Source: a virus | Taxonomy: Duplodnaviria > Caudoviricetes | Length of the DNA: 64,000 nucleotides | Strand: one strand, 5' to 3' | Virus record (IMG/VR): IMGVR_UViG_3300015615_000196 | Span: 298,604-362,603 of that record | Part shown: piece after piece, positions 1 through 64,000 of the stretch | Layout: the number at the start of each line of letters is the position of its first letter | How positions within the stretch are numbered: the first letter of the stretch is position 1 | The notes under the pieces: model-generated | Told to the model about the DNA's origin: nothing | The model's database searches: none | What the model saw: the letters and a program-made list of their open reading frames with translations, nothing else | Program-made: the position numbers and the translations under genes

Positions 1-18
1 CCGCTAAACTAAGTACCC
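1..18 (-). tRNA. 5' fragment of a tRNA gene, truncated by the window edge
   Basis: Minus strand reads GGGTACT-TA-GTTT-AGCGG: acceptor 5' strand, U8-A9 and start of the D-arm, with the same D-arm start as the tRNA at 618-689. Identity cannot be determined. Confidence 0.55.
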
Positions 19-265
19 GTTTTCGGGAAGGTTCGGAGTTCCACACGAACCTCTCCATACCTAATTCTGAATGTCGTGTGCGCTTCACAGCTACTCCCCT
101 TGGATTAATGGTTTTCGATGGCCAATGGCTCCCCGCACAACGAGTACAAAACTTCAAACGGTATGGCGCATTCATACTATGCTACCTTTCCCTGACACAA
201 CTTCACGCACTGCGTAACCAATGCATCATGGCCGATTTACGTCAACCACTTCGAAGTTATGTTTG

Positions 266-377
266 TGGGAAGGGATGGACTTGAACCACCAACCTCTCAG
301 CTTTGCGATCTGTAAAGATGCATACCATTGCATTTGATTTCCGCATCACTGAGTTCTCTAACTTGAGATACCTTCCC
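266..377 (-). ncRNA. tRNA-like RNA with a 48-nt structured insert replacing the anticodon loop
   Basis: Minus strand: acceptor GGGAAGG/CCTTCCC, D-arm TCTC-AAGTTA-GAGA, anticodon stem CTCAG/CTGAG enclosing 48 nt (301-348), T-arm GGTGG-TTCAAGT-CCATC. No encoded CCA. Confidence 0.75.
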
Positions 378-381
378 ATTT

Positions 382-511
382 CAGGAGCGTCATGCGGTCA
401 TTGATTGTGTGGAGGCTTTAGCCTAATTTCGATGCATGAACACCTCACCACTAAAACATTTCTGCGTTTCAATCAACAACCCTTTCTCCTGACCTTTTAT
501 ACTGCTAAACA
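382..511 (-). ncRNA. candidate structured ncRNA between tRNA genes
   Basis: Closing stem CAGGAG/CTCCTG, a 12-bp stem GGTTGTTGATTG/CAATCAATGACC with G-U pairs that favour the minus strand, and an internal AGGC-TAAA-GCCT hairpin. No credible ORF. Confidence 0.45.
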
Positions 512-617
512 TCACCGATGTGTTCATTCCATAACAGATACTGTTGCTCGATCAAAGACTTGGTTTAGTGCCAAAATTGCTCGACAGTACTCGATGTCTG
601 TACAGTTGGATTTCTTG

Positions 618-689
618 CGCGGATACCCGGATTCGAACCGAGGTCAAGGGATTTAGAGTCCCCTGTTCTGACCACTAAACTATATCCAC
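618..689 (-). tRNA. amber suppressor tRNA, anticodon CUA
   Basis: Cloverleaf on minus strand: GTGGATA/TATCCGC acceptor, GTTT-AGTGGTCA-GAAC D-arm, GGGGA-CTCTAAA-TCCCT anticodon arm (CTA at 656-654), CTCGG-TTCGAAT-CCGGG T-arm, discriminator G, no encoded CCA. Confidence 0.9.
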
Positions 690-699
690 GTATGTTCCT

Positions 700-726
700 T
701 TATACGAAAAAAGGGGACGCAAGGTT
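700..726 (-). promoter_or_regulatory. phage promoter AACCTT-N14-CGTATAA driving the tRNA/ncRNA cassette
   Basis: Matches a motif recurring 17 times upstream of genes in this window; lies about 10 nt upstream of the tRNA 5' end. Confidence 0.7.
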
Positions 727-732
727 GTTACC

Positions 733-936
733 TTACTCCCCTTTATTTTCAATTTTTTCTCCGATCTCCGTGATCATGAGCGTCATCAAAATGCCGAAGC
801 TATACCACGATTGAAGTACAGTTTTGAAGAATACTTCGTTATCAGGTTCAGTCTTCTCGACAATTGAAATTCCTTTCAATGCACCAGCAGTTGCAAATAC
901 ACCTGCGAGATAAATACCAAATAATGTCCACCACAT
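733..936 (-). CDS. small membrane protein
   Basis: Two hydrophobic segments; TTTATTTGCA host-type element upstream. Confidence 0.55.
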   Translation of the reverse strand: MWWTLFGIYLAGVFATAGALKGISIVEKTEPDNEVFFKTVLQSWYSFGILMTLMITEIGEKIENKGE

Positions 937-1131
937 AGTAATGCAAATAAAGGGAAAATTTTAGTCAATAGCAACCTTTTGACGGCAAGCGTTTTTGTTG
1001 GCTTTCTTCTTCTTGTCGGTTGTTACCATCGGTTTAGGCATACGGTTCGTCTCACGGCTAACTCGTTTAGCCATTTTAAGACGATCCATGTTCGTTATTT
1101 TGTATGTCTTTGCCATTGTGGTAATAAATAC

Positions 1132-1458
1132 TTACTCGGTGAGTGCTTCGTAGCGTTGACGAATGACTGCCGAATCACGTTTGATCAGTAGTTCATTCTG
1201 TACGTATAACCGAAGATAAATTGAGTCGATGATATTTTGTTTCATGCCCTTGCACTTGTACAGGTCAAGAGTTACTGAACTTTTTTCAATGCGAGAGATA
1301 CGAGCCAAATTCATGATTTGGTAGTCCTTGAGAATATCTTTGAGAACCATTTCGTGATTGGCTGCTTTTAAATCACGAACGCTGAGAGCAAGTTGCGTAG
1401 TGCTGGTGGCTAAGGCCACAACGACTAAAAAAATGACGATTTTGAACGAATTTTTCAT
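1132..1458 (-). CDS. hypothetical protein with N-terminal signal/TM segment
   Basis: Hydrophobic N-terminus; AAC..CGTATA promoter variant at 1464-1490 (minus). Confidence 0.55.
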   Translation of the reverse strand: MKNSFKIVIFLVVVALATSTTQLALSVRDLKAANHEMVLKDILKDYQIMNLARISRIEKSSVTLDLYKCKGMKQNIIDSIYLRLYVQNELLIKRDSAVIRQRYEALTE

Positions 1459-1769
1459 TTGAGTATATACGCAAAATTATTTGTTTTGTTGCGCAAAAGC
1501 CCTATTTTTACAGAAATTATTTTTAGCATGGATGCACTAACACAAAAAGCATATCTTGTCGGAGTTCATCGACACTCATATAGAGCGGGAGAAGTTGCAG
1601 AAATCATTGCAGTGAAATGGGCGAAGCCAACAGGACACGATTGGAGACTCGTGTATGAGGTTCAATTTTTTGATGGTGACACCGATCTAATTCCGTACCT
1701 TGATGTTGAAGGTGGTAACGCAGTAATCATTTCCGATCTGGAATTATCTCAAGGGAAAATTCCAGAAGT

Positions 1770-2456
1770 TTGTCAGTAAAAGAGAAGCACACTGAGAAGT
1801 CGATGCTCAAAGCAGTCCACAATTATTTTTCAGGTGATTATAAGTACTGCTTGAAGAATTCATTTGTGTTCAGACATGATTGGGAGTCGGATTACTTTTG
1901 TGTGAATAGGGAAGGATACGCATACGAGATTGAAGTGAAGATCAGCAAGAAAGACTTCAAACTCGATTTTAAAAAGGAGAAGCATAAACTGTTTGAGGAT
2001 TACTCGGCAGTACAGAAGGGAAGGCTCACACCGAACAGATTTTACTATGCTGTTCCAAAAGACCTACTTACTGAGGAAGACATTCCGAAATATGCTGGTC
2101 TGATATATGTGGATGGGTCACACATGAACATAGTGAAACGTGCACCATTCATACACAAGACCAAGCACGATTATCGGAAAATACTTTGTGATAAGTTCTA
2201 CTACCAGTTGCTTGCTAAGAGAAAGGAACTGAACATCATAGAGTATGACAAAGAGTCGTTGGAAAAGAAAATTCAGAACTTTTGGATTAATTCTTTTACC
2301 TTTGAGAAACAATCTTGGGAGATTCTGTCGATTGACTTCAAGAACAAGAAGGTAACAGGAGAATCGATGCCATACTACGATAAGCACAATCACTACAAAT
2401 TGGTGAAAGGTGAGGAAGTGAGAGAATTTGATTTTAAGGACGTAAAATTTAAATGA
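1770..2456 (+). CDS. PD-(D/E)XK nuclease, MmcB-like
   Basis: WESD...YEIEVKISKKDFKLD..K motif followed by NRFYYAVP. Confidence 0.6.
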   Translation: MSVKEKHTEKSMLKAVHNYFSGDYKYCLKNSFVFRHDWESDYFCVNREGYAYEIEVKISKKDFKLDFKKEKHKLFEDYSAVQKGRLTPNRFYYAVPKDLLTEEDIPKYAGLIYVDGSHMNIVKRAPFIHKTKHDYRKILCDKFYYQLLAKRKELNIIEYDKESLEKKIQNFWINSFTFEKQSWEILSIDFKNKKVTGESMPYYDKHNHYKLVKGEEVREFDFKDVKFK

Positions 2457-3781
2457 TGGAAAAAGTAACATTCAAATACGAAGGAGAGGACATTACAATT
2501 GAGTTGACAGACGAGTTCGCAAGAGCGCACGAATTGCTTGAAACCACTGATGAAAGTTTTTTCATAACTGGAAAGGCAGGAACTGGTAAATCAACTTTGC
2601 TCAAGTACTTTCGTTCTCAAACCAAAAAGAATGTTGCTGTTGTTGCTTTCACTGGTCTCGCTGCAATTAACGTAGACGGACAAACAATCCATTCGTTCTT
2701 TGGATTCCCAATTGGTTTCATTCATCCTAATGCAATCAAGTTCAATGATGAACTTCAATATTTGCTTAGGACATTAGATACCATTGTAGTTGATGAAGTG
2801 TCAATGCTTCGTGCAGACTTGATGGATGCAATGGATAAGTCTCTTCGTATTCATCGTGGTGTTACCAAACCTTTTGGTGGTGCACAAATGATTTTCATAG
2901 GTGACTTGTACCAATTGCCACCTATTGTAGAGAGAGACTTGACTGACGTATATGGCAAGTACTACAAGACCCCGTATTTTTTCAGTGCAGACGTTTTCTC
3001 GCACATGAGACTCCCGTATATTAATCTTGAAAAAATACATCGTCAGAACGATCCTGAGTTCATCGGTATTCTGAATGCGATTCGTGAAAGAAGGGATTTG
3101 ACTCCGGCACTTAATCGTCTCAATCAAAATGTCTCATACGACTTCAATGATTTGAAGGCCGGAGAAACAGTGGTGCTTTCAACCACGAACGAAAAGGTTA
3201 GAGAAATCAACAATTTCTTTCTTGACAATCTAAACGTTCAAGCGTATTCCTTTGCAGCAAACATCGGTGGTGACTTCGATCCCAAGTCGTATCCCACAGA
3301 GGAACGTTTGTATTTGAAGGAAGGTGCAAAGGTCATGTTCGTGAAAAACGATCCTGACAAATATTTTGTAAATGGTGACATTGGTATTGTAACAAAACTC
3401 ACTCCATTTTCAATTGAAGTGAAAGTGAAGGGAAGTACGTTGGTCGTGAAGAAACAGAAGTGGGAAAAAATTAAATACAAATACGTTCCTTCTGATCAAG
3501 AAGGTGAACGTGGATCGGTTCAGAAAACCATCGTTGGTTCATTCGAACAGTATCCTCTACGTCTTGCATGGGCGATCACCGTACACAAAAGTCAGGGTCA
3601 GACATACAACAAAGTTTTCATTGACTTGCATACTGGTAGCTTCACTTCTGGTCAAACGTATGTGGCACTTTCACGCTGCAAAACCCTTGACGGCATCAAA
3701 TTGCAACGGCCAATTCGGGAGAGCGATGTCATTCTGGATCAGCGCATTACGGAGTTCGCGAGAACCTTCCAGAGTATGTAA
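2453..3781 (+). CDS. PIF1/RecD-like SF1B DNA helicase
   Basis: Walker A GKAGTGKS, VDEVSM, GDLYQLPP, HRQ, QYPLRLAWAITVHKSQGQT, GQTYVALSR. Confidence 0.92.
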   Translation: MMEKVTFKYEGEDITIELTDEFARAHELLETTDESFFITGKAGTGKSTLLKYFRSQTKKNVAVVAFTGLAAINVDGQTIHSFFGFPIGFIHPNAIKFNDELQYLLRTLDTIVVDEVSMLRADLMDAMDKSLRIHRGVTKPFGGAQMIFIGDLYQLPPIVERDLTDVYGKYYKTPYFFSADVFSHMRLPYINLEKIHRQNDPEFIGILNAIRERRDLTPALNRLNQNVSYDFNDLKAGETVVLSTTNEKVREINNFFLDNLNVQAYSFAANIGGDFDPKSYPTEERLYLKEGAKVMFVKNDPDKYFVNGDIGIVTKLTPFSIEVKVKGSTLVVKKQKWEKIKYKYVPSDQEGERGSVQKTIVGSFEQYPLRLAWAITVHKSQGQTYNKVFIDLHTGSFTSGQTYVALSRCKTLDGIKLQRPIRESDVILDQRITEFARTFQSM

Positions 3782-4496
3782 GCAACTTTTTTCGATTTTT
3801 TCCGTATATTTGGTTCTGTAAACTACACCATTATGGGACGTGTTATTTCTTGGATTCTTTTGGTGATTATTATGATCTGTTTCTTTTTAATGCTAACAAA
3901 ATGAAACACGATTTGAACGATCAACAAGACCCGTTGCAAGCCCTGACTGAATTTTTAAAAAGTCCAGAGGGCAAGGCATCTATTGCTGCCTTTGCACAGG
4001 AGTTAGTCAACAAAGACAACATCAAAGCATCCCAATTGGCAAGATTCAATGAGAGACTTGAAAAGGGTACTTTGGAATTTGCTTCGGTTGTCGAACGAGT
4101 TTTGGAAAAATACAACTCTGACAAGTACAGAGACCATTGGTATAAGGCAGGTTATGAACCGCCTGAACCGTTGTGTTTCTTTCTCTTTTACTATGCTGAA
4201 AAGTATGGACGTGAGTGTACGAAGAAAGAGTGGAAGAAATTTGCGAATATGTTCACGGGTGACCTGTACTACTACGGAGGTTACTATTTCAATTTGATGC
4301 ACGGACAAGGATCAGTGGTACATATCACACACGAGAACGATGAAAAGTGATGGACGGTTTATACGAGATATTGCAATCATACTGGTAATCGGTATTGGTT
4401 ATCAATATCCGTTCAATAGCTGGCAGTATAATGTGAGTGTGTTCGTAAGCGGTTGTGTTTTCGTATACACTCTTTATCGAATTTTAATGTGGCTCA

Positions 4497-5129
4497 ATGC
4501 TAAAGGAAATAATTTCAAAGACGAAACTAAAGGACACTGATCTAATTGCGGTCTACCCATACGGTTCAAGAGTATACGGAACTGCAAGAAAGAATTCGGA
4601 CTATGATTTTATTGTCGTTACTCCAAAGAAAACCAACGAGCAATATTCAGACAAGTTGATCAACATCAACTTCTACACCCCGGAAGAGCATCAGAATCGT
4701 TTGAACGAGCATGAAATTTCTGCTCTGGAATGTTACTTCTTACCACAAGAACAAGTTTTGTTCGATTGCTTTCATCCATTGAATAGAACACCACGAGTAA
4801 AGCCATTCACCTTCAAACTTGATTTGAATACACTTCGTCATTCGTTATCGGCAAAGTCATCGAACAGTTGGGTCAAGGCGAAAAAGAAACTTACTGTCGA
4901 GAAAGACTACGACATTGATCTTGGACGAAAGAGTCTTTTCCATTCATTCCGAATCATCGAATACGGAAAACAAATTGCCGTACATGGAACGATTGTAAAC
5001 TATTGTTCCTGCAATGATCTCTTCAATGAAATTATGAACTGTTACACTTGGGATCAGATGTTTGATGGTTTCAAGGAACGTTACAATAAGTTGTGCACTG
5101 AATTTAGAATCTTAGCCCCGAAAGAATGA
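4497..5129 (+). CDS. Pol-beta-superfamily nucleotidyltransferase
   Basis: YGSRVYGT...SDYD (GS-x-DxD) motif. Confidence 0.75.
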   Translation: MLKEIISKTKLKDTDLIAVYPYGSRVYGTARKNSDYDFIVVTPKKTNEQYSDKLININFYTPEEHQNRLNEHEISALECYFLPQEQVLFDCFHPLNRTPRVKPFTFKLDLNTLRHSLSAKSSNSWVKAKKKLTVEKDYDIDLGRKSLFHSFRIIEYGKQIAVHGTIVNYCSCNDLFNEIMNCYTWDQMFDGFKERYNKLCTEFRILAPKE

Positions 5130-6127
5130 CATCAATTTTAGTAACTGGTGGAGCCGGATTTATCGGTTCAAATTTCATACCGTTCATGCTTAACAAGTAT
5201 CCGTCTGAATACAGCATCGTTAATTTGGATGCGTTGACGTATGCGGGTAATCTTGAAAACTTAAAGGAGGTTGAAAAACATCCGCATTACAATTTCGTTC
5301 ATGGCGACATACGTGATCGTGCAATGGTGAAAGATATTTTCAGACACTACAGATGTCGTGCAGTGATCCATTTTGCTGCCGAGTCACACGTTGATAATTC
5401 AATCACAGGGCCGGAGGCTTTCATCACTACAAACGTATTGGGTACGTTTACACTACTCGATGTTGCAAAAGAAATGTGGAAGGATGCGAGAGGATACAAT
5501 CCAAGATTTTTACACATATCAACAGATGAAGTGTATGGTAGCTTGGGTGAGACTGGACTTTTTACCGAGAGAACACCCTACGCACCGAATAGTCCATATT
5601 CTGCATCGAAGGCTTCCAGCGATATGATTGTTCGTAGCTATCATCATACCTACGGGCTGGATGTGGTGACGACAAATTGCTCGAACAACTACGGCCCAAA
5701 GCAGCACAAGGAAAAACTAATTCCTACAATCATTCGATCAGCATTGGCAGGAAAAGAAATACCCATCTATGGTGATGGTAAAAACGTAAGAGACTGGTTG
5801 TATGTTGGTGATCATGTAAGAGGAATTAACACTGCCTTCCATCTTGGAAAAGCAGGTGAGACATATAACATTGGTGGGAAGAACGAGAAAACGAACAACA
5901 TGATTGCCAAGCAAATTTGTGATGTGCTTGACCAATACTATCCAAGACCAGACCGTAAGTCCTATTCAGAACAAATCACATACGTGGCAGATCGTGCAGG
6001 ACATGACAGACGATACGCAATAGATGCCACCAAGATCACTTCAAAATTGGGATGGGCTGCTGATGTAGATTTCGAAGACGGAATTAAGAAAACCGTCCAG
6101 TGGTACGTCAAACAGCTTATAGGGTAA
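5126..6127 (+). CDS. rfbB: dTDP-glucose 4,6-dehydratase
   Basis: TGGAGFIG, DALTYAGN, HFAAESHVDNSI, STDEVYG, YSASK, NCSNNYGP, RDWLYV, DRAGHDRRYAID. Confidence 0.95.
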   Translation: MTSILVTGGAGFIGSNFIPFMLNKYPSEYSIVNLDALTYAGNLENLKEVEKHPHYNFVHGDIRDRAMVKDIFRHYRCRAVIHFAAESHVDNSITGPEAFITTNVLGTFTLLDVAKEMWKDARGYNPRFLHISTDEVYGSLGETGLFTERTPYAPNSPYSASKASSDMIVRSYHHTYGLDVVTTNCSNNYGPKQHKEKLIPTIIRSALAGKEIPIYGDGKNVRDWLYVGDHVRGINTAFHLGKAGETYNIGGKNEKTNNMIAKQICDVLDQYYPRPDRKSYSEQITYVADRAGHDRRYAIDATKITSKLGWAADVDFEDGIKKTVQWYVKQLIG

Positions 6128-6929
6128 TATCGTCACGGTCGATCTCCGCACCCTTATCAATCAATACGGAGATTTGGCTTACAACGTTATCCATTTCATC
6201 ATACGACTCGTAGATTTTGTCAATGATGAATTTCATTTCATCATCACGTCTTTGACCATTGAGTTCAAGAATAAGGATATTCATCAAGCCTTTCAATCGG
6301 CTCAATGGCGCATTGAGTAGATGTGAATTTATGAAGCCGTATTCAATGAACTTTTCGTTTTTCTTTTTGATGATTTCTTGAAGTTGTTCGTTGTGAACTT
6401 TGATTCTATCAGCATACTCGTTGAGTTTCTTCAAGTCTTCATTTCTCTTGCTCGATATGTAGGCAATACTGATTACCTGAGAAACATCACTACCAAATTT
6501 TACATCTTCCTTTGTCCAGCTATAGTGCTTACCAGTCTTACCAAAGAATACCATACCGTATTGTACTCCATCTACGTAGATGGGGATTTGAAGTATTGAC
6601 TTGATATTCTCTTTGTCAAAGTGTTCGTAGAATTCGTAAGTGAACTGACTGTTGTAAACATCGTTGGCCACAATGACACGCTTTTCAAGTAGTGCTTTTG
6701 TGTATGAGGGATACTGATCTAAATCAAAAGAGAAGTTGCAATCGAAATCGAAAGACTTTTCCTGATACTTAAATTGGCAGCTTAAAAAATGCTCGTGGAA
6801 TTTCCATACCGTTAAACGGTTGATTTTCATTCCATCGAATGCAATTTTCGAGATTTCGATCAGCGACTGCTTAAATCCTAAATTCTGTACTTTCCTGCTG
6901 AGTTCTAAAAAAATATTTTCGCTGACCAT
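6117..6929 (-). CDS. GAF domain plus HisKA-like helical domain, no HATPase domain
   Basis: GAF features (YPSYTKAL, IVANDV, IKSILQIPI, WTKED), coiled coil, H-box-like FINSHLLNAPLSRLKGL; the protein ends without an ATP-binding domain. Confidence 0.7.
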   Translation of the reverse strand: MVSENIFLELSRKVQNLGFKQSLIEISKIAFDGMKINRLTVWKFHEHFLSCQFKYQEKSFDFDCNFSFDLDQYPSYTKALLEKRVIVANDVYNSQFTYEFYEHFDKENIKSILQIPIYVDGVQYGMVFFGKTGKHYSWTKEDVKFGSDVSQVISIAYISSKRNEDLKKLNEYADRIKVHNEQLQEIIKKKNEKFIEYGFINSHLLNAPLSRLKGLMNILILELNGQRRDDEMKFIIDKIYESYDEMDNVVSQISVLIDKGAEIDRDDITL

Positions 6930-7469
6930 TGTGACTTTCTTTCACTGATAAATACACTTTTTGGCCCAATTGCCAGACTATTTTCATGATAACTTAATTA
7001 AATTTTGAACTTTTTTCAGTAGATTTGTGGTTATGGAAATGTATTTATCAGTGGAAGAAAATTCCACGAGACCTATGTTTTTAGAACCTCAAGAATTGAG
7101 GATTGGCAACTATATCAACTACGAAAATACTACACACGTAGTAGCTGAACTTCACAAAGAGAAAATCATCCATTTCTGGATCAATTCTGGTCACGATGGT
7201 TACGTCACCACATACAATCAAGTACAGGCTATCCCTCTCACAACGAGAGAGATTCTCGATTTTGGATTCGAAGAAGACTTTGATCGAGTAAAGTATTTCG
7301 AAGGATACTTCGATAATAACGGTATGTGTATCGAACACGATGGAGATAATTTTTGGTTGTGCCAGCATCGTGATGAAGATGAAGTAGTAAGAATCGCAGT
7401 AGTTGATGATGTACACGAATTGCAGAATTTGTACTACCACATCACAGGAAAAGAACTGACCTACAGCTA

Positions 7470-7709
7470 ATGGTTTACACTGATCGAGTTCATATGATCG
7501 CAACTACGATTGAAGAACTGCATGAGTTTGCAGGAAGCATTGGACTGAAAAGATGTTACTACCGAAACCCAAGAAAGAAACGTCACCCTCATTACGACTT
7601 GATGAATGAACGCATCCGAACAGCAGCAATCGAACACGGTGCAAAATTGGTAACAGATCGTACCATTGTAACATTGTGTCGCAAATTTTACGGGGAAAGG
7701 CTCCTGTAA
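7470..7709 (+). CDS. DUF4031-like small protein
   Basis: VYTD..HMIA...ELHEFA..IGL...HPHYDL...AIEHGA pattern. Confidence 0.7.
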   Translation: MVYTDRVHMIATTIEELHEFAGSIGLKRCYYRNPRKKRHPHYDLMNERIRTAAIEHGAKLVTDRTIVTLCRKFYGERLL

Positions 7710-8012
7710 AATAGGAAATACGATTATTTATGATAAATTTGTTGTGCCTGAGCAGTCAGGATTAACCTTATTTAAGTTTTCGACCATGAGTCGTTCAAGA
7801 AAAAAGGAAGCAGTCTATAAAGACCCATCCAACACCAAAGGCAAGAGATTTGCCAATAGAAAATTCAGACGTAGAATCAAGCAAGCCGTTCACAATGAAG
7901 ACGAAACCATGCCTGTCATTGATGAAGTAATGAATCAATACGACCTTGTTGATTTCAAATTCAGAGCGGTGAAGGAACGTGATAAGGAGTACTACGATAA
8001 GGTGAAAAGAAA

Positions 8013-8849
8013 ATGAAGGAAAAACTAAAGCTGTGGTATGAGAAGATAGTGCGACTTTATGATAGTGCGATTGTTCTAAACGCCACACTATTCATAATTC
8101 TTTCTACTATCGTATTCGGTTTTAGTTACCAGTACTTTCACAACAACCCAACCGAATTTTTTGAAGAGTTTCTTTTCGCATCCTATGGTATGATTCTCGA
8201 CATTGCAGTAATTGGTATATTGATTACTTGGATTACGGAGAGAAGAGAAAAGAAGTATCGCATTCAGTCATATATGAATGAGATCGATGACTTTAGAAGT
8301 TGGGTATCAGAAGAATCGATGTTTCGAACCGTAGGTAACATCAAAAGATTAAATAAGAATTCGATCACCGAAATGAATCTCGTGGATTGTACACTCCGTA
8401 ACATCAACCTGAACTATGCAGACCTTACGTCATCTAATTTAAATTCTGCTGATATTTCTAATTCAACATTGATCGGAGTCAGACTGAACAATTGCAGAAT
8501 GAACCAGACTAACTTTGAAAATAGTAACCTTAATCAGGCAGAACTCAAGAGTGCGTTTGCAACAGGTTCTAATTTTAAAGACAGTTATTTGATCAAGTCT
8601 GATTTTAGCAAAGCGTATTTGATCAAAGCAAATTTTGAAAACGCATTCTTGATTGAGGCAAATATGAACGGAGCAATTGTCTCCGATGCAACATTCAAAA
8701 ATGCAAGTCTATACAAAGCTGATTTAAGAAATGCTGTTGGCCTTAAAGCCGAACAACTCATAAATGCCAAGAGTCTGTATTTAACTAAACTTGATCCAGA
8801 AATTGAGGTAGAATTAAAAAGGGTAGCCCCTCATTTACAAAATGCTTAA
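8013..8849 (+). CDS. membrane-anchored pentapeptide-repeat protein
   Basis: Two N-terminal TM helices followed by A(D/N)(L/F)xx repeats (ADLTS SNLNS ADISN ... ANFEN AFLIE ANMNG). Confidence 0.85.
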   Translation: MKEKLKLWYEKIVRLYDSAIVLNATLFIILSTIVFGFSYQYFHNNPTEFFEEFLFASYGMILDIAVIGILITWITERREKKYRIQSYMNEIDDFRSWVSEESMFRTVGNIKRLNKNSITEMNLVDCTLRNINLNYADLTSSNLNSADISNSTLIGVRLNNCRMNQTNFENSNLNQAELKSAFATGSNFKDSYLIKSDFSKAYLIKANFENAFLIEANMNGAIVSDATFKNASLYKADLRNAVGLKAEQLINAKSLYLTKLDPEIEVELKRVAPHLQNA

Positions 8850-10240
8850 AATTGAAGTAGGAGATTATCGAATGATTGATTTGGCAATGATGATCGCCAC
8901 ATCACAAATTTCAAGACGTGTGATACACGAAGGGTTTGAATACGAAGTGAAAGACATCATCAGTAGAATCATGGGATTCGATGAAAAAACAAAAAATCCG
9001 ATATGGATTGACGGAAAATTTTATGTACTGGCGAGAGTAAACCCTAACGACATAACACCAGTTATCGTTTACATGCATGAAACGCCATATAAACAACAAT
9101 ATCTCAACGGGTGATTACAGCATCAAAGATATTATTGCCCTGCTGCTTAATTGGCAATTCCGTCTTGGTGATTCCATCGAAACATCGTCTCAATGGAATG
9201 GGATTACAGTGAAATACCGTGCAACGCTGGCAGCATATGACGAACGTACTGCCTGTTTGAAAATCACTGAGAAGATACGAATAGACGAAAACGGGCAGGT
9301 TTCAAAAGAAGTTTACAAAGACGAGTACACAAATCTGCCCATTGAGTATCTGGAATTCTTTAAGCATGTGTTCTGAGGCCATGCTGAGTATTTATAGCGT
9401 AGAAGGCAATGAAAATTACTCACCCCGATTTTATAAAAAATGGTTACTATTCCATTTTGGACATTCAGGAATATTTACTAAGTTTGAAACTTAAAGAGGC
9501 GAGACATAAGCTGGAAATGGACGAGAAAAGCGTTCCGGTGACAGCATATATCGACCACACGCTTACGGCCTTTAGAGAACTTTTGAAAATGATCGACAAG
9601 TCTCAATTGCCGTTGGTGTACCGCGAAATAGAAAAAGCGATAGCACAAATTGAGGAATTGAAGCATCCCAAAGCTAATGCAAAAAAGAATAGAAATTCTA
9701 CATGGTGATTTTGGAACGGTCAGGAACGAACTTGGCCAACTCGTAAACAATGAAGTAGAAGAAATTATTTCACTAACCCATAGCACCAGTTCCAACAATA
9801 CGAACTCATTCATCACAATCGTGATTATCTTTATACCTAAACAAGAAGAGGATGAAAAACAATAATGCACTTGTAAACATTGGACTTGCTCAACTGGCAA
9901 AAGAAAAGGGCTTCGATGAAATTTGTGATGCCGGATATTGTTTCGACACTACGAAACAAGCCTACTACACAAACTACGATCCTGATTATTTCAAGAACAG
10001 TTTGTTGTGGGAGAAGCACACGGCAGCACCAACTCGTGAGCAATTACAGACTTGGTTGCGTGAGAGAAACGTGATCGTCACTGTTGAAGTAGATCGCACC
10101 TACGAACCAAAGTTCGTCTACAGTGTGGATGTCTACAAAGATGGTGGCAATTGGGACAAAGAACTCAACAAGTACTCTGACTTGTACTACAAGTACGAAC
10201 AGGCACTTGAAGATGGATTACAAGAGGGTTTAAGTAAACT

Positions 10241-10951
10241 ATGAAAATCATTTCTCAGTTCAAGGACTTTTACGATTTTGTTGTCACTGAAACCGACAAC
10301 AGAAAAGTTTTTGTCCGTGCAACAAAAGATGTTGTCTTCACGAAAGAAGAACAAAAGAAAAACCCATCGAGAACTATCCTTTCTCCTATTCCAAGAGAGA
10401 AGGTTTCTCAATTAGATAGAAGAGACTATATCGCACATTTCGATCATGGTCACGTCAGTGTTGTTGCATTCTGCAATAAGCTACACACATATCTACAGTA
10501 CAAGAATTTGATCTATTGGAGATACGAAGACATACCAGCAGACGTATTAAAGGATTTGGAACCATACGGACGTAGTAGATGGGAGACCAGTGATGAAGAC
10601 TACGAGAAGTATAGCTGGTATCACAATCCGTTGAAGGATATTCTTCGCTACAAGAAAATTGATTGGGTGAGAGATCGTCATACCAAAGAGCCATACGAAA
10701 CCAAACTCAACAAAGCATTTAACGCTCCTGTTCTCATTGTAAAGGACGGAACGCTTGATCACATTACGCTCAATCCAAGATTGACTGACATTGGCTTCAA
10801 TCGTATCCTTACACCTACCGAAGCATATCAGGACATCTACAATTGGATTCCGTACAACGAACCAGAAGTACCTTCTTCGCCAACGGACTTGAGCCGTTAC
10901 GAAGCAAAAGGATTTGACAAGAAGACCTCATTTAGACCAAAGATGAAATGA
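10241..10951 (+). CDS. conserved phage hypothetical protein
   Basis: MKIISxFKDFYD N-terminus and GFDKKTSFR C-terminus; overlapping start/stop with neighbours. Confidence 0.55.
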   Translation: MKIISQFKDFYDFVVTETDNRKVFVRATKDVVFTKEEQKKNPSRTILSPIPREKVSQLDRRDYIAHFDHGHVSVVAFCNKLHTYLQYKNLIYWRYEDIPADVLKDLEPYGRSRWETSDEDYEKYSWYHNPLKDILRYKKIDWVRDRHTKEPYETKLNKAFNAPVLIVKDGTLDHITLNPRLTDIGFNRILTPTEAYQDIYNWIPYNEPEVPSSPTDLSRYEAKGFDKKTSFRPKMK

Positions 10952-12059
10952 GAATTCTTTTTGATGAAGAAAGAAAACGACCATTGAAAGTTGTCAATCG
11001 AAAAGGTCATTTCTCCATGCGAGACATAGGAGAATGGATCAAGGCCATTTCGAGTATCAACAGAGAATTCAATGGTGATGCGTACCAAAATACGAATGAA
11101 GAGATTATTTATGGCTATGGAAATGGTGATATGGTTTATCGTTTTGAATTGGAAGAACGAATTAATAACCTACCACCAGAATTGAAGGCACGTTATTCAA
11201 AACCGATCAATAAGAACTACTATAAAACTTTCACTTTAAAATGACACTGTTCCTTAGAAACAAAAACAACCGATCAATCGTAGACATTGACATCTACGTT
11301 AAAACAGAAGAAGGTCGCAAGTTCGTTGAATTAAACAGTAGTGTGATTATCGACACCTACTCTGACTTCTTGATGAACAACCTCAACAATGCCAACGAGA
11401 TCATAGATACATTCACGTACATTTCTGATTTGCGTGGTTGGCTTTGGGAAAGCTATTTCGCTGGTGAAGAAAACGATCCAGAAAGACTTCAAGACGTAAT
11501 CAAGGAAGTTAAATCTTTCTTGAAGGGCGTTGCAACAAAATACGAACTTTATTACGTAGAGGATTGAAACCAGTCCACTACACCATGCGCAACTTGGAAG
11601 AGATCATTCGAAGGGGCGCAAACGTCAATAGAATCAAGGTTGGCGACATTTTGTATTTACGTCTTGATTTCTTAAATTTGAAGATTGAAGAAGAGATTGA
11701 GGTTGTGGATATTCAGGACGGCAAGTACTTTATCAAGACCTTGAGAGCATTCAAGCGAATTGATGAACGAACACGGTTGATTATTCCAGATGCCTATATC
11801 CAGTTTTTTACGTTGAATGACGTGGATGATACTATCTTCAAAACACCGAAATACCTATGAGCGAACTAAAGTGGAAAAGCATGGAAACGAAGGTTTGGGG
11901 ATTTCATTTAGACCCTGAGCCGGAAGTAATTTATGTAATCGAAGGTTGCAGTGCTGGCAACTACATTGTCGTTCACGAAGACGCATTCGGATATTCAACG
12001 GGTCAAACCGAAATCATGACCAAAGAAGCAGTCGAAGAAAAATACGGAATCAAACTACA

Positions 12060-12419
12060 ATGAAAGCATCAGATGTAAAATTTAAGGTGTGGGATAAGGA
12101 AGAAAAGAAATTTGTTCGTCAGGTCGAAATAGACCGCATCCCCACTCAAAACACTCGTTACGGTTTTAAACTGAAAAGCGTTTTTGAATTGTTCCTTTAC
12201 ACTGGTGAGAAAGACACTGGTGGAAAAGAGATTTATGATGGTGATATTCTCGAAGTATCATTGCATCCACACATTTCACAACATATTGTGAAGTTTGAAA
12301 ATGGTGCTTATGGTGTTTACGAAGACAACACATTTAAAGTACTCGGTAAATTTCTTGGGTACTACAATGGATTGGACGGCACGATCACTGTCGTTGGACA
12401 CGTTAAAAAACTAAAATGA
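12060..12419 (+). CDS. YopX-family protein
   Basis: KFKVWDK...YTGEKDTGGKEIYDGDIL...VVGHV. Confidence 0.8.
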   Translation: MKASDVKFKVWDKEEKKFVRQVEIDRIPTQNTRYGFKLKSVFELFLYTGEKDTGGKEIYDGDILEVSLHPHISQHIVKFENGAYGVYEDNTFKVLGKFLGYYNGLDGTITVVGHVKKLK

Positions 12420-12868
12420 AAGTATACTTAGCTGGCGCAATTACTGGACAAAGTGAAGGTAGTGCAAAGGGTTGGAGAGAAGCAGTCACTGAACGTTTGA
12501 AAGACGTTGGAATCACTGGTTACTCACCAATGAGAGGAACGGCATACGTTTCAGGAACACAAGGTCTTACTGAAAAGGAAAAGACAAAGTTCTTCGGACA
12601 AAACATTGACTCCATCGTTGGTATCAATGTGAGGGACTACAACGACTGCAAGACTTCGGATGCGATTCTTGTTAACCTGCTTCCTGCCACAAAGGTATCA
12701 ATTGGTACTGTGATGGAAATTGCATGGGCAAGAGCATTTCAAATTCCAGTGGTAATTGTAATGAACGAAGAAAATGTTCATCGTCATGGTATGCTTATGC
12801 ATGGTAATATTGTAGTCGATAACCTTGACGAAGGTGTTGCTTCAATCATTCAACTTTTAAAACCATAA
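12416..12868 (+). CDS. nucleoside 2'-deoxyribosyltransferase-like protein
   Basis: VYLAG, D...SDAILVNL, SIGTVMEIAWA...IPVV. Confidence 0.8.
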   Translation: MKVYLAGAITGQSEGSAKGWREAVTERLKDVGITGYSPMRGTAYVSGTQGLTEKEKTKFFGQNIDSIVGINVRDYNDCKTSDAILVNLLPATKVSIGTVMEIAWARAFQIPVVIVMNEENVHRHGMLMHGNIVVDNLDEGVASIIQLLKP

Positions 12869-12870
12869 CT

Positions 12871-13626
12871 ATGTGGGATAAAACATTAAAACAGAATACA
12901 GAAGGATTCGCGAATCAAGTCTATGACATATTGGAACGCATTGGCGGTGCTGTGCCAAACCAACGTATTCCTTTTGTCTATGAACATCTTGAATCGGAGT
13001 ATCCGTGCAGAGAATGGAGATTCATGGGAAAACTTGGTGTTGGTGGAAAATACAGGGCACAACGTAATCGCGTAGATTATTACCATGAAGATGAAACTCC
13101 TGAAATGGTTCTGGTGACGGATGCTATAAATGAAGCACTCACGAAACTTGAGCGCAAGCATATCGTCTATGTTGACATGGATGGTGTAGTTGCCGATTTC
13201 AATGCAGAGATCATTAAAGTTCATCCTACTATCTTCGAACATGAAGATGGTGACTACAGAGGAAAGGTCATTGATGAAATCTGTGAAGCAGACGTAAACA
13301 TTTTTCAACGTCTCAAACCAATTCCCGGAGCAGTTGAAGCAATCGACAAGTTGAAAGATTACTATGAGATTTTCTTCTTATCAACTCCGATGTGGAATGT
13401 TCCTCATTCGTTCACTGACAAGAGATTGTGGATTGAGCAATACTTCGGTGAAGTCGGAAAGAAGCGTTTGATTCTCACCCATCATAAAGACCTCAACGTA
13501 GGTGAATATTTGATCGATGACAGATTGAAGAACGGTGCAGAGAAGTTCACAGGCAAGCATCTACACTTTGGCACACAGTCATTTCCTGACTGGAAATCGG
13601 TAGAAGAATACCTGCTACCAAAATAA
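12871..13626 (+). CDS. 5'(3')-deoxyribonucleotidase (HAD, NT5C-like) with extra N-terminal domain
   Basis: VYVDMDGVVADF, FLSTP, K..WIE, LILTHHK, LIDDR..NGA..F.G. Confidence 0.85.
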   Translation: MWDKTLKQNTEGFANQVYDILERIGGAVPNQRIPFVYEHLESEYPCREWRFMGKLGVGGKYRAQRNRVDYYHEDETPEMVLVTDAINEALTKLERKHIVYVDMDGVVADFNAEIIKVHPTIFEHEDGDYRGKVIDEICEADVNIFQRLKPIPGAVEAIDKLKDYYEIFFLSTPMWNVPHSFTDKRLWIEQYFGEVGKKRLILTHHKDLNVGEYLIDDRLKNGAEKFTGKHLHFGTQSFPDWKSVEEYLLPK

Positions 13627-13656
13627 CCTTTTTACGAAATCTACGTATAAGGAAGA

Positions 13657-13902
13657 ATGGAAGTGTATCGACCCAAATTCAACACTGTCTTCGCAGAACA
13701 AATATCGCGTCAGAAATTGACGAATGGCAGCATTCGCAATATTGACCGGGATAATATCGTTGTCTGGTCTGACCATGCAATTGTCACCACCACAAAAGAG
13801 AAGGTGAAGGCAAATCTTGGCGACTGGATAGTGAGACATGCTGACGGTGAGATTTGGGTCTTCACTAATGAAATGTTTCACTTTTTATACAAACACATTT
13901 AA
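13657..13902 (+). CDS. small phage protein (GDWIV..DGE.W family)
   Basis: ANLGDWIVRHADGEIWVF...F..LY; own AACCTT..CGTATAA promoter at 13625-13650. Confidence 0.55.
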   Translation: MEVYRPKFNTVFAEQISRQKLTNGSIRNIDRDNIVVWSDHAIVTTTKEKVKANLGDWIVRHADGEIWVFTNEMFHFLYKHI

Positions 13903-13905
13903 CTT

Positions 13906-14481
13906 ATGGCAAATCTAATTATCTTCGGTTCAATTTGGTTTTGGATTCTGACAGTTGTCAGTGTTGGCATTATTTGGAATTCACTCGAACGTGCATTGAA
14001 TAGCACAGAAGACGATGGTGGTGGTATCTTTGCCACGATCATCCTGATCGCATTCGGAGTCCTCTATTACTTTTTCGGTTCCAAAGAACACGTTGAATCG
14101 ATTTTTCAATTCATCATTCACAATTCCGGTACGATCATTGGTATTATTGGAGGTTATCTTGTGGCCGGAGTTATTTGGTCAATCGTGAAATGGTTCTTTT
14201 TCCTTCACGATGCAAAAGACAAATTCTTAAAGAACGTATCACAATATCCGAACACATACAAGATGTCGGAGATTACCAAGCACATTCCTACAGCTTCCGA
14301 TAACAAGTTTCGTATTCTCACTTGGATGTATCTGTGGGTCTTTTCTGCAACGTGGACACTTATTGATCAACCGATCAAACGTACTTTCCGTTTCATCTAC
14401 AACAAACTGGAATCTACCTACGATAAGATGGCGGTTAAAATCTTTGGCGACCTGACCAATGAAGATCAGAAACAAGCATAG
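13906..14481 (+). CDS. multi-pass membrane protein
   Basis: Four hydrophobic segments. Confidence 0.6.
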   Translation: MANLIIFGSIWFWILTVVSVGIIWNSLERALNSTEDDGGGIFATIILIAFGVLYYFFGSKEHVESIFQFIIHNSGTIIGIIGGYLVAGVIWSIVKWFFFLHDAKDKFLKNVSQYPNTYKMSEITKHIPTASDNKFRILTWMYLWVFSATWTLIDQPIKRTFRFIYNKLESTYDKMAVKIFGDLTNEDQKQA

Positions 14482-15223
14482 CAACTTCGTTGACCCGAAG
14501 CGTTTGAATCTCGACAACGTTGAGGTTTACAAAGACACTTTGCTCAAGGCAACGCAGTACCCAATCGGTGAGACATTCAAGCACGACTATCGCGAGTACA
14601 AGACAAACGTACTTGAACAAAGACGTGGTGAAGTCTTCGTAGAGAACATTGATTCAGTTGGTGCATTGATCAAATACAACGAAGCACCTACTTGTCTCCT
14701 GAATATGGCATCTGCCAAAACTCAAGGTGGTGGTGTTGCTTACGGTTCCAAAGCACAGGAAGAAGCACTCTTCCGTTGCTCGAACTTGGGGCTTTCAATT
14801 TCGTCTGCACACTATCCGTTGGGTGACGAGAAGTTTTTGTACACGGTCGATGCCGTGTTCTTCAAAGATAAAGACTACAACGATCTCCCTGATGGTCATG
14901 AAGCAGACGTAATCACTTGTGCTGCAATCAAAATTGTGGACGGTGTGAAGGAAGCGAACTACGAAGAACTGACCAACAAGAAGATTTATTCTATTCTCAC
15001 ATATCCTGCTTTCAGAGCAGAGAATCTTGTGGTAGGTGCGTGGGGTTGTGGAGTGTATAAGAACGATCCGGTATTTATAGCAAACACGTTCAAGAAGCAT
15101 TTGATTACTTTGCGACACCTGTACGACAAAGTGATCTTTGCAGTCATCAATGACGAGAACAGTGTGGGCAATAATTACCAGATATTCAAATCCATTCTGG
15201 AAGATGGAACGCTTAAAGATTGA
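14459..15223 (+). CDS. microbial PARG-like macrodomain (TIGR02452/DUF2263 type)
   Basis: LNMAS...GGG-x6-AQEEALFRCS catalytic signature, VITCAA, LVVGAWGCGVY.N.P. Confidence 0.85.
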   Translation: MKIRNKHSNFVDPKRLNLDNVEVYKDTLLKATQYPIGETFKHDYREYKTNVLEQRRGEVFVENIDSVGALIKYNEAPTCLLNMASAKTQGGGVAYGSKAQEEALFRCSNLGLSISSAHYPLGDEKFLYTVDAVFFKDKDYNDLPDGHEADVITCAAIKIVDGVKEANYEELTNKKIYSILTYPAFRAENLVVGAWGCGVYKNDPVFIANTFKKHLITLRHLYDKVIFAVINDENSVGNNYQIFKSILEDGTLKD

Positions 15224-17714
15224 GGACATACTTCTCCCCGGAGCAAAGATGGAAGTCGAGAAAATTGACTTCGATGACCCAAAGAATGCCCATATAAAAG
15301 CACTGTTTGAGGACACCCGTAAACGACAAGAAGAACTCCTGAAATTGAAGGAAATCGATCCGTCCATATGGGATTTACGCATCACAATCTAAACCTTTTG
15401 GCTTATTTTCCGTACAAGACCGTATGGACACGCTCGTAATACATCCATTTGACCCTACAACTGCGTTTTTAAGCACAATTTACGCAGACATGAAGTGGAC
15501 TGTCCTTTCGGAGAACGTGTCTAAAAAGGTGCTTAAAGAGCAAATAAAGGCTCACCAGAGAATCATCCTTATGGGACACGGTTCCAACATGGGATTGTTC
15601 GGACACGGTAGGCTTTTCATCGACTCAAAACTTGTTTACCTTTTGAGAGAGAAGGAGTGCATCTGTATCTGGTGTAACGCCAATGAATTTGTATCGAGAT
15701 ACGAATTGAAAGGCTTCTACACTGGTATGATAATTTCTGATTTCGAAGAAGCATTGCTATACTGCATAAAGTGTACGGCAGACGATATTGATTCTTCGAA
15801 TCGTTTGTTTGCTGAGATTGTTCGTGCAGCTATTTTCACGGAGAACTGTGAAGCAATGGCGAGTATGATCAAGAAGTTATACCATAGGGATGATAACCCT
15901 GTGATTTTATTCAACAAAGAAAACATCTTCAACACATGAGTGTTTGTAAAATAAAAGAGAGAGAAGGCAGGTGCGATCTACGTACTGTCATCGTAATTGA
16001 AGGAGGTATGAGTGATGACGTTGTACGTTGGTGTGCATACTGTGGTGCGGTTGTTGTAGATACTGATGTTGACGGGAGAGTCCATCCGGGCAAAGTACGC
16101 CCGATGGTCTTTCCTGAAATCGCAAAGAAAAAACAAGATGGCGAATAGCGAAAAGAAAGGAGTGTCCTACAAGGACATTAAACCTACTGCTGGACTTCCG
16201 GTAAGCCAAGAGGAATACAATCGGTTTCTCGAAGTCTATCACTCGATTCGTCCTTATCTTGAACGCGAGTTACAAGTCACGAAGGAACAACTCTTGAAAG
16301 AGTTTCCTGATCGTAAGCAAATGGTTGAAGATGTTTGGACTTGCGTTGTTGATATGAAAATGAAATGGCCACATGAAATGGTCGGAACTGTTTTTAACGT
16401 ATGATAGAAATTTTAAAACACCCTATTTTTATCGGAGTCATGTCCTTCTGTGCTGGCTTCTTACTTTGCTATTCGTTTGTCTTGATTGACAAGAGAAGGG
16501 AACAAAGAGATAAACGGTTCAACAAGAAAGGGACAAATCATTACGTAAAGATTCCGGGACACAATAATCCGATCCCAATTTGTGTCAATGAGCAAATCAA
16601 TCGTGGTCATGAATTCGTATTGGATAGAATTGCGTATATTGTGGCAAGTATCCAACATAAGAAGACTGGTGAAGTAATATTTCACCTTAGACATCAAGTA
16701 CTATGAGAGAAGCGATCAAAACATTTTTCAAACAACTTTTCTGCAAGCACGATTATCGACTGGATAATCCTGACGAAGTGTTTCCTGAGCCACCGAAGAA
16801 CGGTTGGATTAGTTTCACTCGTGGACACACTTGTTCCAAATGCAGTAAGAAAACGATTCTCGGAAGCGGGATAATAATGTGATGAAATACGAATTGAAAT
16901 ACGACCAGCCTACCGAAGTCACTGAGAAGCAGTACAACGAAGCACGTAAACGCTTCGGTGGTATTATTGCCCATCGTAAAGATGAAGAGACTGGCAAGTA
17001 CTATATTAAACTCTGGTTGACAAAATACAGAGCACTTGTTCAGGAATGTTTAATTCAAAACGAAGAGAAATGAAAAAGTTCATCGTAAGACCGTTGAGCA
17101 ATTCACAGGGCTTCAACATGAAGCACATGAGTTCCGAGTATGAAGTCACTGAGTTGAGTTGGAGGAACGTCTTCAACCCCGAACACAAACCTACCTTTTG
17201 GGGTGGGATTGAAGCAGTGAGTAAACACGCTGCTCTTGCAGGGTTTCATTACTTTGCATGGAACGGATGGGTCTATGAAACTGGTGGTGACCGCACCGAT
17301 GTAAAAACCGAAACACTTGGATAATATGGAAGCCGAGAAAAGAATTGCAGAGATCGACAAGGAAACTTCCGATCTACACCAGACCTTGAATAAGATGGAT
17401 AATGAAGATCATCCTGACGATTCAGATTTTGATGGCTACGAAAAACGTAGGGAACCCGTGTGGGCGAAGATCGGTGCACTGAGCAGGGAGAAACGATTGA
17501 TCATGACTCCCACATTCAGAGAACTTCCCACTTACGGTGACGTAATGTCTTTGAAGCAATTCATATCCTGTGTGAAGTCAGGTGGATTCATCGACTACGA
17601 TGGACATGGTTGCTATGTGAAAGATGGCAAGGCAACGGACATTAACATCTATCCGAGTGATCATCACTACAAGTCCATCCGTAAAGACTTTGACACAATC
17701 ATTTGGTTCAATCG

Positions 17715-18290
17715 ATGAAACGACTGGCATTAATTTCAATCTTCTTTCTTGCATTCACAGGAATAGAGACTAAGACCCTGATCATCGGGGATAGCATTAG
17801 TGTCTATGCAAATGGTTGGCAGGATGTTCTTTGTAAGGACAAGAAGCTGAATTGTACCAACATTGCCAAAGGTGGAATGAAGACCGACTGGATGGTTAAA
17901 ACACTCAAGGCACACTTGAAGACAAACCACAGCTACAGTCAGGTAATCATCTACGGTGGCATCAACGACATATTCTCTTATGTACCTGCTGATTCAGTTG
18001 TGAAGAACGTGGAGAGAATGGTTGCCCTTTGCAAGCAATACAAAATAAAGCCAATTGTGATCATCGGATACGATCCGAATACGATCATTCATAATTCATG
18101 GGTAACTGATCGTGCACTGGAAACAAAACTACGTAACAACTACGTGGAGTATCAGAGACGTTTGATGAACGTACAAGGTGCTGAGATCATTCCAATGGTT
18201 CCTACTACCGAAGCGGATTCAGGAGACGGTATTCATTTGAGCCGTCAAGGTCATAAGACTTTTGCTGAATACTTCGCCAATTACTTTTAA
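17715..18290 (+). CDS. secreted SGNH/GDSL hydrolase
   Basis: Signal peptide, IGDSIS, GG, YGGIND, DGIH. Confidence 0.85.
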   Translation: MKRLALISIFFLAFTGIETKTLIIGDSISVYANGWQDVLCKDKKLNCTNIAKGGMKTDWMVKTLKAHLKTNHSYSQVIIYGGINDIFSYVPADSVVKNVERMVALCKQYKIKPIVIIGYDPNTIIHNSWVTDRALETKLRNNYVEYQRRLMNVQGAEIIPMVPTTEADSGDGIHLSRQGHKTFAEYFANYF

Positions 18291-18739
18291 GAAGTCCAAC
18301 GAGAATTTAGCTTGTGCCAAGTTCTTCCTTGTAGTCTTTCGTGAGACTCAATACAGTTTTGGCAAGCAGTAACAATCCAACCTTGTGATTGCTGGACGTT
18401 TTGATTCGATCCACAAAACTCACAAGTTCTGTATGAAAGAGTTGAAGCGAAGTTGATTAGTTCGTGAACAACATCGTCAGCACCATCACAGTAAACACGA
18501 AGCCCACCAAATTTTTCTTTGATCTGAGCAATGCAGAATCCTTCCGGCACACCTTTGTGTTTGTGCTTGAAGTAGCTGTCGATGTGATCGAGCAGTTGTT
18601 CGAGAATTTCATACCAGCCATCACCACATTCGAATCCGAACATAGCGAATGCTCTCCTGTCTTCTGATGTGAATAGGTGTTCGTATTTGACACGAAGGTA
18701 ATCGTAACCTTCAAGATGTCCTGTGCTTCCTGTTGCCAT
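18287..18739 (-). CDS. conserved phage protein (QIKEKFGGLR family, CxxC motifs)
   Basis: GFECGDGW, QIKEKFGGLRVY, CEFCG, CQNC. Confidence 0.65.
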   Translation of the reverse strand: MATGSTGHLEGYDYLRVKYEHLFTSEDRRAFAMFGFECGDGWYEILEQLLDHIDSYFKHKHKGVPEGFCIAQIKEKFGGLRVYCDGADDVVHELINFASTLSYRTCEFCGSNQNVQQSQGWIVTACQNCIESHERLQGRTWHKLNSRWTS

Positions 18740-21700
18740 AATAGCAAAGATAGAAAAGTTTCAGAGAAAACAAAACTTAATTAGGTTATTGCCATTGTTG
18801 GTTGGGGCCACCACCGTAATCTACCATGACCTGACGACCATCCAGCATCCCGTAGTTCCCCGGCTTGTGATCTCCACAAACCTTAAATAAGTTTTCGATG
18901 GGCTTCCAGTTTTCGCGATCTACTGGTTCTGTTCGTTTCATGATAAGTAACCAACCGCCCCATGAACACCAGAGGACAGGACACAAATGTTCCTTAGTGT
19001 CTTCTAATGCAGTGTGAGGAATATTTGCAATGACCCAAACCATCTTCTCTTCCATATTGGCGAGAAGACCACGAAGGAAATGATTCCAGATGAAAGGCTT
19101 GGGAATTTTGAATGCGTAATTGCCGACCAGTATAACCAGTCGAGTTACGCCTGTGGTAATAAGCTGAATGTTTCTGGTCTTGCCCATGTGAGTGTGGCAT
19201 CTTCGTCCATGACATAGGCAACCATCACACCGTCCCAATTGTACAGGTGATGAACTTCATACGTCTTTCCCTTTTCAAATGAGTCGTATCTGGTTGTTGA
19301 CCATAGACCAATTCCTGATGTTGATCTTTCGGTTTGAATGCAAAGAAGTTTGTCACCTGCTTTAAGTCCAGCAATGACTTCTGTCTTCTGACCGTGATTG
19401 TCGTAGATTGTTGCTATTCTCATGATTTGCGTTCAGTGGATTTGCCGATGAAGTACCCCAATCCAACACCAAGTCCAACGACATACGGAAAATGTAGAAC
19501 GTCTCTTATGAAGGTGAGAATTAGAATGGTTACCACAATGGCAATGATTGCTTGGGTTTGAGTAATTTCGTTTTTCATTATGTTCGGTTTAGTATAAGTC
19601 TTCACTGTAAAGCGTGACCAATTCTTTCTTGATTTGTCCAGCAGCAAATGCGATCTTGGCAGCTTCCTCACGATCAACAAAACGATTTGTGTTGGTCAGG
19701 AAGCCTTGCTCGTGTTCGCCAGTTGCGTCTTCGGCAAATGTTACTGTACGCAATTTAGAGAGCGTATAGACCGTATTAATGCAATGGCCGTGTCTATGAC
19801 CACAAACAACCGTACCCTTGTCTATATTGACAGGAAGGAAGCGCATGGTAGGTAAATCTGGATACCAGATTGCAGCACACAAAATACGTTCGTCCATAGA
19901 GACGCAAGATAAGTAATTACTCAGACATTCCCAAGACATTGGGAACAGGTATCAAAACCGTTTTCAGCGTCAACGGTATTGACCCGGCATATGCAGCAAC
20001 GATAGATACCGTGCTTCTGGTCGTACATTTGTTGGGTGATGAAGTTGGTCTTAGGTACATCAAAGATGTGAGCAATGCCGTGTGCGAAGTAATGTGTAAC
20101 GCGATCATTGTCGGTTTTTAGTTCACCGATGATTTTCCCATCCTTATCCAGTATGTAGTAGGTTGTCATCTGAATTTTGTTTCGAGAATCTTCTTTATCT
20201 TCTCAGCATCTTCAAAGCGTTCTTCCTTCAACGCACTTTGCAATTCAGCATTAAGTTGAGTTTCATTCATGCCATCGAATTGATGCTTGACCTTTTCTTT
20301 TTTTATACGTGCTACTTTCCTTTCGGGGAATGCTTCTTCGTATAGCTGTGTCTCTATGCCACCATCAAAATAAAGATCAGCATCGAAATAGAAGCCATGA
20401 AACATTTTGAAGGGGAATGACACTGCAATTGCAACACACATACCAAAGACATTGGCTACAAGTAAGTGAGCCAATTCGTACATGACGTAGTTGCTATTGT
20501 ACGGGAAGACACGCATGAGCCACATAGTATATCCGAACACAGCAGTGGAAGCGATCCAGTAAGCAACATGAAATCCATTCCTATACCACACGTAGTCGGC
20601 AGTACGATAATGAAAGAGGCACACGTTTACAGGAATGAGAACAAACGAAATTAGAAATGAAGCCAGTGGTATATCGGCAGGAGCGAAGTAATACCAAGCA
20701 ACACCGTATGCAATATTGATAGCGATCAAGAATGCTTTCTTGACAATCTCTCGATTCTTCAAATACTTGATCAGCTTATCGTTACTCATAAGTGTTTTGT
20801 TTTTTCTCTGTTGCCTTTTGAAGACCTTCCCTGACCTTAATGAACTCGTCTCTCACGCCTTCTTCAATTGGTACAACCGAATTAACCAACAGTGGAGGCA
20901 TTGCTTCAAAGAATTCACCACAGGCTTCGTAGAAGCGACCGTACATGTTTTGCTCACCGTGATAGTTCTGTGCATTACGGTGCAGTTCTTTCGCTACAGC
21001 AATACGGAATTTCCGATTGTGTGCAAAGAGACGAATAAGTAAAAGTGCAATGTATTTCATATTTCTCCGGTCTTAACAAAATTTTGCAGAATGGGAATCA
21101 GGGCTTTCACTTGTTCTTGATTCAAGTGCATTCGAGAATCAACATCCCAATTACGGGGAAGTTCGGTTACGATGTACTTGCCCATCGATTCATTTTCGAA
21201 GACCGTGAGTTTCGGTTTGTCGATACCGAGCCAAATGGAAGTATCCATGTTACTCGATTTTTGAATTGAGCACTTGTTACCGTAGGTATCAACGAACTCA
21301 CCTTTCACGAAACCCCTTTGGGTCTTTGATGTCTTGATCTTCATGCGTTCTCTGCAAGTTTATGTGCTGCTGCCAAGTACTTACGCTTTGCTTCGTATGC
21401 TTGGTACTCGGCTTCATTAAGATTGTCAAGTTGTTCTGTGTGCCTTGAGAGCATCATGAACGTAGTTGCAATGAACGCCATTGAGAACGCACCTGTGCCG
21501 AACAGCACGATACAGAAACCACTGTTAAACTTTCCAGTCAGGAACAGTTGAGCAAAATATCCAGTGCCATTGAGGAACCATTCGGCAGAGATCAATGTCA
21601 ACATGAGACTTGAAAAAAGCGTAGGGATCAAAAGAATGAACGATACGCGAACTAAGGTTTTCATTTTCATATAACTGCGATTATGTTTTTTGCTGTGCAA

Positions 21701-22299
21701 GCTAAACGCATCTTTGGCGTTTCGATTGTGTAGGAATATTCCTTGAACTTGGATACTCGTGTCCCGGAAGGAGAGTGAACGGTAAGTACGTCATTCTCCA
21801 ACGTGTAGGGTACAGAGAAACATTCTATTGTACCTGATGCAGTCCAAAGACCACCACGCTTGAACGTACCGTCAGGATTCGTCTCAGCGTAGATTTTTTC
21901 AATCTCCACGATCTTACCCGTGTACTCGTTGTACAGGGAAGGCTTCTTGAGCCGAACGTTTTGTCCTATGGTATGTTTTGGTTCCATTAGTACAGGAGCA
22001 TTAAGTCGCGTGATGGGAATGAAATTTTTTCGTCAGGAAACTCGACAGTAACGTAGTCGTACTTACCCAACACTGCATTGTAAGGATAAGGATGCAGATA
22101 GCGACCTTTCTCGTCCTTTTGAAGAGGACTTACGATCTCAACGATCTTGCCGTAGTTGTGTGCAGGGATTTCTTTTGGATGGCAATGATTCTTCATTGTC
22201 TCCATTGCTTTTGGCGTTATTGCAGCCATATCCCCCACTTTGTACGTTCCTTTTTCCATATGTAGTTATACGGAAAAGCAGGGGAAAAGGTTATGAAAA

Positions 22300-22626
22300 T
22301 TATGACTTTAAAACGTGCTTGGCGAATGCCTGATTCTTCTCGTGGAGACGTTTTTTCAAAGACTGATAACTCACCCCTGCGTTAAGGGCAATGGCCATAA
22401 TGCACTGTATTGAATCGGCTGCTTCTTCTTCGATATTAGATAAAACTTGAGAATTGGTTTCATCTTTTGATTTTCTTTTTCTGCCGTTGAGTTTGTTCAC
22501 ACCTTGAGCCAACTCTCCAACTTCTTCTGTAAGTTTGGCAAGGTGCATTGTCATGTTGAGTGACGAATTTTCTGGTTTCTCACTGATAGCGAGAATTTCT
22601 CGTATTTGTTCGTATGCTTTTCTCAT
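22300..22626 (-). CDS. MazG-like NTP pyrophosphohydrolase
   Basis: KLTEEVGELAQ...EEEAAD (ExxE...ExxD). Confidence 0.8.
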   Translation of the reverse strand: MRKAYEQIREILAISEKPENSSLNMTMHLAKLTEEVGELAQGVNKLNGRKRKSKDETNSQVLSNIEEEAADSIQCIMAIALNAGVSYQSLKKRLHEKNQAFAKHVLKS

Positions 22627-23054
22627 GCTCTACCTTCGATTATTAAATTGAATTGCTCCAAGAGAGCAACGTTTTCGTAGATGTTACCGATCACCTCAAA
22701 ACTTTCTTGACGAAAGGATGTGAGTTTTGAATCGTAGAGTGCTGCCATGAAGTCAAGAAAACGGGAAGGACTTTCGAGTGCGAAACACGCTTTCGTTGGA
22801 ATGTATTTCACGATGAACGGCATTCCAGTTCCATCTTTCTCGTAGAACATTAGAATGTCCCCTTCGTAGATTTCCTTGTCGTTCTTATCGTTGAACCCAA
22901 TGTACTCCATCCAACGTAGTCCATCGAAATATGCAAACGGATTTTGCAGGTCTAATGTCGTTGTGAGTAGTGCTTGCGTTTCGGATGCAGTGATTGCATT
23001 GTAGATCATTACCTGACCTCTAACATCCCACGCTCTGTATTTAATCGTTCTCAT
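22623..23054 (-). CDS. YopX-family protein
   Basis: IKYRAWD...DKNDKEIYEGDIL...EVIGNIYEN. Confidence 0.85.
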   Translation of the reverse strand: MRTIKYRAWDVRGQVMIYNAITASETQALLTTTLDLQNPFAYFDGLRWMEYIGFNDKNDKEIYEGDILMFYEKDGTGMPFIVKYIPTKACFALESPSRFLDFMAALYDSKLTSFRQESFEVIGNIYENVALLEQFNLIIEGRA

Positions 23055-24035
23055 GCTTACCAGCTTACAAAGAAATTAGTTGTATCCAACGGATACTCAG
23101 CATCAATCAATTTCAGATACTGATCAACGTCCTTTTTTCCTGTGAGAAAGAAATCAACAACAGTATCATTGGAAATGTTGAAGTGATCACATCTGAGAAT
23201 TGTGCGTCTCATTTTCTCACTATCGATTCCGTTTTTTGCTGCGATCTGATAAACAATTTCAAAGAAATTGAATCGCCCACGTTTGTCTTTTTCAGGAACG
23301 TGACACTTTGGGCAAATGGGTCTGTAGTACATGATTCGTGTACCACCACAATTTGGGCAAATGCTTTTGCCAAGTCGTGCAAGGTGTTGTTCGAAAATTT
23401 CAGTTGGGTTTTCCCACATGACCAGTCCACCATTGTTGTACTGGTAGTTGAACATGTGTTGCCAGTATTCGGCTTTGGTTGCTGCAAGCGTTCCTTCTTG
23501 CTTCATCAATGTCTGGTAGTCGATAGCCTGAACGTTCTTGATGGCATCCAACAAGATTTGTGGGTCATCGGTGTACTTCACCATTTGGATAAAGAATTCT
23601 CCGTCCTTCTTGATTACGAAAGGATCACCGTTGGCCTTCTTGAGAAGAATCTCAATGTCAGACTGTAGCTGTTTCTTGCTCACGGGCTTCATGTTTTTGC
23701 GTGTACTCCTTGTATTCCTTGAGGCGATGCTCGTAGTGTTCCAGCATCACTTCGGACGTGTCGATCATATCCTGAACGTCTTCCTGCTCAGGGTATTTTT
23801 TCGAATGTACCTTCAAGAATGCAAGATGCTCCTTTTCCTTCGCAATCATATTCTGAATGAAGGGAATGAAGTTCTTAACTGTTTCTACATGCGCTTCCAT
23901 AGGAACGAATTTTTGTTCAACATAATCTGATACCTCTGAACACTGATCAGATGAAAGGCCAATGTGCCTCATATCTCCGAAAACGTCAGGTGTTTGGGTA
24001 CTTATACGTAACATAAGTAAAAAGGTTGTGGGTGA

Positions 24036-24569
24036 TTAATTGCAGTCTTGGAGTGGGTTGTACTTGCGCCAGAACATCCAGCCGTCTTTGGTAAAGAAAC
24101 CCCAATCACGAATTACTTTACCAGTGAATACCAGAGTGTGTGCTGGTATGTTTGTACCGTCCAGATTACGTTTGAGTTGAAGGCTATGTTCCCATGAAGC
24201 AGGGCGATACATTATACTTCCGGGTCTGTGGTACTTCACTACTTGTTCACGGCCATCAACACCTGTGGCTCTCTTCACCCATCGACCACTATCTTTTTGT
24301 GTGACGGGAGTTGTTTCGTAATAACCACCTTTGAGGATGATTGTCAGGAAAGGCCAAGGATGATCGTGCGTACACTTCGGATCGGATTCAAGAATTTGAT
24401 GGTACTTGATCGAAAACCATTTGCCGAGTGTAAGGAAACTTCTTCTGATCAAATAAGGAACACCGTCTTCTCTCCTGATGACAATGCGTTTGTTAATCTC
24501 AATTAACTTTTCATTCTCACCAGTGTAGCGTTCGTCTTCATTCGTAGTCTTCATAGGCTTCGTCATCAA
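24036..24569 (-). CDS. cupin-like phage protein
   Basis: HDHPWPF..IILKGGYYE...H...TLVFTG...WGF. Confidence 0.65.
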   Translation of the reverse strand: MMTKPMKTTNEDERYTGENEKLIEINKRIVIRREDGVPYLIRRSFLTLGKWFSIKYHQILESDPKCTHDHPWPFLTIILKGGYYETTPVTQKDSGRWVKRATGVDGREQVVKYHRPGSIMYRPASWEHSLQLKRNLDGTNIPAHTLVFTGKVIRDWGFFTKDGWMFWRKYNPLQDCN

Positions 24570-24719
24570 ATAAATGTTTGTTCTTTTCGTAGGCTTGTTT
24601 CATGGCTTTTCGAAGTTCTAACATCCCTCTGAAATTTGGGTCTTCCATTAGGTCTTCGACAGTCATTGGTTTTCGTTTGAATCGTAGTCGTGTTAACTTG
24701 TTTGGATTCACGTAGCAGA

Positions 24720-25220
24720 CTAATCCACCAATCTTTTTGGATATGCTATCATTGCCTGACGTAATATCATATTTTCCCATGTCTTTATATACGCATCATT
24801 TCGCCAATCAAACCAAACACGCATGAAATCATTGTGTTTAATTTTTCTGAGTTCTCCATTCCAAGGGTCAACGATGTACACACGTTCGGTGTCCACATCT
24901 ACCACAATGCTTGAGTGTCCTTCACCAACATCGTCTCCATAACCAACGGAGAACCAGTCAATGATCACCGGGATTCGGTGATTAACCCAATAGCGTAAAT
25001 CTTCAATGGTAGAATTCTCGTAGATTTTTACAGCAAGTCCGTAGGCTTCGAGTGCTTCCTTCATTTGAAGATCATTACACCCGACTTCGTAAGTGTGATG
25101 GCAACGCTCTGCAATTTCAGATTCAGAGGCTTCTATGCCGTAGTAGTTGAGAACCATTTTTATGACAGCAGGGCCACATAAACTCGGATCGCTTTGAACA
25201 AAAGATTTAATTTCGAGCAT
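24720..25220 (-). CDS. C39-like cysteine peptidase
   Basis: Q...LCGPA...MVLNYYG, GHSSIV, VYIVDP. Confidence 0.75.
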   Translation of the reverse strand: MLEIKSFVQSDPSLCGPAVIKMVLNYYGIEASESEIAERCHHTYEVGCNDLQMKEALEAYGLAVKIYENSTIEDLRYWVNHRIPVIIDWFSVGYGDDVGEGHSSIVVDVDTERVYIVDPWNGELRKIKHNDFMRVWFDWRNDAYIKTWENMILRQAMIAYPKRLVD

Positions 25221-25504
25221 ACGGACACGAAGATAGGGAAATTCCCCGAAGACTCAAATTACGTTTTGATATATTTTATCGCAATGTACGTGCCGAGAAA
25301 CCCCCCTAATGCACTGGCAATCACGAACTTGTGATCTTCTGTGTAGGCGATCACCGTGAAAGAGGTGAGCAAACTAATTACCGATCCCCAAATGCTTGCA
25401 GGGAGTGCTTTCTTCTGTGCAGTTTTGATAATGTAAATTGCCCATGCAACGTCTGTTATCATGACGCACGAAAGAATGAGAAGAAATTTGAGCCAAAAGT
25501 TCAT

Positions 25505-26275
25505 TTAAGGTTTTACGAATTTGCTGCCGATGTATAACACTTCTTCTACTTTGTTGAGATCGAACTTTCCATCCGTGCGAACACCTGCTTGCATGTCGAT
25601 CCAATATTCATTTACTGTGGAGTAGTCGTGTGATTCGATTTCTGTAATCACTGCTTTGATGTTTGATGGATTGATACCACCAGCGATTCCTTCTTTTCTC
25701 CATTCGTCACGTAACTTCCAACTCTTATTCTCTACACCAAGTCCACCAGAGTTATCGAGAAAGGGAACCATTACGTTCGGTGTTCTGCCTATGTTGTTCT
25801 TCAAAAGAGAAAAGACGTGGTAGCCTTCGTTATTCAATTGAATGATGTACTCAGGGGCTTTACCTTTCTCAATGCTCTTGACGAAATGCTCAATGTTAAG
25901 TTTGTCCCATTCAACTGCAATGTTGACTTGAACACGGTCGAAGTTACCCAAGTCTTCCAGCATGTAGCCGTAGATCGTTTCATTGGGGAACTTGTGTTCA
26001 CTGGTTGGATTGTTCAAATCGAATGCAACAGGATCAATTGCGAATGCTCGTGCGTAGTTACCACAGAGGTGCAGTGATTTCTTTACTCCTGTCCCTTTGA
26101 AGACCAATTCATTTATCCATTCGACACTTGGATATTGTGGCTTACCGTAGTTTTTATGTGAAGCAAGTATTGCCCACTCAACAAACGGATACTTTTCTGA
26201 AAGGTAGAGAATGTCATCAATTTCAGCACCGTCATCGACACCTGCAATACCAATGGTTTTCAGTTCTGGTTTCAT
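25505..26275 (-). CDS. TrpF/PRAI-like TIM-barrel protein
   Basis: VEWAIL, SLHLCG, RVQVN, DNSGGLG, GIAGGINPSN, WIDMQAGVR...FDLNKV. Confidence 0.65.
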   Translation of the reverse strand: MKPELKTIGIAGVDDGAEIDDILYLSEKYPFVEWAILASHKNYGKPQYPSVEWINELVFKGTGVKKSLHLCGNYARAFAIDPVAFDLNNPTSEHKFPNETIYGYMLEDLGNFDRVQVNIAVEWDKLNIEHFVKSIEKGKAPEYIIQLNNEGYHVFSLLKNNIGRTPNVMVPFLDNSGGLGVENKSWKLRDEWRKEGIAGGINPSNIKAVITEIESHDYSTVNEYWIDMQAGVRTDGKFDLNKVEEVLYIGSKFVKP

Positions 26276-27743
26276 TTCTTTTTTTCTTCAAAAGGTAAAT
26301 TAAGTTCTATGCGTTTTTGATAAACGGCCAATGTCTCTTTTGTTTTCTTGTTGATGTAGACACGATCTTTCGTGTACGTCCAGTATTTTTCCCAATCAGG
26401 AAACATCAACTTTTGCATCCGAAGATGCTCTTCTCGATCAAAGTCGGAAGACAACGATTGTTCCCCAAATTCCATATGAAATCAACATTGCGAATACAAG
26501 ATATGCAATCAAAGGAAATTCCTCAAATTTGTTTTGAGGATTCTCTCTTGGCATAAGATGTTTCCATATGGCTTTAAGAACGTTCATAGCCAGCAAGTTT
26601 TGCTGCTTGAGGATGAATCAACCAAGTTCTTTGTCTACCGTCTGGTTCTTTGAATGCTTCGTATTCGGACAAGCTAAATGCGAATCCGGCAGCATCAAAC
26701 ATACCATTGCTCACAATGCAAATAAGATTTGGTTGAAACTCTTTACCGTCTACGATAGTTGCTCCATCATCGACAAGTGCCTTTGCTTTACCAAGAGGAC
26801 GGAGTGGTTCTCCTTTGCTGTTTGTGTTAATGTAATATCCCATGTTATTGTGTTTTGAATTGATTCGCGTATTGCTCCATACAGTTCACCAGAACATTCT
26901 CGGTGTAACGAGAAGACATCCATGAAAGATCGTAACCATTTTCTTTGAGTATAGTTCGTGGGTCTTTCACTTCTTTGTGTGCACTGAATGAGATTTGTAA
27001 TGGCTGCATCACCGTTCTTTGTCTGCAAGCAGGACAAATGTGAATGTATCGCTTGCCTTGTGGAATGTGAAGGTGACTTGGTGGATTGTGACCGGGATGA
27101 AGGCAACGTTTCGGCAGATCAATGTCTTCGAAATGTGATTCTTCTTTCTCTTTTTCGTTGATCAGACGATTGATACTTTCTTCGAGATTGTTTTTAACGG
27201 AACCAATATAATTGGGATCGTCACTGCCAACATATCTTGAAAAGTCGTCAGCTATTTTTTGAGGGGTGTTAAAGTCCATTGGTTTGTCTTTTTTCTTCTT
27301 CGGTCTTAGGTCTCCACCCGACAATTTCTTGACACTTACCAGTGCAGAAACATTGGCCGTTTGTACAGCCTTTTTTAATCGGCACTTCATTTTGATGTTT
27401 GGTGAGTGCATTGTCCATGAACTCATTCATCGTGTAGATGGGATTTTGTTCTTGCTTTTCCATATTACAACGGACACCATTTTGGTGTCTCACTTTCTTT
27501 TCTGATGTTATAGGGACGACAAGCAACCGTAACTGGTTTGAATGGCTGGTGATCAGCAGCGTACTTAGAATTCTTGTCTTCTTTCTTTGGAGTCTTTGTA
27601 CATACTACTGCAACGTCATCATCGTTGAACCAGTCCGTAGGGTCTGGATCGGAAATGACCTTGTGAAAAGGGCAGTCAATGCAATTTTCGGGCTTTGTCA
27701 TAATTTACCCGACAAAGATAAGCTAAAATTCGATACTACCAAA

Positions 27744-28829
27744 TTACTCGTAGTCCCTGATTGCAATAACTTTCGGGAAACGGGGCTTTCCTGCCGGAGT
27801 ATAGTTGAAGAAACGAACCGTAGCTTTCTTGCCAATCAAGTCTTTGCGTTTCAATAATTCAGCAAGATAATCCCAATCACCGTTTACCGGGGAATCGAAA
27901 TCCTTTCCTTCTTTTGTCTTGAAGTAAAGTTTACCGACTTTGCCTGACATGTTTCCAACGCCTTCCTCAACTCCGAGAACCTTAAACTCGTCATCAACGA
28001 ATTGTTTGTCTTTCAGCAGTGACTTGGTACGCTTGTTCTCGTACACTTTGTCCTGACGAATGATTTGACCTTCATACCCAAGCGACATATAGTATTCGTA
28101 TTGAGGCATGATTTTGTCTTCACTTGTGATCGGTGTGGTAAGAACCAATACGCACGATTCAGGAAGATCAAGACCAAGCAACGCATCGTAGCGTTCACTG
28201 AATGTACCGGGAGCAGACGGGAAATCATAGACGTGGTACTGAATGAAGGCTTTGCTTTCAATCAGGTCATCTTTCGTGGGCTTGCTCTTTCTTGTGAGCG
28301 AAATGATTTTGTTGAAGTTGTTTGCCAGCTTGTCGCAATACAATTCACCGTCCAGAATCAGATCAGGGTCTTTATCGAAAAACGGTTTCAGGTCTTCAAA
28401 AATGTGTGGAGCGGAGAGAATGGCTTTACCATTGCGTGACCAGAGTCCATCGGACTTTGCGATACAACGCATCCCATCCAACTTTGGTTGGGAGTATACG
28501 GGGTACTTTAACTTTTTAATGTTTTCGTAGAGATCATCTGCCAGCATCGGCTTGAAGAACACAGGAGTATCAATGTCTTTGATGTTCTCGAATGAACCTG
28601 CTTCCGTGCGCTTCTTGTGAATTGCACTTGCTTCTGCAAGGGCTTGTTGTTCATCGGTTGTGGCGTTCTTCTTGCCAGTGTTTTTCCCGGCACAAACTGT
28701 CCATGCACTTGTTACTTTCTCGCCATCGGTGAACCCGGAAGTGGTGCGATACTTGTTTCCTTCAACTTCAATTGTCCATTCTACGACCTTGCCTGTAGTG
28801 GAGCGTTTGTAAAGAATTGGCAGTTTCAT
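27744..28829 (-). CDS. ATP-dependent DNA ligase
   Basis: KPMLA, QPKLDGMR (KxDG), LDGELY, YHVYD, YEGQIIR, YENKR..LLK.K, PRFP. Confidence 0.92.
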   Translation of the reverse strand: MKLPILYKRSTTGKVVEWTIEVEGNKYRTTSGFTDGEKVTSAWTVCAGKNTGKKNATTDEQQALAEASAIHKKRTEAGSFENIKDIDTPVFFKPMLADDLYENIKKLKYPVYSQPKLDGMRCIAKSDGLWSRNGKAILSAPHIFEDLKPFFDKDPDLILDGELYCDKLANNFNKIISLTRKSKPTKDDLIESKAFIQYHVYDFPSAPGTFSERYDALLGLDLPESCVLVLTTPITSEDKIMPQYEYYMSLGYEGQIIRQDKVYENKRTKSLLKDKQFVDDEFKVLGVEEGVGNMSGKVGKLYFKTKEGKDFDSPVNGDWDYLAELLKRKDLIGKKATVRFFNYTPAGKPRFPKVIAIRDYE

Positions 28830-28836
28830 TGCCTCA

Positions 28837-28899
28837 TTATACGGAGAAAGGGAAATTTTGTTTTGGAGAACGTAACTTTTTTTCGGAATTTGCGTATAA
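28837..28899. promoter_or_regulatory. divergent pair of phage promoters at the strand switch
   Basis: Minus AAC-N16-CGTATAA (28862-28837) toward the ligase; plus AACTTT..CGTATAA (28874-28899). Confidence 0.65.
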
Positions 28900-30212
28900 G
28901 TGGCTTAAAGACAGTATTATGGACGAATCTAAACAATTTCAATTGCAAAAACTGGTGATAGACCAGTTTAAAGACACGGACGATCAAACTTTGATCGACT
29001 TCATGGATAGCTTTGTCTATCATCGTCCAGCAAAGAACGACAAGATCAGTACGTTGATCGAAGACTTTATAAAGCGAAACGGTTTGACTACTGCGTACAC
29101 GAATTACTTAGCCGATTTCGTTGGAGAGAAGACTCAGTTCTTTCGTAGATCGCAAGGAAGTGAAATTACTATGATCGAAAATATCAAAGCTGCATTTATG
29201 AATGCTGCCTACAATCGATTCAGAGTAAGCGCACAGATTAATGCGAAACAAGCTGACCTAAGCAAAACGTTTCAGAAGGTGCTGAAAAGCATTGACAAGT
29301 TACTGGATGCTGGTAGACTTGAACGCTTCGATGAAGCAATTGATGAATTGAAGGAAATACACTTTGAACACAAGAAAAATGAAAATAGAACACGTCATAG
29401 AAAACAAAAGGCTCGATGAATCGATAAAGAAGCAAGCCATCCTTTATAAGGGAGAAGTCTATACATACTTCGACAGTGGCTTGACTCGTCACGTATTTGC
29501 AAACGATGCAAAGACGAAGGTCATCAAAATTCTTGTTGAGAAGGATATGAAAGACTACAACAAGGAAGAAGTTGATGTCTACAAGAATGCCAGTGAAGAA
29601 ATTCGGAAGGAACTTGCCAAGACCGAATTGACTTACGATGGCTACGTTGTCGAGCAGGAGTTTTGTAATCCGATCAAGTTCGATAAACGGACATTGACCA
29701 TAGAGCAAATGCTTTTCGCTTCGTCATGCCGTGATGAAGTTGGATGGACTGCCGATGGTCGGTTGGTTTGTTTCGACTTGAGTGAATACAAACACTACTA
29801 ACTAACAGGACTCTTCGCGAATGCGATGAAGTCCTGTTTTAGTTTTTCACCCATCATTTCATAGAGTTCATCGTTGGTATACTTTGCGTCTGGATGTTGA
29901 GGCAATTCAACGTTCAATGGAAATCTTATTTCTTTGTAGGTGATACTGTTTACCGGATCAAGGTAGAGCGCAGATGCAGTGAACTTGAAGTCTCCTTCAA
30001 TTTCAGGTTTCATCGTCTCATAATTCAAAATAATTTTTGCCATAAATTCAGTTATGATGTAAATATAAATACATTTACGAAATGAACAATCTGATCGCGG
30101 GAGTTATCATCATACTTGTACTTTTTGCTCTCACGTTCTTCACCCATTTTCGAAATCAACCGCCAGAAGAGAAACCATAGTTTTTCTGTATTTATAAGAA
30201 ACACAGAACTTT

Positions 30213-30671
30213 ATGGGCAAGGTTAAAGCAATTTTGGCGTTTTTAACGCTTTTCATTGGTCTGGCGATTGCATCACCAGCACAAACTAAAACACTACAAC
30301 AACCTAAAGCACCTTATGTTTACCGTGACTTGGGGTCGTACAAGTATGACTTCCCGGATGGTAGTTCAGTTGGTGTACATGCATACATTCTTAAAGGGCC
30401 AAACAATAGTGGATACTACACACAATACAGTAACGTTTTCATTTTGGTTGCTGAAAGCAAATCGGTTTTTGGTGGCATGTATAAATCAACTTGGTTGTAT
30501 GGTACAAGAGTTTTTATGAATGGTGTCGAGCAGACAGCACAACAATATCCAGCAGGGTATACGGCATACGTCAAGACCAGTCCAACTACAATTTACTACT
30601 GGTATACGAACGATGAAGAGATTGGCAAATATTACTTTAGTTGGGAAAGTTCGGCATACGAAACCCGATAA
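30213..30671 (+). CDS. secreted hypothetical protein
   Basis: Signal peptide; GTATTTATA motif at 30188-30196. Confidence 0.6.
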   Translation: MGKVKAILAFLTLFIGLAIASPAQTKTLQQPKAPYVYRDLGSYKYDFPDGSSVGVHAYILKGPNNSGYYTQYSNVFILVAESKSVFGGMYKSTWLYGTRVFMNGVEQTAQQYPAGYTAYVKTSPTTIYYWYTNDEEIGKYYFSWESSAYETR

Positions 30672-31092
30672 AACTTAAATAAGTTATGGCAGAAGAAAAA
30701 GAAGAGGATGGCGAAAAAGTCACACTCAGAAACATGAAGTCGATAAACGCCAACACGCAAATCGTGTTTACGATGAAAGGATTCATTGCAACCATACTTA
30801 CCATCTTGGGTATATTCGTGGGGTTTCATAAAATGGTTATTCAACCAGCCATTGAAGAACACAAGCACAACATCGAGAAGTACGAAGAAAGCAACGAAAA
30901 GAAATTTGACAACATCAACAACCGTCTTATCGAAATCACCAACGGTATCGGTACGATCAACGGTAACATTGAAGGTATCAATAATCGCTTCAAAGACCTT
31001 CAAGTAGTGCGAACTGAAAAGGGAGGAACTTTCAACTAAATGTAACCTTTTGTCTGGTTTTACGTATAATAGGTAAATAACCAGATAAAACG

Positions 31093-31905
31093 ATGACAAC
31101 AGTTTGGGCCGACTCTAAGCATGAACAAAAGTTCGAAGAAAATGACGGTGGACGTTCAAAGTATTTTGACGGAACTACCGGGGATTGCGTAACACGAGCC
31201 ATTGCAATCGCAAGTGGCATCGACTACAAAGAAGTGTATGATGCACTCTTTGGCACGATCAAAGCAGAACGCAAAAACAAGCGTACAAAACTTAGCAGAA
31301 AAAGAGCAGGACAATCAGGAACCACTCCGAGAAATGGAGTGCATCGGAAAATCTATGAGCCATATCTTTTGGCAAATGGTTTCCGTTGGGTTCCTCTCAT
31401 GCACGTTGGCAGTGGATGCACTGTACACCTTCGTGGTGATGAACTGCCAAAGGGAAGAATCATCGCTTCACTCTCACGTCACTTGGTTGCCGTGATCGAT
31501 GGAGTTGTTCACGACATCTACGATCCCACACGAGCAGGACAACGGTGCGTGTACGGTTACTACATCAACGAACGTCCATTACCTGTGAAGAAGGTAACAA
31601 AGAAAGACGTTGTTAAGAAAGCAACGAAAGGTATGAAGCCTTTGCAGAAACTTTCTTCATGGCACAAAGAAGAAATCGTTCGCCTCATTGACAATCGACT
31701 TGAAACAATTCAGGACGATCACCTGAGTGCTGACTCGTTCGAGACTGAAACATCACTCAACTTCCTTCGTGACAAAATCGAAAACGGTCTTGTTCACGTC
31801 TTCACCAAAGAAGAAAAGACTTGGCTCAAGGAAGAACTTTCAAATGCAGATAGCTTGGGTACACTCCGAGCAGGACGATTGATGGAATACGTTGACCTTC
31901 ACTAA
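31093..31905 (+). CDS. conserved phage protein (GDCVTRAIAIA family)
   Basis: NDGGRS..F....GDCVTRAIAIA, HLVAVIDGVVHDIYD, RCVYGYY. Confidence 0.6.
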   Translation: MTTVWADSKHEQKFEENDGGRSKYFDGTTGDCVTRAIAIASGIDYKEVYDALFGTIKAERKNKRTKLSRKRAGQSGTTPRNGVHRKIYEPYLLANGFRWVPLMHVGSGCTVHLRGDELPKGRIIASLSRHLVAVIDGVVHDIYDPTRAGQRCVYGYYINERPLPVKKVTKKDVVKKATKGMKPLQKLSSWHKEEIVRLIDNRLETIQDDHLSADSFETETSLNFLRDKIENGLVHVFTKEEKTWLKEELSNADSLGTLRAGRLMEYVDLH

Positions 31906-32512
31906 TGCCACAGCACAGCCAACGATATTTAGAACGTAGATCGACTCACAAAACGAAACCGATCTCGGAGCATATTGCTCACTTCAAAAAACGTTTGCTG
32001 GAACGATTCGACATTACATTTACTACTGCGGAGTACGACAAACTCCTTTCTCAAATACACGAGACGCTTCCCATCTATGCAATCAATGGTAGCACGAAAG
32101 TATTCGAGACTCACATACAAGGCAAACAGGTTTGGATTCTTTACGGTAACAAAAGCGATAGACAACCAGCACGGTTGAAGACAGCACTGATACCGTACAC
32201 TGGATATATTGTGCCTGATTGTCTCTCTGAGGTCTTCGATCACAAAACCTTTACCGTTGCAGTCAAAGAAACGATTGACTACTTTGTTCAATTGTCTGAC
32301 AAGTTGGACATCAACGATCCGATAAAGAAGAAAGAGTTCTTCACTCAACAATCAGCACACAGGACAGCACTGGCGGGAGCGTACTTTTACAAGAAGAATA
32401 GACTCAACAAAGACTCGTTGGTACACTTAGCAGTACGTCATTTGAAGTACTTGAATAATATTGAGGTAGAAGAAGACGAAAACTAATTTCAGAAATTTAC
32501 GTATATTGCAGC

Positions 32513-32872
32513 ATGAGTTTTCTCGAATGGCTTTTTAACGGGAGTTCAAAATGGACACCAGAGGTCAAAAGACGGGCAACGAACCGGATTAAGGCACTCT
32601 TTCAAGTCTATTGGAATGGTACATGGGGTGCAGATGCACACTCAAAGTATCCACTCTCAACATTGGAAATCACAAATCTTCAATTCGGTTTTCCGAAAGA
32701 TAATCAGGTGTCGGTGATGGTTACTCTTGGTCGTCCCGGCATTCTCATTGGCAAAGGTGGTCGCACGTTGAAAGCACTTGAGGACTATTTGTCCAACATG
32801 CATGAAGAAGAGAATCATCCCTATGCAGTCAAAATCTTAATTACAGAATCTAAAATTTGGAAACCGTTATGA
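32513..32872 (+). CDS. KH-domain protein resembling the type II KH domain of ribosomal protein S3
   Basis: VTLGRPGILIGKGGRTLKALEDYL (RPGxxIGxxG). Confidence 0.7.
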   Translation: MSFLEWLFNGSSKWTPEVKRRATNRIKALFQVYWNGTWGADAHSKYPLSTLEITNLQFGFPKDNQVSVMVTLGRPGILIGKGGRTLKALEDYLSNMHEEENHPYAVKILITESKIWKPL

Positions 32873-35800
32873 GCAACAAAGCACATTTCATGAAACGCCT
32901 TTTTCAAAATCTATTGTACTTCATTGCAGTAAATGGAGTGGCGTATCTGGTCATTTCATTTCTCAATTGGTCTTTAAGCATTGCCGATTGGGGTGGCTTC
33001 TCTCGACTATTGATGGCGATCATATGGATTGTCATGGTCATTGCAACATACTCTGCGATGAAGACTGTTGTTCGAAACATTAAAGCCAAAGGATAAAATG
33101 GGAATGAAATTAACCATCGGTGGCAAATGCTCCGATATGTGTCATTCAAAGTTAACGACTGAGGATGGCGGTGTTGATTACGAGAAGGACGGCTACGTGC
33201 CGAAAGGATTGGGTGTCGGTGGTGGTGACTACATTGAATTCGAAGTTGATCTTGAGACAGGTCAAATCTTGAACTGGAAGAAACCAACCGATGAAGCAAT
33301 CCATGACTTCATTGAAAAATCAGAGTATCAAACAAATCATACATCAGGATGGGACGGACAGAATTAATACGCCAAATTCTCACGATGCATAATCACTTCG
33401 TGAAGGTCTACATGTCGAAGATATTCAGTAGCGATAACATGGCAGACAAACTTTTCAATCTGGAACTGCTGGATGTAAAGGCCGACAGGTTCTACATTGT
33501 CGAGCATCTTGCTACCACGAACACGGACTACGAGAACAAAACCTTCAAGCCGATGGTTGAAGTTCGTTATCATCTTCGCAGTCAGGAAGCACGAGCATAC
33601 GGAGACAAGCACAGTGCATTCTATGATCGTTACTTGAGTACGATTGCATTCGACTATGAATCAATTGAGAATCCCGAACAGTGGAAACAAGAACTACAGG
33701 AAGCGGTAACGAAACTCGAAGCCGAGAGAGAAGCACGTAAACAAACTGCATAATGAAAATCTACAAATCCTGTACTGCTGGAATCAGCGACAAACAATTC
33801 GAGCAACTTCATTGCAGTGGTCTTTCTACGTTCATTAGCTTTGCAAGGTTGATGAAAGAAAGCATAGGTTCAAACCTCAAACCCCATGAACGAATCCGGG
33901 GAATGGTGATTGATTCTGACGGAGTTACCCTCTATCTGGAAATCGTAAAATAGGGTAACCTTTGCCCTGTTTCTACGTATAAGTGATTAAACAACAGAAA
34001 CATGGCAAAGTACAAGATCACGTTCAAGCAATTTCTCAAGTTCTGTAAACAGAACGGACACGTTATTCCTACATGGCTGGACGAGACAATCTTTAAAGAA
34101 GCCCTTCAAGTCATGGAAGCACAAGGCAAACTTCATGTTTGCAAGTTCATCCTTGACAAATCAAAAGAGAACAACACCCGTGAACAGTTTGACCTGAAAT
34201 GGTCAAAGATTGCTGTGGCCGATGTTCTTGAACTGTACCGTGTACTTCCTGTCACAAGCAAAGATGCCAATTCGGTTACGGTGAACGTAGAAGAACTTCT
34301 TCGTGTACTCGAACCCTTCCGGGCAATGGCGAATGAATGCTTGTACAATTCCACCCTTCATCACGATCAAACGGTCTATGCATACAACAAAGCACAGATC
34401 ACAATGGAGAATCTTCGTGACGTGGAGAAACTTGTCAACGACCTTAAAAACCTCAAGTAACATGGAGCAAACATTCGATCAAGTTTGTCGCAACATTGAT
34501 TGGGGCAAAATGGAAAAGAGCAGGGTCACCGTAAAGAACTTGGTGAAAACAAATCCTTCCCTGCAATATCTGGAAAAGTTTCTGGAACAAATTGCTGACT
34601 CAGCAGTTGACGTGCACGGAATGCCATTGTCCAGTATTTATCCAAGAGCAACGCTTCAAGTAAAAGCGCACGGCAACAGGAATTAACCATGACCAACAAA
34701 GTGATAGTCGAGTTCGTAGAGGTTAGCCCTCTCGGAGAAGTTGAAGAGAAGCCCATCATGGCGTATGAGGCTCCATTCTATCCTTCATACCATGAGGGAG
34801 AAACTATCACACTGGAAAAAGAAGACGGCTTCATCGAAGACGAAGAAGATGACGATAAAGCCCACCACTACACAATCGTAGACATTCACCATTCTGTACG
34901 TCAGCAAATCCGTAGCGAGTACTCTGTAAAATCGCAGGTGAAGATGAAGGTTTTCCTTCGTAGAAGCTAATGACTGCACGACCCAAAAAAACTGAATTGA
35001 TTCGTCTCATTCAGACATTGAAGCTACCAGAACAAAGGTATCGAAGCCTTCAAAAGATCGGTCTTACCAAATACAATAAAACCCAATGGGCATGGAATGA
35101 GGGGCATTTGAAGCTATTAACTCACGAAACCCTGTTCAATATTTTCCAAGAACTTTCCAAACCTTTGACCCCGGAATCCGTATAAGTCTGTAAACAACAG
35201 AAATATGGATACGACAATTCAAACAACGATTTTTGGCTGGCCCCTCTTTTTGATATTCGCCAGCGTATTTCTCCTGAACTTCTTGATCGCACGTTACATG
35301 ACCATCCGGCTTCTGCAAAAGAAGTACATCAAGAAAGGTTCACCCGAATTCAAGAAAGCAGTGATCGCATGGTTCATGCCGATTGTCGGTGCACTTGGAT
35401 TGTGGATGCTCCTGTGGACACATCATGTCATTGCATTCTGGAAGTCGATCAGCAAGAAACTTTTCCTTAACCACGTTTGATTATGGAGACAAGAGAATTG
35501 ATCCGCAATTTCAGACAAAGTTTTGTTGCGACAGCAGAGAACATTGAAAAACTGGTTGACGACACGAAGGACTGGACTGCATCAGAAATGTCATCGGTCT
35601 CAATTGCATTGGGCATGACAGCAGGTTGTCTTTATGCACTCAAGATGGAACAGAAGTACGGAAAAAAAGTTAGCTTCTAATGAGACGAATTCGCAGAACA
35701 TATCAACGACCAACAAACGCCACTGGACAACTAATGATTTGGCGTAGTGGCTTCGGTCACGATCTGGTTGAAGTGCAAAGTACGAAGGAAATTCTTTATG

Positions 35801-36337
35801 CTCACATCAGCGTAAAATTTCTCACTGGTTTCAGTGTAGGTCAAATCGGTCTCATTCCAGAATCACAGTTGAGAGACACGACACGTCAAACCTTTGAAAG
35901 GTACGATAACTTTGTAGCATCAAGATAATGGCACGGAAACCGAAACTTGCAAACTTCACATTTCAAAAAGTTGACACGTTGTTCAACGAGAGTGTGATCA
36001 TGGTCTTACGCAACAAAGACAAAAAGCACATTGCATCGATTGGTGATAGTCACCGATACGAAATGATAACGGAAGGATTCAATCCTGACGACAACCAGAG
36101 CATTCTGGATTACTTGGCACAGTGGCACTATCTTGACGAAATACCATGAGGAAAATCTTAATTAAGTTTTACAAGCAATGGCGTGAATACGTTCTCGCTA
36201 TGAAGATCAGAGAGATCAGAAGAAAGTATGCTGAGTTGTACGGTCTTATCACCGATGGCTCATGGGAAAGACTCTGCCACTTTCAAAAGATGGAACAGGA
36301 AGAAATAAATTCTTTGAAAAGTAGTTGGAAATAAACC

Positions 36338-36364
36338 AACCTTTCAATACGTTTGTACGTATAA
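36338..36364 (+). promoter_or_regulatory. phage promoter AACCTTT..CGTATAA driving the large ncRNA
   Basis: Motif match; no credible ORF follows for about 600 nt. Confidence 0.7.
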
Positions 36365-36374
36365 CTACATATGA

Positions 36375-36935
36375 TCAAAACCCTGCCGGACAGTCGAGTG
36401 TTAATGGCCAGCACGGTTCCCACTGACGGGAGCAAGTTTGAGTTCGAATCTCATGTCAGTCGTTAGAAGGTAGGTGAGATCATATAGCAGTGACCATTGG
36501 CAATTTGGTGTAACAGAAGCACATCGGTTTCCCCGAAGGAGTGAGTGTTGCGATTCTCACGATTGCCGGAAAGATGGTCACGAAGAAAAGCCCTGATAAT
36601 GCAATGGCTGTCACCAGAGCAAAACAGGCAGTAGGGTTGACAGACTCTATGGGGTAAAAATGACCCCGTTGGCGCATAGGGAGATAGGCTCGAAAGAGTA
36701 CGGCCTGACAAAATTCGGGTAAGATCAACCCGGAGACTTGCGACAATGAAACCCTACAGGGTGCAAGAACACGGTGAATAGACTATACGGTAACCATCCC
36801 GACAACAGCCGTGATCCCTGTATGCGCGAATACGTTGGTCGTATACGTGACAGGTGGCCTCATATGCCCCTTCGAAAACGCCTACTAATCCCCTGCGGAA
36901 GGTCGCCAAAATGACCTGAAACAGGGGATTTTTTA
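36375..36935 (+). ncRNA. candidate large structured ncRNA with two tRNA-like domains
   Basis: Non-coding gap in a gene-dense region, with its own promoter and terminator, GC-richer than its flanks, many stems, a GAAA tetraloop and long-range 5'/3' pairing. Confidence 0.7.
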
Positions 36936-36936
36936 T
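36887..36936 (+). terminator. intrinsic terminator (branched stem)
   Basis: AATCCCCTG/CAGGGGATT enclosing AGGTC/GACCT, followed by a T-run. Confidence 0.65.
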
Positions 36937-37023
36937 TTCAAAAATATTTCAAAAAAGTGAAACCTTGTCCTGCCCACCCCCGTATAATCACACAAGAAAC
37001 AACAACAACTAAACAACAGAAAC

Positions 37024-39219
37024 ATGAAAGTAGAAGTAGCTTACAACGATCAGGAAGTAGAAATCGCAGGTGTAGAGAAAACACAGGCTTTCGGCTTCTC
37101 AAAGGATGCAGAAGAAATGATCTTCTCGATGTTCACCAAGAACATCTATTCCAACCCCATCGGCTCTATCGTCAGGGAAATCACTTCAAACTGCTTTGAC
37201 TCCCACAAGGAAGCAGGAGTGAATGAGCCAGTTATCGTTCGCCTCTCCCGTGAAAACAATGACTACTACATTTCCTTCGTTGACGTTGGAATGGGTATGT
37301 CCCGCGAACGCATCACCAAAGTTTATTCAAAGTATTTCGAATCAACCAAGCGTAACGACAACAATCAGATCGGTGGCTTCGGTATCGGTGGCAAGACTCC
37401 CCTTGCGTATGCCGAAAGTTTCTTCCTGATCACGACATTCAATCACATCCGTTACACGTACAACATCCGCAAAGGAAAAACCTCTCCGGTTCTTGACTTG
37501 CTGGACACAAAGAAGACCAACGACCACAATGGCACGGTCATCAAAGTACCTGTACGTTCCTCTGACATTTCCAGCTTCGAGCGTGAGATCAACCGTCAGT
37601 TGTATTACTTCGAGAACGTTATCTTCGAAGGCTTCTCAACGACAGTTCAGAACGACTACAAGATCATCGAAGGCAAAACGTTCCTGTATCGTGGTAACAG
37701 CTACAACTCTGCAATGCACATTTGCTTGGGACGTGTTGCTTACCCTATCGATTACAGTGTGTTTGAAAACCTGTACTCGAACGACTACAACGTTCCGGTT
37801 GCCATCAAGTTCAACATCGGTGAGATCAACGTCACTGCTTCTCGTGAAGCAATCGACTACACTCCTGCAACGAAGAAGTTGATCGTGAAGAAACTTCAAG
37901 AAGCAAAGGCTGAATTGGTTGGTATGCTTGACAAGCAACACGAAAAGATCAGCACTCTCGAAGAGTACTATCGCATGGAAGATTCAGCAGCAGTTCTTTG
38001 GTTGACATCAGATCGCATGGTGAACATCAACTCCCTGCTCGAAGGTCGCAGACAGCCGATCATCTTCAAGAAATTGGATTGCTTGGCATTGCCTTCTCAA
38101 TCAGAGATCATCCACCAGTTCTACAACGTGTCGATGTTCGGCAAGAAAGGTCGCAGAGATCACACTTGGGACAAGTCACTGAAAAGCGTAGGCAATGAGC
38201 ACGTATACTTCGTGAACGAAGAAGAAGAAATGCCCCGGAAGAAGAATGCGTACATGAAGCAAACGTTCAAACACTTCTACGCAATCGGTCGTAAAGACTT
38301 CGCAATCTTCGAAACGAAAGCGTTGATCAAGAGACTGACTCCTGAGAAAAGCATCCAGCCTTCAAAGACTATCTTCAAGCAGTTCCGCTTGCTGAAAGAT
38401 GAAGTCTACACGATGGTTGAACGCTTGGCAAAGAAGTACGCCAGCATCACAGTACCAGATGGTTTCGTTGCAACACAATCACGTTACAACCCGAACTACG
38501 AACTTCCTGTAACTTACGATGGACGTTACGGCTTCGACAAGACCCGTCTCAAACTTGCAGAGATAGCTGCTTCGAAAGCAACAATCTTCTACACGGACAC
38601 GGATGGTGAAGGTAGCATGAAGTGGGCGCAGAACCAATACGAAACGCTCTTCAAACCTGAAAGCGATAAGAGGTTCGTCCTGTTCAACAGTGACTATCAC
38701 TCTAAGCCTGTACGCTTCATCATGGTATCAAAGACGAACTTGAAGTTCATCCAAGAACTTCCGAACGTGAAGCCACTGACTGAGTTCAACAAGATGTTGC
38801 TCCGCAAGCGTGGTGAAGTGATCAAGTACATCGAGAAGCGCAAGTTTAGCGAACGCTACGGCAATCAGCACTCACTGTTCCTCAACGAACCTTTGTTCCG
38901 CACGTTGGACACTGCATACTCTCAAGTGTTGAGCAAGCTGAACAAGAATGCAACGTACTACAACGGTGTGCCGAACTACTCACTGAACATCGATCCTGAG
39001 TTCTCTCCTTTGCTCAAGGTCATGAACATCAAGTATGACACGGTTCAATACGCAGGTGCTGACTTGCTTGACAAAGTTGAGCAGAAAATTGTGAAGAACG
39101 GAAAGTTGAAATTCGTGCGAATCAACAACGATTTCGACCCTTCTGACAAAAACAGTCACTACGGCACGGAAGATATTGACAACATTCTGCAACTTTTGAA
39201 AGCAGTTTACGTAAAATAA
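37024..39219 (+). CDS. rIIA: rIIA-like protein (N-terminal GHKL ATPase)
   Basis: IYSNPIGSIVREITSNCFDSH, D.G.GMS, STK...QIGGFGIGGK, NGT, VTASREAI; paired with an rIIB-like gene. Confidence 0.85.
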   Translation: MKVEVAYNDQEVEIAGVEKTQAFGFSKDAEEMIFSMFTKNIYSNPIGSIVREITSNCFDSHKEAGVNEPVIVRLSRENNDYYISFVDVGMGMSRERITKVYSKYFESTKRNDNNQIGGFGIGGKTPLAYAESFFLITTFNHIRYTYNIRKGKTSPVLDLLDTKKTNDHNGTVIKVPVRSSDISSFEREINRQLYYFENVIFEGFSTTVQNDYKIIEGKTFLYRGNSYNSAMHICLGRVAYPIDYSVFENLYSNDYNVPVAIKFNIGEINVTASREAIDYTPATKKLIVKKLQEAKAELVGMLDKQHEKISTLEEYYRMEDSAAVLWLTSDRMVNINSLLEGRRQPIIFKKLDCLALPSQSEIIHQFYNVSMFGKKGRRDHTWDKSLKSVGNEHVYFVNEEEEMPRKKNAYMKQTFKHFYAIGRKDFAIFETKALIKRLTPEKSIQPSKTIFKQFRLLKDEVYTMVERLAKKYASITVPDGFVATQSRYNPNYELPVTYDGRYGFDKTRLKLAEIAASKATIFYTDTDGEGSMKWAQNQYETLFKPESDKRFVLFNSDYHSKPVRFIMVSKTNLKFIQELPNVKPLTEFNKMLLRKRGEVIKYIEKRKFSERYGNQHSLFLNEPLFRTLDTAYSQVLSKLNKNATYYNGVPNYSLNIDPEFSPLLKVMNIKYDTVQYAGADLLDKVEQKIVKNGKLKFVRINNDFDPSDKNSHYGTEDIDNILQLLKAVYVK

Positions 39220-39252
39220 GTTACCTTTGTAATAACAACTAAACAACAGAAT

Positions 39253-40536
39253 ATGAATAACATCATCGGAACGAAAATCGGTAACTTGGTGAACCTTGTG
39301 ATCGATGGTAACGCATGGCAAAAGACCTTCGAGTCACAAGATGAAGCAAACGCCTTCTTCAAACTGATCCACAAGGCACGTACAGGTGATAAGGATGCAT
39401 TCAACGAACTTCTCACCGCCCTGAACCGCAGGTATAAGACCGTGATCAACGGCATCCTTGAGAAAGATTCAGACGAGAACTACTACCTCAAAGGTATCGA
39501 CATCAAACTTCCCTCTCTCCTTGCAGACACTTTCGTTGACTACATTGAGAACGATTTCCCGGTGGATGCACTGGTGAACTTCTGGAAGTTGCTCCTGACC
39601 AATCCTGATCCCCGTGTTCGCGAAGACCTGTTCAAGTTCCTGCAAGAGTACAACTTCGCCATCACTGACAACGGTTACTTCGTAGCCTACAAAGCAGTGG
39701 AAGCGAAGAACACAACGGGTGAAGACCTTGCTGCCTTCGTCTCCAATCAGTACTTGAAAATCAAGAAGTGGAAGAAGAACCCGGCCAACTACGAAGTTGC
39801 CCGTATCTTGACGGAGATCACCGAAGAAGTTGAGAACCCTGCCTACGAATACTTCGGAGACATCGATGATGAAGATGACGAGAACTACGGACAGGAAGAC
39901 AACGGTGAAGATGAATTCATCGAAGAGACACGTAACGAGTATTCGTTCAAACTCTTCCCTGCCGGAGAAATCAATCTGGAAGATGACCAACAACTTGAAA
40001 AAGTGTATGGTAATCTCTCTGACCTGTTCAAGAACATCGACTCACTGATCGACAACCGTACCGTGTACCAGTCGAAGCACAGTGGCAAGAACGGAAAGGT
40101 TGAGCAAGTGTTGGGTGTGCCTGTGAAGATGGAACGCATCGAAACAAACGTTGACCCGAAAGTTGAATGCTCGTCTGGTCTGCACGTTGGAAGCACCAAG
40201 TACGTTGAGAATTTCAGCAGTGGTGATGATCGCATCCTTCAAGTTCTCGTCAACCCTGCACACGTTGTTGCAGTGCCTGAGTACGACAACTCAAAGTTGC
40301 GCACCTGTGAGTACTTCCCTTACGCAGAACTTGGGCGCAAGGAAGACAGCAAAGAGTTCGAAGTTCTGGAATCACCTTACTTCGAAGACGAGTACATGAA
40401 GTACGAGAAGGCTGACCTTGAAGCACAATTGGCAGATGTTCAACCCGGACGTGAAGTGTCGGAGGATGCCAAGGTGAACTACAAGAAGATTCTTGAGGAA
40501 AGAGTAATCTACCTTGAGGGTGCATTGAAAAAGTAA
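39253..40536 (+). CDS. rIIB: rIIB-like protein
   Basis: LVNFW..L..NPD..V...LFKFL, ITDNGYFVAYKAV, CSSGLHVG, VNPAHVVAVP.Y..SKLRTCEY. Confidence 0.85.
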   Translation: MNNIIGTKIGNLVNLVIDGNAWQKTFESQDEANAFFKLIHKARTGDKDAFNELLTALNRRYKTVINGILEKDSDENYYLKGIDIKLPSLLADTFVDYIENDFPVDALVNFWKLLLTNPDPRVREDLFKFLQEYNFAITDNGYFVAYKAVEAKNTTGEDLAAFVSNQYLKIKKWKKNPANYEVARILTEITEEVENPAYEYFGDIDDEDDENYGQEDNGEDEFIEETRNEYSFKLFPAGEINLEDDQQLEKVYGNLSDLFKNIDSLIDNRTVYQSKHSGKNGKVEQVLGVPVKMERIETNVDPKVECSSGLHVGSTKYVENFSSGDDRILQVLVNPAHVVAVPEYDNSKLRTCEYFPYAELGRKEDSKEFEVLESPYFEDEYMKYEKADLEAQLADVQPGREVSEDAKVNYKKILEERVIYLEGALKK

Positions 40537-40558
40537 TTTCTGTTGTTTCATATGTTGG

Positions 40559-40586
40559 AAAGGGGATGGGCAACCATCCCTTTTTT
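40559..40586 (+). terminator. intrinsic terminator after rIIB
   Basis: GGGATGG-GCAA-CCATCCC followed by a T-run. Confidence 0.8.
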
Positions 40587-42173
40587 CCGTTTAAAGTGAA
40601 ACCTTTGGCCTTGAAATGCGTATAATAGGGTATGATCCAGTTATTCAAAAATAAGGGAAAAGAGGCTCAAAAACAGTCAGAATTGGCCACCGAGATAAAG
40701 CGGAGGGCTGAGGTCAACGTGGAAGCACGGAGAATGGCCGTTCAACTTGGGAGCCAAAGCAAGCAGGACACGAAGTCCGCGATCCAGAAGATCGATGAAA
40801 TCTTAGATAAGGTTTCTGGCTTCGAGAACAGCAAGATCACTACCTTGTGTGAGTTGATGATCGCTCTGGAAACTGGCGATACCAAAAACTTAATCCAGTT
40901 TTTGAAGAAGGGTGATAAGGTCGTCAGGGTAAAGTCCAAGAAGAAATTCTAATGGACGCAACAGCACGAGCATTGGCGAACGAAGCACAACACGGCACGA
41001 TTGATTTAGCTGGCCATAAGACGAACTTTCTGGTGGCTCATGAATATGCAGACTTCATCGAGTTCCTTCAAGACAAGTTGGGATTCGATGAAGTTAAGTC
41101 TTTACAGAAAGAGTTTGAGGTGTGGAATGAGAAGCAGTCGAAACCAAAGAAAGAAAAGAAGCCCACGAAGAAAGAATTGTTCTCGGAGATTACCCCTGAG
41201 AATCTTCAATTACTTCCTGTAGATCAACGCACGAACAAAAACCTTCAAAAGCTACTGGACTGGCAAACAGAGTATAGCCATGTGAGTTGGAAACAATTCG
41301 ATGATAACTGGTGGCGTTGCTCCCTATGTGGAACTTATACTGACGAATCAACTTGTATCTGCTACGCACGATGAAAACAGAAAGCAAAATACCCGCAGGT
41401 GAATACAACGATGCACCAGAGGGATTAAAAGAAATCACACTCAAGGAATGGACACGGGGAATGTTCCTGTACTGCCTTGAGATCGCACAGAGCAAACAAG
41501 TGCGTGAACCAAAGAACAACCGTTACTACGACCTTCGTCTGTTTGACGTGCCAAACTTCGATAACAAGAAACTTGGCTTCGCAGTGATGGATGATTGGTT
41601 CGATCCTGAAACTCGTAAGAGCCGTCCTGAACGTATTACTCGCTTCTGCCGATACGGAAGTGATGCAGACTGGAAGTCATTCGAGAGTCGCTTTGCAGCA
41701 CAATTTGCTGGCGACAATTCCTAACGTCAAAAACTTAATTACATTTTTATGTCTACTACCCCGAAATCCGGATTCGGTCTTGTAATCAAGACAAGCGAAT
41801 ACACTGGAAACTTTGAACGCGAAATGTGTGCGTTCCTCACTGGTCATGTTGGCGAGTGTGAAGTTGGTAATGACCTTACGAGAGTATTACCAAACAAGCC
41901 TGACTTCGAAAACCTGCAACAAGTTCCTGATGAACACGGTTGCCATCGCCCTGTATCACTGGACGAAATCGATCCCAACAACCTGATCATCTTCTTCGAG
42001 TCGAAACCTACGCAAGAACAAATCGACTGGATAAAAGAACACGCACAGGAGTACGACACAATCAGACGTACCAAAGGTCGTATGGCACAGTTCTACAAGG
42101 ATGCAAAGAAGATCGAAGTACTTGGCTTTGGTCTGATTGAGTACAAGCATTCAACTCAAGCACTTGAACTTTA

Positions 42174-42578
42174 ATGAAGAAGACATACATTGCACTTGAC
42201 GGTGAGCCACACGAGTACGACTTCCCTGATCACGACATAAGCAAGTACGATAGACTCTTTCATGTTACACTGAAAGGAAACGTACCTTCGATTGAAGAAC
42301 GTGGATTGCTGGTAAAGCAACCAACATACAAGTCCCTTGTTGAAACGGACTTGTTGTTCTTTTCATATCCTATCAGTGGTGACACTACTGACCTGTTTCG
42401 CTTCTACGAAGAAACACATGCAGTGGTTGTACTGGATGCAAAGAAACTGCATGAAGCAGGGTATCAGTTCTACGATGATGCGTTCTCCCGGCAGGACGTG
42501 AGCAGCAAACGCAACCATCTGGCCACTGACAGAGACATCCCCAAAGAATTCATTATTAAGACCTTGACATTTGAATAG
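42174..42578 (+). CDS. ADP-ribosyltransferase-fold protein (Tpt1/KptA C-domain-like)
   Basis: LFHVT...VPSIEERGL, FFS, VVLDAKKL..AG..FY, DIP.EFI pattern. Confidence 0.5.
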   Translation: MKKTYIALDGEPHEYDFPDHDISKYDRLFHVTLKGNVPSIEERGLLVKQPTYKSLVETDLLFFSYPISGDTTDLFRFYEETHAVVVLDAKKLHEAGYQFYDDAFSRQDVSSKRNHLATDRDIPKEFIIKTLTFE

Positions 42579-44180
42579 AAACCTCTAACTTTGGATTATG
42601 GTTCTTATGTGGAAAGTATACGCAAAATGGTACGACAGTCAAAATGACGCGACCAAAGAGGTTATCAAAAACTTATTTAAGAAACACGATCACCTCTACT
42701 ATTCATCGAGTACTGGTAAAGTGCAATCAATGAAATGAGAAATACCATCTACTACGAAGAAAAGATTTCGGTAGTCCACGACACCTATAAACGTGAGTTG
42801 ACGTGGAAGGATGTTCTTGCTGTCAAAGATAAACTGATCGAAAACGATGTGATCAAGGGATTCAGGTGGGAAGAAATTGATGCCAACCAAAATCCTTTCA
42901 GCATGGCAATGCCTGATGATCCACCAAACTATCAATACATCCTTTACCTTATCTTAGAACGTAAACGACTTGAGAACGATGAAGAGTTTGTTGAACGTCT
43001 AAGGAAAGAAGAACAACGGAAACAAGAACAAGAAAAACAAGACCGAGAAACTTACCTGAGATTGAAAGCAAAATTTGAATAATGGAAACCAACGACATCA
43101 AGAAATCTCTCTACAAAGAAAAAACGAAAGCAACACTGTTGTATATTCGAAAAGGCACTGCCTATTATTGCACTACGTTATTCAGTGGAGCGAAGATTTA
43201 TTTTGATATTCCAGTGAGTGACATGGGTGATGCTGACTTCACTCCTGAAATGGAAGCCAAGCTACTCATTCGTTGGATAAGCACATACACTCCACCCCCA
43301 AATCAAATCGTTGTTGATCTTGAGACCAGTGGTTTAAATCCAACTCTATGAGCCGAGTAACAACATTCGGTATTCATCCGAAGACAAAAGAAGCACATGA
43401 AGTAGCTTACGGTTGGGACACGGTTCCGGGATTTTTACCCGGATATTTTTTTCAGGTGTTCGACAACGAAGACCCTGACAAGTCACTCGTGAACGAAGGC
43501 TTCTTGAATGGCATTGGTGTTGTTCGATTAGCTGAGTTGAAGAAAGAGTGGAAGGTGGACTATTGGGAAATGATTCATGCACACGTAGAAGGAACGGGCT
43601 TCTGTTCATTCCCTCACCACATGATCGAAGTGTCTCCAACTTACCATCAAATCGTTGAAGAAGGAATGGCAATCGTTCCTACGATCATAGAGTACTTGAA
43701 GAAGACCAACACTGGCATGAACGTGTTGATGCTTCTGATGGTCATTACCAAAGAGCAACCATATAAACCAGAACCAATTCTGGTAGATGGCAAAGAAGTG
43801 GAAGGCTTCGTTGGATATGATATTCGTGATGCGAGAAAAGCGTGGATCGAATGGGGTAAAAAATTAAATGAGTAATGGAGAACCTTGTTCAATTATTGCA
43901 CAAGCAACAAGCACTGATTAAACAAGGCGTGTCCATCTTAGTCAAGCACTACGAATCAGGTACGTTTAGTTTCGTGGTGCAGAAACATAATGGTGATGCA
44001 ACTGGTTGGACGAAAATTTCTCCGTTCATGAACAAAGGTTGTTACACATACGAAGAAGCACTTGAAGCAGGGTTTGAATGGTATGAGAAGCACAAACTTG
44101 AAGAAGAGAAAATTGGGGATAAGGTGAAGGTTGCAACTGGTTCTGATTTCGGAAGCATGGTCAAAGTTAAATTATAAAAC

Positions 44181-44936
44181 ATGAAAAACTTAATTACAAT
44201 TCTCTTCTGTTTCGTTGGTGTTGCCTTGTACGCACAGGACACTACAAAGGTTGCACAAGTAAAGACTGACATCACCATTGCAACCAAGAACGTTTGGCGT
44301 GGCGTGAACTACGGTAACAACACACCGATGGTGCAAGGCACACTTGCATTGAACTTCAAGAATGCAGTTGAGGTCGGTGCATGTGGTACAGCAACCATTA
44401 ACGGAGATCGTAAAGGTTACGGTAACTGGATGGAGTTGTATACGACTTATACGATTGATCGCTTCTCCCTGACCATTGATGACTATTACTTCTTCTCGTA
44501 TGATTCACTGAACGATTACTTCAACTACAGTAAGAATACAACACAGCATCTTGTCGAAGCGAGATTGAAATACAATATCGAAAAGAAGTTCTCGGTATTT
44601 GCAAGCTATAACATCTACGCGAATGTCAATGCACAGAAGGCATGGTACTTTGAAGCAGAGTACTTCGTTCGTCCTGACTTATCATTGTTGTTCGGTGCTG
44701 TAACAGGAGCAAGCTGGTTGAACTACTATGATGCTGGTGGTATCACAACCATTGGTGTTGCAGGGAGTAGGGACATTGAAGTAACCAAGACATTCAAAAT
44801 TCCGGTGAAAGCCTCTTTGATTTTCAATCCCAACTATCGTAATATTGCAAAGTGGGATGGCAGTGGCTACATCGATCCGGGTTATAATGGCTTAGGACGT
44901 AATCCCGTCAACTTCGTAATTTCAATATCATTATGA
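44181..44936 (+). CDS. outer-membrane beta-barrel protein (TorF-like putative porin)
   Basis: Signal peptide, TKNVWRG, ELY..Y, DYYF, amphipathic strands, terminal FVISISL strand. Confidence 0.7.
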   Translation: MKNLITILFCFVGVALYAQDTTKVAQVKTDITIATKNVWRGVNYGNNTPMVQGTLALNFKNAVEVGACGTATINGDRKGYGNWMELYTTYTIDRFSLTIDDYYFFSYDSLNDYFNYSKNTTQHLVEARLKYNIEKKFSVFASYNIYANVNAQKAWYFEAEYFVRPDLSLLFGAVTGASWLNYYDAGGITTIGVAGSRDIEVTKTFKIPVKASLIFNPNYRNIAKWDGSGYIDPGYNGLGRNPVNFVISISL

Positions 44937-45410
44937 AAAAATGGTTTAAAAAACAATACTACAAAAGATTCGCAACGTACAAGCGACTTGAAGTACAGCT
45001 TGTCCCTTATAATGTAGGAGATAATATGCTGAGAGATAGCGAAGGGAAACCAGAAGATCAGCAGTGGCACTTAGCCAAAGAAGAAGATACCAACCGTGCT
45101 TATGGATACGTATTCCTTGAGCGCAAAGTACGAATATGGGAATGACAGCAGTAGAGAAACTTGAGAAATTTTATAAGATGGTTGCCCCTCACTTGAAGGG
45201 ACATCACATTGCTCAATTGCTGTTTCTCGAAGCACTTGCTGAAATAAAAAACGAACCTATCATTACAGCAATTCAAGGTCGAAGTGAATATGACCCGATA
45301 ATAAAACATTTTGCTGGCTCAGAGGATTCAACTGGTCAACATGGAGAGATTGAGGTTCAGAGCGGTAATAAATGGGATGAACCAGTTATAAAACATTTTC
45401 AAAGTTAACG

Positions 45411-46475
45411 GTGAACATAAAATACTTCACAACGATCAACTACATTGAAGAGAACGCCCTCAATCAAATAGAGGACTTGCGTCAGGAAGAACACATCCAA
45501 GATGTTGCCGTGTTCCCTGATATTCATTTCTGTGACGAGAAGGGAATACCAGTCGGATTGACTTTTGCAACAAAGGACGTTGTCTATCCATTGATCACTG
45601 GTAAGGACATGGGTTGTGGAGTTGCGTACTTGAAGATACCAAACCAATATATCTTAAAGCCTTTCAACAAAGACGAACACTATCGTGCTTTCGACAAAGC
45701 ACACTTCAACATGACTGATGAAGGACTTGGTGGTGGTAATCACTTCCTTTCATTGGAAGTAGACGCTGGTAACTTGTATGTTATCGTTCATACTGGAACA
45801 CGAAACAGAGGCATCTACATGTACCAACGTAACATGGGATTGCTACAAGAATACGGTAGCAAGAAATACTTCACCGTTGACTTCCTGAACACGAACTATC
45901 CGAAGTGGTTTGATGAATACAACGGAGTCATTGAATACGGCAAGCAACGTAGACTTCAATTCCTTAAAGGTACGTTTGATTTCCTTGTACGTAACAAGTA
46001 CGTTATGAGCATGAACTTCGATGCGTTGCTTCGTGGTGATTCAGTTCATAATCATATCAAGAAGGAAGGAGATCAATACATACACCGTAAGGGAGCAACC
46101 GAACTCGGCAATGAGATCGTAGTTATTCCGTTGTCGATGACCAGAGGAAGTTTGTTTGTCAAACAACGTTTCAGATATTCAAGTGTTGGGCAAGATACCA
46201 GTAACTTGAACTCCTGCTCTCATGGTGCTGGAAGAAAGTTAAGCCGTACCAAGACCATGAAGTACTGGCATAGTTCTTTGAAGGAGAGAGAACGAAAGGA
46301 ATACCGTGAACGATTCAATGAGTTACTTGATCGTAGTGGTGACTTCCCAAAGGGTTACATACAAGAGTTTGACTTTGCATACAAAGACTCCAATGACTTG
46401 TTGAGAGAGCAACCGTTCCTTCAACAGATCACCAGAACCACACCAATCTGTACAGTTAAATTCACCGAGATATGA
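45411..46475 (+). CDS. rtcB: RtcB-family RNA 3'-phosphate/5'-OH ligase (compact)
   Basis: FPDIH, DMGCG, LGGGNHF, VHTGTR, HNH, HRKGAT, SCSHGAGR. Confidence 0.9.
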   Translation: MNIKYFTTINYIEENALNQIEDLRQEEHIQDVAVFPDIHFCDEKGIPVGLTFATKDVVYPLITGKDMGCGVAYLKIPNQYILKPFNKDEHYRAFDKAHFNMTDEGLGGGNHFLSLEVDAGNLYVIVHTGTRNRGIYMYQRNMGLLQEYGSKKYFTVDFLNTNYPKWFDEYNGVIEYGKQRRLQFLKGTFDFLVRNKYVMSMNFDALLRGDSVHNHIKKEGDQYIHRKGATELGNEIVVIPLSMTRGSLFVKQRFRYSSVGQDTSNLNSCSHGAGRKLSRTKTMKYWHSSLKERERKEYRERFNELLDRSGDFPKGYIQEFDFAYKDSNDLLREQPFLQQITRTTPICTVKFTEI

Positions 46476-47410
46476 TCGAAAACTTAAATGAGTTTATCCG
46501 TCACCTGTCCATTGAAGACAAGAAGACGTTAAGCCAAAAGGTCTTGAAGACCACCGAAGAACTTGGTGAACTTGCAAAGGCTGCACTTCCCTTTGAAAAT
46601 GCACCCGGAACACTTCATCGTTTCAGTGATAGGAGCAAGATACTTGAGAATGTAATTGACGTTCATCTGTCTGCAATATCAATTGCATACAGCATGAACT
46701 TCTCCGAAGAAGAGATCGCTGAAATGCTTCATCGTAAAGCAAAGAAATGGAGTGGTATTCAAAGTACAGAAGAGAACGTGAAGTTTCCTTTGCCATATGA
46801 AATACATATCACGGTAAAGACTCCGAAAGACTTGGAAGGTTTCAAAGAACGTTGCAAGACCATTGGTGTGAAGCCAATTGTCATTGACCTTGAGAAAGGT
46901 GGTGCTACGGTGTTGTCTGACGTAATGACTTCATCGGTACACTTCGGTGACAACCGTTCTGCATTTGAAGAAGCCGACCGTCTCAGACATCAATTGGGTT
47001 CAAAGCATTACTTTGAAGAACCATATGAGGTTGTACGTGTAAAGATTGAAACTGTTCCTTGGCATCCAGCAGCACCTACTTCCGAAAACGGTTTGATCAT
47101 GAAGGGCGAGAACTACTTCGAGTCCCATCTACGAATCGTTACCACAGAGAAGAGAAGATCAATGCTGGAAGACATTGCTTCGATCAGGAAGGCTCACCTT
47201 TCAAGAAACTTCTTCAAGAAGGTAAGTGAAACGGAATACATCATTATGATGACCCTGAGACAACACAAGGGCACATACAGTGAATTCAAGAGAGAAGTGG
47301 ACACACTCAAGATACTGTTGGAGAACTACGAGTTTGAAGTTGATAAGATGGAGATTGAATTCTGTCTTTACGACACCAACCACGTTCACGATGCAGTATG
47401 GATTAAGTAA
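46472..47410 (+). CDS. MazG-like domain fused to an unknown His-containing domain
   Basis: N-terminal KTTEELGELAK...ENVID; C-terminal YEIHITV, RVKIETVPWHP, YFESH. Confidence 0.65.
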   Translation: MIENLNEFIRHLSIEDKKTLSQKVLKTTEELGELAKAALPFENAPGTLHRFSDRSKILENVIDVHLSAISIAYSMNFSEEEIAEMLHRKAKKWSGIQSTEENVKFPLPYEIHITVKTPKDLEGFKERCKTIGVKPIVIDLEKGGATVLSDVMTSSVHFGDNRSAFEEADRLRHQLGSKHYFEEPYEVVRVKIETVPWHPAAPTSENGLIMKGENYFESHLRIVTTEKRRSMLEDIASIRKAHLSRNFFKKVSETEYIIMMTLRQHKGTYSEFKREVDTLKILLENYEFEVDKMEIEFCLYDTNHVHDAVWIK

Positions 47411-47412
47411 GT

Positions 47413-47907
47413 ATGGGATTAGATATTAATACAGAAAAAGGACAGAAGTCATTGGCTGATGAACACGCTGCACATGCGATCATCAAGAACCTATGGAAGG
47501 TGGACGTTATTGAAACGCCTAAAGAAAGTAGCGCGAAGTGTGATGGGTTTCTGGTGAAGGACAACGTGATCAAAGCACTCTTTGAAACCAAGTGTCGATA
47601 CGATATGGGTTATCAGGAACTACTTGAACGTGGTACGTGGCTTGTAACCTACGAGAAGATTGCTGCTTGTAGGAAGCTATCTAAAGCGTTGGGCGTACCA
47701 TTTCTTGGCTTCCTCTATCTTCTTCCGAAGTCATCAAACGAGCAATTATTGATGTACTGGAAGATCACCGATGAAAAAGGAGAGTATCAATTCAAGTTTC
47801 AAGTACAGGATCAAGAAACGCAGAAAACAATCAACGGGGATCGTATTGTGAGAGAAAACGCATACCTGCCTGTTGAGTTTGCAAAAATGGTTGTACCTTT
47901 GACTTAA
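47413..47907 (+). CDS. PD-(D/E)XK nuclease-like protein
   Basis: E..A...CDGFL...FETKCR. Confidence 0.55.
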   Translation: MGLDINTEKGQKSLADEHAAHAIIKNLWKVDVIETPKESSAKCDGFLVKDNVIKALFETKCRYDMGYQELLERGTWLVTYEKIAACRKLSKALGVPFLGFLYLLPKSSNEQLLMYWKITDEKGEYQFKFQVQDQETQKTINGDRIVRENAYLPVEFAKMVVPLT

Positions 47908-48341
47908 TGGACTACACGGCTGGCATATTCCTTTTGAACGGACAGAATGAAATACTTCTGGTTCATCCAACTAATGCTCGTTGGAATACTTGGTCTATTC
48001 CCAAAGGATTACCAGACGAAGGAGAGACTATACTGGAAGCTGCCAAGCGTGAATTGTTTGAAGAAACGAACGTAGACATCAACAAACTACAACTCGTTTA
48101 CTTATACGACAAGATTAAACCAGTGTTGTACGCATCAAAGAAGAAGACCTTGTGTCCCATCTTCTGCAAGGTAGTGAAAGACCTTGACACACTTGAACTC
48201 AAATGCAATTCACTGGTGGAAGGTGCTAACTTCTACGAGAACGACAAGATTGAATGGGTTGGATATGAAAGAGCATTGACCCTGATACACGAATCACAAG
48301 TAAGAGCGTGGAAAGAATTCATAATGACATCCCTACGATGA
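47907..48341 (+). CDS. Nudix hydrolase
   Basis: WSIPKG...GETILEAAKRELFEETN Nudix box. Confidence 0.9.
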   Translation: MDYTAGIFLLNGQNEILLVHPTNARWNTWSIPKGLPDEGETILEAAKRELFEETNVDINKLQLVYLYDKIKPVLYASKKKTLCPIFCKVVKDLDTLELKCNSLVEGANFYENDKIEWVGYERALTLIHESQVRAWKEFIMTSLR

Positions 48342-48841
48342 TAAACGATAAATTCGATTCTGAGATCATTAAAGCAGTGCACGAGATACATGCCAAACTG
48401 GAAGGTCGTGTTGTTTTTGCTGGTAGCTTTGGTTTGAAGTATTACGGGTTGCTTGATCGTTTGATCAAAGACCTTGATGTATTCACTGAACACTGGTACT
48501 ACGGTACAGAAGAAGCAGTAACAGAATTAAATCGAATATCATCTGGTAAGTTCTATGTGAATGGTAAAGAAGTTCTTTGCGTACACGGAGAAACATCAAA
48601 TGGTATTCAGGTAGATTACTTTTACAAACATAAAGAACCATTGGAATTTAATCTTGTAGATTTTCACGGTGTAGAAATTAAGATTGAAGACCCCAAATTT
48701 GCCATTCAAGCAAAGGAGCAATACGCAAAGAACAATTCCCAAGATGCATTCAATATTCAAAAGCATAAAGACGATTTATTATACATTTATGGTTTACAAG
48801 ATGAACCATATGAATCCACTGTAGATGATTTACCGTTTTAA
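48338..48841 (+). CDS. nucleotidyltransferase-fold protein
   Basis: FAGSFGL...GLLDR.IKDLDV (GS...DxD). Confidence 0.55.
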   Translation: MINDKFDSEIIKAVHEIHAKLEGRVVFAGSFGLKYYGLLDRLIKDLDVFTEHWYYGTEEAVTELNRISSGKFYVNGKEVLCVHGETSNGIQVDYFYKHKEPLEFNLVDFHGVEIKIEDPKFAIQAKEQYAKNNSQDAFNIQKHKDDLLYIYGLQDEPYESTVDDLPF

Positions 48842-49220
48842 TGTAAATAAAAACCGTTTAATAGATTGGGCAAAAGAGTTGGTTCCTATGCCAAAAGAAC
48901 TCTTTGGTCGTTGGGGTAGAAATGGTTGCTGGCGTTGGAGATTAGTTCATCACGTTCAGTGGTGGGATGATAAGTATAGTTATATGTGTAATGAATTCAT
49001 TTACATCGTAGACTTTGTACACGGCAGCATCCATCATAGATACCGAATGATACGTAACAGCAGAGAAACCAATCCATCTGTATCTTTTGCACGAGGAATG
49101 GAATTAAAAATGAAAGATTTTATTGTAGAAAACGTACCTATTAATGGAAAGGAATGGTGGTTACGTTCAACACCAAAGAAAATTTAATTGTATATTTGTC
49201 ATATTTTAAAAAAACGCACT

Positions 49221-49715
49221 ATGAAATCACTAATTTCAATTCTGGCTGTCATTGCACTCGCATTCACAACCACCTCATGTACAGAGAATTACGCTAATGG
49301 AGAGCGTATTGGTTTGGTTACTCAATTCTCGGTGAGTGGCATCATTTGGAAATCATGGGAAGGGCATTTAAACCTTACGCAAACAGGAATGAATTCCAGT
49401 TCGGCACAACCCTTTGATTTTTCAATTGATAACGATAGGCCAGACGAACAGGTTATCGCACTAATTGATAGTGCTGCCAATCAGGGGTGGAAAATAAAAC
49501 TCACCTACCATGAAACATATGGAAAAAATTGGTTTTTAAATCGTGGTGAAACATCACATTTCATCACTAAGGTTGAAATACTTGATCGTAATCCTATAGC
49601 AAATGCATTTAATGGTGAGAAAATTACTCACACTGCCCCTGCTTTAACTGGTAGAGTGATTGATACAGTTTACGTGGTTATAATTCCCAAATCACGAGTA
49701 CTTCCAGAGAAATAA
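49221..49715 (+). CDS. lipoprotein of Bacteroidota type
   Basis: Lipobox-like signal ending TTTSC; GERIG...FS..G..WKSWEG.L. Confidence 0.65.
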   Translation: MKSLISILAVIALAFTTTSCTENYANGERIGLVTQFSVSGIIWKSWEGHLNLTQTGMNSSSAQPFDFSIDNDRPDEQVIALIDSAANQGWKIKLTYHETYGKNWFLNRGETSHFITKVEILDRNPIANAFNGEKITHTAPALTGRVIDTVYVVIIPKSRVLPEK

Positions 49716-50018
49716 ATCCAATGAGAATCAACGAGTTAGAAGCGAATGAGTTGATCAATTTGATCAAGGTACTCAAGTACTATGATAAGCATAGGGCTGG
49801 AATATTCATGATTGCAAAATTGCAAGAATTAGAGGTTATTCTGCCAAATGGTTCTGTGAATGAAGGGACGTTAAAACACCTAACGTCAATAGAAAAAAAG
49901 TTGAAAATCTTACTTCGTCAGGCTAAGAAAATAAAATAAATGAAAAAAGATTTGTAATTCTCAGCCCGAATTGTAATATTTGTTCTGTCATTTTACTTTT
50001 TAACAAAACTTAATTTCT

Positions 50019-50900
50019 ATGTCAAATCAAAACTCAATGTTTTTCCCGGCAAATCAGCCAACCACACAGGTGATTAACATTTCACCTGCACTGGCAGATT
50101 CACTCCTTCAAAGAAACAAGTTGAATCGCAACTTGAAGAAGGCACAAGTAGCTACCTATGCAGAACAAATGCGTCAAGGAAGGTTCCAATCCTTGAATGG
50201 TCAAACCATCAGCGTTGCAGGTAATGTTGTAAATGGAACTCTCTTGGATGGTCAACATCGTTTGACTGCCCTGATCGAAGCTGGCGTTACACTTCCTTTC
50301 TTGGTTGTGAGCGGACTTAGCGAAGATGTTATTCCGACAATCGACATCGGTGCAAAGAGAACGGCTGGTGACTTGTTCGATATGAACAAGATTCAGTATG
50401 GCCGTATTCTTTCCGCAGCAATTTCGACTTATGCGAAATTGGTTTATCGTGCTGAGAACGATAAGCGTAAGATTGAAGGAGAACTTTCAGCATACAGGCT
50501 GACTCCTGAATCAATCTTCCATCTGTACATCAAGAACTCAAAGGATGCAGATGAAATTGTGAAGCTGGCCTTCTCATTCTACGAGAAGTTCAACATTATC
50601 GGCCCTTCACAAATCGGTGGTATGATGCTCTACACCAGACTCCACAGCGTATTCAAGCACCGTGCGGATGCTGAATTCTGGAAGCCATTATTCACTGGTG
50701 AGAATGCTTCTGGAATGGTGAACGTATGCCGTAACTACCTGATCAACGAATTGGGTAAGCCGAAGTACAACCGCAGAAGTGCGACTGAACTTGTGAACGC
50801 GATCATCAAAGCGTACAACACGCATTTTGGTATGCCTACCAAAACGTTGAAGTCTACGTCTTTGACCATTGCCACCAAGAGTGACAAGGCGTTCCTTTAA
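50019..50900 (+). CDS. ParB/Srx-like (DGQHR) domain protein
   Basis: ISPALA..LL..N..NR, LLDGQHRL.A, IDIG.KRT; own promoter and terminator. Confidence 0.75.
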   Translation: MSNQNSMFFPANQPTTQVINISPALADSLLQRNKLNRNLKKAQVATYAEQMRQGRFQSLNGQTISVAGNVVNGTLLDGQHRLTALIEAGVTLPFLVVSGLSEDVIPTIDIGAKRTAGDLFDMNKIQYGRILSAAISTYAKLVYRAENDKRKIEGELSAYRLTPESIFHLYIKNSKDADEIVKLAFSFYEKFNIIGPSQIGGMMLYTRLHSVFKHRADAEFWKPLFTGENASGMVNVCRNYLINELGKPKYNRRSATELVNAIIKAYNTHFGMPTKTLKSTSLTIATKSDKAFL

Positions 50901-50920
50901 TCGGTAGCCAACATATAACG

Positions 50921-50955
50921 AAAACCACCATTTCATTTGGAATGGTGGTTTTTTT
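50921..50955 (+). terminator. intrinsic terminator
   Basis: AAAACCACCATT/AATGGTGGTTTT followed by a T-run. Confidence 0.8.
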
Positions 50956-52190
50956 GTTTAAATTTGTGTATGGTAACAAAGCAGAAAAGTTGGGAAACCG
51001 TTTTTTTCAAAGCAACAAAACGGAAATCGGCTAAAGCAGGAGACACCGAAGTGACAGTTGAATTAAATTACAACCACATCACAAAAAGATTCACGCTCAA
51101 TACTCCGCATGAAGAATCGGTATCGTTTAAAGACGATAACGTTGAACAAGCGGAACTAAAAGCAGAGGCAGTACTTGCAGCAGTCAGGTATATAAAAACA
51201 CTCAAATGAAACACATCACCCTCAACACCAAGAAACTCAAAAAGAAAAAACTGATTGAGATTGCTCAAGGGAGAAAGTATTTGCAAATCACTCCGTACAC
51301 TGAGAAGGAGAATGGTTTGTGGATCGCCTGTATCGAAGGTCTTCATCTTCTTTCAAAGAACAGAAAGAAGGATGGAAAGATAAAAAGAAAAACATTCACC
51401 ATCGTTGAAGTATTGCACATCATGCATACAGCATTCGATGCTGGTATACTAAGCACAAAACCAGAAAAGGAAAACTCATGTCCCTTACCACAACCGCAGG
51501 ATGCACCTGTCAGCGAGAAATAGAACTTGGACTACCACGTACCAAGCATTGCTTCGTTGCCTGTGAATCACAAAGAAACGAATTTGATTTCGTAAGTAAC
51601 TTGATGAAAGGTTTCTACCAAGACATAGAAACCTTTTGGGTTGAACATGGTGGCAAACCTCACCTTGATGCTGACCTTTCCTTTTACGAAAGCGATTGGG
51701 AAATGTTAATGAGTGTGGTTGAAATGATTGAAGGTCTCGGCTACCACACCATCATCTATCGCCAAGAAGACGGACAAGAAATGATGATCACTGATGGAAG
51801 TCCATCGTATAACTTAAAAGCAGAAAATTGCATCGTACCTAACGAACCAGCACCTCTTACTAAAACAAAGAAGCAAGCAGTGTTCGAAACGGTATTGAAG
51901 TTTATCTTCTGGTACAACAGAAATATGAAATGATTGTATACGCATTCTACTACAACCCAATGACCGAAGAAAGTGGTGACATGACCATGAGTCTTCACTT
52001 TGATCGTGCTGATGCTGAACGAGAAATGGAAGCGCACAAAGCAAAAGAAAAAGAGCAATGGTACAAGATGTACGTTGCAACTGGTGAACCGGAAACAGAA
52101 GAGAAGTACGAAGAACCATACCCGTTCGGTTGCTTCCAAGATTGGAGAGTGGGAGAGGTAGAAGTTCAGGGCACACCGAAAACTTAAATA

Positions 52191-52577
52191 ATGATTGACA
52201 AGATTGCTGCCGACCACAGCATGATCCTTATTCGAATTACCAGTGGTGATCGCTACTGTAAAGCAAATGGTGAGGACAACTACATCAACAGTAGTTACAT
52301 TGCTGGTGATGAAATTTATCTTGGTATCTACACTGATAAAGAACTCGAACTCATTTCCTTCTTTCATGAAATGGGTCACCATTTGGACAAAATAGATTGG
52401 AGCAAAGGGGCAGACAAATACACCAAGTATAAGTCAGAGGCAAATGCGTGGAAGATCGGTATTGCTTTTGCAAAAGAACACGGTGTGACCTTCTCCAAAT
52501 CCGCGATTAAGTGGGCGCAAAAGCAACTGGAAACATATCGAGCGGACAAGCAACCTTTTTTGAAAATTGCCGTATAA
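52191..52577 (+). CDS. HExxH metallopeptidase-like protein
   Basis: FFHEMGHH...E..AW. Confidence 0.6.
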   Translation: MIDKIAADHSMILIRITSGDRYCKANGEDNYINSSYIAGDEIYLGIYTDKELELISFFHEMGHHLDKIDWSKGADKYTKYKSEANAWKIGIAFAKEHGVTFSKSAIKWAQKQLETYRADKQPFLKIAV

Positions 52578-55500
52578 TAGGGAAATAACACATATATGCC
52601 CTGCAACAGCGATTACTTGAATCCCACAGAAGAAGAAGCAAACCGCAAATTGGTTTGTGAACTCCTTATCTTCGTGAACGGTAAAATCCGTGCGAAGACT
52701 GACAAGAAGATCATTGATGCAGCAAAACACGCATACGGTGATGGTGTCGAACTCAATGCAGTGGTAGTCCAACTTTGTGATCGCCTGAGCGCACTCAGCA
52801 CCAAGCAAAAAAATTCAATCATCTACAACGGCAAGAACGAAACCTCTCGCAAACTTGCTGACTGGTGGGATGAACACGTCAAGGCAGACAAGAACCGTGT
52901 CCATGCAGAAATGCAGGAAGCTAAAGATGCGAAGGCACGGAAGAAAGCACTCAGCAAACTTTCAGTACACGAACGTAAACTTCTCGGACTCTAATGACTA
53001 AGGAAGAACATTTAATCGAACGCGAAAAATTCCAGTGGGGTTCATACGGAAAACTTGGTGACAAACCTCTCCGGTGGACGATCCTGAAAAACATTTCAGA
53101 CTCGCATTTGATGCGAATTGTTGAACACTTGAAGTTGAGACGTTCAATGGCAAGTCCGATATACGACACACATGGAGCGGACTACGTTCTTGCTCTGATG
53201 GAAACGGAAGTGACATTCAGAACTACGAACTACATCTTTGTACCTGAAACATATGACTAACATGGAAACAAAAAGATTTTTACTTGGCGAAGGTGCGCTC
53301 ACATGGAATGCGATTGAACGTAGAAGCGACCGCTATGGTTCCGTTTATTGCTGTGACAAAAACAGTGAGGAAGCAACTATTTCTCCCAATGCAAAGATGA
53401 ACCGTGACGTTTGTCTTGAGATCGACAAACTGGAAAACCAAAAAGGCAAGTTGATTGCCGTTGTTACTGGCACACGTCAAAGCACACACATCGGTGACTT
53501 CGCCAATGGGTTCTTTCCTGAAACCCCTGCTCTTGCAGAGGAAATTGTTTTGGGTGAAGGCACATTCATCCACGACAAGAATCCATACATCGACAATTGC
53601 GAAATGGTTGGTGTGTTACCTGATGATGGTCGCAAACATCAATGGATGAACGGCCCCGCACTCTATCGTGCACACGAACAAGATGTCAAACTTTATTTTG
53701 TATTGAACTAATGGTCTACCTACTCGCACATCTTTTATCCGGTGATCGGAAAGCACTTGCAGTAATTGACGGTGAGTTTCGTGGTAGTGAGAATCTTGAA
53801 GAAGCAAAGAAACTCATACCCAACTACAACGGCTACCATGCAGCAGGTCACACTTGGAGTACGAGTGCAACGTTGTACTGGATGTCATATCATCCCTGCA
53901 TCGTTCAATTCGAAAGCCTGAAAGAAGTGGAGGAAGCACTTCTCGACAAGAAGATCATTGGTGAAAGTGCTGCATGGGGACGTGCAACATACACACTGGT
54001 GAAACCAGAAACAAAACTCAACATCGTTTTCGATCCTGCATTGATTGATGCCGGAGTGAACACAGCAAAACCTTTTTACGAACAATAAAAATGGGACGCA
54101 CCACACTCAAAATAAAATCACAAGGCAGTGCAAAGCTGGAAGATAAAGTAGGCTTTGTCCTTGCTGATTTGGGTGACATAAATCGTGTTGTTCTTCTCCG
54201 TATTGCAATGGAGACGAAGTACAACAAAATGGTGTTCCAAATGCTTGACAGTGATGATGGATTGCGTTATCTTGCAATCAAAGATTCGCACAGTGAAGAC
54301 CCAAAAGCCGAGCCTACACTGATTGCATTCCCTGACCTTGCTGAATACGAAATTTTTGCAGTTAGCTTCGACAGGTACTTAATGCAAATCTGTTTGACGA
54401 AAGGATATTGAACATGAAATACAGAGTAAAATTCAAATGTTATCACTACAACACAGGAGCAGCCGACAACTGTACCTATGATAATTATGAGGATTTTGAT
54501 ACATTACCAGAAGCACATACGTTTCGTACTCGATTGATTGAACAACGCACGAAGGAAATGGAGTATGATCACAGAAAAATTACCTTCGATGAATATGAAG
54601 CATGGAAACGCACGTTTGATGTTTACAAAGTTGAAGGTGGTTACGTATCGTTTTCTATATGGGGTGAACTGCCGAAGATCGTAGGCTTTGAGGAAGCACG
54701 AGAGATTCCATTGATTCACATTGCAACTCCGAAATTCAGTGAGAAGCAATTGGCAGAAGAGGAACAACTGGTGAAGAAATATTCTTTCCCCTATCAAGGT
54801 TGGGATAGTATTGAACAACTGGAAGATGTGATCGGTGAATCGGAAGCAACTTCGTTACACTTCGGTCATGTTGAAGGTGAGGAAGAAGACGTGAAGTACG
54901 ACTTGGAGATTACGATTAAAAGAACGCAACGAAGCAAGAAACAATGATCGAGATCATTGCAAATAAAGAACAACTTGAGGCCATAGGCATTGACTATGAA
55001 CTTACTGGTCTTTCTGGATGGGTACGAATGACCTACGGTGACGGTTGGTTGCTGGTAAGTGTCACGCACCAAATCGGCAAGTATAGCTTCACCAATGAGT
55101 TTGACTTTCCAGCTTCATTCGTAAAATGAAAAAGAAAAGACAAATGACTTGCAGTCACCCCAAGAAATCTCCAAGTGGATATGTGGAGAAACATGAATGG
55201 GCTGATCGTAAACTGAAACAAGGGCACATACAGCGTCAGTGTCCGGTTTGTGGATTGTGGTTTTTTAAATGTGAAATGTCAAAAACTTAAATATGGAATT
55301 GGAATACACCGATCTGCTTTACTTTGGCTACCATTGGGAACCTGAGTCGAAGAAATTGCAGAGTGACTTTATTGATGCGATCAAGCAGAAATTCGAGCAC
55401 GTTAAACTTGAGAATGCTTTCGATGACATCAAAGGCTACAGGCAAGTAGTTCACCTTGACAAGGAAAGCAAGGACAACTTCTTCGCATGGTTGATCGGTG

Positions 55501-58242
55501 ACGGTTGGATTGATTGCTCGATGTCCCTGCAACTTCTGATGATGTCCAAAGAAGATAAGGACACCTTCATGAAGTATTTCAACTTGGCGAAGGAGCAGTA
55601 CCCTGACTCATTCAAAAAAGAAGGAGAATGAAACGATACAAAGAACACGAAAAACTGCAAACAGTAAAGGATAGCAGCCAAACTATCGGTGAATTCATCG
55701 AATGGTGCAATAACAAAGGCATCTTTCTTGGAGAATATGATCGCTTCGATGAACTTGTACCAACAAGAAAAAACACGGAGACTTTGCTTGCAGAATTCTT
55801 TAAGATCGACTTGAAAAAACTTGAACAAGAGAAACGTGACATGTTGAATGCTTGCAGAGTGAATTACGGCAAAACAAAATAAGTGATGCTTGAAGTACTG
55901 TACGAAGAAATGAAGCAAAGGTTGGCTTACCTTGAATTGGAAAGCTACAACTACGAGAATGAAATAAGAGCAGCAGAACTCACACTGGTAATGGTGAGGG
56001 TTCAACAAATGATGTTGGAAGAATTAGAAAAGAAGAACGATGGAGACAATAAGTCTGGAAGCTAAAGCAAGAGAATGGCTTGCCTACAACCGTAAAGGTG
56101 AAGTAGCGGGGATTGAAGTGCAAATCTTCAAATCCTCATTTGGCATTGTTGTCTACTTCTACGATGAAGAAACATGGGCTGATCTTCCGTACTTCCTCAC
56201 CGTACCAATGGTGAACGAATTGATGGAAGGCAAGAATCCGAAGAAAGTAAAGAACCAATACGCACAAAGAAGAAATGAAACTGTTGAAACAAATAGCTGA
56301 GGCCGTAGGTAAATTCGGTGCATGGGTGATCGAAGCATTCTGGTCGATCATTGCTGGTGTGTTTGTTATCGGTGTGATTATCATGGTGTTAATGATGTTC
56401 GCACCCATCCTGCTTTATCTTGGCGTGGTGTTCATGTACATCTTGATGGTCTTTGCATACATCATTGGTGTGCTTATCTTTGTGGGGATTGTTTCCCTGA
56501 TCATTGCATTAATATCATTTGTTATTGACCTCATATCGAGTTTATTCTAATGGAAAAGAAAGAACGCATACGAAGATTTTTAGTTTGTGTTGATGGTGAT
56601 GGACACTTTCATGTTGTCAACGCAGCCAACAGAGAGAAAGTTATTCGTGTGTTGAAGAAGATCGAGGACGGTGACTATTTTAAAAATGAAATAGCAGATA
56701 GTGATAAAGATGAACATCAACTCTACGAATTGAATAATAAACAATGGATGGAGTTTCTTTGTAATATTCAAAGCAGAGGACGCATGGAGATCGTGGACTT
56801 AAACAAACAAGTATAATGGAAAAGGAAAAATTTTTCGATGTAAAATTCAACAGTGAATACACCGAAGCCACTGGTAGAACAACAACCAGACCTTATGACT
56901 TTGAAATCAAATCTTATTTCAGAGAAATATCTTTCATTTGCGAAGTTCGTGACTACTATCCTGCCCCTGACGGTAATGGATTCATCTGGAAAGCAAAGAT
57001 CGAGAAACGAAATGCGATGATCGTTCCAGAAGACAGATACCGTAAGATCACGAATTGCTCTGGATTGGATGAATGGAATGTGAGATTCGGCATTGAAGAA
57101 ATGCAGGAGATTCTTATCGCACACGGCTATGAGATCATCGTTCACACTGGCAAAGCAGAGATCAATGAAACTTCATCTGAATTCGGTTCTGGTGAAGTAA
57201 GACGCACTGGACGCAAATGGATTGAAAATGTTGAACGTATACTTGCGATAAAACCAGAAGACAAGAATGATTTGCCTGTATGGAACGATTCGTACAGAGC
57301 AAGTTACTTGGACTTTACTAATGTGTTCAAGCGTTTGATGAAAGAAAAACTTGCGAAACTGTGAGAAGCGCATTGATCGAAAAGATATTGAAGGAGACTC
57401 CATTGGATACTCGACTCAAGGTCAGTAACCAGATGGCATTCATTCATTTGATTACCGAACTCGGCTACAGAGAAGATCGTGGATGGGATGAAGAGAATGA
57501 AGAAGACAACCGTATTCTTTTGAAGCTGACCAAGCTGGCAGATGAACACACTGGTCATCAAATGAAATCCATTGAGAAATGGAAGGCAGACTTCGGTCAC
57601 TCAAACCTTAAACAAATTTTGAAGGGCAAGATTGAGGAAGCCATCGACAGTGAGAAGTATGGCCCAAACTTCATTGCTGGTCTGGTGTTTGTAAAGAACA
57701 TCTTACTTGCAGAGATCGATCCTGAACCCAAAGTAGAAATCAAGGAACGCATTGAATACGTTGACAAGGAACTTGAAGAAGGCAAACGCTACAAGACCAA
57801 GTTCCAGACTGGTGAATTCTTTACGATCAAGAAGATCATACGTAAAGCACCAACCAACAAGATCATAAGGGTTGAAGGTCTCTACGACCGTGACCTGTAT
57901 TTGATGTGTCCACTTGACCCGGAGAGACTTATCCCCGAACAAGAACCTATCACAGTAAAGTACGAAGTCTGTGCTGGCTGTGGCAAACCAATTGAAGATG
58001 GAAAATGATTGGATTGACATTAAAGAACGTATGCCTGAATTCACAGGCAGTGAAGACGTTCGTGGTGGTGAGAAATCGACTGCCATTGTAGAAGTAAAGT
58101 ACAACGATGGTACGACTGGTGAAGGTCTGTACCGTGACAATTACTATCGTGCGAGTTGGATGACTCGTGAGGGAAGCGTAGGCTTTCTTTTCAATCGTGC
58201 TTGGGGTGGAGTGCTTGTAACGCATTGGAGACCTAAAGCATA

Positions 58243-59034
58243 ATGGCAAGACTTGTATTACAACAAAACCTTCTTGCAGAGAACGACTACCACGAATTAA
58301 CTGGTATCTGCAATGAACACGGGATTGAAGTAGAACCTGTGACTGTCATTCCTTTCACCGAAGAACTCCCTGACTTCAAGGTTAAAGCCGACAATTTCTA
58401 CTACGGTTCCACTACGTTCATCAACAACGTATACGAGCAATTGAATAAGCCGAAGGGCATCTTCTACGATGCACAGAACTTCCAGATCAGTAACTACGTG
58501 AAGCAATGGGGTGAGCATATGCTTAACTGCAATGCAACGTTTACCACGATCAAAGAACTTGCTAATATGGACTTCGATCCAAAGAAGTTGCTGTTCATCA
58601 GACCAGATGGAGACGGTAAAGAATTCGATGGACAAGTTCTTGAATTCGAGAAGATCAAAGAATGGGATAAGAACCTTGTACTGGTCAGTGAGAAGTTCAC
58701 ACGTAATTCTCCCATACTGGTAAGCGAACCATACAACATCACAAGGGAATGGAGACTGTATGTCGTAAACGGTGAGATCATAACTGGTTCACAATACAGA
58801 GAGAACTTCAAGTTGAAGAAGAACGCATACGTTCCTGACAGTGTGATCGAATACGCTTACTACAGGATAACCGAATACTGTCCTTCACCTTGCTTTGCCA
58901 TTGACATTTGTGAGACAGGTGGTGATGCATACATAATCGAATGTGGTTGCATTAACTCCGTTGGTTTTTATGCCAGTGACAAAAAGAAACTGCTACTCGC
59001 AATACTAAAATACATCGACAATGAAACGCATTAA
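58243..59034 (+). CDS. ATP-grasp domain protein (R2K/DUF4343-like)
   Basis: YGS, HMLN, LFIRP...KEFDG, EWRLYVVNG...GSQY, FAIDI, IIECGCINSVGFY. Confidence 0.8.
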   Translation: MARLVLQQNLLAENDYHELTGICNEHGIEVEPVTVIPFTEELPDFKVKADNFYYGSTTFINNVYEQLNKPKGIFYDAQNFQISNYVKQWGEHMLNCNATFTTIKELANMDFDPKKLLFIRPDGDGKEFDGQVLEFEKIKEWDKNLVLVSEKFTRNSPILVSEPYNITREWRLYVVNGEIITGSQYRENFKLKKNAYVPDSVIEYAYYRITEYCPSPCFAIDICETGGDAYIIECGCINSVGFYASDKKKLLLAILKYIDNETH

Positions 59035-59422
59035 AGACTTCTTCATTTGGGTGTTGAGTTTCGTACCGAAGATCGACCCTGACGAATACGGTAAAAGAAA
59101 GTACCGTGCTGAAAGAGACAACTACAGGAAATACAGTTAATGATTGCACTGATCAACAGAGATAAGTTACGCAATTCCCTGAAATATGTTTCCAACCCTG
59201 CACTACTGAAACACGTATATTGGGAGAAGGAATTTATTTGGGGTGTCTTTGAAATCAGACCAAGCAAAAACCCGGAATGGAGACTGTACACGATTAAGTA
59301 CAAATTGAAGAAAAACCCCAACATCACCCTCCAAACTGTGGTTCGGGCCAAGAGAAACAACTCGGCAATTAAAATAGCAGAAATCATAAGGAAGTTCTAC
59401 GTATAATTTGTATTTTTGATTC

Positions 59423-59803
59423 ATGGGAGACTTTAACGAATTGGGGCAAATCGCCCTCAGAATAACACAGAGCAAAGGATTCATGCTCAGTGATAATGAA
59501 GATACTGCAAGACAGATTGCACTCATGCACACGGAACTCTCCGAAGCACTTGAAGCAGATCGAATGGATAAGTACAGCAATCCATTGGATATAAACGCAG
59601 GAGAGATCATCAGTGATCCCGAACACTTTCAGAGATTCTACGAAGAAAACATAAAAGGAACTTTCGAAGAAGAAATGGCAGACATCATCATTCGTGTTCT
59701 GCAATTCTCAGCGTACAAGAAACTTGACTTGGACTCACACGTCAAATTCAAAATGCGCTACAACGCAGAACGTCCATTCAAACACGGAAACAAAAAGTAC
59801 TAA
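59423..59803 (+). CDS. MazG-like NTP pyrophosphohydrolase
   Basis: IALMHTELSEALEADR...EEEMADIIIR...KMRYN..RPFKHG.K.Y. Confidence 0.85.
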   Translation: MGDFNELGQIALRITQSKGFMLSDNEDTARQIALMHTELSEALEADRMDKYSNPLDINAGEIISDPEHFQRFYEENIKGTFEEEMADIIIRVLQFSAYKKLDLDSHVKFKMRYNAERPFKHGNKKY

Positions 59804-59804
59804 C

Positions 59805-60656
59805 ATGAACATAAGCGAAAGAGAACTTTGGTCAAAGCTATTAGCTTTCCAGATTGATGAACCCGGTACAACCTTCACGTTTGCAAAGCGATTGGCAAAT
59901 GAAAACGGTTGGAGTCTCAGGTACAGTGAACGAGTTATTCTTGAATACAAGAAGTTCCTGTTCCTCTGTGTGGTAGGCAATACAATCGTAACGCCTTCCG
60001 ATCCCGTTGACCAAGCATGGCACTTGCACATGATCTATACGAATTCGTATTGGAACAAGTTGTGCAAGCAAACCTTAAATAAGCAAATCCACCACAACCC
60101 GACTAAAGGTGGAAAGGCAGAGAACAGCAAGTACAACGATGCCTACAGCAAGACACGAGCACTGTACACGGCAACGTTCAACGAACTTCAACCATCAGAC
60201 ATTTGGCAGGGTAATGAAGAACGTTTCAGTGACATTGACTTCCAAAGAGTCAACATGAAGAAGTCATGGGTGATTCCGAAGCCAAGAATCTTCATGAAGT
60301 ACAGTATCTTCACGCTTCTTCTCGCACTCTTGTCCTTCTCATTCGTTGCAATGACAGATGCAGAAGTCTTCTGGATAGTTACCATTGCAATTGTGATTGG
60401 CATCATCCTGCTTATCATCCTGTTCAATAGTGGAGGCAACAACAAACGCAATCGAAACAACGGAAGTTCGAGTAGCAGTAGTTCGAGTGGAAGCGGTTGT
60501 AGTAGTGGTGGGTTCTTCATCATTGGTTGCAGCAGTGGCAGCAGCGATTCATCACACGGAAGTGGATGCTCGTCTGGTAGTTCTGGTTGTGGAAGTAGCG
60601 GATGCAGCAGTGGTTGTGGCGGTGGTGGCTGCGGAGGCGGTGGATGTAGTTCGTAA
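59805..60656 (+). CDS. glycine-rich-domain membrane protein with Gly/Ser/Cys tail (GRDP/TIGR04222-like)
   Basis: RLANENGWS...EYKKFLFL...TPSDPVDQAWHLH...HHNPTKGG, two TMs, tail SSGCGGGGCGGGGCSS. Confidence 0.8.
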   Translation: MNISERELWSKLLAFQIDEPGTTFTFAKRLANENGWSLRYSERVILEYKKFLFLCVVGNTIVTPSDPVDQAWHLHMIYTNSYWNKLCKQTLNKQIHHNPTKGGKAENSKYNDAYSKTRALYTATFNELQPSDIWQGNEERFSDIDFQRVNMKKSWVIPKPRIFMKYSIFTLLLALLSFSFVAMTDAEVFWIVTIAIVIGIILLIILFNSGGNNKRNRNNGSSSSSSSSGSGCSSGGFFIIGCSSGSSDSSHGSGCSSGSSGCGSSGCSSGCGGGGCGGGGCSS

Positions 60657-60958
60657 ACATAAGACTATGGAAACATACTACAGTGATTTATCAATGAATG
60701 AACGGATTGAAGTCGATGAACAATTGGCCGATCAACCCGAAGTTCTGAAAGAAGTACAGGATGATCACTATTGCGCAAAGTGCTTCATGATCTGGTACAA
60801 CTGCTTGTGCAGTCACGATGACTAAAAATTTATTGTAATTTGTTTGGTTATAATGATACTTTTAGTAATTTTGTTTCGGACTTAGCCGAATCCAATAAGA
60901 GAGGCATTAAATTAACTAAAGGAATTGACCCAATCCAACAAGAGAGGTCACAAATTTT

Positions 60959-61852
60959 ATGGGACGACCTAAAAAGGTAGTTACCGATGACAAGTCAGTC
61001 ACGGAACTAAAAATCAACGCCATTCCCAACATCAGGGAATTCACAATCAAAGAACTACGTAAAGTAGAAGTACCAACTTTCCAACGATGGATAGTTGAAA
61101 AAAACAAAGTTCAACTTGGCCAATCAATTTTAGATGTCGGCATGTTAAGATGCCCGGTAATTTTCTTCATTAAATCGAAGAAAGCATACCAAATTATCGA
61201 TGGTAATCACATGAGAGAGATTATTACTGATAAAACAAATCCGAATTACAAAGACGCAGATAAAATTTCTTGCATATATCAAGAAGTTGAAACCGAAACT
61301 GAATCGGCCAATGCGTTTAAAATGCTTAATACGAAAGGTAAGCAATTAGATTGGGTTGATATTACTAATCTTTACATGTTCACTAAAGACGGTGATAATG
61401 TTTATAAAGATATTTGGATTTTATTGGGGAATCCAAAAAATCTAAATGAGGTTAGACCACCGAAAGGCTTTAGTGTACCTACCATCGTTGAAGTCATTGC
61501 TGGCGATAAAGGTAAATATCGGAATGGTAATGGCGAATTTGAACAACCGCGCCAACCACGTAAGCAACTACTTAGTTATCTTATGGCATATGCAAATGAT
61601 CATTGGAATCGATCAATTGGTATTGATGGTGCACGACCCAATGGAGCATCGATCATTGGATTTGCCAACTACTGGTTTAGAGAACAGCACCACAAAAATT
61701 TTGGCGAAGCAGATTTTCTTGATTTAATCACTGAAATTTTTGTGCAAAAAAGTAGTCAGTTGGAATCCGGTGAATTAGTTATCAACAGGGAAAATGCAGG
61801 AAAATTGCTTCATAAATTAATGCAGCAAAAATTCCAACCAGAAAACGTTTAA
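60959..61852 (+). CDS. ParB/Srx-like N-terminal domain protein
   Basis: PTFQRW, SIL..G..CPV, YQIIDGNH, F..LN..GK; AT-rich; own terminator. Confidence 0.6.
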   Translation: MGRPKKVVTDDKSVTELKINAIPNIREFTIKELRKVEVPTFQRWIVEKNKVQLGQSILDVGMLRCPVIFFIKSKKAYQIIDGNHMREIITDKTNPNYKDADKISCIYQEVETETESANAFKMLNTKGKQLDWVDITNLYMFTKDGDNVYKDIWILLGNPKNLNEVRPPKGFSVPTIVEVIAGDKGKYRNGNGEFEQPRQPRKQLLSYLMAYANDHWNRSIGIDGARPNGASIIGFANYWFREQHHKNFGEADFLDLITEIFVQKSSQLESGELVINRENAGKLLHKLMQQKFQPENV

Positions 61853-61858
61853 TATTTT

Positions 61859-61886
61859 GCCCCCCATCAGAAATGGTGGGGGGTTT
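61859..61886 (+). terminator. intrinsic terminator
   Basis: GCCCCCCATCA-GAAA-TGGTGGGGGGT followed by TT. Confidence 0.7.
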
Positions 61887-62055
61887 AAGACTTAAAATAA
61901 ATTATGGACAAGGTTGAAATGTTATTCGCAGACATCTTAAAATGGACTTTGATCGTATTGGTCATTGCCTTTGTTGTCTGTGTGGTAGTGTAAGTTTTTA
62001 CTGTTACTACCAAATCAATAGTTATTCGTGCAGTCTACCTAAACACAACAAAAAA

Positions 62056-63447
62056 ATGAATCAGAATTTTACATTCGTCAGAAAAATCAAGTTGGGTATT
62101 ATTAATGACACCAAAGAAGGTAAAAATGCTGATTATGAAAGAATGAGAAGCATCCAGTATCATAGCTGGAAACTTGCCAATCGAATAGTACAAGGTCAAT
62201 TCTTCTTACGATTCTTTCCCGAAGTGATACTTTTTAAACACCCCGATACTTATGAACTATACAAAGAGATACAAGGTAGAATAACCAAGATCAGTCAGAT
62301 TAAAAAGAAAACGGATTTGGACAAGGCAGAACTGAAATCCTGCTATGCCCAAATTAAAGACATTCAGAAACAGTTCGAGATTGAAATCGAAGAATACCGT
62401 AGAAATGGGTCAATCCAGAATTTCACGTATGCATTCAACGCTGACGAATACCGTGATCTTATTCCATCTACGGTTCGTGCATCATTGAATCAAAAGGTAT
62501 TCAAAGATTTCAATACCAGATATAAAAACTTCTTGCAAGGTAATGCATCAATTCAAACGTACAAGAAAACGTTGGCCGTCCCTTTTCAAGGGAAAAGTAT
62601 TATTGATCTAAAATTAGAAAAGGAAGGGTTTACTTTTAATTTATTTGGAATTAAGTTCCTGTGCTTGCTTGGTAAGGATGGAAATAATACCAAACACATT
62701 CTCACCCACTTGACAAATAAAACCGATGAATTCAAACTCAATGATTCATCATTCATGTTTAAGGACGGGGAATTGTTCATGAATATGAACTTATCCTCGA
62801 ACGTGGTGAAGGTAAAGAAAAACCCGAATATTGTTGCGGGTATCGATCTTGGTGTTAGTCGCATGGCTACGATGGTCATTCGTGACCGTTCCTCCGATTC
62901 CTCCACCAATTATATCGAACGTAGATTCTTCGGGGATGATTCGTTAATGAAACGTGCGATGTTCTACCAGAACAAAAGATCAAATGTTAATCGTAGCTAC
63001 CTGACCAAAACAGGAAAAGGAAGACTTCATGCAGTTAAATCAAAAAATCAGAATCTTGATAAGTTCGCAAGATTTCGCGATAACTTCAATAAAAAGATTG
63101 CTCATGATATAATACAAAGATGCATTGCAAACAACGTATCGGTTATCGTAATGGAGGATTTAAGTAAAATCGGAGAACTTAATTTCTTTATGAAGAATTG
63201 GCCTTATTTTGATCTTCAAACCAAGATTGAAAACAAAGCCAAAGAATATGGAATTAAGGTTGAGTATGTTGACCCCGCATATACCTCACAAACATGTCCT
63301 GCTTGTGGACATGTGGGTAAAGAAAACAGGGAGATTCAAAAGCACTTTGAATGTAAATCCTGTGGTGTGAAGGGTAATGCTGATGTAATCGGAGCCATAA
63401 ATATTGCCAACAAAATTCCGATTGAATCATTGCAAGTCTCAGTTTAA
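62056..63447 (+). CDS. cas12f: Cas12f-like / TnpB-family RNA-guided nuclease (~463 aa; start reassigned to ATG 62056)
   Basis: RuvC-I AGIDLG, RuvC-II VIVMEDL, WPYFDLQTKIENKA..YGI.V..VDPAYTSQTCPACG, CKSCG zinc ribbon, RuvC-III NADVIGAINIA; directly upstream of a CRISPR array. Confidence 0.85.
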   Translation: MNQNFTFVRKIKLGIINDTKEGKNADYERMRSIQYHSWKLANRIVQGQFFLRFFPEVILFKHPDTYELYKEIQGRITKISQIKKKTDLDKAELKSCYAQIKDIQKQFEIEIEEYRRNGSIQNFTYAFNADEYRDLIPSTVRASLNQKVFKDFNTRYKNFLQGNASIQTYKKTLAVPFQGKSIIDLKLEKEGFTFNLFGIKFLCLLGKDGNNTKHILTHLTNKTDEFKLNDSSFMFKDGELFMNMNLSSNVVKVKKNPNIVAGIDLGVSRMATMVIRDRSSDSSTNYIERRFFGDDSLMKRAMFYQNKRSNVNRSYLTKTGKGRLHAVKSKNQNLDKFARFRDNFNKKIAHDIIQRCIANNVSVIVMEDLSKIGELNFFMKNWPYFDLQTKIENKAKEYGIKVEYVDPAYTSQTCPACGHVGKENREIQKHFECKSCGVKGNADVIGAINIANKIPIESLQVSV

Positions 63448-63499
63448 TTCTGTTATTTTGTTTTAAGAAAATTCGTTCATTGAAATATTATTTTATCCT

Positions 63500-63650
63500 C
63501 TTACCAATTTGGTACGAGAATAAAAAGCGTTAGTTGTGTTTAAATACTCCCGCTTATGGGATGAAACGCAAAGGTGAGGTTGTAACATTGAATAATTATC
63601 TACTATTGTGGTAGATGTTATAACACTCGCTAATACCTTTTTAATTTTTA
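63500..63650 (+). ncRNA. putative tracrRNA
   Basis: Anti-repeat TACCTTTTTAATTT (63634-63647) pairs 13 of 14 with repeat nt 15-28 (two G-U pairs); GTTGTG (63533-63538) complements the repeat 3' end CACAAC; intervening stems. Boundaries approximate. Confidence 0.65.
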
Positions 63651-63697
63651 AAATTGAGTTGAAACGCTCAGATATTCAGAGGATTAATTCAGATTGA

Positions 63698-63996
63698 GTT
63701 GTTGATCTATTGAATTTGAAAGGTAGTCACAACATCGACTATACGTTGACATCCGTGTTAGTGGTTGTTGATCTATTGAATTTGAAAGGTAGTCACAACT
63801 TGACCTTGTTGTTCAAACTAAAGTCAAATGTTGTTGATCTATTGAATTTGAAAGGTAGTCACAACGAGCGTATCAGTATCCATACAGCAATGAAGTTGTT
63901 GATCTATTGAATTTGAAAGGTAGTCACAACTGGATCAATATAGGTCGTTAGGAAAAACATGTTGTTGATCTATTGAATTTGAAAGGTAGTCACAAC
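63698..63996 (+). CRISPR. CRISPR array: 5 identical 36-nt repeats and 4 complete spacers, likely continuing past the window
   Basis: Repeat GTTGTTGATCTATTGAATTTGAAAGGTAGTCACAAC at 63698, 63764, 63830, 63895 and 63961; unique spacers of 30, 30, 29 and 30 nt. Confidence 0.98.
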
Positions 63997-64000
63997 ACAT

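Follow-up and report, generated by a model that had tools for sequence, protein, structure and literature searches.

The RNA gene at positions 266-377, read on the minus strand, is likely a non-decoding RNA built on a tRNA scaffold: a stable molecule that would use the tRNA shape for maturation and stability, with a selected helical arm replacing the anticodon. It is probably the local member of a family whose place in a cassette of non-coding RNAs is the same across related jumbo phages. The analysis demonstrates the fold of the element, the conservation of the family and covariation in its four stems. It also shows that the insert is under selection in a sister lineage and that the features needed by an intron are absent. 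The window examined here comprises the last 64 kb of a 362,603-bp jumbo phage record with terminal repeats; the phage genome has a G+C content of 40.5% and contains ~63 tRNA genes, with all 20 amino acids covered.

On the minus strand, the 5′ strand of the acceptor stem, GGGAAGG (371-377), pairs with 267-273 at seven of seven positions, and by sequence reading the 3′ strand is followed by the discriminator A at 266 (266-273 together); CCA is not encoded. The D arm (355-368) consists of a 4-bp stem (368-365 with 358-355) and a 6-nt loop containing a single G. This loop is without the GG (G18 and G19) that in tRNA makes the elbow contact with the T loop, whereas the relatives described below retain it. 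The 5′ strand of the anticodon stem (349-353) forms five of five pairs with the 3′ strand (296-300), the variable loop is 5 nt, and the T arm (274-290) combines a 5-bp stem with the canonical 7-nt loop UUCAAGU. All of the stem pairs (21/21) are intact. The 7-nt anticodon loop is replaced by a 48-nt insert (301-348, as folded by RNAfold), and the second base of the loop is G, so that U33 is absent and there is no readable anticodon.

The Rfam tRNA model (RF00005) aligned to the 112-nt element end to end, over model positions 1-71, and scored 46.3 bits, where the gathering score is 29 (E = 1.6e-8 when 1 kb was searched), treating 47-48 nt as one insertion. The minimum free energy fold from RNAfold was a cloverleaf plus a rod (-38.6 kcal/mol, z = -3.7 relative to 200 shuffles). 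Together with the match to a family model described below, these results place the tRNA likeness of 266-377 beyond chance. ARAGORN did not call the element with or without intron mode, and the default Rfam filters missed it when the whole 64-kb window was searched. The original prediction had described intact acceptor, D, anticodon and T stems with a 48-nt insert in the loop, a D loop without GG, no U33, and inner stems TGCG/CGCA and TGCA/TGCA. The Rfam score and the cloverleaf fold bear out the stems and the insert, the minus-strand reading agrees on the GG and U33, and both inner stems are present in the minimum free energy fold.

Within the insert, the anticodon stem is prolonged through a 2x2 purine internal loop into a 5-bp helix (341-345 with 304-308), beyond which lie a side hairpin and then an unpaired stretch. 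The side hairpin (318-333; a 5-bp stem with a 6-nt loop in the fold) is lineage-specific, being absent from 9/9 relatives. The unpaired stretch, UUUACAG (310-316), has a core, UUACAG, that is common to three relatives. The insert is present once in the phage genome. A paralogue search among the tRNAs of this phage found none close to the body of 266-377, the best partial likeness being to a tRNA-Tyr.

The element is part of a gene-free minus-strand run of folded RNAs, with modules a few bases apart in the order 618-689, 493-617, 378-492, 266-377, 193-265, 19-192 and a tRNA that lies over the window start. The first gene of this cassette is an amber suppressor tRNA with anticodon CUA (618-689; called by ARAGORN, 65.8 bits with Rfam). 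It is followed by a structured RNA (493-617, from the cassette fold) and a long rod with a multiloop (378-492), parts of which are conserved in the related locus L001. On the other side of 266-377 folds a small three-way junction of 73 nt (193-265); Rfam has no family for 378-492 or 193-265. Next comes a second tRNA-like scaffold (19-192) with ~98 extra bases and a 10-nt T-like loop in its fold. Its acceptor stem is similar to that of 266-377 and it is 72-74% conserved in L001 and L005, and the Rfam tRNA model gives no match to it. The last module (window 1-18, genome 298551-298621), which runs past the window start, is a tRNA with sound arms and the 6-nt anticodon loop AUUGAG. All of these modules are on the minus strand. 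The cassettes also contain other tRNA shapes, with abnormal loops from 3 to ~100 nt. The original prediction had counted 266-377 as the third anticodon-less tRNA mimic in the window, a count that fits with the 6-nt-loop tRNA at 1-18 and the scaffold extended by ~98 bases at 19-192, the latter without an Rfam tRNA match.

A scan of positions 1-1200 for sigma-70 promoters and terminators found nothing, a result that carries no information for a phage of Bacteroidota, and the small proteins neighbouring the cassette matched no Pfam family. Recoding of TGA or TAG in the window was considered and rejected; reading TGA as sense only opens non-coding frames. The AUUGAG-loop tRNA has its own counterparts. 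In the outgroup phage (helicase 55% identical), one tRNA of the main array has exactly this 6-nt loop (L283:1260-1334), and relatives have 3-8-nt loops on the same GGGTAST-type acceptor stem. It looks as if these RNAs form a second conserved family of non-decoding tRNA shapes. Elsewhere in the phage, the main tRNA array has, according to ARAGORN, another CUA suppressor tRNA that bears a 19-nt insert (genome 59159-59272, minus strand; only a fragment match with Rfam). ARAGORN also called a tRNA-Lys with a 2-kb insert (genome 241987-244108). This tRNA-Lys call is similar to a class II tRNA gene in a related locus (L011:2781-3079, minus strand), where a 220-nt insert at the anticodon loop is possibly a group I intron. 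Near the genome end, at window 61942-63447, is a TnpB/IS605 OrfB-like gene with a Cas12f1-like TNB domain.

The PIF1-type helicase encoded near the cassette (2453-3781) has many close metagenome homologues, the nearest of them 93% identical, and the DNA around nine others provided the relatives. Their helicases are 72-79% identical to that of the window, with one outgroup at 55%. Each related locus contains a cassette of the same kind, headed by a CUA suppressor tRNA. In L001 the RNA modules on both sides of 266-377 align with those of the window, and the slot is therefore syntenic. A tRNA-shaped gene occupies this slot or lies near it in 8-9 related loci or contigs; in L011 the cassette is present and the family member is absent. 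The members found in relatives have a GGGGAGR acceptor stem, which differs from GGGAAGG at 371-377 by compensatory changes. Their D and T arms are normal, and they have an anticodon ‘loop’ of 21-31 nt.

A covariance model, R1, was built from seven relatives with the window sequence left out. The best match of R1 in the window was 266-377 (53 bits, E = 5.6e-11, filters off), which ranked above the genuine suppressor tRNA nearby. Two further candidates on the plus strand, 36389-36462 and 36499-36568, scored 11.6 and 14 bits with loops of 8 and 5 nt, and were rejected with no Rfam tRNA support. In an alignment of 10 sequences, which was fitted to the model and so is biased towards structure, albeit with a large margin, 99% of stem cells were paired and both sides had changed at 17/21 pairs, including 5/5 pairs of the anticodon stem. 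This level of pairing and double change was matched by 0/500 shuffles, and sliding the partner by 1-3 columns reduced pairing to ≤64% and double changes to ≤4. The pattern, in a family comparison of ~10 sequences in all, indicates that the tRNA body of the family is under selection. The original prediction had proposed asking of homologs whether the insert varies while the body covaries. Both were seen: covariation at 17/21 pairs of the body, and arms that differ between lineages in length and sequence.

Searches beyond these loci yielded no further members. Blastn of 200-720 against INPHARED phages gave no match, and neither an exact 25-mer of the 3′ half nor a gapped family pattern matched in IMG/VR. 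A 16-mer of the shared insert motif gave 63 IMG/VR matches, none of them in a tRNA-like gene, and these were attributed to chance. A loose pattern scan of metagenomes returned ordinary tRNAs of ~81 nt, with no new member among the matches listed. The helicase found no match in an IMG/VR single-protein search, and an alignment-based helicase search led, besides the known outgroup, to distant phages alone, in which the family was absent. A full-text literature search found no paper describing the family.

The arms of the family share a plan, in which the anticodon stem is followed by a purine-rich and mostly asymmetric internal loop, a distal helix of 3-6 bp and an apical loop. Their content depends on the lineage and roughly tracks the helicase tree. 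L001, L133 and L134 have a common 27-nt insert with unpaired UUACAG, and L005 has a 31-nt variant. In L008, L009 and L010 an AGUA...GAA internal loop of the loop-E/bulged-G kind lies under a short stem and small loop. The insert of the outgroup L135 contains UUACUGA, and two members have loops of only 21 nt that end in tetraloops. The insert of the window retains the UGCG/CGCA helix and UUUACAG. It resembles the 27-nt inserts modestly (shuffle p of 0.01-0.03) and the AGUA-type inserts not at all. Sequence identity among L001, L133 and L134 is 85-89% for the insert and 76-85% for the tRNA body, as against 50-52% at four-fold sites of the adjacent helicase. The excess of insert identity over these four-fold sites indicates that within this lineage the insert is under selection and is not free to drift.

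The AGUA...GAA arms, located at L009:7561-7647, L010:7897-7983, L008:6469-6560 and L134:2664-2751, carry a bulged-G (loop E) motif that recalls the sarcin-ricin loop in 23S rRNA. Another type of module in the relatives' cassettes, at L010:7408-7488 (plus strand) and L134:2854-2934 (minus strand), is a tRNA body with a conserved 15-nt loop containing CUGUAAU, which is nearly a tRNA-Tyr anticodon loop and is complementary to the UUACAG loop seen in the family. Kissing of UUACAG and CUGUAAU loops was considered and rejected: the two types occur together only in L134, and the cassette of the window phage has no CUGUAA.

Were the arm idle, the element could act as a processing signal only. RNase P and a 3′ trimming enzyme would cut the long cassette transcript at the tRNA shape and so free the RNAs on either side, in the manner of tRNA punctuation in mitochondria, and the insert would have no role of its own. 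The tight packing of the cassette and its several tRNA shapes with abnormal loops are in keeping with this idea, as is a tRNA body far better conserved than the length of the loop. We nevertheless consider it unlikely. In L001, L133 and L134 the insert is as conserved as the body although neutral sites are near saturation, all arms retain the succession of helix, internal loop and helix, and a plain tRNA or a minihelix would be equally good for cutting.

The intron question concerns whether the element could be a tRNA from which an endonuclease excises 41-48 nt of insert and the phage RtcB joins the halves. The intact tRNA body of 266-377 speaks for such a gene, and so does the RtcB gene, which the original prediction had placed at 45411 and Pfam confirms (PF01139, 45411-46475), 45 kb from 266-377. 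A further precedent comes from the Lak megaphages, huge gut phages of Bacteroidota in which small, enigmatic tRNA introns were reported (Devoto et al. 2019, PMC6784885). They share with 266-377 oversized tRNA genes whose inserts are too small for self-splicing. However, in the Lak genes an anticodon can still be assigned around the insert, and alleles lacking the intron served to define it (PMC6784885), whereas no excision restores an anticodon loop in 266-377 and an insert-free allele was not found. The RtcB of this phage is short (354 aa); its Pfam match spans only model positions 9-57 and 150-425, and a segment of the usual N-terminal part is seemingly missing. In a review of jumbo phages, the role given to phage RtcB is the repair of cleaved tRNAs by ligation (PMC7824862).

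Several observations argue against excision. A scripted search found no bulge-helix-bulge motif compatible with the cloverleaf. In the sole strict match, the partners of the insert are the variable loop and T stem, in conflict with the cloverleaf, and the unpaired bases beside the anticodon stem oppose each other, whereas a bulge-helix-bulge requires a stagger of four pairs. The tRNA-splicing endonuclease domain (tRNA_int_endo, PF01974) was not found among the genes of the phage itself, although PF01974 had a match in a bacterial genome used as control, Bacteroides thetaiotaomicron. In 8/9 members (the window and 7/8 relatives), removal of a single block never yields a 7-nt loop with U33. ARAGORN in intron mode read five homologues as Tyr, Ile, Val, Phe and Leu and made no call on 266-377, and two relatives have merely 21-nt loops with tetraloops. 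The tRNAs of the phage, moreover, already serve all 20 amino acids. A group I intron is excluded. The core of such a ribozyme takes ~200 nt or more, and with an insert of 48 nt and no Rfam intron family in positions 1-1000 at E up to 10, the judgement that the insert is far too short for one was sound. We consider a protein-spliced mini-intron distinctly improbable, and this reading is disfavoured by the sequence features above. Of the two readings first offered, the tRNA-scaffolded RNA agrees with the evidence, with a body that covaries and an arm conserved within a lineage, and the mini-intron sealed by RtcB is the less favoured, with no bulge-helix-bulge, phage-encoded endonuclease, U33 or shared anticodon.

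The window copy departs from its relatives in a D loop without GG, a different D arm and anticodon stem, and an extra hairpin. Given these departures, it could be drifting. Taken further, the missing GG and the hairpin unseen elsewhere might mark a decaying tRNA pseudogene with a chance insertion. This is very unlikely: 21/21 stem pairs are intact in the window copy, compensatory changes maintain the pairing of the family despite saturated neutral sites, and every family member has an expanded arm.

Bacterial and phage Y RNAs of the YrlA type are non-decoding tRNA mimics linked with RNA-repair genes such as that of RtcB (Chen et al. 2014, PMC4201824; RF02553). The tRNA-like shape and the RtcB gene recall the bacterial rsr-yrlA-rtcB operons, but it is extremely improbable that 266-377 is a Y-RNA-type partner of a Ro60/Rsr ring protein: the TROVE domain (PF05731) of Ro60 was not found in the whole phage genome, Y RNA families had no match in 1-1000 at E up to 10, and YrlA closes its acceptor-like stem with a loop and ends in another, Ro-binding stem, whereas 266-377 ends in the acceptor stem.

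The closest known analogues of the element are RNA1 and RNA2 of phage T5 (T5s03 and T5s06 in NC_005859), which are annotated as ‘tRNA-like stable RNA with unknown functions’. The likeness is one of architecture and not of family membership. Like 266-377, the T5 RNAs lie inside a phage tRNA cluster among other stable RNAs, and in our own parse RNA2 combines a 7-bp acceptor stem with a D arm and a canonical T arm, while 53 nt stand where an anticodon loop would be expected. On the other hand, neither RNA1 nor RNA2 matched R1 with filters off, RNA2 did not match the Rfam tRNA model, and 266-377 is far more tRNA-like (46 bits) than RNA2; host and phage lineage also differ. In the tRNA scaffolds of Ponchon and Dardel, the anticodon stem-loop is reportedly swapped for a cargo hairpin, which borrows tRNA processing and stability. 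Those scaffolds are man-made, whereas 266-377 is a natural and conserved RNA of the same design.

We return to the favoured reading of a non-decoding, tRNA-scaffolded RNA. The cassette would be transcribed from upstream of the amber suppressor tRNA, and the acceptor and T arms may recruit host RNase P, a 3′ trimming enzyme and the CCA-adding enzyme, by which the RNA would be excised and stabilised. The anticodon arm appears to have been remodelled into a longer, irregular helix that would be unable to reach a codon. This arm would then be the working part of the molecule, offering a docking surface to a protein or to another RNA; purine-rich internal loops are the kind of motif on which proteins and RNAs dock. 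Such docking would most likely take place within a tRNA-centred conflict between phage and host. That setting is suggested by the many tRNAs and the RNA ligases in which these phages invest, together with the abnormal tRNA shapes in the cassette.

One possible partner was considered more closely. UUUACAG (310-316) is exactly complementary, over all seven bases, to the anticodon loop of tRNA-Tyr(GUA), for which the phage has three genes, and in L005 the homologous loop complements the tRNA-Ile(UAU) loop just as exactly. In shuffle tests on the inserts, matches of this kind arose with p of 0.18 for tRNA-Tyr and 0.10 for tRNA-Ile in L005, neither significant alone. The outgroup motif showed no better match to its canonical tRNA-Tyr loop and no covariation with it. 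An RNA ligase gene (PF09414) lies at genome 81450-81911 between two tRNA-Tyr genes of a Lys/Tyr tRNA array, with a second PF09414 copy at genome 74118-74576; we take this ligase to be Rnl2-type, from the family that seals nicks in duplex RNA. That the unpaired stretch of the arm is an ‘anti-anticodon’ gripping the anticodon loop of one tRNA species is quite unlikely. If true, the arm would shield the loop from a host anticodon nuclease or, alternatively, would serve as a splint, pairing with a cut loop so that the Rnl2-type ligase meets a nicked duplex.

To our knowledge, the stable tRNA-like RNAs that have been seen in phage tRNA clusters since T4 and T5 have never been explained in function. 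Genes of the present kind escape ARAGORN and the default Rfam filters, and tRNA finders in intron mode assign them spurious anticodons. The family described here provides a comparative handle: it combines a clean tRNA body with an arm that each lineage conserves but that takes a different form from one lineage to the next, and its position behind the suppressor tRNA is fixed, among the other abnormal tRNA shapes of the cassette. If the arm is a decoy or a tRNA-binding module, the family would offer a natural precedent for the tRNA scaffolds of RNA engineering, and the contest in which phage tRNAs face host anticodon nucleases would gain a layer based on RNA.

Follow-up and report, generated by a model that had tools for sequence, protein, structure and literature searches.

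Huge phages are known to carry effector-only V-F/V-U loci with conserved catalytic residues (PMC7162821; PMC12607003). In these loci, as in the one described here, a hypercompact type V effector stands beside a compact array, and Cas1, Cas2 and Cas4 are lacking (Al-Shayeb et al., 2020, PMC7162821; landfill megaphages, PMC12607003). The closest characterised proteins belong to the Cas12f1 V-U3 branch (CnCas12f1, 8HR5; AsCas12f1, 7WJU/8J12; SpCas12f1, 9I8Y; Os/Al3Cas12f, 9NZ*). The phage effector shares with them a size of ~420-500 aa, the domain order, the RuvC D/E/D triad, a CxxC..CxxC TNB domain and a VRKIKL-type N-terminal strand. At the level of the locus, both encode a tracrRNA between gene and array, have two short repeat:anti-repeat duplexes that involve the repeat's 3' half, and lack adaptation genes. 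The dual-guide logic of Un1Cas12f1 (Cas14a; 7C7L, 7L48) is also alike, in that the terminal bases of the repeat are bound by an internal segment of the tracrRNA, and a stretch of the repeat upstream of them by the tracrRNA 3' region. The sequence match to Un1Cas12f1 is much weaker (E ~1e-20) and is confined to the C-terminal half. The GTTG...CAAC ends of the repeat are a further likeness, and the N-terminal zinc-finger domain of Un1Cas12f1 was not seen in the phage protein.

Two other groups are related but differ in function or in locus design. The dCas12f-sigmaE proteins of Bacteroidota are in the same superfamily as the phage effector (9N9C; E 1.4e-20; Foldseek 2.8e-18). They are C-terminally truncated and nuclease-dead and are directed by one chimeric guide, with no tracrRNA involved; their loci, most of which lack arrays, adjoin rpoE, and the proteins act as RNA-guided transcription activators (PMC12259090). 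In contrast, the phage protein is full length and comes with the catalytic triad, a tracrRNA and an array. TnpB of IS200/IS605 elements (ISDra2, 8H1J; ISFba1, 8IAZ), the evolutionary ancestor of Cas12f, shares the RuvC and TNB core. However, the phage protein has ~100 aa of additional N-terminal region, its single-copy locus has neither a Y1 TnpA nor transposon ends, and an array-based dual guide takes the place of the omega-RNA.

The locus lies in a 64,000-nucleotide stretch of DNA (hereafter the window) from an uncultured phage record of 362,603 bp, and its features are collected in Table 1. It is very probably a phage-borne CRISPR-Cas interference module of type V-F (Cas12f1/V-U3 branch).

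Table 1. Features of the phage cas12f locus (positions are those of the window).
Feature	Position	Strand	Description
cas12f-type effector gene (P0001, 463 aa)	62056..63447	+	N-terminal recognition lobe, split RuvC, C-terminal zinc-ribbon TNB domain
tracrRNA conserved 5' motif (GUUCWUUGAAAUAYUA)	63475..63490	+	unchanged across seven clade loci; still discernible in L136, L138 and L134
tracrRNA hairpin H1	63491..63523	+	hairpin in six loci with unrelated sequences; deleted in L121
tracrRNA domain P2	63527..63569	+	GCGUU/AACGC stem around a UCCC/GGGA hairpin (L010: GUCC/GGAC)
anti-repeat 2 (GUUGUG)	63533..63538	+	complements the repeat's final six bases (CACAAC)
tracrRNA long hairpin H3	63574..63630	+	13 base pairs counted, 8 with compensatory changes among four loci
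anti-repeat 1 (UACCUUUU)	63634..63641	+	would pair with repeat bases 21-28 (GAAAGGUA)
U-rich tracrRNA tail and array leader	63642..63697	+	boundary inferred
leader-proximal part of CRISPR array	63698..64000	+	five identical 36-nt repeats, four complete spacers; array runs on at contig positions 1-~890

The effector gene is intact. Its reading frame gives a 463-aa translation without stops, and the alignment of homologues favours the tabulated start over an upstream in-frame ATG at 61942. A preliminary description, made from the sequence alone, had credited the product with the RuvC acidic motifs and a CxxC..CxxC zinc ribbon, and had called it a Cas12f-like nuclease with its catalytic triad kept; both statements are borne out. 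The triad consists of D264 (GIDLG), E367 (MEDL) and D443 (NADV), and the zinc ribbon of C414-x2-C417 and C433-x2-C436. All of these residues are invariant in the eight members of the clade (8/8), the same holds for four additional homologues drawn from three neighbouring lineages, and the C-terminus is full length, D443 included. The protein matches the PADLOC profiles for Cas12u3 (E 3e-83; residues 7-454 on profile positions 3-389 of 398) and for Cas12f (PDLC01699; E 2e-82, full length), together with PF07282 (1e-23) and PF01385.

Among proteins of solved structure, the best sequence relative is CnCas12f1 (8hr5, 5.6e-36), followed by the Os, Al3, As, Sp and Un1 Cas12f proteins; those of Cn, Al3, As, Os and Sp all rank above TnpB. 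An AF2 model of the protein (pLDDT 77.7) has a low pTM of 0.48, and the domain arrangement is therefore uncertain. When the model was searched with Foldseek, the top 20 matches were all Cas12f or dCas12f structures (4.9e-23 to 5.5e-14), and TnpB structures followed behind them at 8e-13 and weaker. The TM-scores against Cas12f structures are only 0.4-0.5, because the packing of the domains in the model is uncertain.

The effector belongs to a clade of just eight sequences among ~15 billion proteins, and its members are carried mostly by phage contigs that are distantly related to each other. The clade departs from the rest of the Cas12f1 V-U3 branch in several ways: it forms a long-stemmed branch of its own, the phage effector is only 20-29% identical to any solved Cas12f, its proteins have a short insertion after RuvC-I (~residues 278-291), and it is found on jumbo-phage-like genomes and not on Bacillota chromosomes. 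The nearest relatives outside the clade are at most ~31% identical. A search of IMG/VR with the single protein found no related loci, and a search of IMG/VR, metagenome and genome collections with the clade alignment returned only relatives of ~30% identity, most of which adjoin CRISPR arrays. In a phylogenetic tree in which TnpB is represented by search hits, the clade is not nested among those hits but falls apart from them, inside a Cas12f1-like superclade (99% SH-aLRT), and it has a guide-RNA plan in common with the neighbouring lineages. An independent TnpB-to-Cas12 transition, which the preliminary description had offered as one origin, is therefore not supported. The resemblance that it saw between the N-terminus and Bacteroidota proteins does not single out that group, because the VRKIKL motif is also carried by CnCas12f1 of Clostridium.

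The array begins 250 nt past the effector stop codon, as had been described, and the spacers between its repeats in the window are 29-30 nt long. Beyond position 64000 the array goes on at contig positions 9-~890, where it includes a further 8 good repeats, ~5 degenerate ones and one that is truncated, such that the whole array has ~13 intact and ~5 decayed repeats (~18 units) and ~17 spacers. The record closes with the same 48 nt with which it opens, 8 + 4 spacer bases among them; since the array spans both record ends, this "terminal repeat" is an assembly overlap of 48 nt within the array. The array is also polarised. Twelve repeats carry at most one base change, and decay is confined to the gene-distal end, where a third of the array is degenerate, contains the truncated repeat and has spacers shortened to 19-21 nt. 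In the decayed repeats and in loci L010 and L121, the repeat keeps its 3' half (TTTGAAAGG...), while the 5' half drifts. The spacers have no match in INPHARED or PLSDB and no self-target in the phage's own genome, and IMG/VR contains none of the exact 22-nt seeds taken from spacers 1-5. Likewise, no cross-matches were found when the spacers of the phage array and of L134, L136 and L138 were compared with the other loci and with the phage genome.

Between the effector gene and the array lies a conserved, structured RNA of ~180 nt. The sequence downstream of the gene is conserved in seven loci, and the RNA fold in the window has a z-score of -3.7. Hairpin H1, domain P2 and hairpin H3 each fold in the individual loci despite their differing sequences. 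Covariation was assessed on four loci, using per-locus folds and a hand-set structure; in this test 88 of 88 pair cells pair and 10 of the 22 pairs are changed on both sides, a result reached by none of 500 shuffles; in slid controls the paired fraction is only 31-47%. Co-variation of both anti-repeats with the repeat is seen in four separate gene lineages. For instance, anti-repeat 2 reads GUUGCA in L136 and L134, whose repeats end in UGCAAC, and the segment at the position of anti-repeat 1 in L138, L136 and L134 complements the differing repeats of these loci. As the anti-repeats change together with the repeat across the four lineages, the ~180-nt RNA is a tracrRNA, in agreement with the preliminary description. 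Support for the proposed pairing comes only from this comparison of loci; at 6 and 8 bp both duplexes are short, they are A/U-rich, and nothing stood out from the shuffled background when candidate anti-repeats were scanned by duplex energy. Rfam has no family for this RNA, and a 15-mer scan of IMG/VR with the tracrRNA motif gave chance matches only. Compared with the published huge-phage V-F/V-U loci, covariation here defines the tracrRNA together with its mode of pairing, and the joint change of anti-repeat and repeat across lineages is a clean natural record of Cas12f dual-guide evolution.

No match to Cas1, Cas2 or Cas4 was found across the whole 362,603-bp record. The absence of these genes, and of TnpA, which had been noticed upstream of the effector, thus extends to the entire genome, downstream sequence included, in the case of TnpA for the Y1 type (Y1_Tnp). 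PF07282 is found in only one gene of the 362.6-kb genome, and the effector gene is single-copy. The ORFs flanking the locus contain no sigma-factor domain, and the ParB/GmrSD_N-like neighbours on its two sides and the one in L136 are without pairwise similarity. A Por_Secre_tail domain, a possible clue to the host, has no match in the phage genome, but as it has none in the control genomes either, this gives no guide to the host.

Several other readings of the locus have to be weighed. The system could bind without cutting and serve, guided by RNA, to repress or regulate genes of the host or of competitors. Such a role has been shown for the nuclease-dead Cas12f relatives of Bacteroidota (PMC12259090), one of which (PDB 9n9c) matches the phage protein at 1.4e-20, and a huge-phage Cas14 without one catalytic residue ("dCas14") has been proposed as a repressor (PMC7162821). 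However, the present protein retains three acidic residues and a zinc ribbon that its clade never varies, it has the complete C-terminus that the truncated dCas12f proteins lack, and no sigma factor is encoded next to it; a binding-only function is very unlikely. That the gene is a TnpB of IS200/IS605 or IS607 type with an omega-RNA, beside an unrelated array, is scarcely credible. The generic guided_TnpB subfamily model of NCBIfam scores 177 bits for the protein and PHROGs labels its relatives "transposase", but the family-specific models remain far below their cut-offs (IS200_TnpB, 48 bits vs. 425; IS607_TnpB, 39 vs. 350). With no Y1 TnpA in the genome, a single gene copy, a downstream RNA that would pair and does co-vary with the repeat, and the tree placement given above, TnpB identity is largely refuted.

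A different question is whether the array is mainly serviced by an effector of the host, for which a Cas13b of Bacteroidota and a chromosomal Cas12f whose repeat is similar would be candidates. The second array of Flavobacterium columnare that has a 36-nt repeat and 30-nt spacers is of type VI-B. In a comparison limited to repeat likeness, its repeat is identical to that of the phage at 22 of 36 bases, and at 15 of the 19 that make up its 3' half (PMC5395568, Table 4). The last 19 nt of the chromosomal L138 repeat differ from the phage repeat at only 2 positions, and phages with host-like repeats are known (PMC7162821). On the other hand, the phage has a tracrRNA of its own with both anti-repeats, and their co-variation with the repeat across lineages ties the array to Cas12f. 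Gene, tracrRNA and array have moreover been inherited together in seven loci. Cross-use by a host would add to the phage effector's use of the array and not replace it, and we regard servicing mainly by the host as highly improbable. The degenerate distal third of the array, with its truncated repeat and 19-21-nt spacers, and the missing adaptation module might also be taken as signs of a decaying relic that no longer functions. Against this stand the intact gene with invariant catalytic residues, the 12 repeats that are identical or one base off, and the compensatory changes that preserve the tracrRNA structure, which imply ongoing selection; a defunct locus is extremely unlikely.

As a Cas12f interference module, the locus would work as follows. 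The + strand would give the cas12f mRNA, the ~180-nt tracrRNA, starting ~30 nt past the effector stop codon, and a pre-crRNA expressed from the gene-proximal leader. Two short tracrRNA segments would pair with the 3' half of the repeat (GUUGUG:CACAAC and UACCUUUU:GAAAGGUA), giving a dual guide in which a repeat handle of ~16-19 nt precedes the downstream spacer. If it behaves like the Cas12f complexes of solved structure, the effector would load this guide, probably as an asymmetric dimer, find PAM-flanked matching double-stranded DNA and cut it through a single RuvC site. Since the phage has no Cas1, Cas2 or Cas4, its spacer set would be inherited or supplied in trans. The module would most likely be directed at rival phages or other mobile elements that share the host, and less likely at host genes.

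The phage lineage and the chromosomal Cas12f loci of Bacteroidota (e.g., L138) might further form one guide-compatible pool, in which the phage effector would load crRNAs made by the host, or the reverse, and in which these arrays without adaptation genes would be refilled in trans by the adaptation module of the host. The anti-repeat segments of the phage lineage and L138-type loci are identical and their repeat handles near-identical, their 36-nt repeats and 30-nt spacers are like those of Flavobacterium VI-B arrays, and refilling in trans by a host module has been proposed earlier for VI-B arrays. We consider such a pool rather unlikely; if it did exist, the phage array would be a heritable copy of host-style immunity turned on rival elements.

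The phage Cas12f is a divergent addition to a kind already described in huge phages, and it leaves the current picture of CRISPR evolution unchanged. The locus constitutes a fully delimited and very small RNA-guided nuclease system, with a 463-aa effector, a ~180-nt tracrRNA whose fold is defined and a 16-19-nt handle; this, together with its low identity to relatives, makes it a ready candidate for PAM profiling and for tests in compact genome editing. It also extends the evidence that jumbo phages maintain effector-only type V systems by a rare clade whose phage contigs are only distantly related.

According to the preliminary description, the end of the window encodes an intact Cas12f-like nuclease, and the effector ORF (P0001) is present with its three catalytic motifs and both CxxC pairs. 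In Pfam, P0001 matches the Cas12f1-like TNB domain (1e-23) as well as OrfB_IS605; in NCBIfam it matches only the generic guided_TnpB subfamily and scores far under the cut-offs of the specific IS200 and IS607 TnpB models. Cas12f-like identity is borne out by end-to-end PADLOC matches to Cas12u3 (3e-83) and one Cas12f family (2e-82), and by structure-linked comparisons that place Cas12f ahead of TnpB. The best match among PDB sequences is CnCas12f1 (8hr5, 5.6e-36), with the N-terminal VRKIKL strand inside the alignment, followed by Os, Al3, As, Sp, and Un1 Cas12f and a nuclease-dead Cas12f; TnpB does not appear before 1.8e-9. Foldseek with the AlphaFold2 model of P0001 (mean pLDDT 77.7, pTM 0.48) returns the same Cas12f structures first (4.9e-23 and weaker) and TnpB structures from 8e-13 and weaker.

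Among 5.8 billion cluster representatives, a word-indexed search picks out seven close relatives of P0001 (53-84% identity), with the next proteins at ~30%. When 1.84 billion representatives are searched in full with a HMMER profile, this clade appears as a single full-length cluster at 50% identity (813 bits); the next full-length protein reaches 261 bits, and E-values below 1e-30 are seen for 336 proteins. The catalytic residues are invariant across the clade and neighbouring lineages. Two trees group the eight sequences as a single clade (100% SH-aLRT) with a long stem, nested in a Cas12f1-like superclade (99% SH-aLRT) that excludes the sampled TnpBs; this placement holds for the superclade only, not for the branching among its about ten deep lineages. 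An independent TnpB-to-Cas12 transition, raised in the preliminary description, is not supported, since the clade lies within this superclade and the sampled TnpBs outside it. The ~30%-identity relatives drawn from collections of viruses, metagenomes, and Bacillota genomes mostly have adjoining arrays, the Syntrophomonas palmitatica Cas12f locus being one example.

Features of the CRISPR locus and its surroundings (L009, start of the same phage record; L136 and L138, contigs with more distant effector lineages)
Feature	Position	Description
R2K-clade ATP-grasp protein	window 58243-59034 (+)	PF14243 4e-18, PF18299 7.5e-17
320-aa ORF	window 59694-60656 (+)	
ORF directly upstream of cas12f	window 60959-61852 (+)	IIDGNH motif
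Effector ORF (P0001)	window 62056-63447 (+)	463 aa; GIDLG (D264), MEDL (E367), NADV (D443), two CxxC pairs
H1	window 63491-63523	hairpin
P2	window 63527-63569	second RNA domain
Anti-repeat	window 63533-38	GUUGUG pairs with terminal CACAAC of repeat
H3	window 63574-63630	long hairpin
Anti-repeat	window 63634-41	UACCUUUU pairs with GAAAGGUA
Array, window part	from window 63698	250 nt past effector stop; five identical 36-nt repeats, 29-30-nt spacers
End overlap	window 63953-64000 = contig positions 1-48	48 nt
Array continuation	contig positions 9-599	eight further repeat copies, 0-1 mismatch each
Truncated repeat and short spacers	L009 337-354 and 545-563	one repeat with last 18 nt only; spacers of 19-21 nt
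Array tail	to about contig position 890	about five repeat copies, progressively degenerate
GmrSD_N/DUF262 ORF	L009 898-1527 (region 870-1534)	209 aa; Pfam 1e-15, phrog_1583 2e-31
Repeat remnants	L009 about 886-897 and 1522-1534	ending AGGTAATCACAA(T/C)
ParB_N protein	L136 3721-4893	3' of array
Region noted on L138	L138 7411-7960	contig carries a 469-aa relative

The array described downstream of the gene is likewise present, and it extends past the end of the window. The window is the final 64 kb of a 362,603-bp IMG/VR virus record that carries a flag for direct terminal repeats. The overlap shared by the two ends covers one entire 36-nt repeat, flanked by 8 nt of the spacer before it and 4 nt of the spacer after it; therefore, the record "ends" are an assembly break within the CRISPR array, and the locus must be read across the junction. 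The phage genome is assembled as a circle opened within the array, so the overlap is no evidence for true terminal repeats. Because the repeats decay at the gene-distal end, the leader is placed on the gene side. A truncated repeat and some spacers of 19-21 nt within the continuation suggest internal deletions via recombination between repeats. Beyond them, a GmrSD_N/DUF262 gene appears to sit within the decayed array tail, flanked by two repeat remnants, the second of which overlaps its stop and is followed immediately by the start codon (ATG, 1535) of the next ORF. A weak GmrSD_N/ParB-like match (4e-4, below cut-off) is found in the ORF upstream of cas12f, and a ParB_N protein adjoins the L136 array; compared in pairs, these three ParB-fold neighbours are not similar to one another. 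Also upstream are a 320-aa ORF that matches no family, in which a hydrophobic segment precedes a long Ser/Gly/Cys-only tail (...SSSSSSSGSGCSSGG...GCGGGGCGGGGCSS), and, 3 kb from the CRISPR locus, an ATP-grasp protein.

The gene-array interval holds no ORF of at least 40 aa on the + strand, and its RNA has no match in Rfam. In seven clade loci, the sequence 3' of the stop codon consists of conserved blocks with variable stretches between them. The first stretch (H1) is a hairpin of unrelated sequence in six loci and is absent from one; the second domain is a UCCC/GGGA hairpin (GUCC/GGAC in the clade contig L010) inside a GCGUU/AACGC stem; and the third stretch (H3) is a long hairpin whose stem sequence differs in each locus with pairing always kept. 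Counted over four loci, a manually set structure with 22 pairs is paired in 88/88 cells, with both-side changes in 10 of the 22 pairs. Its pairing and covariation are matched by 0/500 shuffles, and pairing drops to 31-47% when partners are shifted by 1-3 columns. The fold of the window RNA beats 200/200 shuffles (z = -3.7). Many clade contigs end within the tracrRNA or array; several from metagenomes (3' ends of L011, L012, L013, and L120) stop within the conserved tracrRNA, not the array, possibly where the assembly graph branches at sequence common to co-occurring variants.

Two invariant single-stranded segments are complementary to the 3' half of the repeat. This half is conserved across clade loci and decayed repeats while the 5' half drifts, consistent with anti-repeat pairing. 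A duplex-energy scan did not single out these short duplexes, and the test of the anti-repeats is the comparison between lineages. Three lineages farther removed, one on a contig whose chromosomal genes are of Bacteroidota type (L138) and two on phage-like contigs (L136, L134), have the guide-RNA plan of the window clade: 36-nt repeats separated by 29-30-nt spacers, a 5' GUUCUUUGA motif, a loop-presented hexamer, and a short segment after a UGAG...CUCA-closed hairpin. In all three, both segments fit their own lineage's repeat.

Anti-repeat segments and their repeat partners in four lineages
Lineage	Loop hexamer : repeat end	Post-hairpin segment : repeat
Window clade	GUUGUG : CACAAC	UACCUUUU : GAAAGGUA
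L138	GUUGUG : CACAAC	CCUUUCA : UGAAAGG
L136	GUUGCA : UGCAAC	CAACCAAA : UUUGGUUG
L134	GUUGCA : UGCAAC	UCUCAAAU : AUUUGAGA

Covariation, together with anti-repeats fitted to their own repeat in four lineages, makes the proposed tracrRNA a well-supported assignment from comparative sequence analysis. The two-segment pairing has the dual-guide logic of Cas12f, and the mature guide should comprise the last 16-19 nt of the repeat, then the downstream spacer. The L138 relative lies on a contig with CHU_C, TonB/ExbBD, RecG, and MnmE; its entire gene-to-array interval is only 118 nt, its repeat differs from that of the phage at two positions in the last 19 nt, and adaptation genes are lacking within 6 kb. 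Flavobacterium columnare has a second array with 36-nt repeats, which we take to be type VI-B. Its repeat (30-nt spacers) is identical to the phage repeat at 22/36 bases (PMC5395568 Table 4). Speculatively, this likeness may reflect common adaptation requirements or common repeat descent in the phylum; given that the phage repeat and the Cas12f tracrRNA co-vary, it is not taken to mean that the array belongs with another effector.

Six-frame searches across the entire record found no Cas1, Cas2, Cas4, or Y1 transposase, in agreement with the reported absence of adaptation genes and TnpA, and a single TNB-domain gene, the effector. No spacer matches the phage's own genome, and searches for protospacers were negative in INPHARED, PLSDB, and the related loci compared, as well as in IMG/VR with exact 22-nt seeds from the five newest spacers. 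Four clade contigs (L010, L012, L120, and L121) have a few other genes in common with the window phage, at 36-48% amino-acid identity and in non-syntenic places, and L011 has the effector alone in common with it, so the clade's carriers seem to be large phages that are only distantly related.

The nuclease-dead Cas12f proteins of Bacteroidota invoked in the preliminary description are real; they are truncated, without tracrRNA, and sigma-factor-linked (PMC12259090), whereas none of these traits applies to the window system. Huge phages carry new V-U variants and V-F subtypes, in which Cas1, Cas2, and Cas4 are almost always absent and catalytic residues are kept (Al-Shayeb et al., 2020; PMC7162821), and a landfill study placed many viral effectors near V-F1/V-U3 (PMC12607003). 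The window locus is, as read from its sequence, a real, phage-borne Cas12f-type system that is apparently intact, and it is a divergent addition to the phage Cas12f-type systems already described.

Follow-up and report, generated by a model that had tools for sequence, protein, structure and literature searches.

Does the DNA between the cas12f-like gene of a giant phage and the CRISPR array downstream of it encode the tracrRNA through which that nuclease would use the array? The locus lies in the window, the 64-kb stretch of DNA analysed here, which is the final part of a 362,603-bp IMG/VR virus record. An earlier note had proposed at this place a candidate tracrRNA with a split anti-repeat of Cas12f-like architecture. 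The region encodes a structured RNA that is conserved along with the cas12f gene. Judging by sequence comparison, we consider it very probable that window 63491/63525 to approximately 63650 (+ strand) encodes a phage type V-F (Cas12f) tracrRNA with a split anti-repeat. The earlier proposal is supported by covariation, by conserved anti-repeats, by an order of parts shared with the Al3Cas12f and Cas12f-MG119-3 guides, and by three natural fusions in the same genome.

The cas12f locus and its array

All parts of the locus are on the + strand, in the order cas12f (stop codon at 63447), RNA core (63525-63647) and array (from 63698). The leader between the tracrRNA and the first repeat (63648-63697, + strand) is 50 nt long and differs in sequence from its counterparts in L009 and L013, two of the orthologous loci described below. 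No consensus terminator was found between scaffold and array, and no consensus promoter stands out, with one 9/12 promoter-like match at 63463-63491. Adaptation genes were not found among the ORFs inspected around the locus, nor a tnpA-like ORF among those inspected near it, where transposon ends were likewise not seen. The cas12f-tracrRNA-array block is flanked by two genes, at window 60959-61852 and at L001:898-1527 (L001 holds the start of the record), that both look ParB/DUF262-like; there is a weak GmrSD_N match on one side, and a match to phrog_1583 with a DGKQR-type motif on the other.

The effector gene (62056-63447, + strand) encodes a 463-aa protein, P0001, recognized by Pfam, NCBIfam and solved-structure matches. 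Against Pfam it matches Cas12f1-like_TNB (1e-23) as well as OrfB_IS605, and against NCBIfam guided_TnpB (5e-52). The solved structures that it matches best are all of Cas12f: 8hr5 (6e-36), OsCas12f 9nzq (4e-33) and Al3Cas12f 9nzo (3e-32, with an alignment spanning residues 17-437), the names of the latter two structures following PMC13186708. Among short chains whose only label is ‘Transposase’, the best (8iaz, 384 aa) scores E-9, and LaTranC (PDB 9jfo) only 2e-4. P0001 is thus what a Cas12f effector should be, within 400-700 aa, TnpB-like, and with a RuvC D-E-D triad and a C-terminal zinc ribbon; RuvC residues D264/E367/D443 and zinc-ribbon residues C414/C417/C433/C436 are invariant across eight homologs. 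The phage-encoded Cas12p (‘hacker’) was considered as the effector family and rejected, at an E-value of only 0.04. A protein-pattern scan of IMG/VR with P0001 returned zero relatives.

The window holds the first five of 18 repeat cores of the array (63698-64000, + strand; 36-nt repeat, period approximately 66), which continues at the start of the record. The final 48 bases of record and window recur as the first 48 of the record, which shows that it is circularly permuted and was cut inside the array; the count of 18 combines the window end and the record start. The array degenerates towards its far end, which places the leader on the cas12f side. The distal repeats diverge in nt 1-15 only, and the units at L001:310-356 and L001:600-642 are without the 5′ half of the repeat, their last 18-21 bases remaining. 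Across the array nt 16-36 are kept, including in units that have lost nt 1-15 or diverged there. Orphan repeat 3′ ends (AGGTAATCACAA[TC]) occur just past the window end, in the record start, at L001:886-898 and L001:1522-1534. They flank a 209-aa DUF262-like ORF (phrog_1583), and each adjoins a start codon, so that the last array units seem to have gene starts in the place of ‘spacers’.

Searches for targets of the spacers were negative. The array had no blastn match in 50,697 GenBank phage records, and spacer 1 had no exact match in IMG/VR. A 20-mer of spacer 2 matched three contigs, which were rejected as protospacers: the remaining 10 nt are unrelated there, so the match is attributed to chance. 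With no protospacer for the spacers tried, no PAM can be derived. A search for orthologous arrays through the 3′ part of the repeat gave a single chance match, in coding DNA.

Structure and conservation of the RNA

A protein search found one homolog 84% identical (protein only) and six at 53-59% identity. The latter six lie on metagenomic contigs L009-L014 and together with the window make seven orthologous loci. The six contigs end 98-363 nt past the gene, presumably at assembly breaks caused by the array. They break inside the first repeat, whose 3′ end thus falls outside the comparison; in L009 and L013 the start of the repeat is visible after the scaffold. In all six related loci the element follows directly after the stop codon of the gene.

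The elements that the earlier note had listed were all found on the + strand at the coordinates it gave. Upstream of the core lies a conserved motif of 16-18 nt, GTTC[AT]TTGAAATA[TC]TA (63473-63490, + strand), which is present in all seven orthologous loci and might be a promoter element, an operator or a 5′ segment of the RNA. It has a single exact copy in the 362-kb genome, on which ground a general phage promoter was rejected, and is missing from the three single-guide paralogs described below; its counterpart in L013 directly adjoins the RNA core. ‘Head-to-toe’ pairing has been proposed for SpCas12f1 (PMC12255294), and the motif was tried as such a partner of the repeat or of the tail and rejected, no pairing being consistent across three loci.

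The motif is followed by stem 1, a variable 5′ hairpin (63491-63525, + strand) formed by a 17-nt inverted repeat that is 88% complementary. In six of the seven orthologous loci, the window included, this position is taken by a hairpin (z -3.2 to -4.6) whose sequence is unrelated from one locus to the next; L013 and the paralogs are without it. Next comes the putative pseudoknot domain (63527-63569, + strand), whose closing stem GCGTT/AACGC (63527-63531/63565-63569) encloses a nested TCCC/GGGA hairpin (63548-63551/63558-63561) and, at 63533-63538 (+ strand), the 6-mer GUUGUG, here called anti-repeat 2. Among the orthologs GCGTT, GTTGTG, the 4-bp hairpin and AACGC form a near-invariant block. 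The closing stem is paired in 7/7 sequences, with C-G changed to U-G in two, and the nested hairpin shows compensatory change in two of its four pairs.

A long kinked stem (63573-63631, + strand) follows, with arms at 63573-63586/63617-63631 and a distal hairpin, ATCTAC/GTAGAT, at 63598-63603/63611-63616. Its base, GAGG/CACTC (CACUC in the RNA), is fixed among the orthologs and its interior wholly different between loci; compensatory changes affect 8/14 basal and 4/6 distal pairs. The TAATACCTTTTT segment is present in the orthologs wherever the contig extends far enough. After the long stem stands anti-repeat 1, UACCUUUU... (63634-63647, + strand), whose UACCUUUUU core is conserved in L009 and L013.

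Covariation was assessed in the four orthologous sequences covering the core. For these RNAalifold reports compensatory change in 14/32 pairs. In a 29-pair structure, 95.7% of cells were paired, versus 79.8% after shuffling and 28-43% in slid registers; 14 pairs had double changes, versus 4.7 after shuffling, and the observed values were reached by 0/500 shuffles. With the three paralogs added (seven sequences), 97.0% of cells were paired, versus 81.5% shuffled and 30-46% in slid registers, and there were 31 compensatory cells, versus 8.7 shuffled (0/500), with compensatory change in 14/29 pairs.

Exact scans with the conserved 16-mer gave 12 stretches in IMG/VR and at least 120 in the JGI metagenomes, and after filtering the element occurred in these collections only in loci already known. 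Searching window 61000-64000 against Rfam 15 at E <= 1 gave no match, which is weak evidence, a family for this Cas12f clade being perhaps absent from it. Two 45-150-kb phage-like contigs carry approximately 30% identical Cas12f-like genes with recognisable scaffolds beside the gene (L157:2600-2960 and L158:4333-4589); the L158 scaffold has an Os/MG119-1-like GAGAAG...CACUCGG stem, and L157 has a three-repeat mini-array upstream.

Pairing with the repeat and fused copies in the same genome

The split anti-repeat consists of two complementarities. The claim that GTTGTG complements the final CACAAC of the repeat is exact, the 6-mer being the reverse complement of repeat nt 31-36, beside the spacer. 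It had also been described as unpaired inside the GCGTT/AACGC stem. Its position in the loop stands, but its GUG has an alternative partner, a downstream CAC/UAC with which it can make a local 3-bp helix, so that ‘unpaired’ holds for the complexed RNA and not necessarily for the free RNA. Complementarity of the 3′ segment to repeat nt 15-28 holds at 13 of 14 positions (11 Watson-Crick and two G-U pairs) and fails at one mismatch; since only the first eight pairs are contiguous, the word ‘complementary’ was slightly generous.

Co-folding, a check that the earlier note had named, went only part of the way. RNAcofold recovers the anti-repeat 1 duplex in all three cofolds, but an energy scan does not single out the site. 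The proposed inter-RNA duplexes are weak and AU-rich, at only -9.2 and -5.4 kcal/mol. In the vicinity of the locus the repeat pairs most strongly with antisense sequence within the cas12f ORF, at 62468-62507 (-22 kcal/mol) and 62588-62637 (-21 kcal/mol). These thermodynamically strongest anti-repeat candidates were rejected as chance, because duplexes with the repeat of -22 kcal/mol or below occur in 166 of 72,122 genome windows of 40 nt, two of them antisense to cas12f. Duplex energy therefore does not discriminate the site, and the case rests on position, conservation and covariation.

Covariation across homologous loci, the other check, likewise divides: the intramolecular stems covary and the inter-RNA pairs are invariant. 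GUUGUG is identical in 10/10 scaffold copies (seven orthologous loci and three paralogs). As neither it nor the UACCUUU core ever varies, the inter-RNA pairs show conservation without covariation.

Position was weighed against chance by shuffling the repeat 100,000 times at matched composition. A 6-mer complementary to the repeat end lay within the loop for 0.98% of the shuffled repeats, and a run of at least eight pairs just after the long stem, in the register adjoining the last six bases, for 1.1%; both matches occurred together in 22/100,000 (2.2e-4). The array had been said to be tied to the nuclease through this RNA, and the low joint probability agrees with that, as does the recurrence of the gene-scaffold-array order in the orthologs. 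Transcription of the + strand, also claimed earlier, fits the orientation of the scaffold, the presence of cas12f on the same strand and the decay of the far-end repeats.

A covariance model built from the orthologs only was run on the phage genome. Besides the window copy (143 bits) it found three further full-length copies at 110-115 bits: L148 (record 155009-155135, - strand), L149 (160743-160872, - strand) and L150 (226610-226734, + strand). In all three, a closed 6-7-bp hairpin stands right after the terminal CACUCGCUAA of the long stem, in place of the single-stranded anti-repeat. The hairpin is followed by a 1-3-nt linker, CACAAC and then the adjacent DNA; one copy has CAUAAC instead, which could still pair with GUUGUG via G-U. 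In two copies a gene starts 1-3 nt downstream, encoding in one case a 434-aa protein without a PHROG match and in the other PhoH; in the third an 86-aa ORF begins 31 nt downstream.

By their sequence the three copies look like a tracrRNA fused to the 3′ part of the repeat, that is, natural single guides with the adjacent DNA as the guide. The direct sgRNA design that the earlier note had drawn from the locus gains from them, as all three keep hairpin, linker and CACAAC/CAUAAC in the proposed register. Gene starts are likewise adjoined by the terminal array units and the two orphan repeat ends. At window 62035-62058, CACAAC and an A-run precede the cas12f ATG, which recalls the layout of CACAAC followed by a gene start in the single-guide cassettes; the covariance model found no scaffold upstream of cas12f, and this CACAAC may be chance.

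One enzyme is reportedly known, from work on TranC, to use both split and unsplit guides. Something of the kind may hold here, a suggestion on which we are evenly divided: one phage Cas12f may use a split tracrRNA with a crRNA array and, on the same scaffold, three unsplit omega-RNA-like single guides, with guide segments that come from genes of the phage itself, phoH among them, either from their starts or from upstream of them. A giant phage would then be using, against relatives without the inserts, a system that still stands midway between the homing guides of transposons and CRISPR immunity.

Known guides and alternative readings

Tested sgRNAs of Al3Cas12f (structure 9NZO), Al1/Al2Cas12f and Cas12f-MG119-3 are given in Supplementary Data 1 of PMC13186708. 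In all of these a 5′ hairpin, a hairpin with a GUUGGA loop, a GAGG...CACUC stem and a 3′ anti-repeat follow one another, the long stem having an internal loop on its 5′ side and a distal hairpin (PMC13186708). The window RNA has the same order of parts. At the same position in both, the loop 6-mer is complementary to the last six bases of the repeat, GUUGUG to CACAAC here and GUUGGA to UCCAAC in Al3/MG119-3, the latter match being read off the sgRNA sequences. The GAGG/CACUC stem base is common to the window RNA and the validated Al3, MG119 and Rh Cas12f sgRNAs, while OsCas12f has GAGA.

There are also differences from Al3/MG119-3. The crRNA linker between the paired parts is 2 nt here and 1 nt there; the window 6-mer lies in a larger loop with a nested 4-bp hairpin, rather than in a simple hairpin loop; and the 3′ duplex is AU-rich with G-U pairs and a mismatch, unlike theirs. 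The present locus is in a 362-kb phage, and theirs are in bacteria; the phage genome also carries three fused single-guide copies. Their guides are experimentally tested; that of the window is a prediction from sequence.

The core would be common to more distant systems too. A pseudoknot with the 3′ end of the repeat is general among Cas12 tracrRNAs, and the conserved Cas12f core, comprising stem 1, this pseudoknot and stem 2, is common to TnpB reRNA (PMC12255294; bioRxiv 10.1101/2025.01.20.633832). The guides of Un1, As, Sp, Cn, Os and Rh Cas12f (PMC12255294; 8hr5, 9nzq, 9nzp, 7l48, 7c7l) have this core, which the window RNA would share, and a repeat:anti-repeat stem at the tracrRNA 3′ end and, like the window RNA, are long relative to a small effector. 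They have extra stems (4-5 in all) that are missing here as in Al3Cas12f, and the window effector is only roughly 25-35% identical to their proteins. The TnpB omega-RNA or reRNA (PMC10097598) has a scaffold core homologous in design to the window RNA, and the in-genome paralogs resemble omega-RNAs in being unsplit with adjacent DNA as guide. The window RNA itself is split, ending in the anti-repeat and followed by leader and array, unlike a TnpB omega-RNA at the right end of a transposon, and the locus does not conform to the definition of an IS200/IS605 TnpB omega-RNA. Huge phages with type V-F/Cas14 systems have been described before (PMC7162821; PMC12607003), and the window locus shares with them a compact TnpB-like effector and an array in a phage genome of >200 kb. 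The main texts of those two papers mention tracrRNA 0 times, in contrast to the covariation-supported tracrRNA of the window locus. The window RNA is an ordinary though well-supported new example of a Cas12f tracrRNA.

Three other readings of the region have to be weighed. The scaffold could be the 5′ part of one long transcript running into the array, in which case it would for the most part serve the first repeat, in cis, like a built-in single guide, and the others poorly or not at all. Both the 50 nt that separate scaffold from array, with no terminator, and the fused single-guide forms in the same genome lend this some credit. We nevertheless think it unlikely: selection appears to preserve the pairing part, nt 16-36, in the 18 repeat units, which is sensible only if all are used, via pairing in trans or processing of the scaffold, and validated relatives of this Cas12f use separate tracrRNAs (PMC13186708). 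Co-transcription followed by processing would, moreover, still give a functional tracrRNA.

The element could instead be the omega-RNA (reRNA) remnant of a TnpB-type IS200/IS605, with the array unrelated (e.g. of a host type VI-B or II-C system) and the complementarity coincidental. The top score of the protein is indeed to the general guided_TnpB model, the GTTG...CAAC repeat ends are common in Bacteroidota arrays, and the single-guide paralogs resemble omega-RNAs. Those same paralogs, however, end in a linker and CACAAC as the repeat 3′ end does, and coincidence would have to supply both in-register complementarities, at approximately 2e-4 jointly. The gene-scaffold-array order recurs in the orthologs, with the repeat start visible in L009 and L013; solved Cas12f structures match the protein at E-36 to E-32, versus E-9 for the ‘Transposase’ 8iaz; and the ORFs near the array include no cas13 or cas9. 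Taken together these make a remnant very unlikely. We judge it slightly less probable still that the region is a structured regulatory leader, whether a cas12f 3′ UTR, an array promoter or an attenuator, without a guide role. The conserved motif at 63473-63490 would suit such a leader, but three further genome copies fused to CACAAC and a gene start would be unexpected of it, and so would the order of parts common to tested Cas12f sgRNAs.

On the tracrRNA reading, which we prefer, the RNA would be transcribed from the + strand and fold into stem 1, the stem with the GUUGUG loop, the long kinked stem and a single-stranded 3′ tail. The tail would pair with nt 15-28 of each 36-nt repeat and GUUGUG with its last six bases, forming a pseudoknot beside the spacer. 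By analogy, the 463-aa Cas12f would bind the duplexed RNA as an (asymmetric) homodimer, and spacer-matching DNA would be cut at the RuvC site; here we infer cleavage, PAM, processing and RNA ends.

Array, RNA and nuclease would thereby make up a complete, adaptation-free system of type V-F within the 362-kb phage, with the tracrRNA fixing the direction of transcription. A guide could be designed from the core (63525-63647) joined to repeat nt 15-36, or after the shorter natural hairpin versions; the natural fused copies also offer an evolutionary control on the importance of individual repeat bases. Should one enzyme indeed use split and unsplit guides side by side, this would bear on the origin of type V CRISPR from TnpB.

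Follow-up and report, generated by a model that had tools for sequence, protein, structure and literature searches.

A Cas12f1-type locus of a giant phage with a CRISPR array in the type VI-B repeat format

Introduction

Does the miniature CRISPR locus of a giant phage consist of parts that belong together, or has a nuclease been set beside an array borrowed from the host? The question is raised by the stretch of DNA analysed here (hereafter the window), the final 64 kb of a 362,603-bp circular phage record, at whose 3' end a short type V nuclease gene is followed by an array that resembles those of Bacteroidota type VI-B and type II-C systems. A preliminary description had read the locus as a TnpB-like nuclease paired with a captured host-type array, open to new spacers through the Cas1-Cas2 of the host, and had suggested that its crRNAs might also load or titrate the host's Cas13b or Cas9.

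Part of the background to this proposal is published. In Flavobacterium columnare the VI-B array gains spacers through the Cas1 of the II-C locus; a GTTGT end motif is common to the VI-B and II-C arrays of this bacterium, and transcription of the VI-B array proceeds from its leader inwards (PMC8092290). The preliminary description had pointed to such acquisition in trans in Flavobacterium. Huge phages usually carry CRISPR systems that lack adaptation genes, and some phages devoid of effectors or interference genes have been noted to possess host-like repeats (PMC7162821).

Results

Extent and growth of the array

At the 3' end of the window the array comprises five identical copies of a 36-nt repeat that begins GTTGTTGATC and terminates TTTGAAAGGTAGTCACAAC, with spacers 1–4 of 30, 30, 29 and 30 nt, so that the repeat length, the complementary GTTG...CAAC ends and the 29–30-nt spacers given in the preliminary description are all confirmed. 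The array begins 250 nt past the cas12f stop codon, and its features are as follows:

63654–63697, + strand: leader, from the tracrRNA to the first repeat, with the 3' end AGATTGA
63698–63733, 63764–63799, 63830–63865, 63895–63930 and 63961–63996, + strand: CRISPR repeats 1–5
63698–64000, + strand: start of the array (five repeats and four spacers), which runs on past the record junction to record position ~900

The continuation follows from the ends of the record, which share a 48-nt direct repeat (window 63953–64000, equal to record 1–48) in which one CRISPR repeat lies between 8 nt of a spacer and 4 nt of the one that follows; because this terminal repeat is itself a CRISPR unit, the array resumes at record position 9 and extends to ~900. 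We considered the 48-nt terminal repeat as a packaging feature and rejected this, as it represents an assembly overlap inside the array. The complete array holds 13 full repeats and ~6 truncated or degenerate units at its far end (~19 units), and the spacers separating intact units measure 29–31 nt, a regularity of repeat and spacer that is beyond chance.

The repeats are arranged in blocks of variants, the nine gene-proximal copies reading CTATTGA (CTTTTGA in one of them) and the next four CTATAGA. Such blocks are expected when the leader-proximal repeat is copied, and they therefore indicate past growth of the array at its gene-proximal end; the decayed units, which retain the 3' half of the repeat only, lie at the distal end and thus also place the growing end on the leader side, next to the gene. 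The leader shows no conservation between the window and L010, an orthologous locus whose protein is 56% identical to the window nuclease. Its junction with the first repeat, AGATTGA, is like the CATTGAG or CTTTGAG found before the first repeat in three array-bearing Bacteroidota loci, two of which adjoin Cas13b; we count this likeness as weak evidence.

The adjoining nuclease is of type V-F1

The gene that precedes the array encodes a small nuclease with a recognizable active site:

62056–63447, + strand: cas12f, 463 aa, type V-F1 (V-U3 branch), with a RuvC D/E/D triad and a CxxC..CxxC zinc ribbon

Comparison of the 463-aa protein with PADLOC profiles returned full-length matches to both Cas12u3 (3e-83) and Cas12f (2e-82), accompanied by matches to guided_TnpB in NCBIfam (5e-52) and to Cas12f1-like_TNB and OrfB_IS605 in Pfam. 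The residues D264, E367 and D443 and the four cysteines of the zinc ribbon are invariant across eight orthologues. Close homologues were few, with seven proteins at 54–84% identity in a large protein collection and the next ones at ~30%, and scans of IMG/VR and JGI metagenome proteins for closer relatives yielded loci at ~30% identity only. An identity as a transposon TnpB was rejected, since an array and a tracrRNA adjoin the gene; cas12f is also the only gene of the phage with a TNB domain.

Type V-F1 Cas12f carries out PAM-dependent cutting of dsDNA as a dimer on one guide. The phage locus displays an effector within 400–700 aa that has the RuvC triad and the zinc ribbon, an adjoining array and, in silico, a tracrRNA anti-repeat. 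The closest solved structure is CnCas12f1 (8HR5; 5.6e-36), and other solved relatives are Al3Cas12f, OsCas12f and AsCas12f. With these members of type V-F1 (formerly V-U3) the locus shares the small TnpB-derived nuclease with its triad and ribbon, a tracrRNA between gene and array, a split anti-repeat and the lack of adaptation genes; it differs from them in a protein that is at most ~30% identical to characterised members, in a VI-B-family repeat with 30-nt spacers and in its carrier, a 362-kb phage.

A covarying candidate tracrRNA connects nuclease and array

The interval between the gene and the leader is occupied by a candidate tracrRNA and a promoter-like motif:

63472–63490, + strand: promoter-like motif TTCGTTCATTGAAATATTA, before the tracrRNA, near-invariant in five orthologous loci
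63491–63653, + strand: candidate tracrRNA, between gene and array, conserved and covarying
63491–63525, + strand: 5' hairpin of the candidate tracrRNA, formed in all five loci from unrelated sequences
63533–63538: unpaired GTTGTG, enclosed together with a TCCC/GGGA hairpin by a GCGTT/AACGC stem of the candidate tracrRNA, after which a long stem follows
63634–63647, + strand: single-stranded 3' tail TACCTTTTTAATTT of the candidate tracrRNA

The motif TTCGTTCATTGAAATATTA presumably functions as a promoter. It is present as GTTCTTTGAAATA in the V-F1 locus of a Bacteroidota genome (G090, L073:8941-11143), which encodes a Cas12f of 485 aa that is 29% identical to the window nuclease and a tracrRNA whose core is homologous to that of the phage. 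The region of the candidate tracrRNA folds with a z-score of −4.1, contains the stretch AAGCGTTAGTTGTG that is invariant in the five orthologous loci and, in the comparison of the window with L010, retains pairing at 8 of 32 predicted pairs that are altered on both sides. The contigs of P0005, P0006 and P0009 stop within the tracrRNA.

Two conserved segments of the candidate tracrRNA are complementary to the repeat. The single-stranded GTTGTG matches repeat nt 31–36, that is, its last six bases; for the 3' tail, 13 of 14 positions pair with repeat nt 15–28 (partly by direct reading of the sequences), an arrangement which we take to be the split anti-repeat layout of Cas12f guide RNAs. Furthermore, repeat end and anti-repeat have covaried, with TGAAAC/GTTTCA in the bacterial locus as opposed to CACAAC/GTTGTG in the phage, and the phage locus and its relatives provide a natural case of a tracrRNA adjusting to an altered repeat. 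Given a conserved tracrRNA with a split anti-repeat to the 3' half of the repeat, the nuclease is predicted to use the adjoining array. Judged from this conservation, the array appears to be the own working part of a Cas12f system and not a foreign array parked beside a nuclease, and the wording ‘rather than Cas12f arrays' of the preliminary description is not upheld for an array that is served by a co-evolved tracrRNA.

The module proposed here would thus be composed of a Cas12f1-type nuclease, a tracrRNA and a CRISPR array of ~19 units on a giant phage. Transcription of the array would start at the end nearest the nuclease gene, the last ~22 nt of each repeat would pair with the tracrRNA at two sites to form the 5' handle of the guide, and the spacer would direct the cutting of dsDNA, the targets being most likely competing phages or plasmids. 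In practical terms, the locus offers a compact Cas12f together with a short tracrRNA.

In the tracrRNAs of distant V-F1 loci (L039:5100-5170, L134:4470-4500, L040:5140-5170 and L042:7270-7290), CTCG(G/A)(T/C)AAGGT is found where the phage tracrRNA has CTCGCTAATACCTTT, that is, one element in the opposite sense, and the point at which tracrRNA and crRNA are split may have shifted between the distant V-F1 loci and the phage.

Likeness to type VI-B and type II arrays

The 3' half of the repeat was sought with the pattern TTTGRARGGTARTCACAAC, allowing three purine choices, in one genome per species of ~186,000 prokaryote species. Arrays carrying it were found in Bacteroidota only, and all of them have 36-nt repeats and 30-nt spacers. 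Cas13b adjoins five of the nine Bacteroidota arrays (Bergeyella, Chryseobacterium, Sphingobacterium, a Bacteroidales genome and Capnocytophaga; E 1e-143 to 1e-266), and one further array adjoins a protein of 1,083 aa in which each end bears HEPN motifs like those of Cas13b. The window repeat is identical to four Cas13b repeats at 23–29 of 36 positions, compared with 25–34 of 36 among those four, and its best score against Cas13b repeats reaches z = 10.3 relative to shuffles; these values are inflated, since the pattern by which the comparison set had been collected came from the window repeat itself, so that agreement in the 3' half is to some degree presupposed. The repeat of the bacterial V-F1 locus (G090) is free of this bias, as the locus was found by protein search, and it is likewise significantly similar to Cas13b repeats (z = 6.7) and separated by 30-nt spacers.

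The best VI-B match to the window repeat is that of Sphingobacterium hungaricum (29/36, with 30-nt spacers), and the predicted hairpin of the window repeat is that of VI-B repeats. The window array accordingly displays the elements of the VI-B format, namely a 36-nt repeat, GTTG...CAAC ends, an internal hairpin and 30-nt spacers, while the 5' half of its repeat, aside from the GTTG start, has no significant likeness to any VI-B repeat (7/13, P ~0.06). As for a single well-known system, Bergeyella zoohelcum Cas13b resembles the phage locus in a 36-nt repeat ending GGTAATCACAAC, in 30-nt spacers, in an array that lies behind the effector gene and is oriented like it, and in distal decay, but its effector is a 1,227-aa HEPN RNase that operates without a tracrRNA, and its repeat is identical to the window repeat at 23 of 36 positions.

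A similar format was observed for type II. One of the genomes with a VI-B array, a Chryseobacterium, also has a type II locus encoding a Cas9 of 1,455 aa and Cas1, in which 30-nt spacers alternate with a 47-nt repeat that has GTTGTGAATTGC at its start and TGATTAGTCACAAC at its end. The window repeat begins GTTGTTGATCTA and ends AAGGTAGTCACAAC and matches it at both ends, GTTGT and TAGTCACAAC being common to the two, so that the repeat ends and spacer length of the type II-C format (GTTGT...CACAAC, 30 nt) are found in the window array as well. The geometry that the preliminary description had assigned to Bacteroidota VI-B and II-C arrays is therefore supported on both counts, by the 23–29 identities to the four Cas13b repeats and by the ends and spacers of the Chryseobacterium Cas9-Cas1 repeat.

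The repeat format follows the host phylum

To place this likeness, we compared the repeats of related nucleases. Cas12f relatives at ~30% identity in settings other than Bacteroidota, some of them among Bacillus-phage-type genes, have unrelated repeats of 29–32 nt and spacers of ~33–38 nt, which bears out the remark in the preliminary description that characterised Cas12f arrays usually have longer spacers; the repeats of these outside V-F1 relatives score against Cas13b repeats at chance level (z ~1.5). When viral contigs were scanned for a pair of neighbouring repeat ends, at least eight further phage contigs with the repeat family and 30-nt spacers came to light. In six of these contigs, representing four distinct arrays, the array is adjoined by a V-U4-like nuclease of 408–431 aa, which aligns with the window nuclease in the RuvC part only (23% identity). 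The V-U4-like loci carry anti-repeat-like segments of their own, and their repeats share an identical 19-nt stretch with VI-B repeats. The repeat of the orthologous locus L010 is identical at 22–24 of 29 positions to V-U4-like phage repeats and a VI-B-like bacterial repeat (13–14 of the first 17 nt), as against 18 of 29 to the window repeat.

Since the repeat format stands beside two unrelated kinds of type V nuclease and beside a bacterial V-F1 nuclease, and is absent from the outside Cas12f relatives, it follows the host phylum and not the nuclease lineage. The pairing of nuclease and array was nevertheless inherited by the phage, because the format and a matching tracrRNA are common to the orthologous phage loci (54–84% identity) and to the bacterial V-F1 locus (29%, with 30-nt spacers). 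As far as sequence comparison can tell, the pairing in this phage is thus old and not a recent capture. Borrowing and inheritance would both have played a part, each at a different depth of time. Of the interpretation put forward in the preliminary description, the likeness to VI-B and type II arrays holds, and the two parts that do not are the ‘captured' array and its separation from Cas12f arrays.

Adaptation genes, spacer acquisition and spacer targets

The preliminary description had raised the question of whether the phage encodes its own cas1 and cas2 elsewhere; no profile match to cas1, cas2, cas9 or cas13b was found anywhere in the 362-kb record. The phage record is thereby without the cas9, cas1 and cas2 that stand by type II-C arrays and without the cas13b of a VI-B locus or genome, the adjoining effector being Cas12f. 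Repeat decoys acting as RNA anti-CRISPRs would be looked for in phages without a cognate effector; the present phage has both an effector and a tracrRNA of its own.

The phage may depend on the type II Cas1-Cas2 of the host for new spacers, an inference that fits these data together with the published cases. The host of the giant phage is probably a member of the Bacteroidota; a search for T9SS tail domains gave zero matches in the phage and in the control genomes alike. Two observations on related arrays show that they can be maintained with no turnover. The VI-B array of S. hungaricum (G003, array in L021) has at least 16 repeats in a genome with no Cas1 match, so an array of this kind can be kept where no integrase is resident. 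The IMG/VR contigs L089, L110 and L112, which come from different samples, carry one V-U4-like nuclease and an identical three-spacer array, from which it follows that arrays of this kind can be static.

BLAST comparison of 18 spacers with the remainder of the phage genome and with every locus retrieved produced chance matches of 12–16 nt only, no spacer target was found among GenBank phages, and exact scans of IMG/VR with spacers 1, 3, 4 and 5 revealed no target. For spacer 2, a 20-nt match was present in three IMG/VR contigs that are related to one another and rich in GC; the match stops exactly where the search pattern ends (21/30) and has no T-rich flank, and it was taken as chance. The 126 spacers of related phage and bacterial arrays had no match to this phage or to each other. 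As no protospacer was found, there were no flanks from which to read a PAM for Cas12f or an acquisition motif of the Cas9 type.

Discussion

The explanation that we consider probable is a self-contained Cas12f1-type module whose VI-B-family format has been kept by reliance on the type II Cas1-Cas2 of the phylum, the pairing of nuclease and array being old and inherited. The point reaches beyond the present locus, as one array format is common to the type II, the VI-B and two kinds of miniature type V systems of Bacteroidota and their phages; according to this explanation, those without adaptation genes would rely on the phylum's type II Cas1-Cas2. The dependence of VI-B and type V arrays on this integrase would then be the most likely reason why their repeats and spacer length stay compatible with it.

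An account by inheritance alone, which we regard as possible but doubtful, holds that the repeat descended with the nuclease lineage, in part from the scaffold RNA, that its VI-B likeness is ancient or incidental and without function, and that the array no longer acquires spacers. It draws on the format that the orthologues (54–84%) share with one another and partly with the bacterial V-F1 locus (29%) alongside a homologous tracrRNA, on the AAGGTA element of distant V-F1 tracrRNAs, whose complement occupies the corresponding position in the phage tracrRNA, and on the identical arrays of the three contigs of another phage, which show no spacer turnover. Descent of this kind does not readily account for the presence of the same repeat family, including the 19-nt stretch identical to VI-B repeats, in the unrelated V-U4-like group, nor for the 5' halves of the repeats, which are untouched by the tracrRNA and do not track the nuclease tree. 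Moreover, the blocks of repeat variants point to at least nine polarised additions, and 30-nt spacers fit type II and VI-B arrays but not those of the outside relatives. The polarity of growth also weighs against an exchange of units between the phage array and host VI-B arrays by recombination through the shared repeat instead of by Cas1-Cas2, since a patchy pattern is not what the array presents; no phage spacer matched the spacers of ~10 bacterial arrays, and identity over the full repeat is only 64–81%. Although up to 20 of the last 21 repeat nt are shared with host VI-B repeats, and internal deletions between repeats indicate that recombination within the phage array does occur, we hold such exchange to be very unlikely.

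The remaining alternatives involve the Cas13b of the host. The array might mainly feed guides to this enzyme or act as a decoy for it, with its adjacency to Cas12f being secondary. The full 36-nt repeat indeed lies in the range over which natural Cas13b repeats vary, and the hairpin predicted for it is the same as theirs; transcription is predicted in the sense that Cas13b would need, and the 5' half of the repeat has been kept even though the tracrRNA does not pair with it. However, the anti-repeats of the tracrRNA are conserved and covary with the repeat, the decayed units keep only the 3' half, which is the Cas12f handle, and the active site of the nuclease is intact; a main role in the service or jamming of Cas13b is accordingly very unlikely. 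A combined use, in which one phage transcript would provide for two effectors, seems to us unlikely: the 3' half of a repeat with the following spacer would give Cas12f guides, a spacer with the following full 36-nt repeat would give Cas13b-type guides, and the host VI-B system would be reprogrammed or saturated while the host type II Cas1-Cas2 supplied the spacers.

Trans-adaptation and phage arrays that resemble host arrays are already published. The F. columnare VI-B locus (Hoikkala et al. 2021, PMC8092290) is comparable in having an adaptation-less array with a 36-nt repeat and a GTTGT end shared with type II arrays of the phylum, but there a single bacterial chromosome holds the two loci and a cas1 mutant served to demonstrate acquisition, whereas here the array is carried by a phage, the effector is a DNA-cutting type V enzyme and acquisition is a matter of inference. 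The huge-phage CRISPR systems (Al-Shayeb et al. 2020, PMC7162821) are comparable in their phage-borne type V-F/V-U effectors, compact arrays and lack of Cas1, Cas2 and Cas4; in contrast, the published host-like repeats belong to phages without interference genes, whereas the present phage has its own effector and tracrRNA and a repeat that matches another host type (VI-B). A cross-type case of this kind, in which a phage carries effector and tracrRNA together with the repeat of another host type, was not found in the literature searched.

If a shared integrase explains the common format, spacer capture in Bacteroidota would be a common service for type II, VI-B and miniature type V systems, phage-borne ones included. 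Phages would in that event draw on the adaptation enzymes of their hosts for their own armament, and this would explain the source of spacers for many phage CRISPR systems without Cas1-Cas2.

Further arrays of the repeat family and neighbouring loci

The searches also returned several loci of interest in their own right. One 222-kb viral contig (L124, L081 and L086) and one 128-kb contig (L094 and L119) each carry two or three separate arrays of the repeat family, and some of the ORFs adjoining the arrays of these large phage contigs, with 330–420 aa, match no defence profile. At L041:4950-5500, dozens of very short repeat units of the TTTGAAG type, separated by short spacers, come after a Cas12f-like gene (30% identity); this guide array is of a very different format. 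In Bergeyella (L019) and Capnocytophaga (L034), units sharing about the last 20 nt of the repeat continue past the regular VI-B array at irregular distances of 80–500 nt.

Finally, the 1,083-aa protein mentioned above (L035:4215-7463, + strand) carries HEPN-like R(N)xxxH motifs close to its two termini and has no match to Cas13b, Pfam or NCBIfam profiles. It is flanked by two VI-B-like arrays (L035:7550-7651 and L037:803-904) on one 10.6-kb contig of a Bacteroidota MAG and adjoins two genes for CBASS cGAS-like cyclases, which makes it a candidate for a divergent effector of type VI-B-like kind with a possible tie to cyclic-nucleotide signalling.
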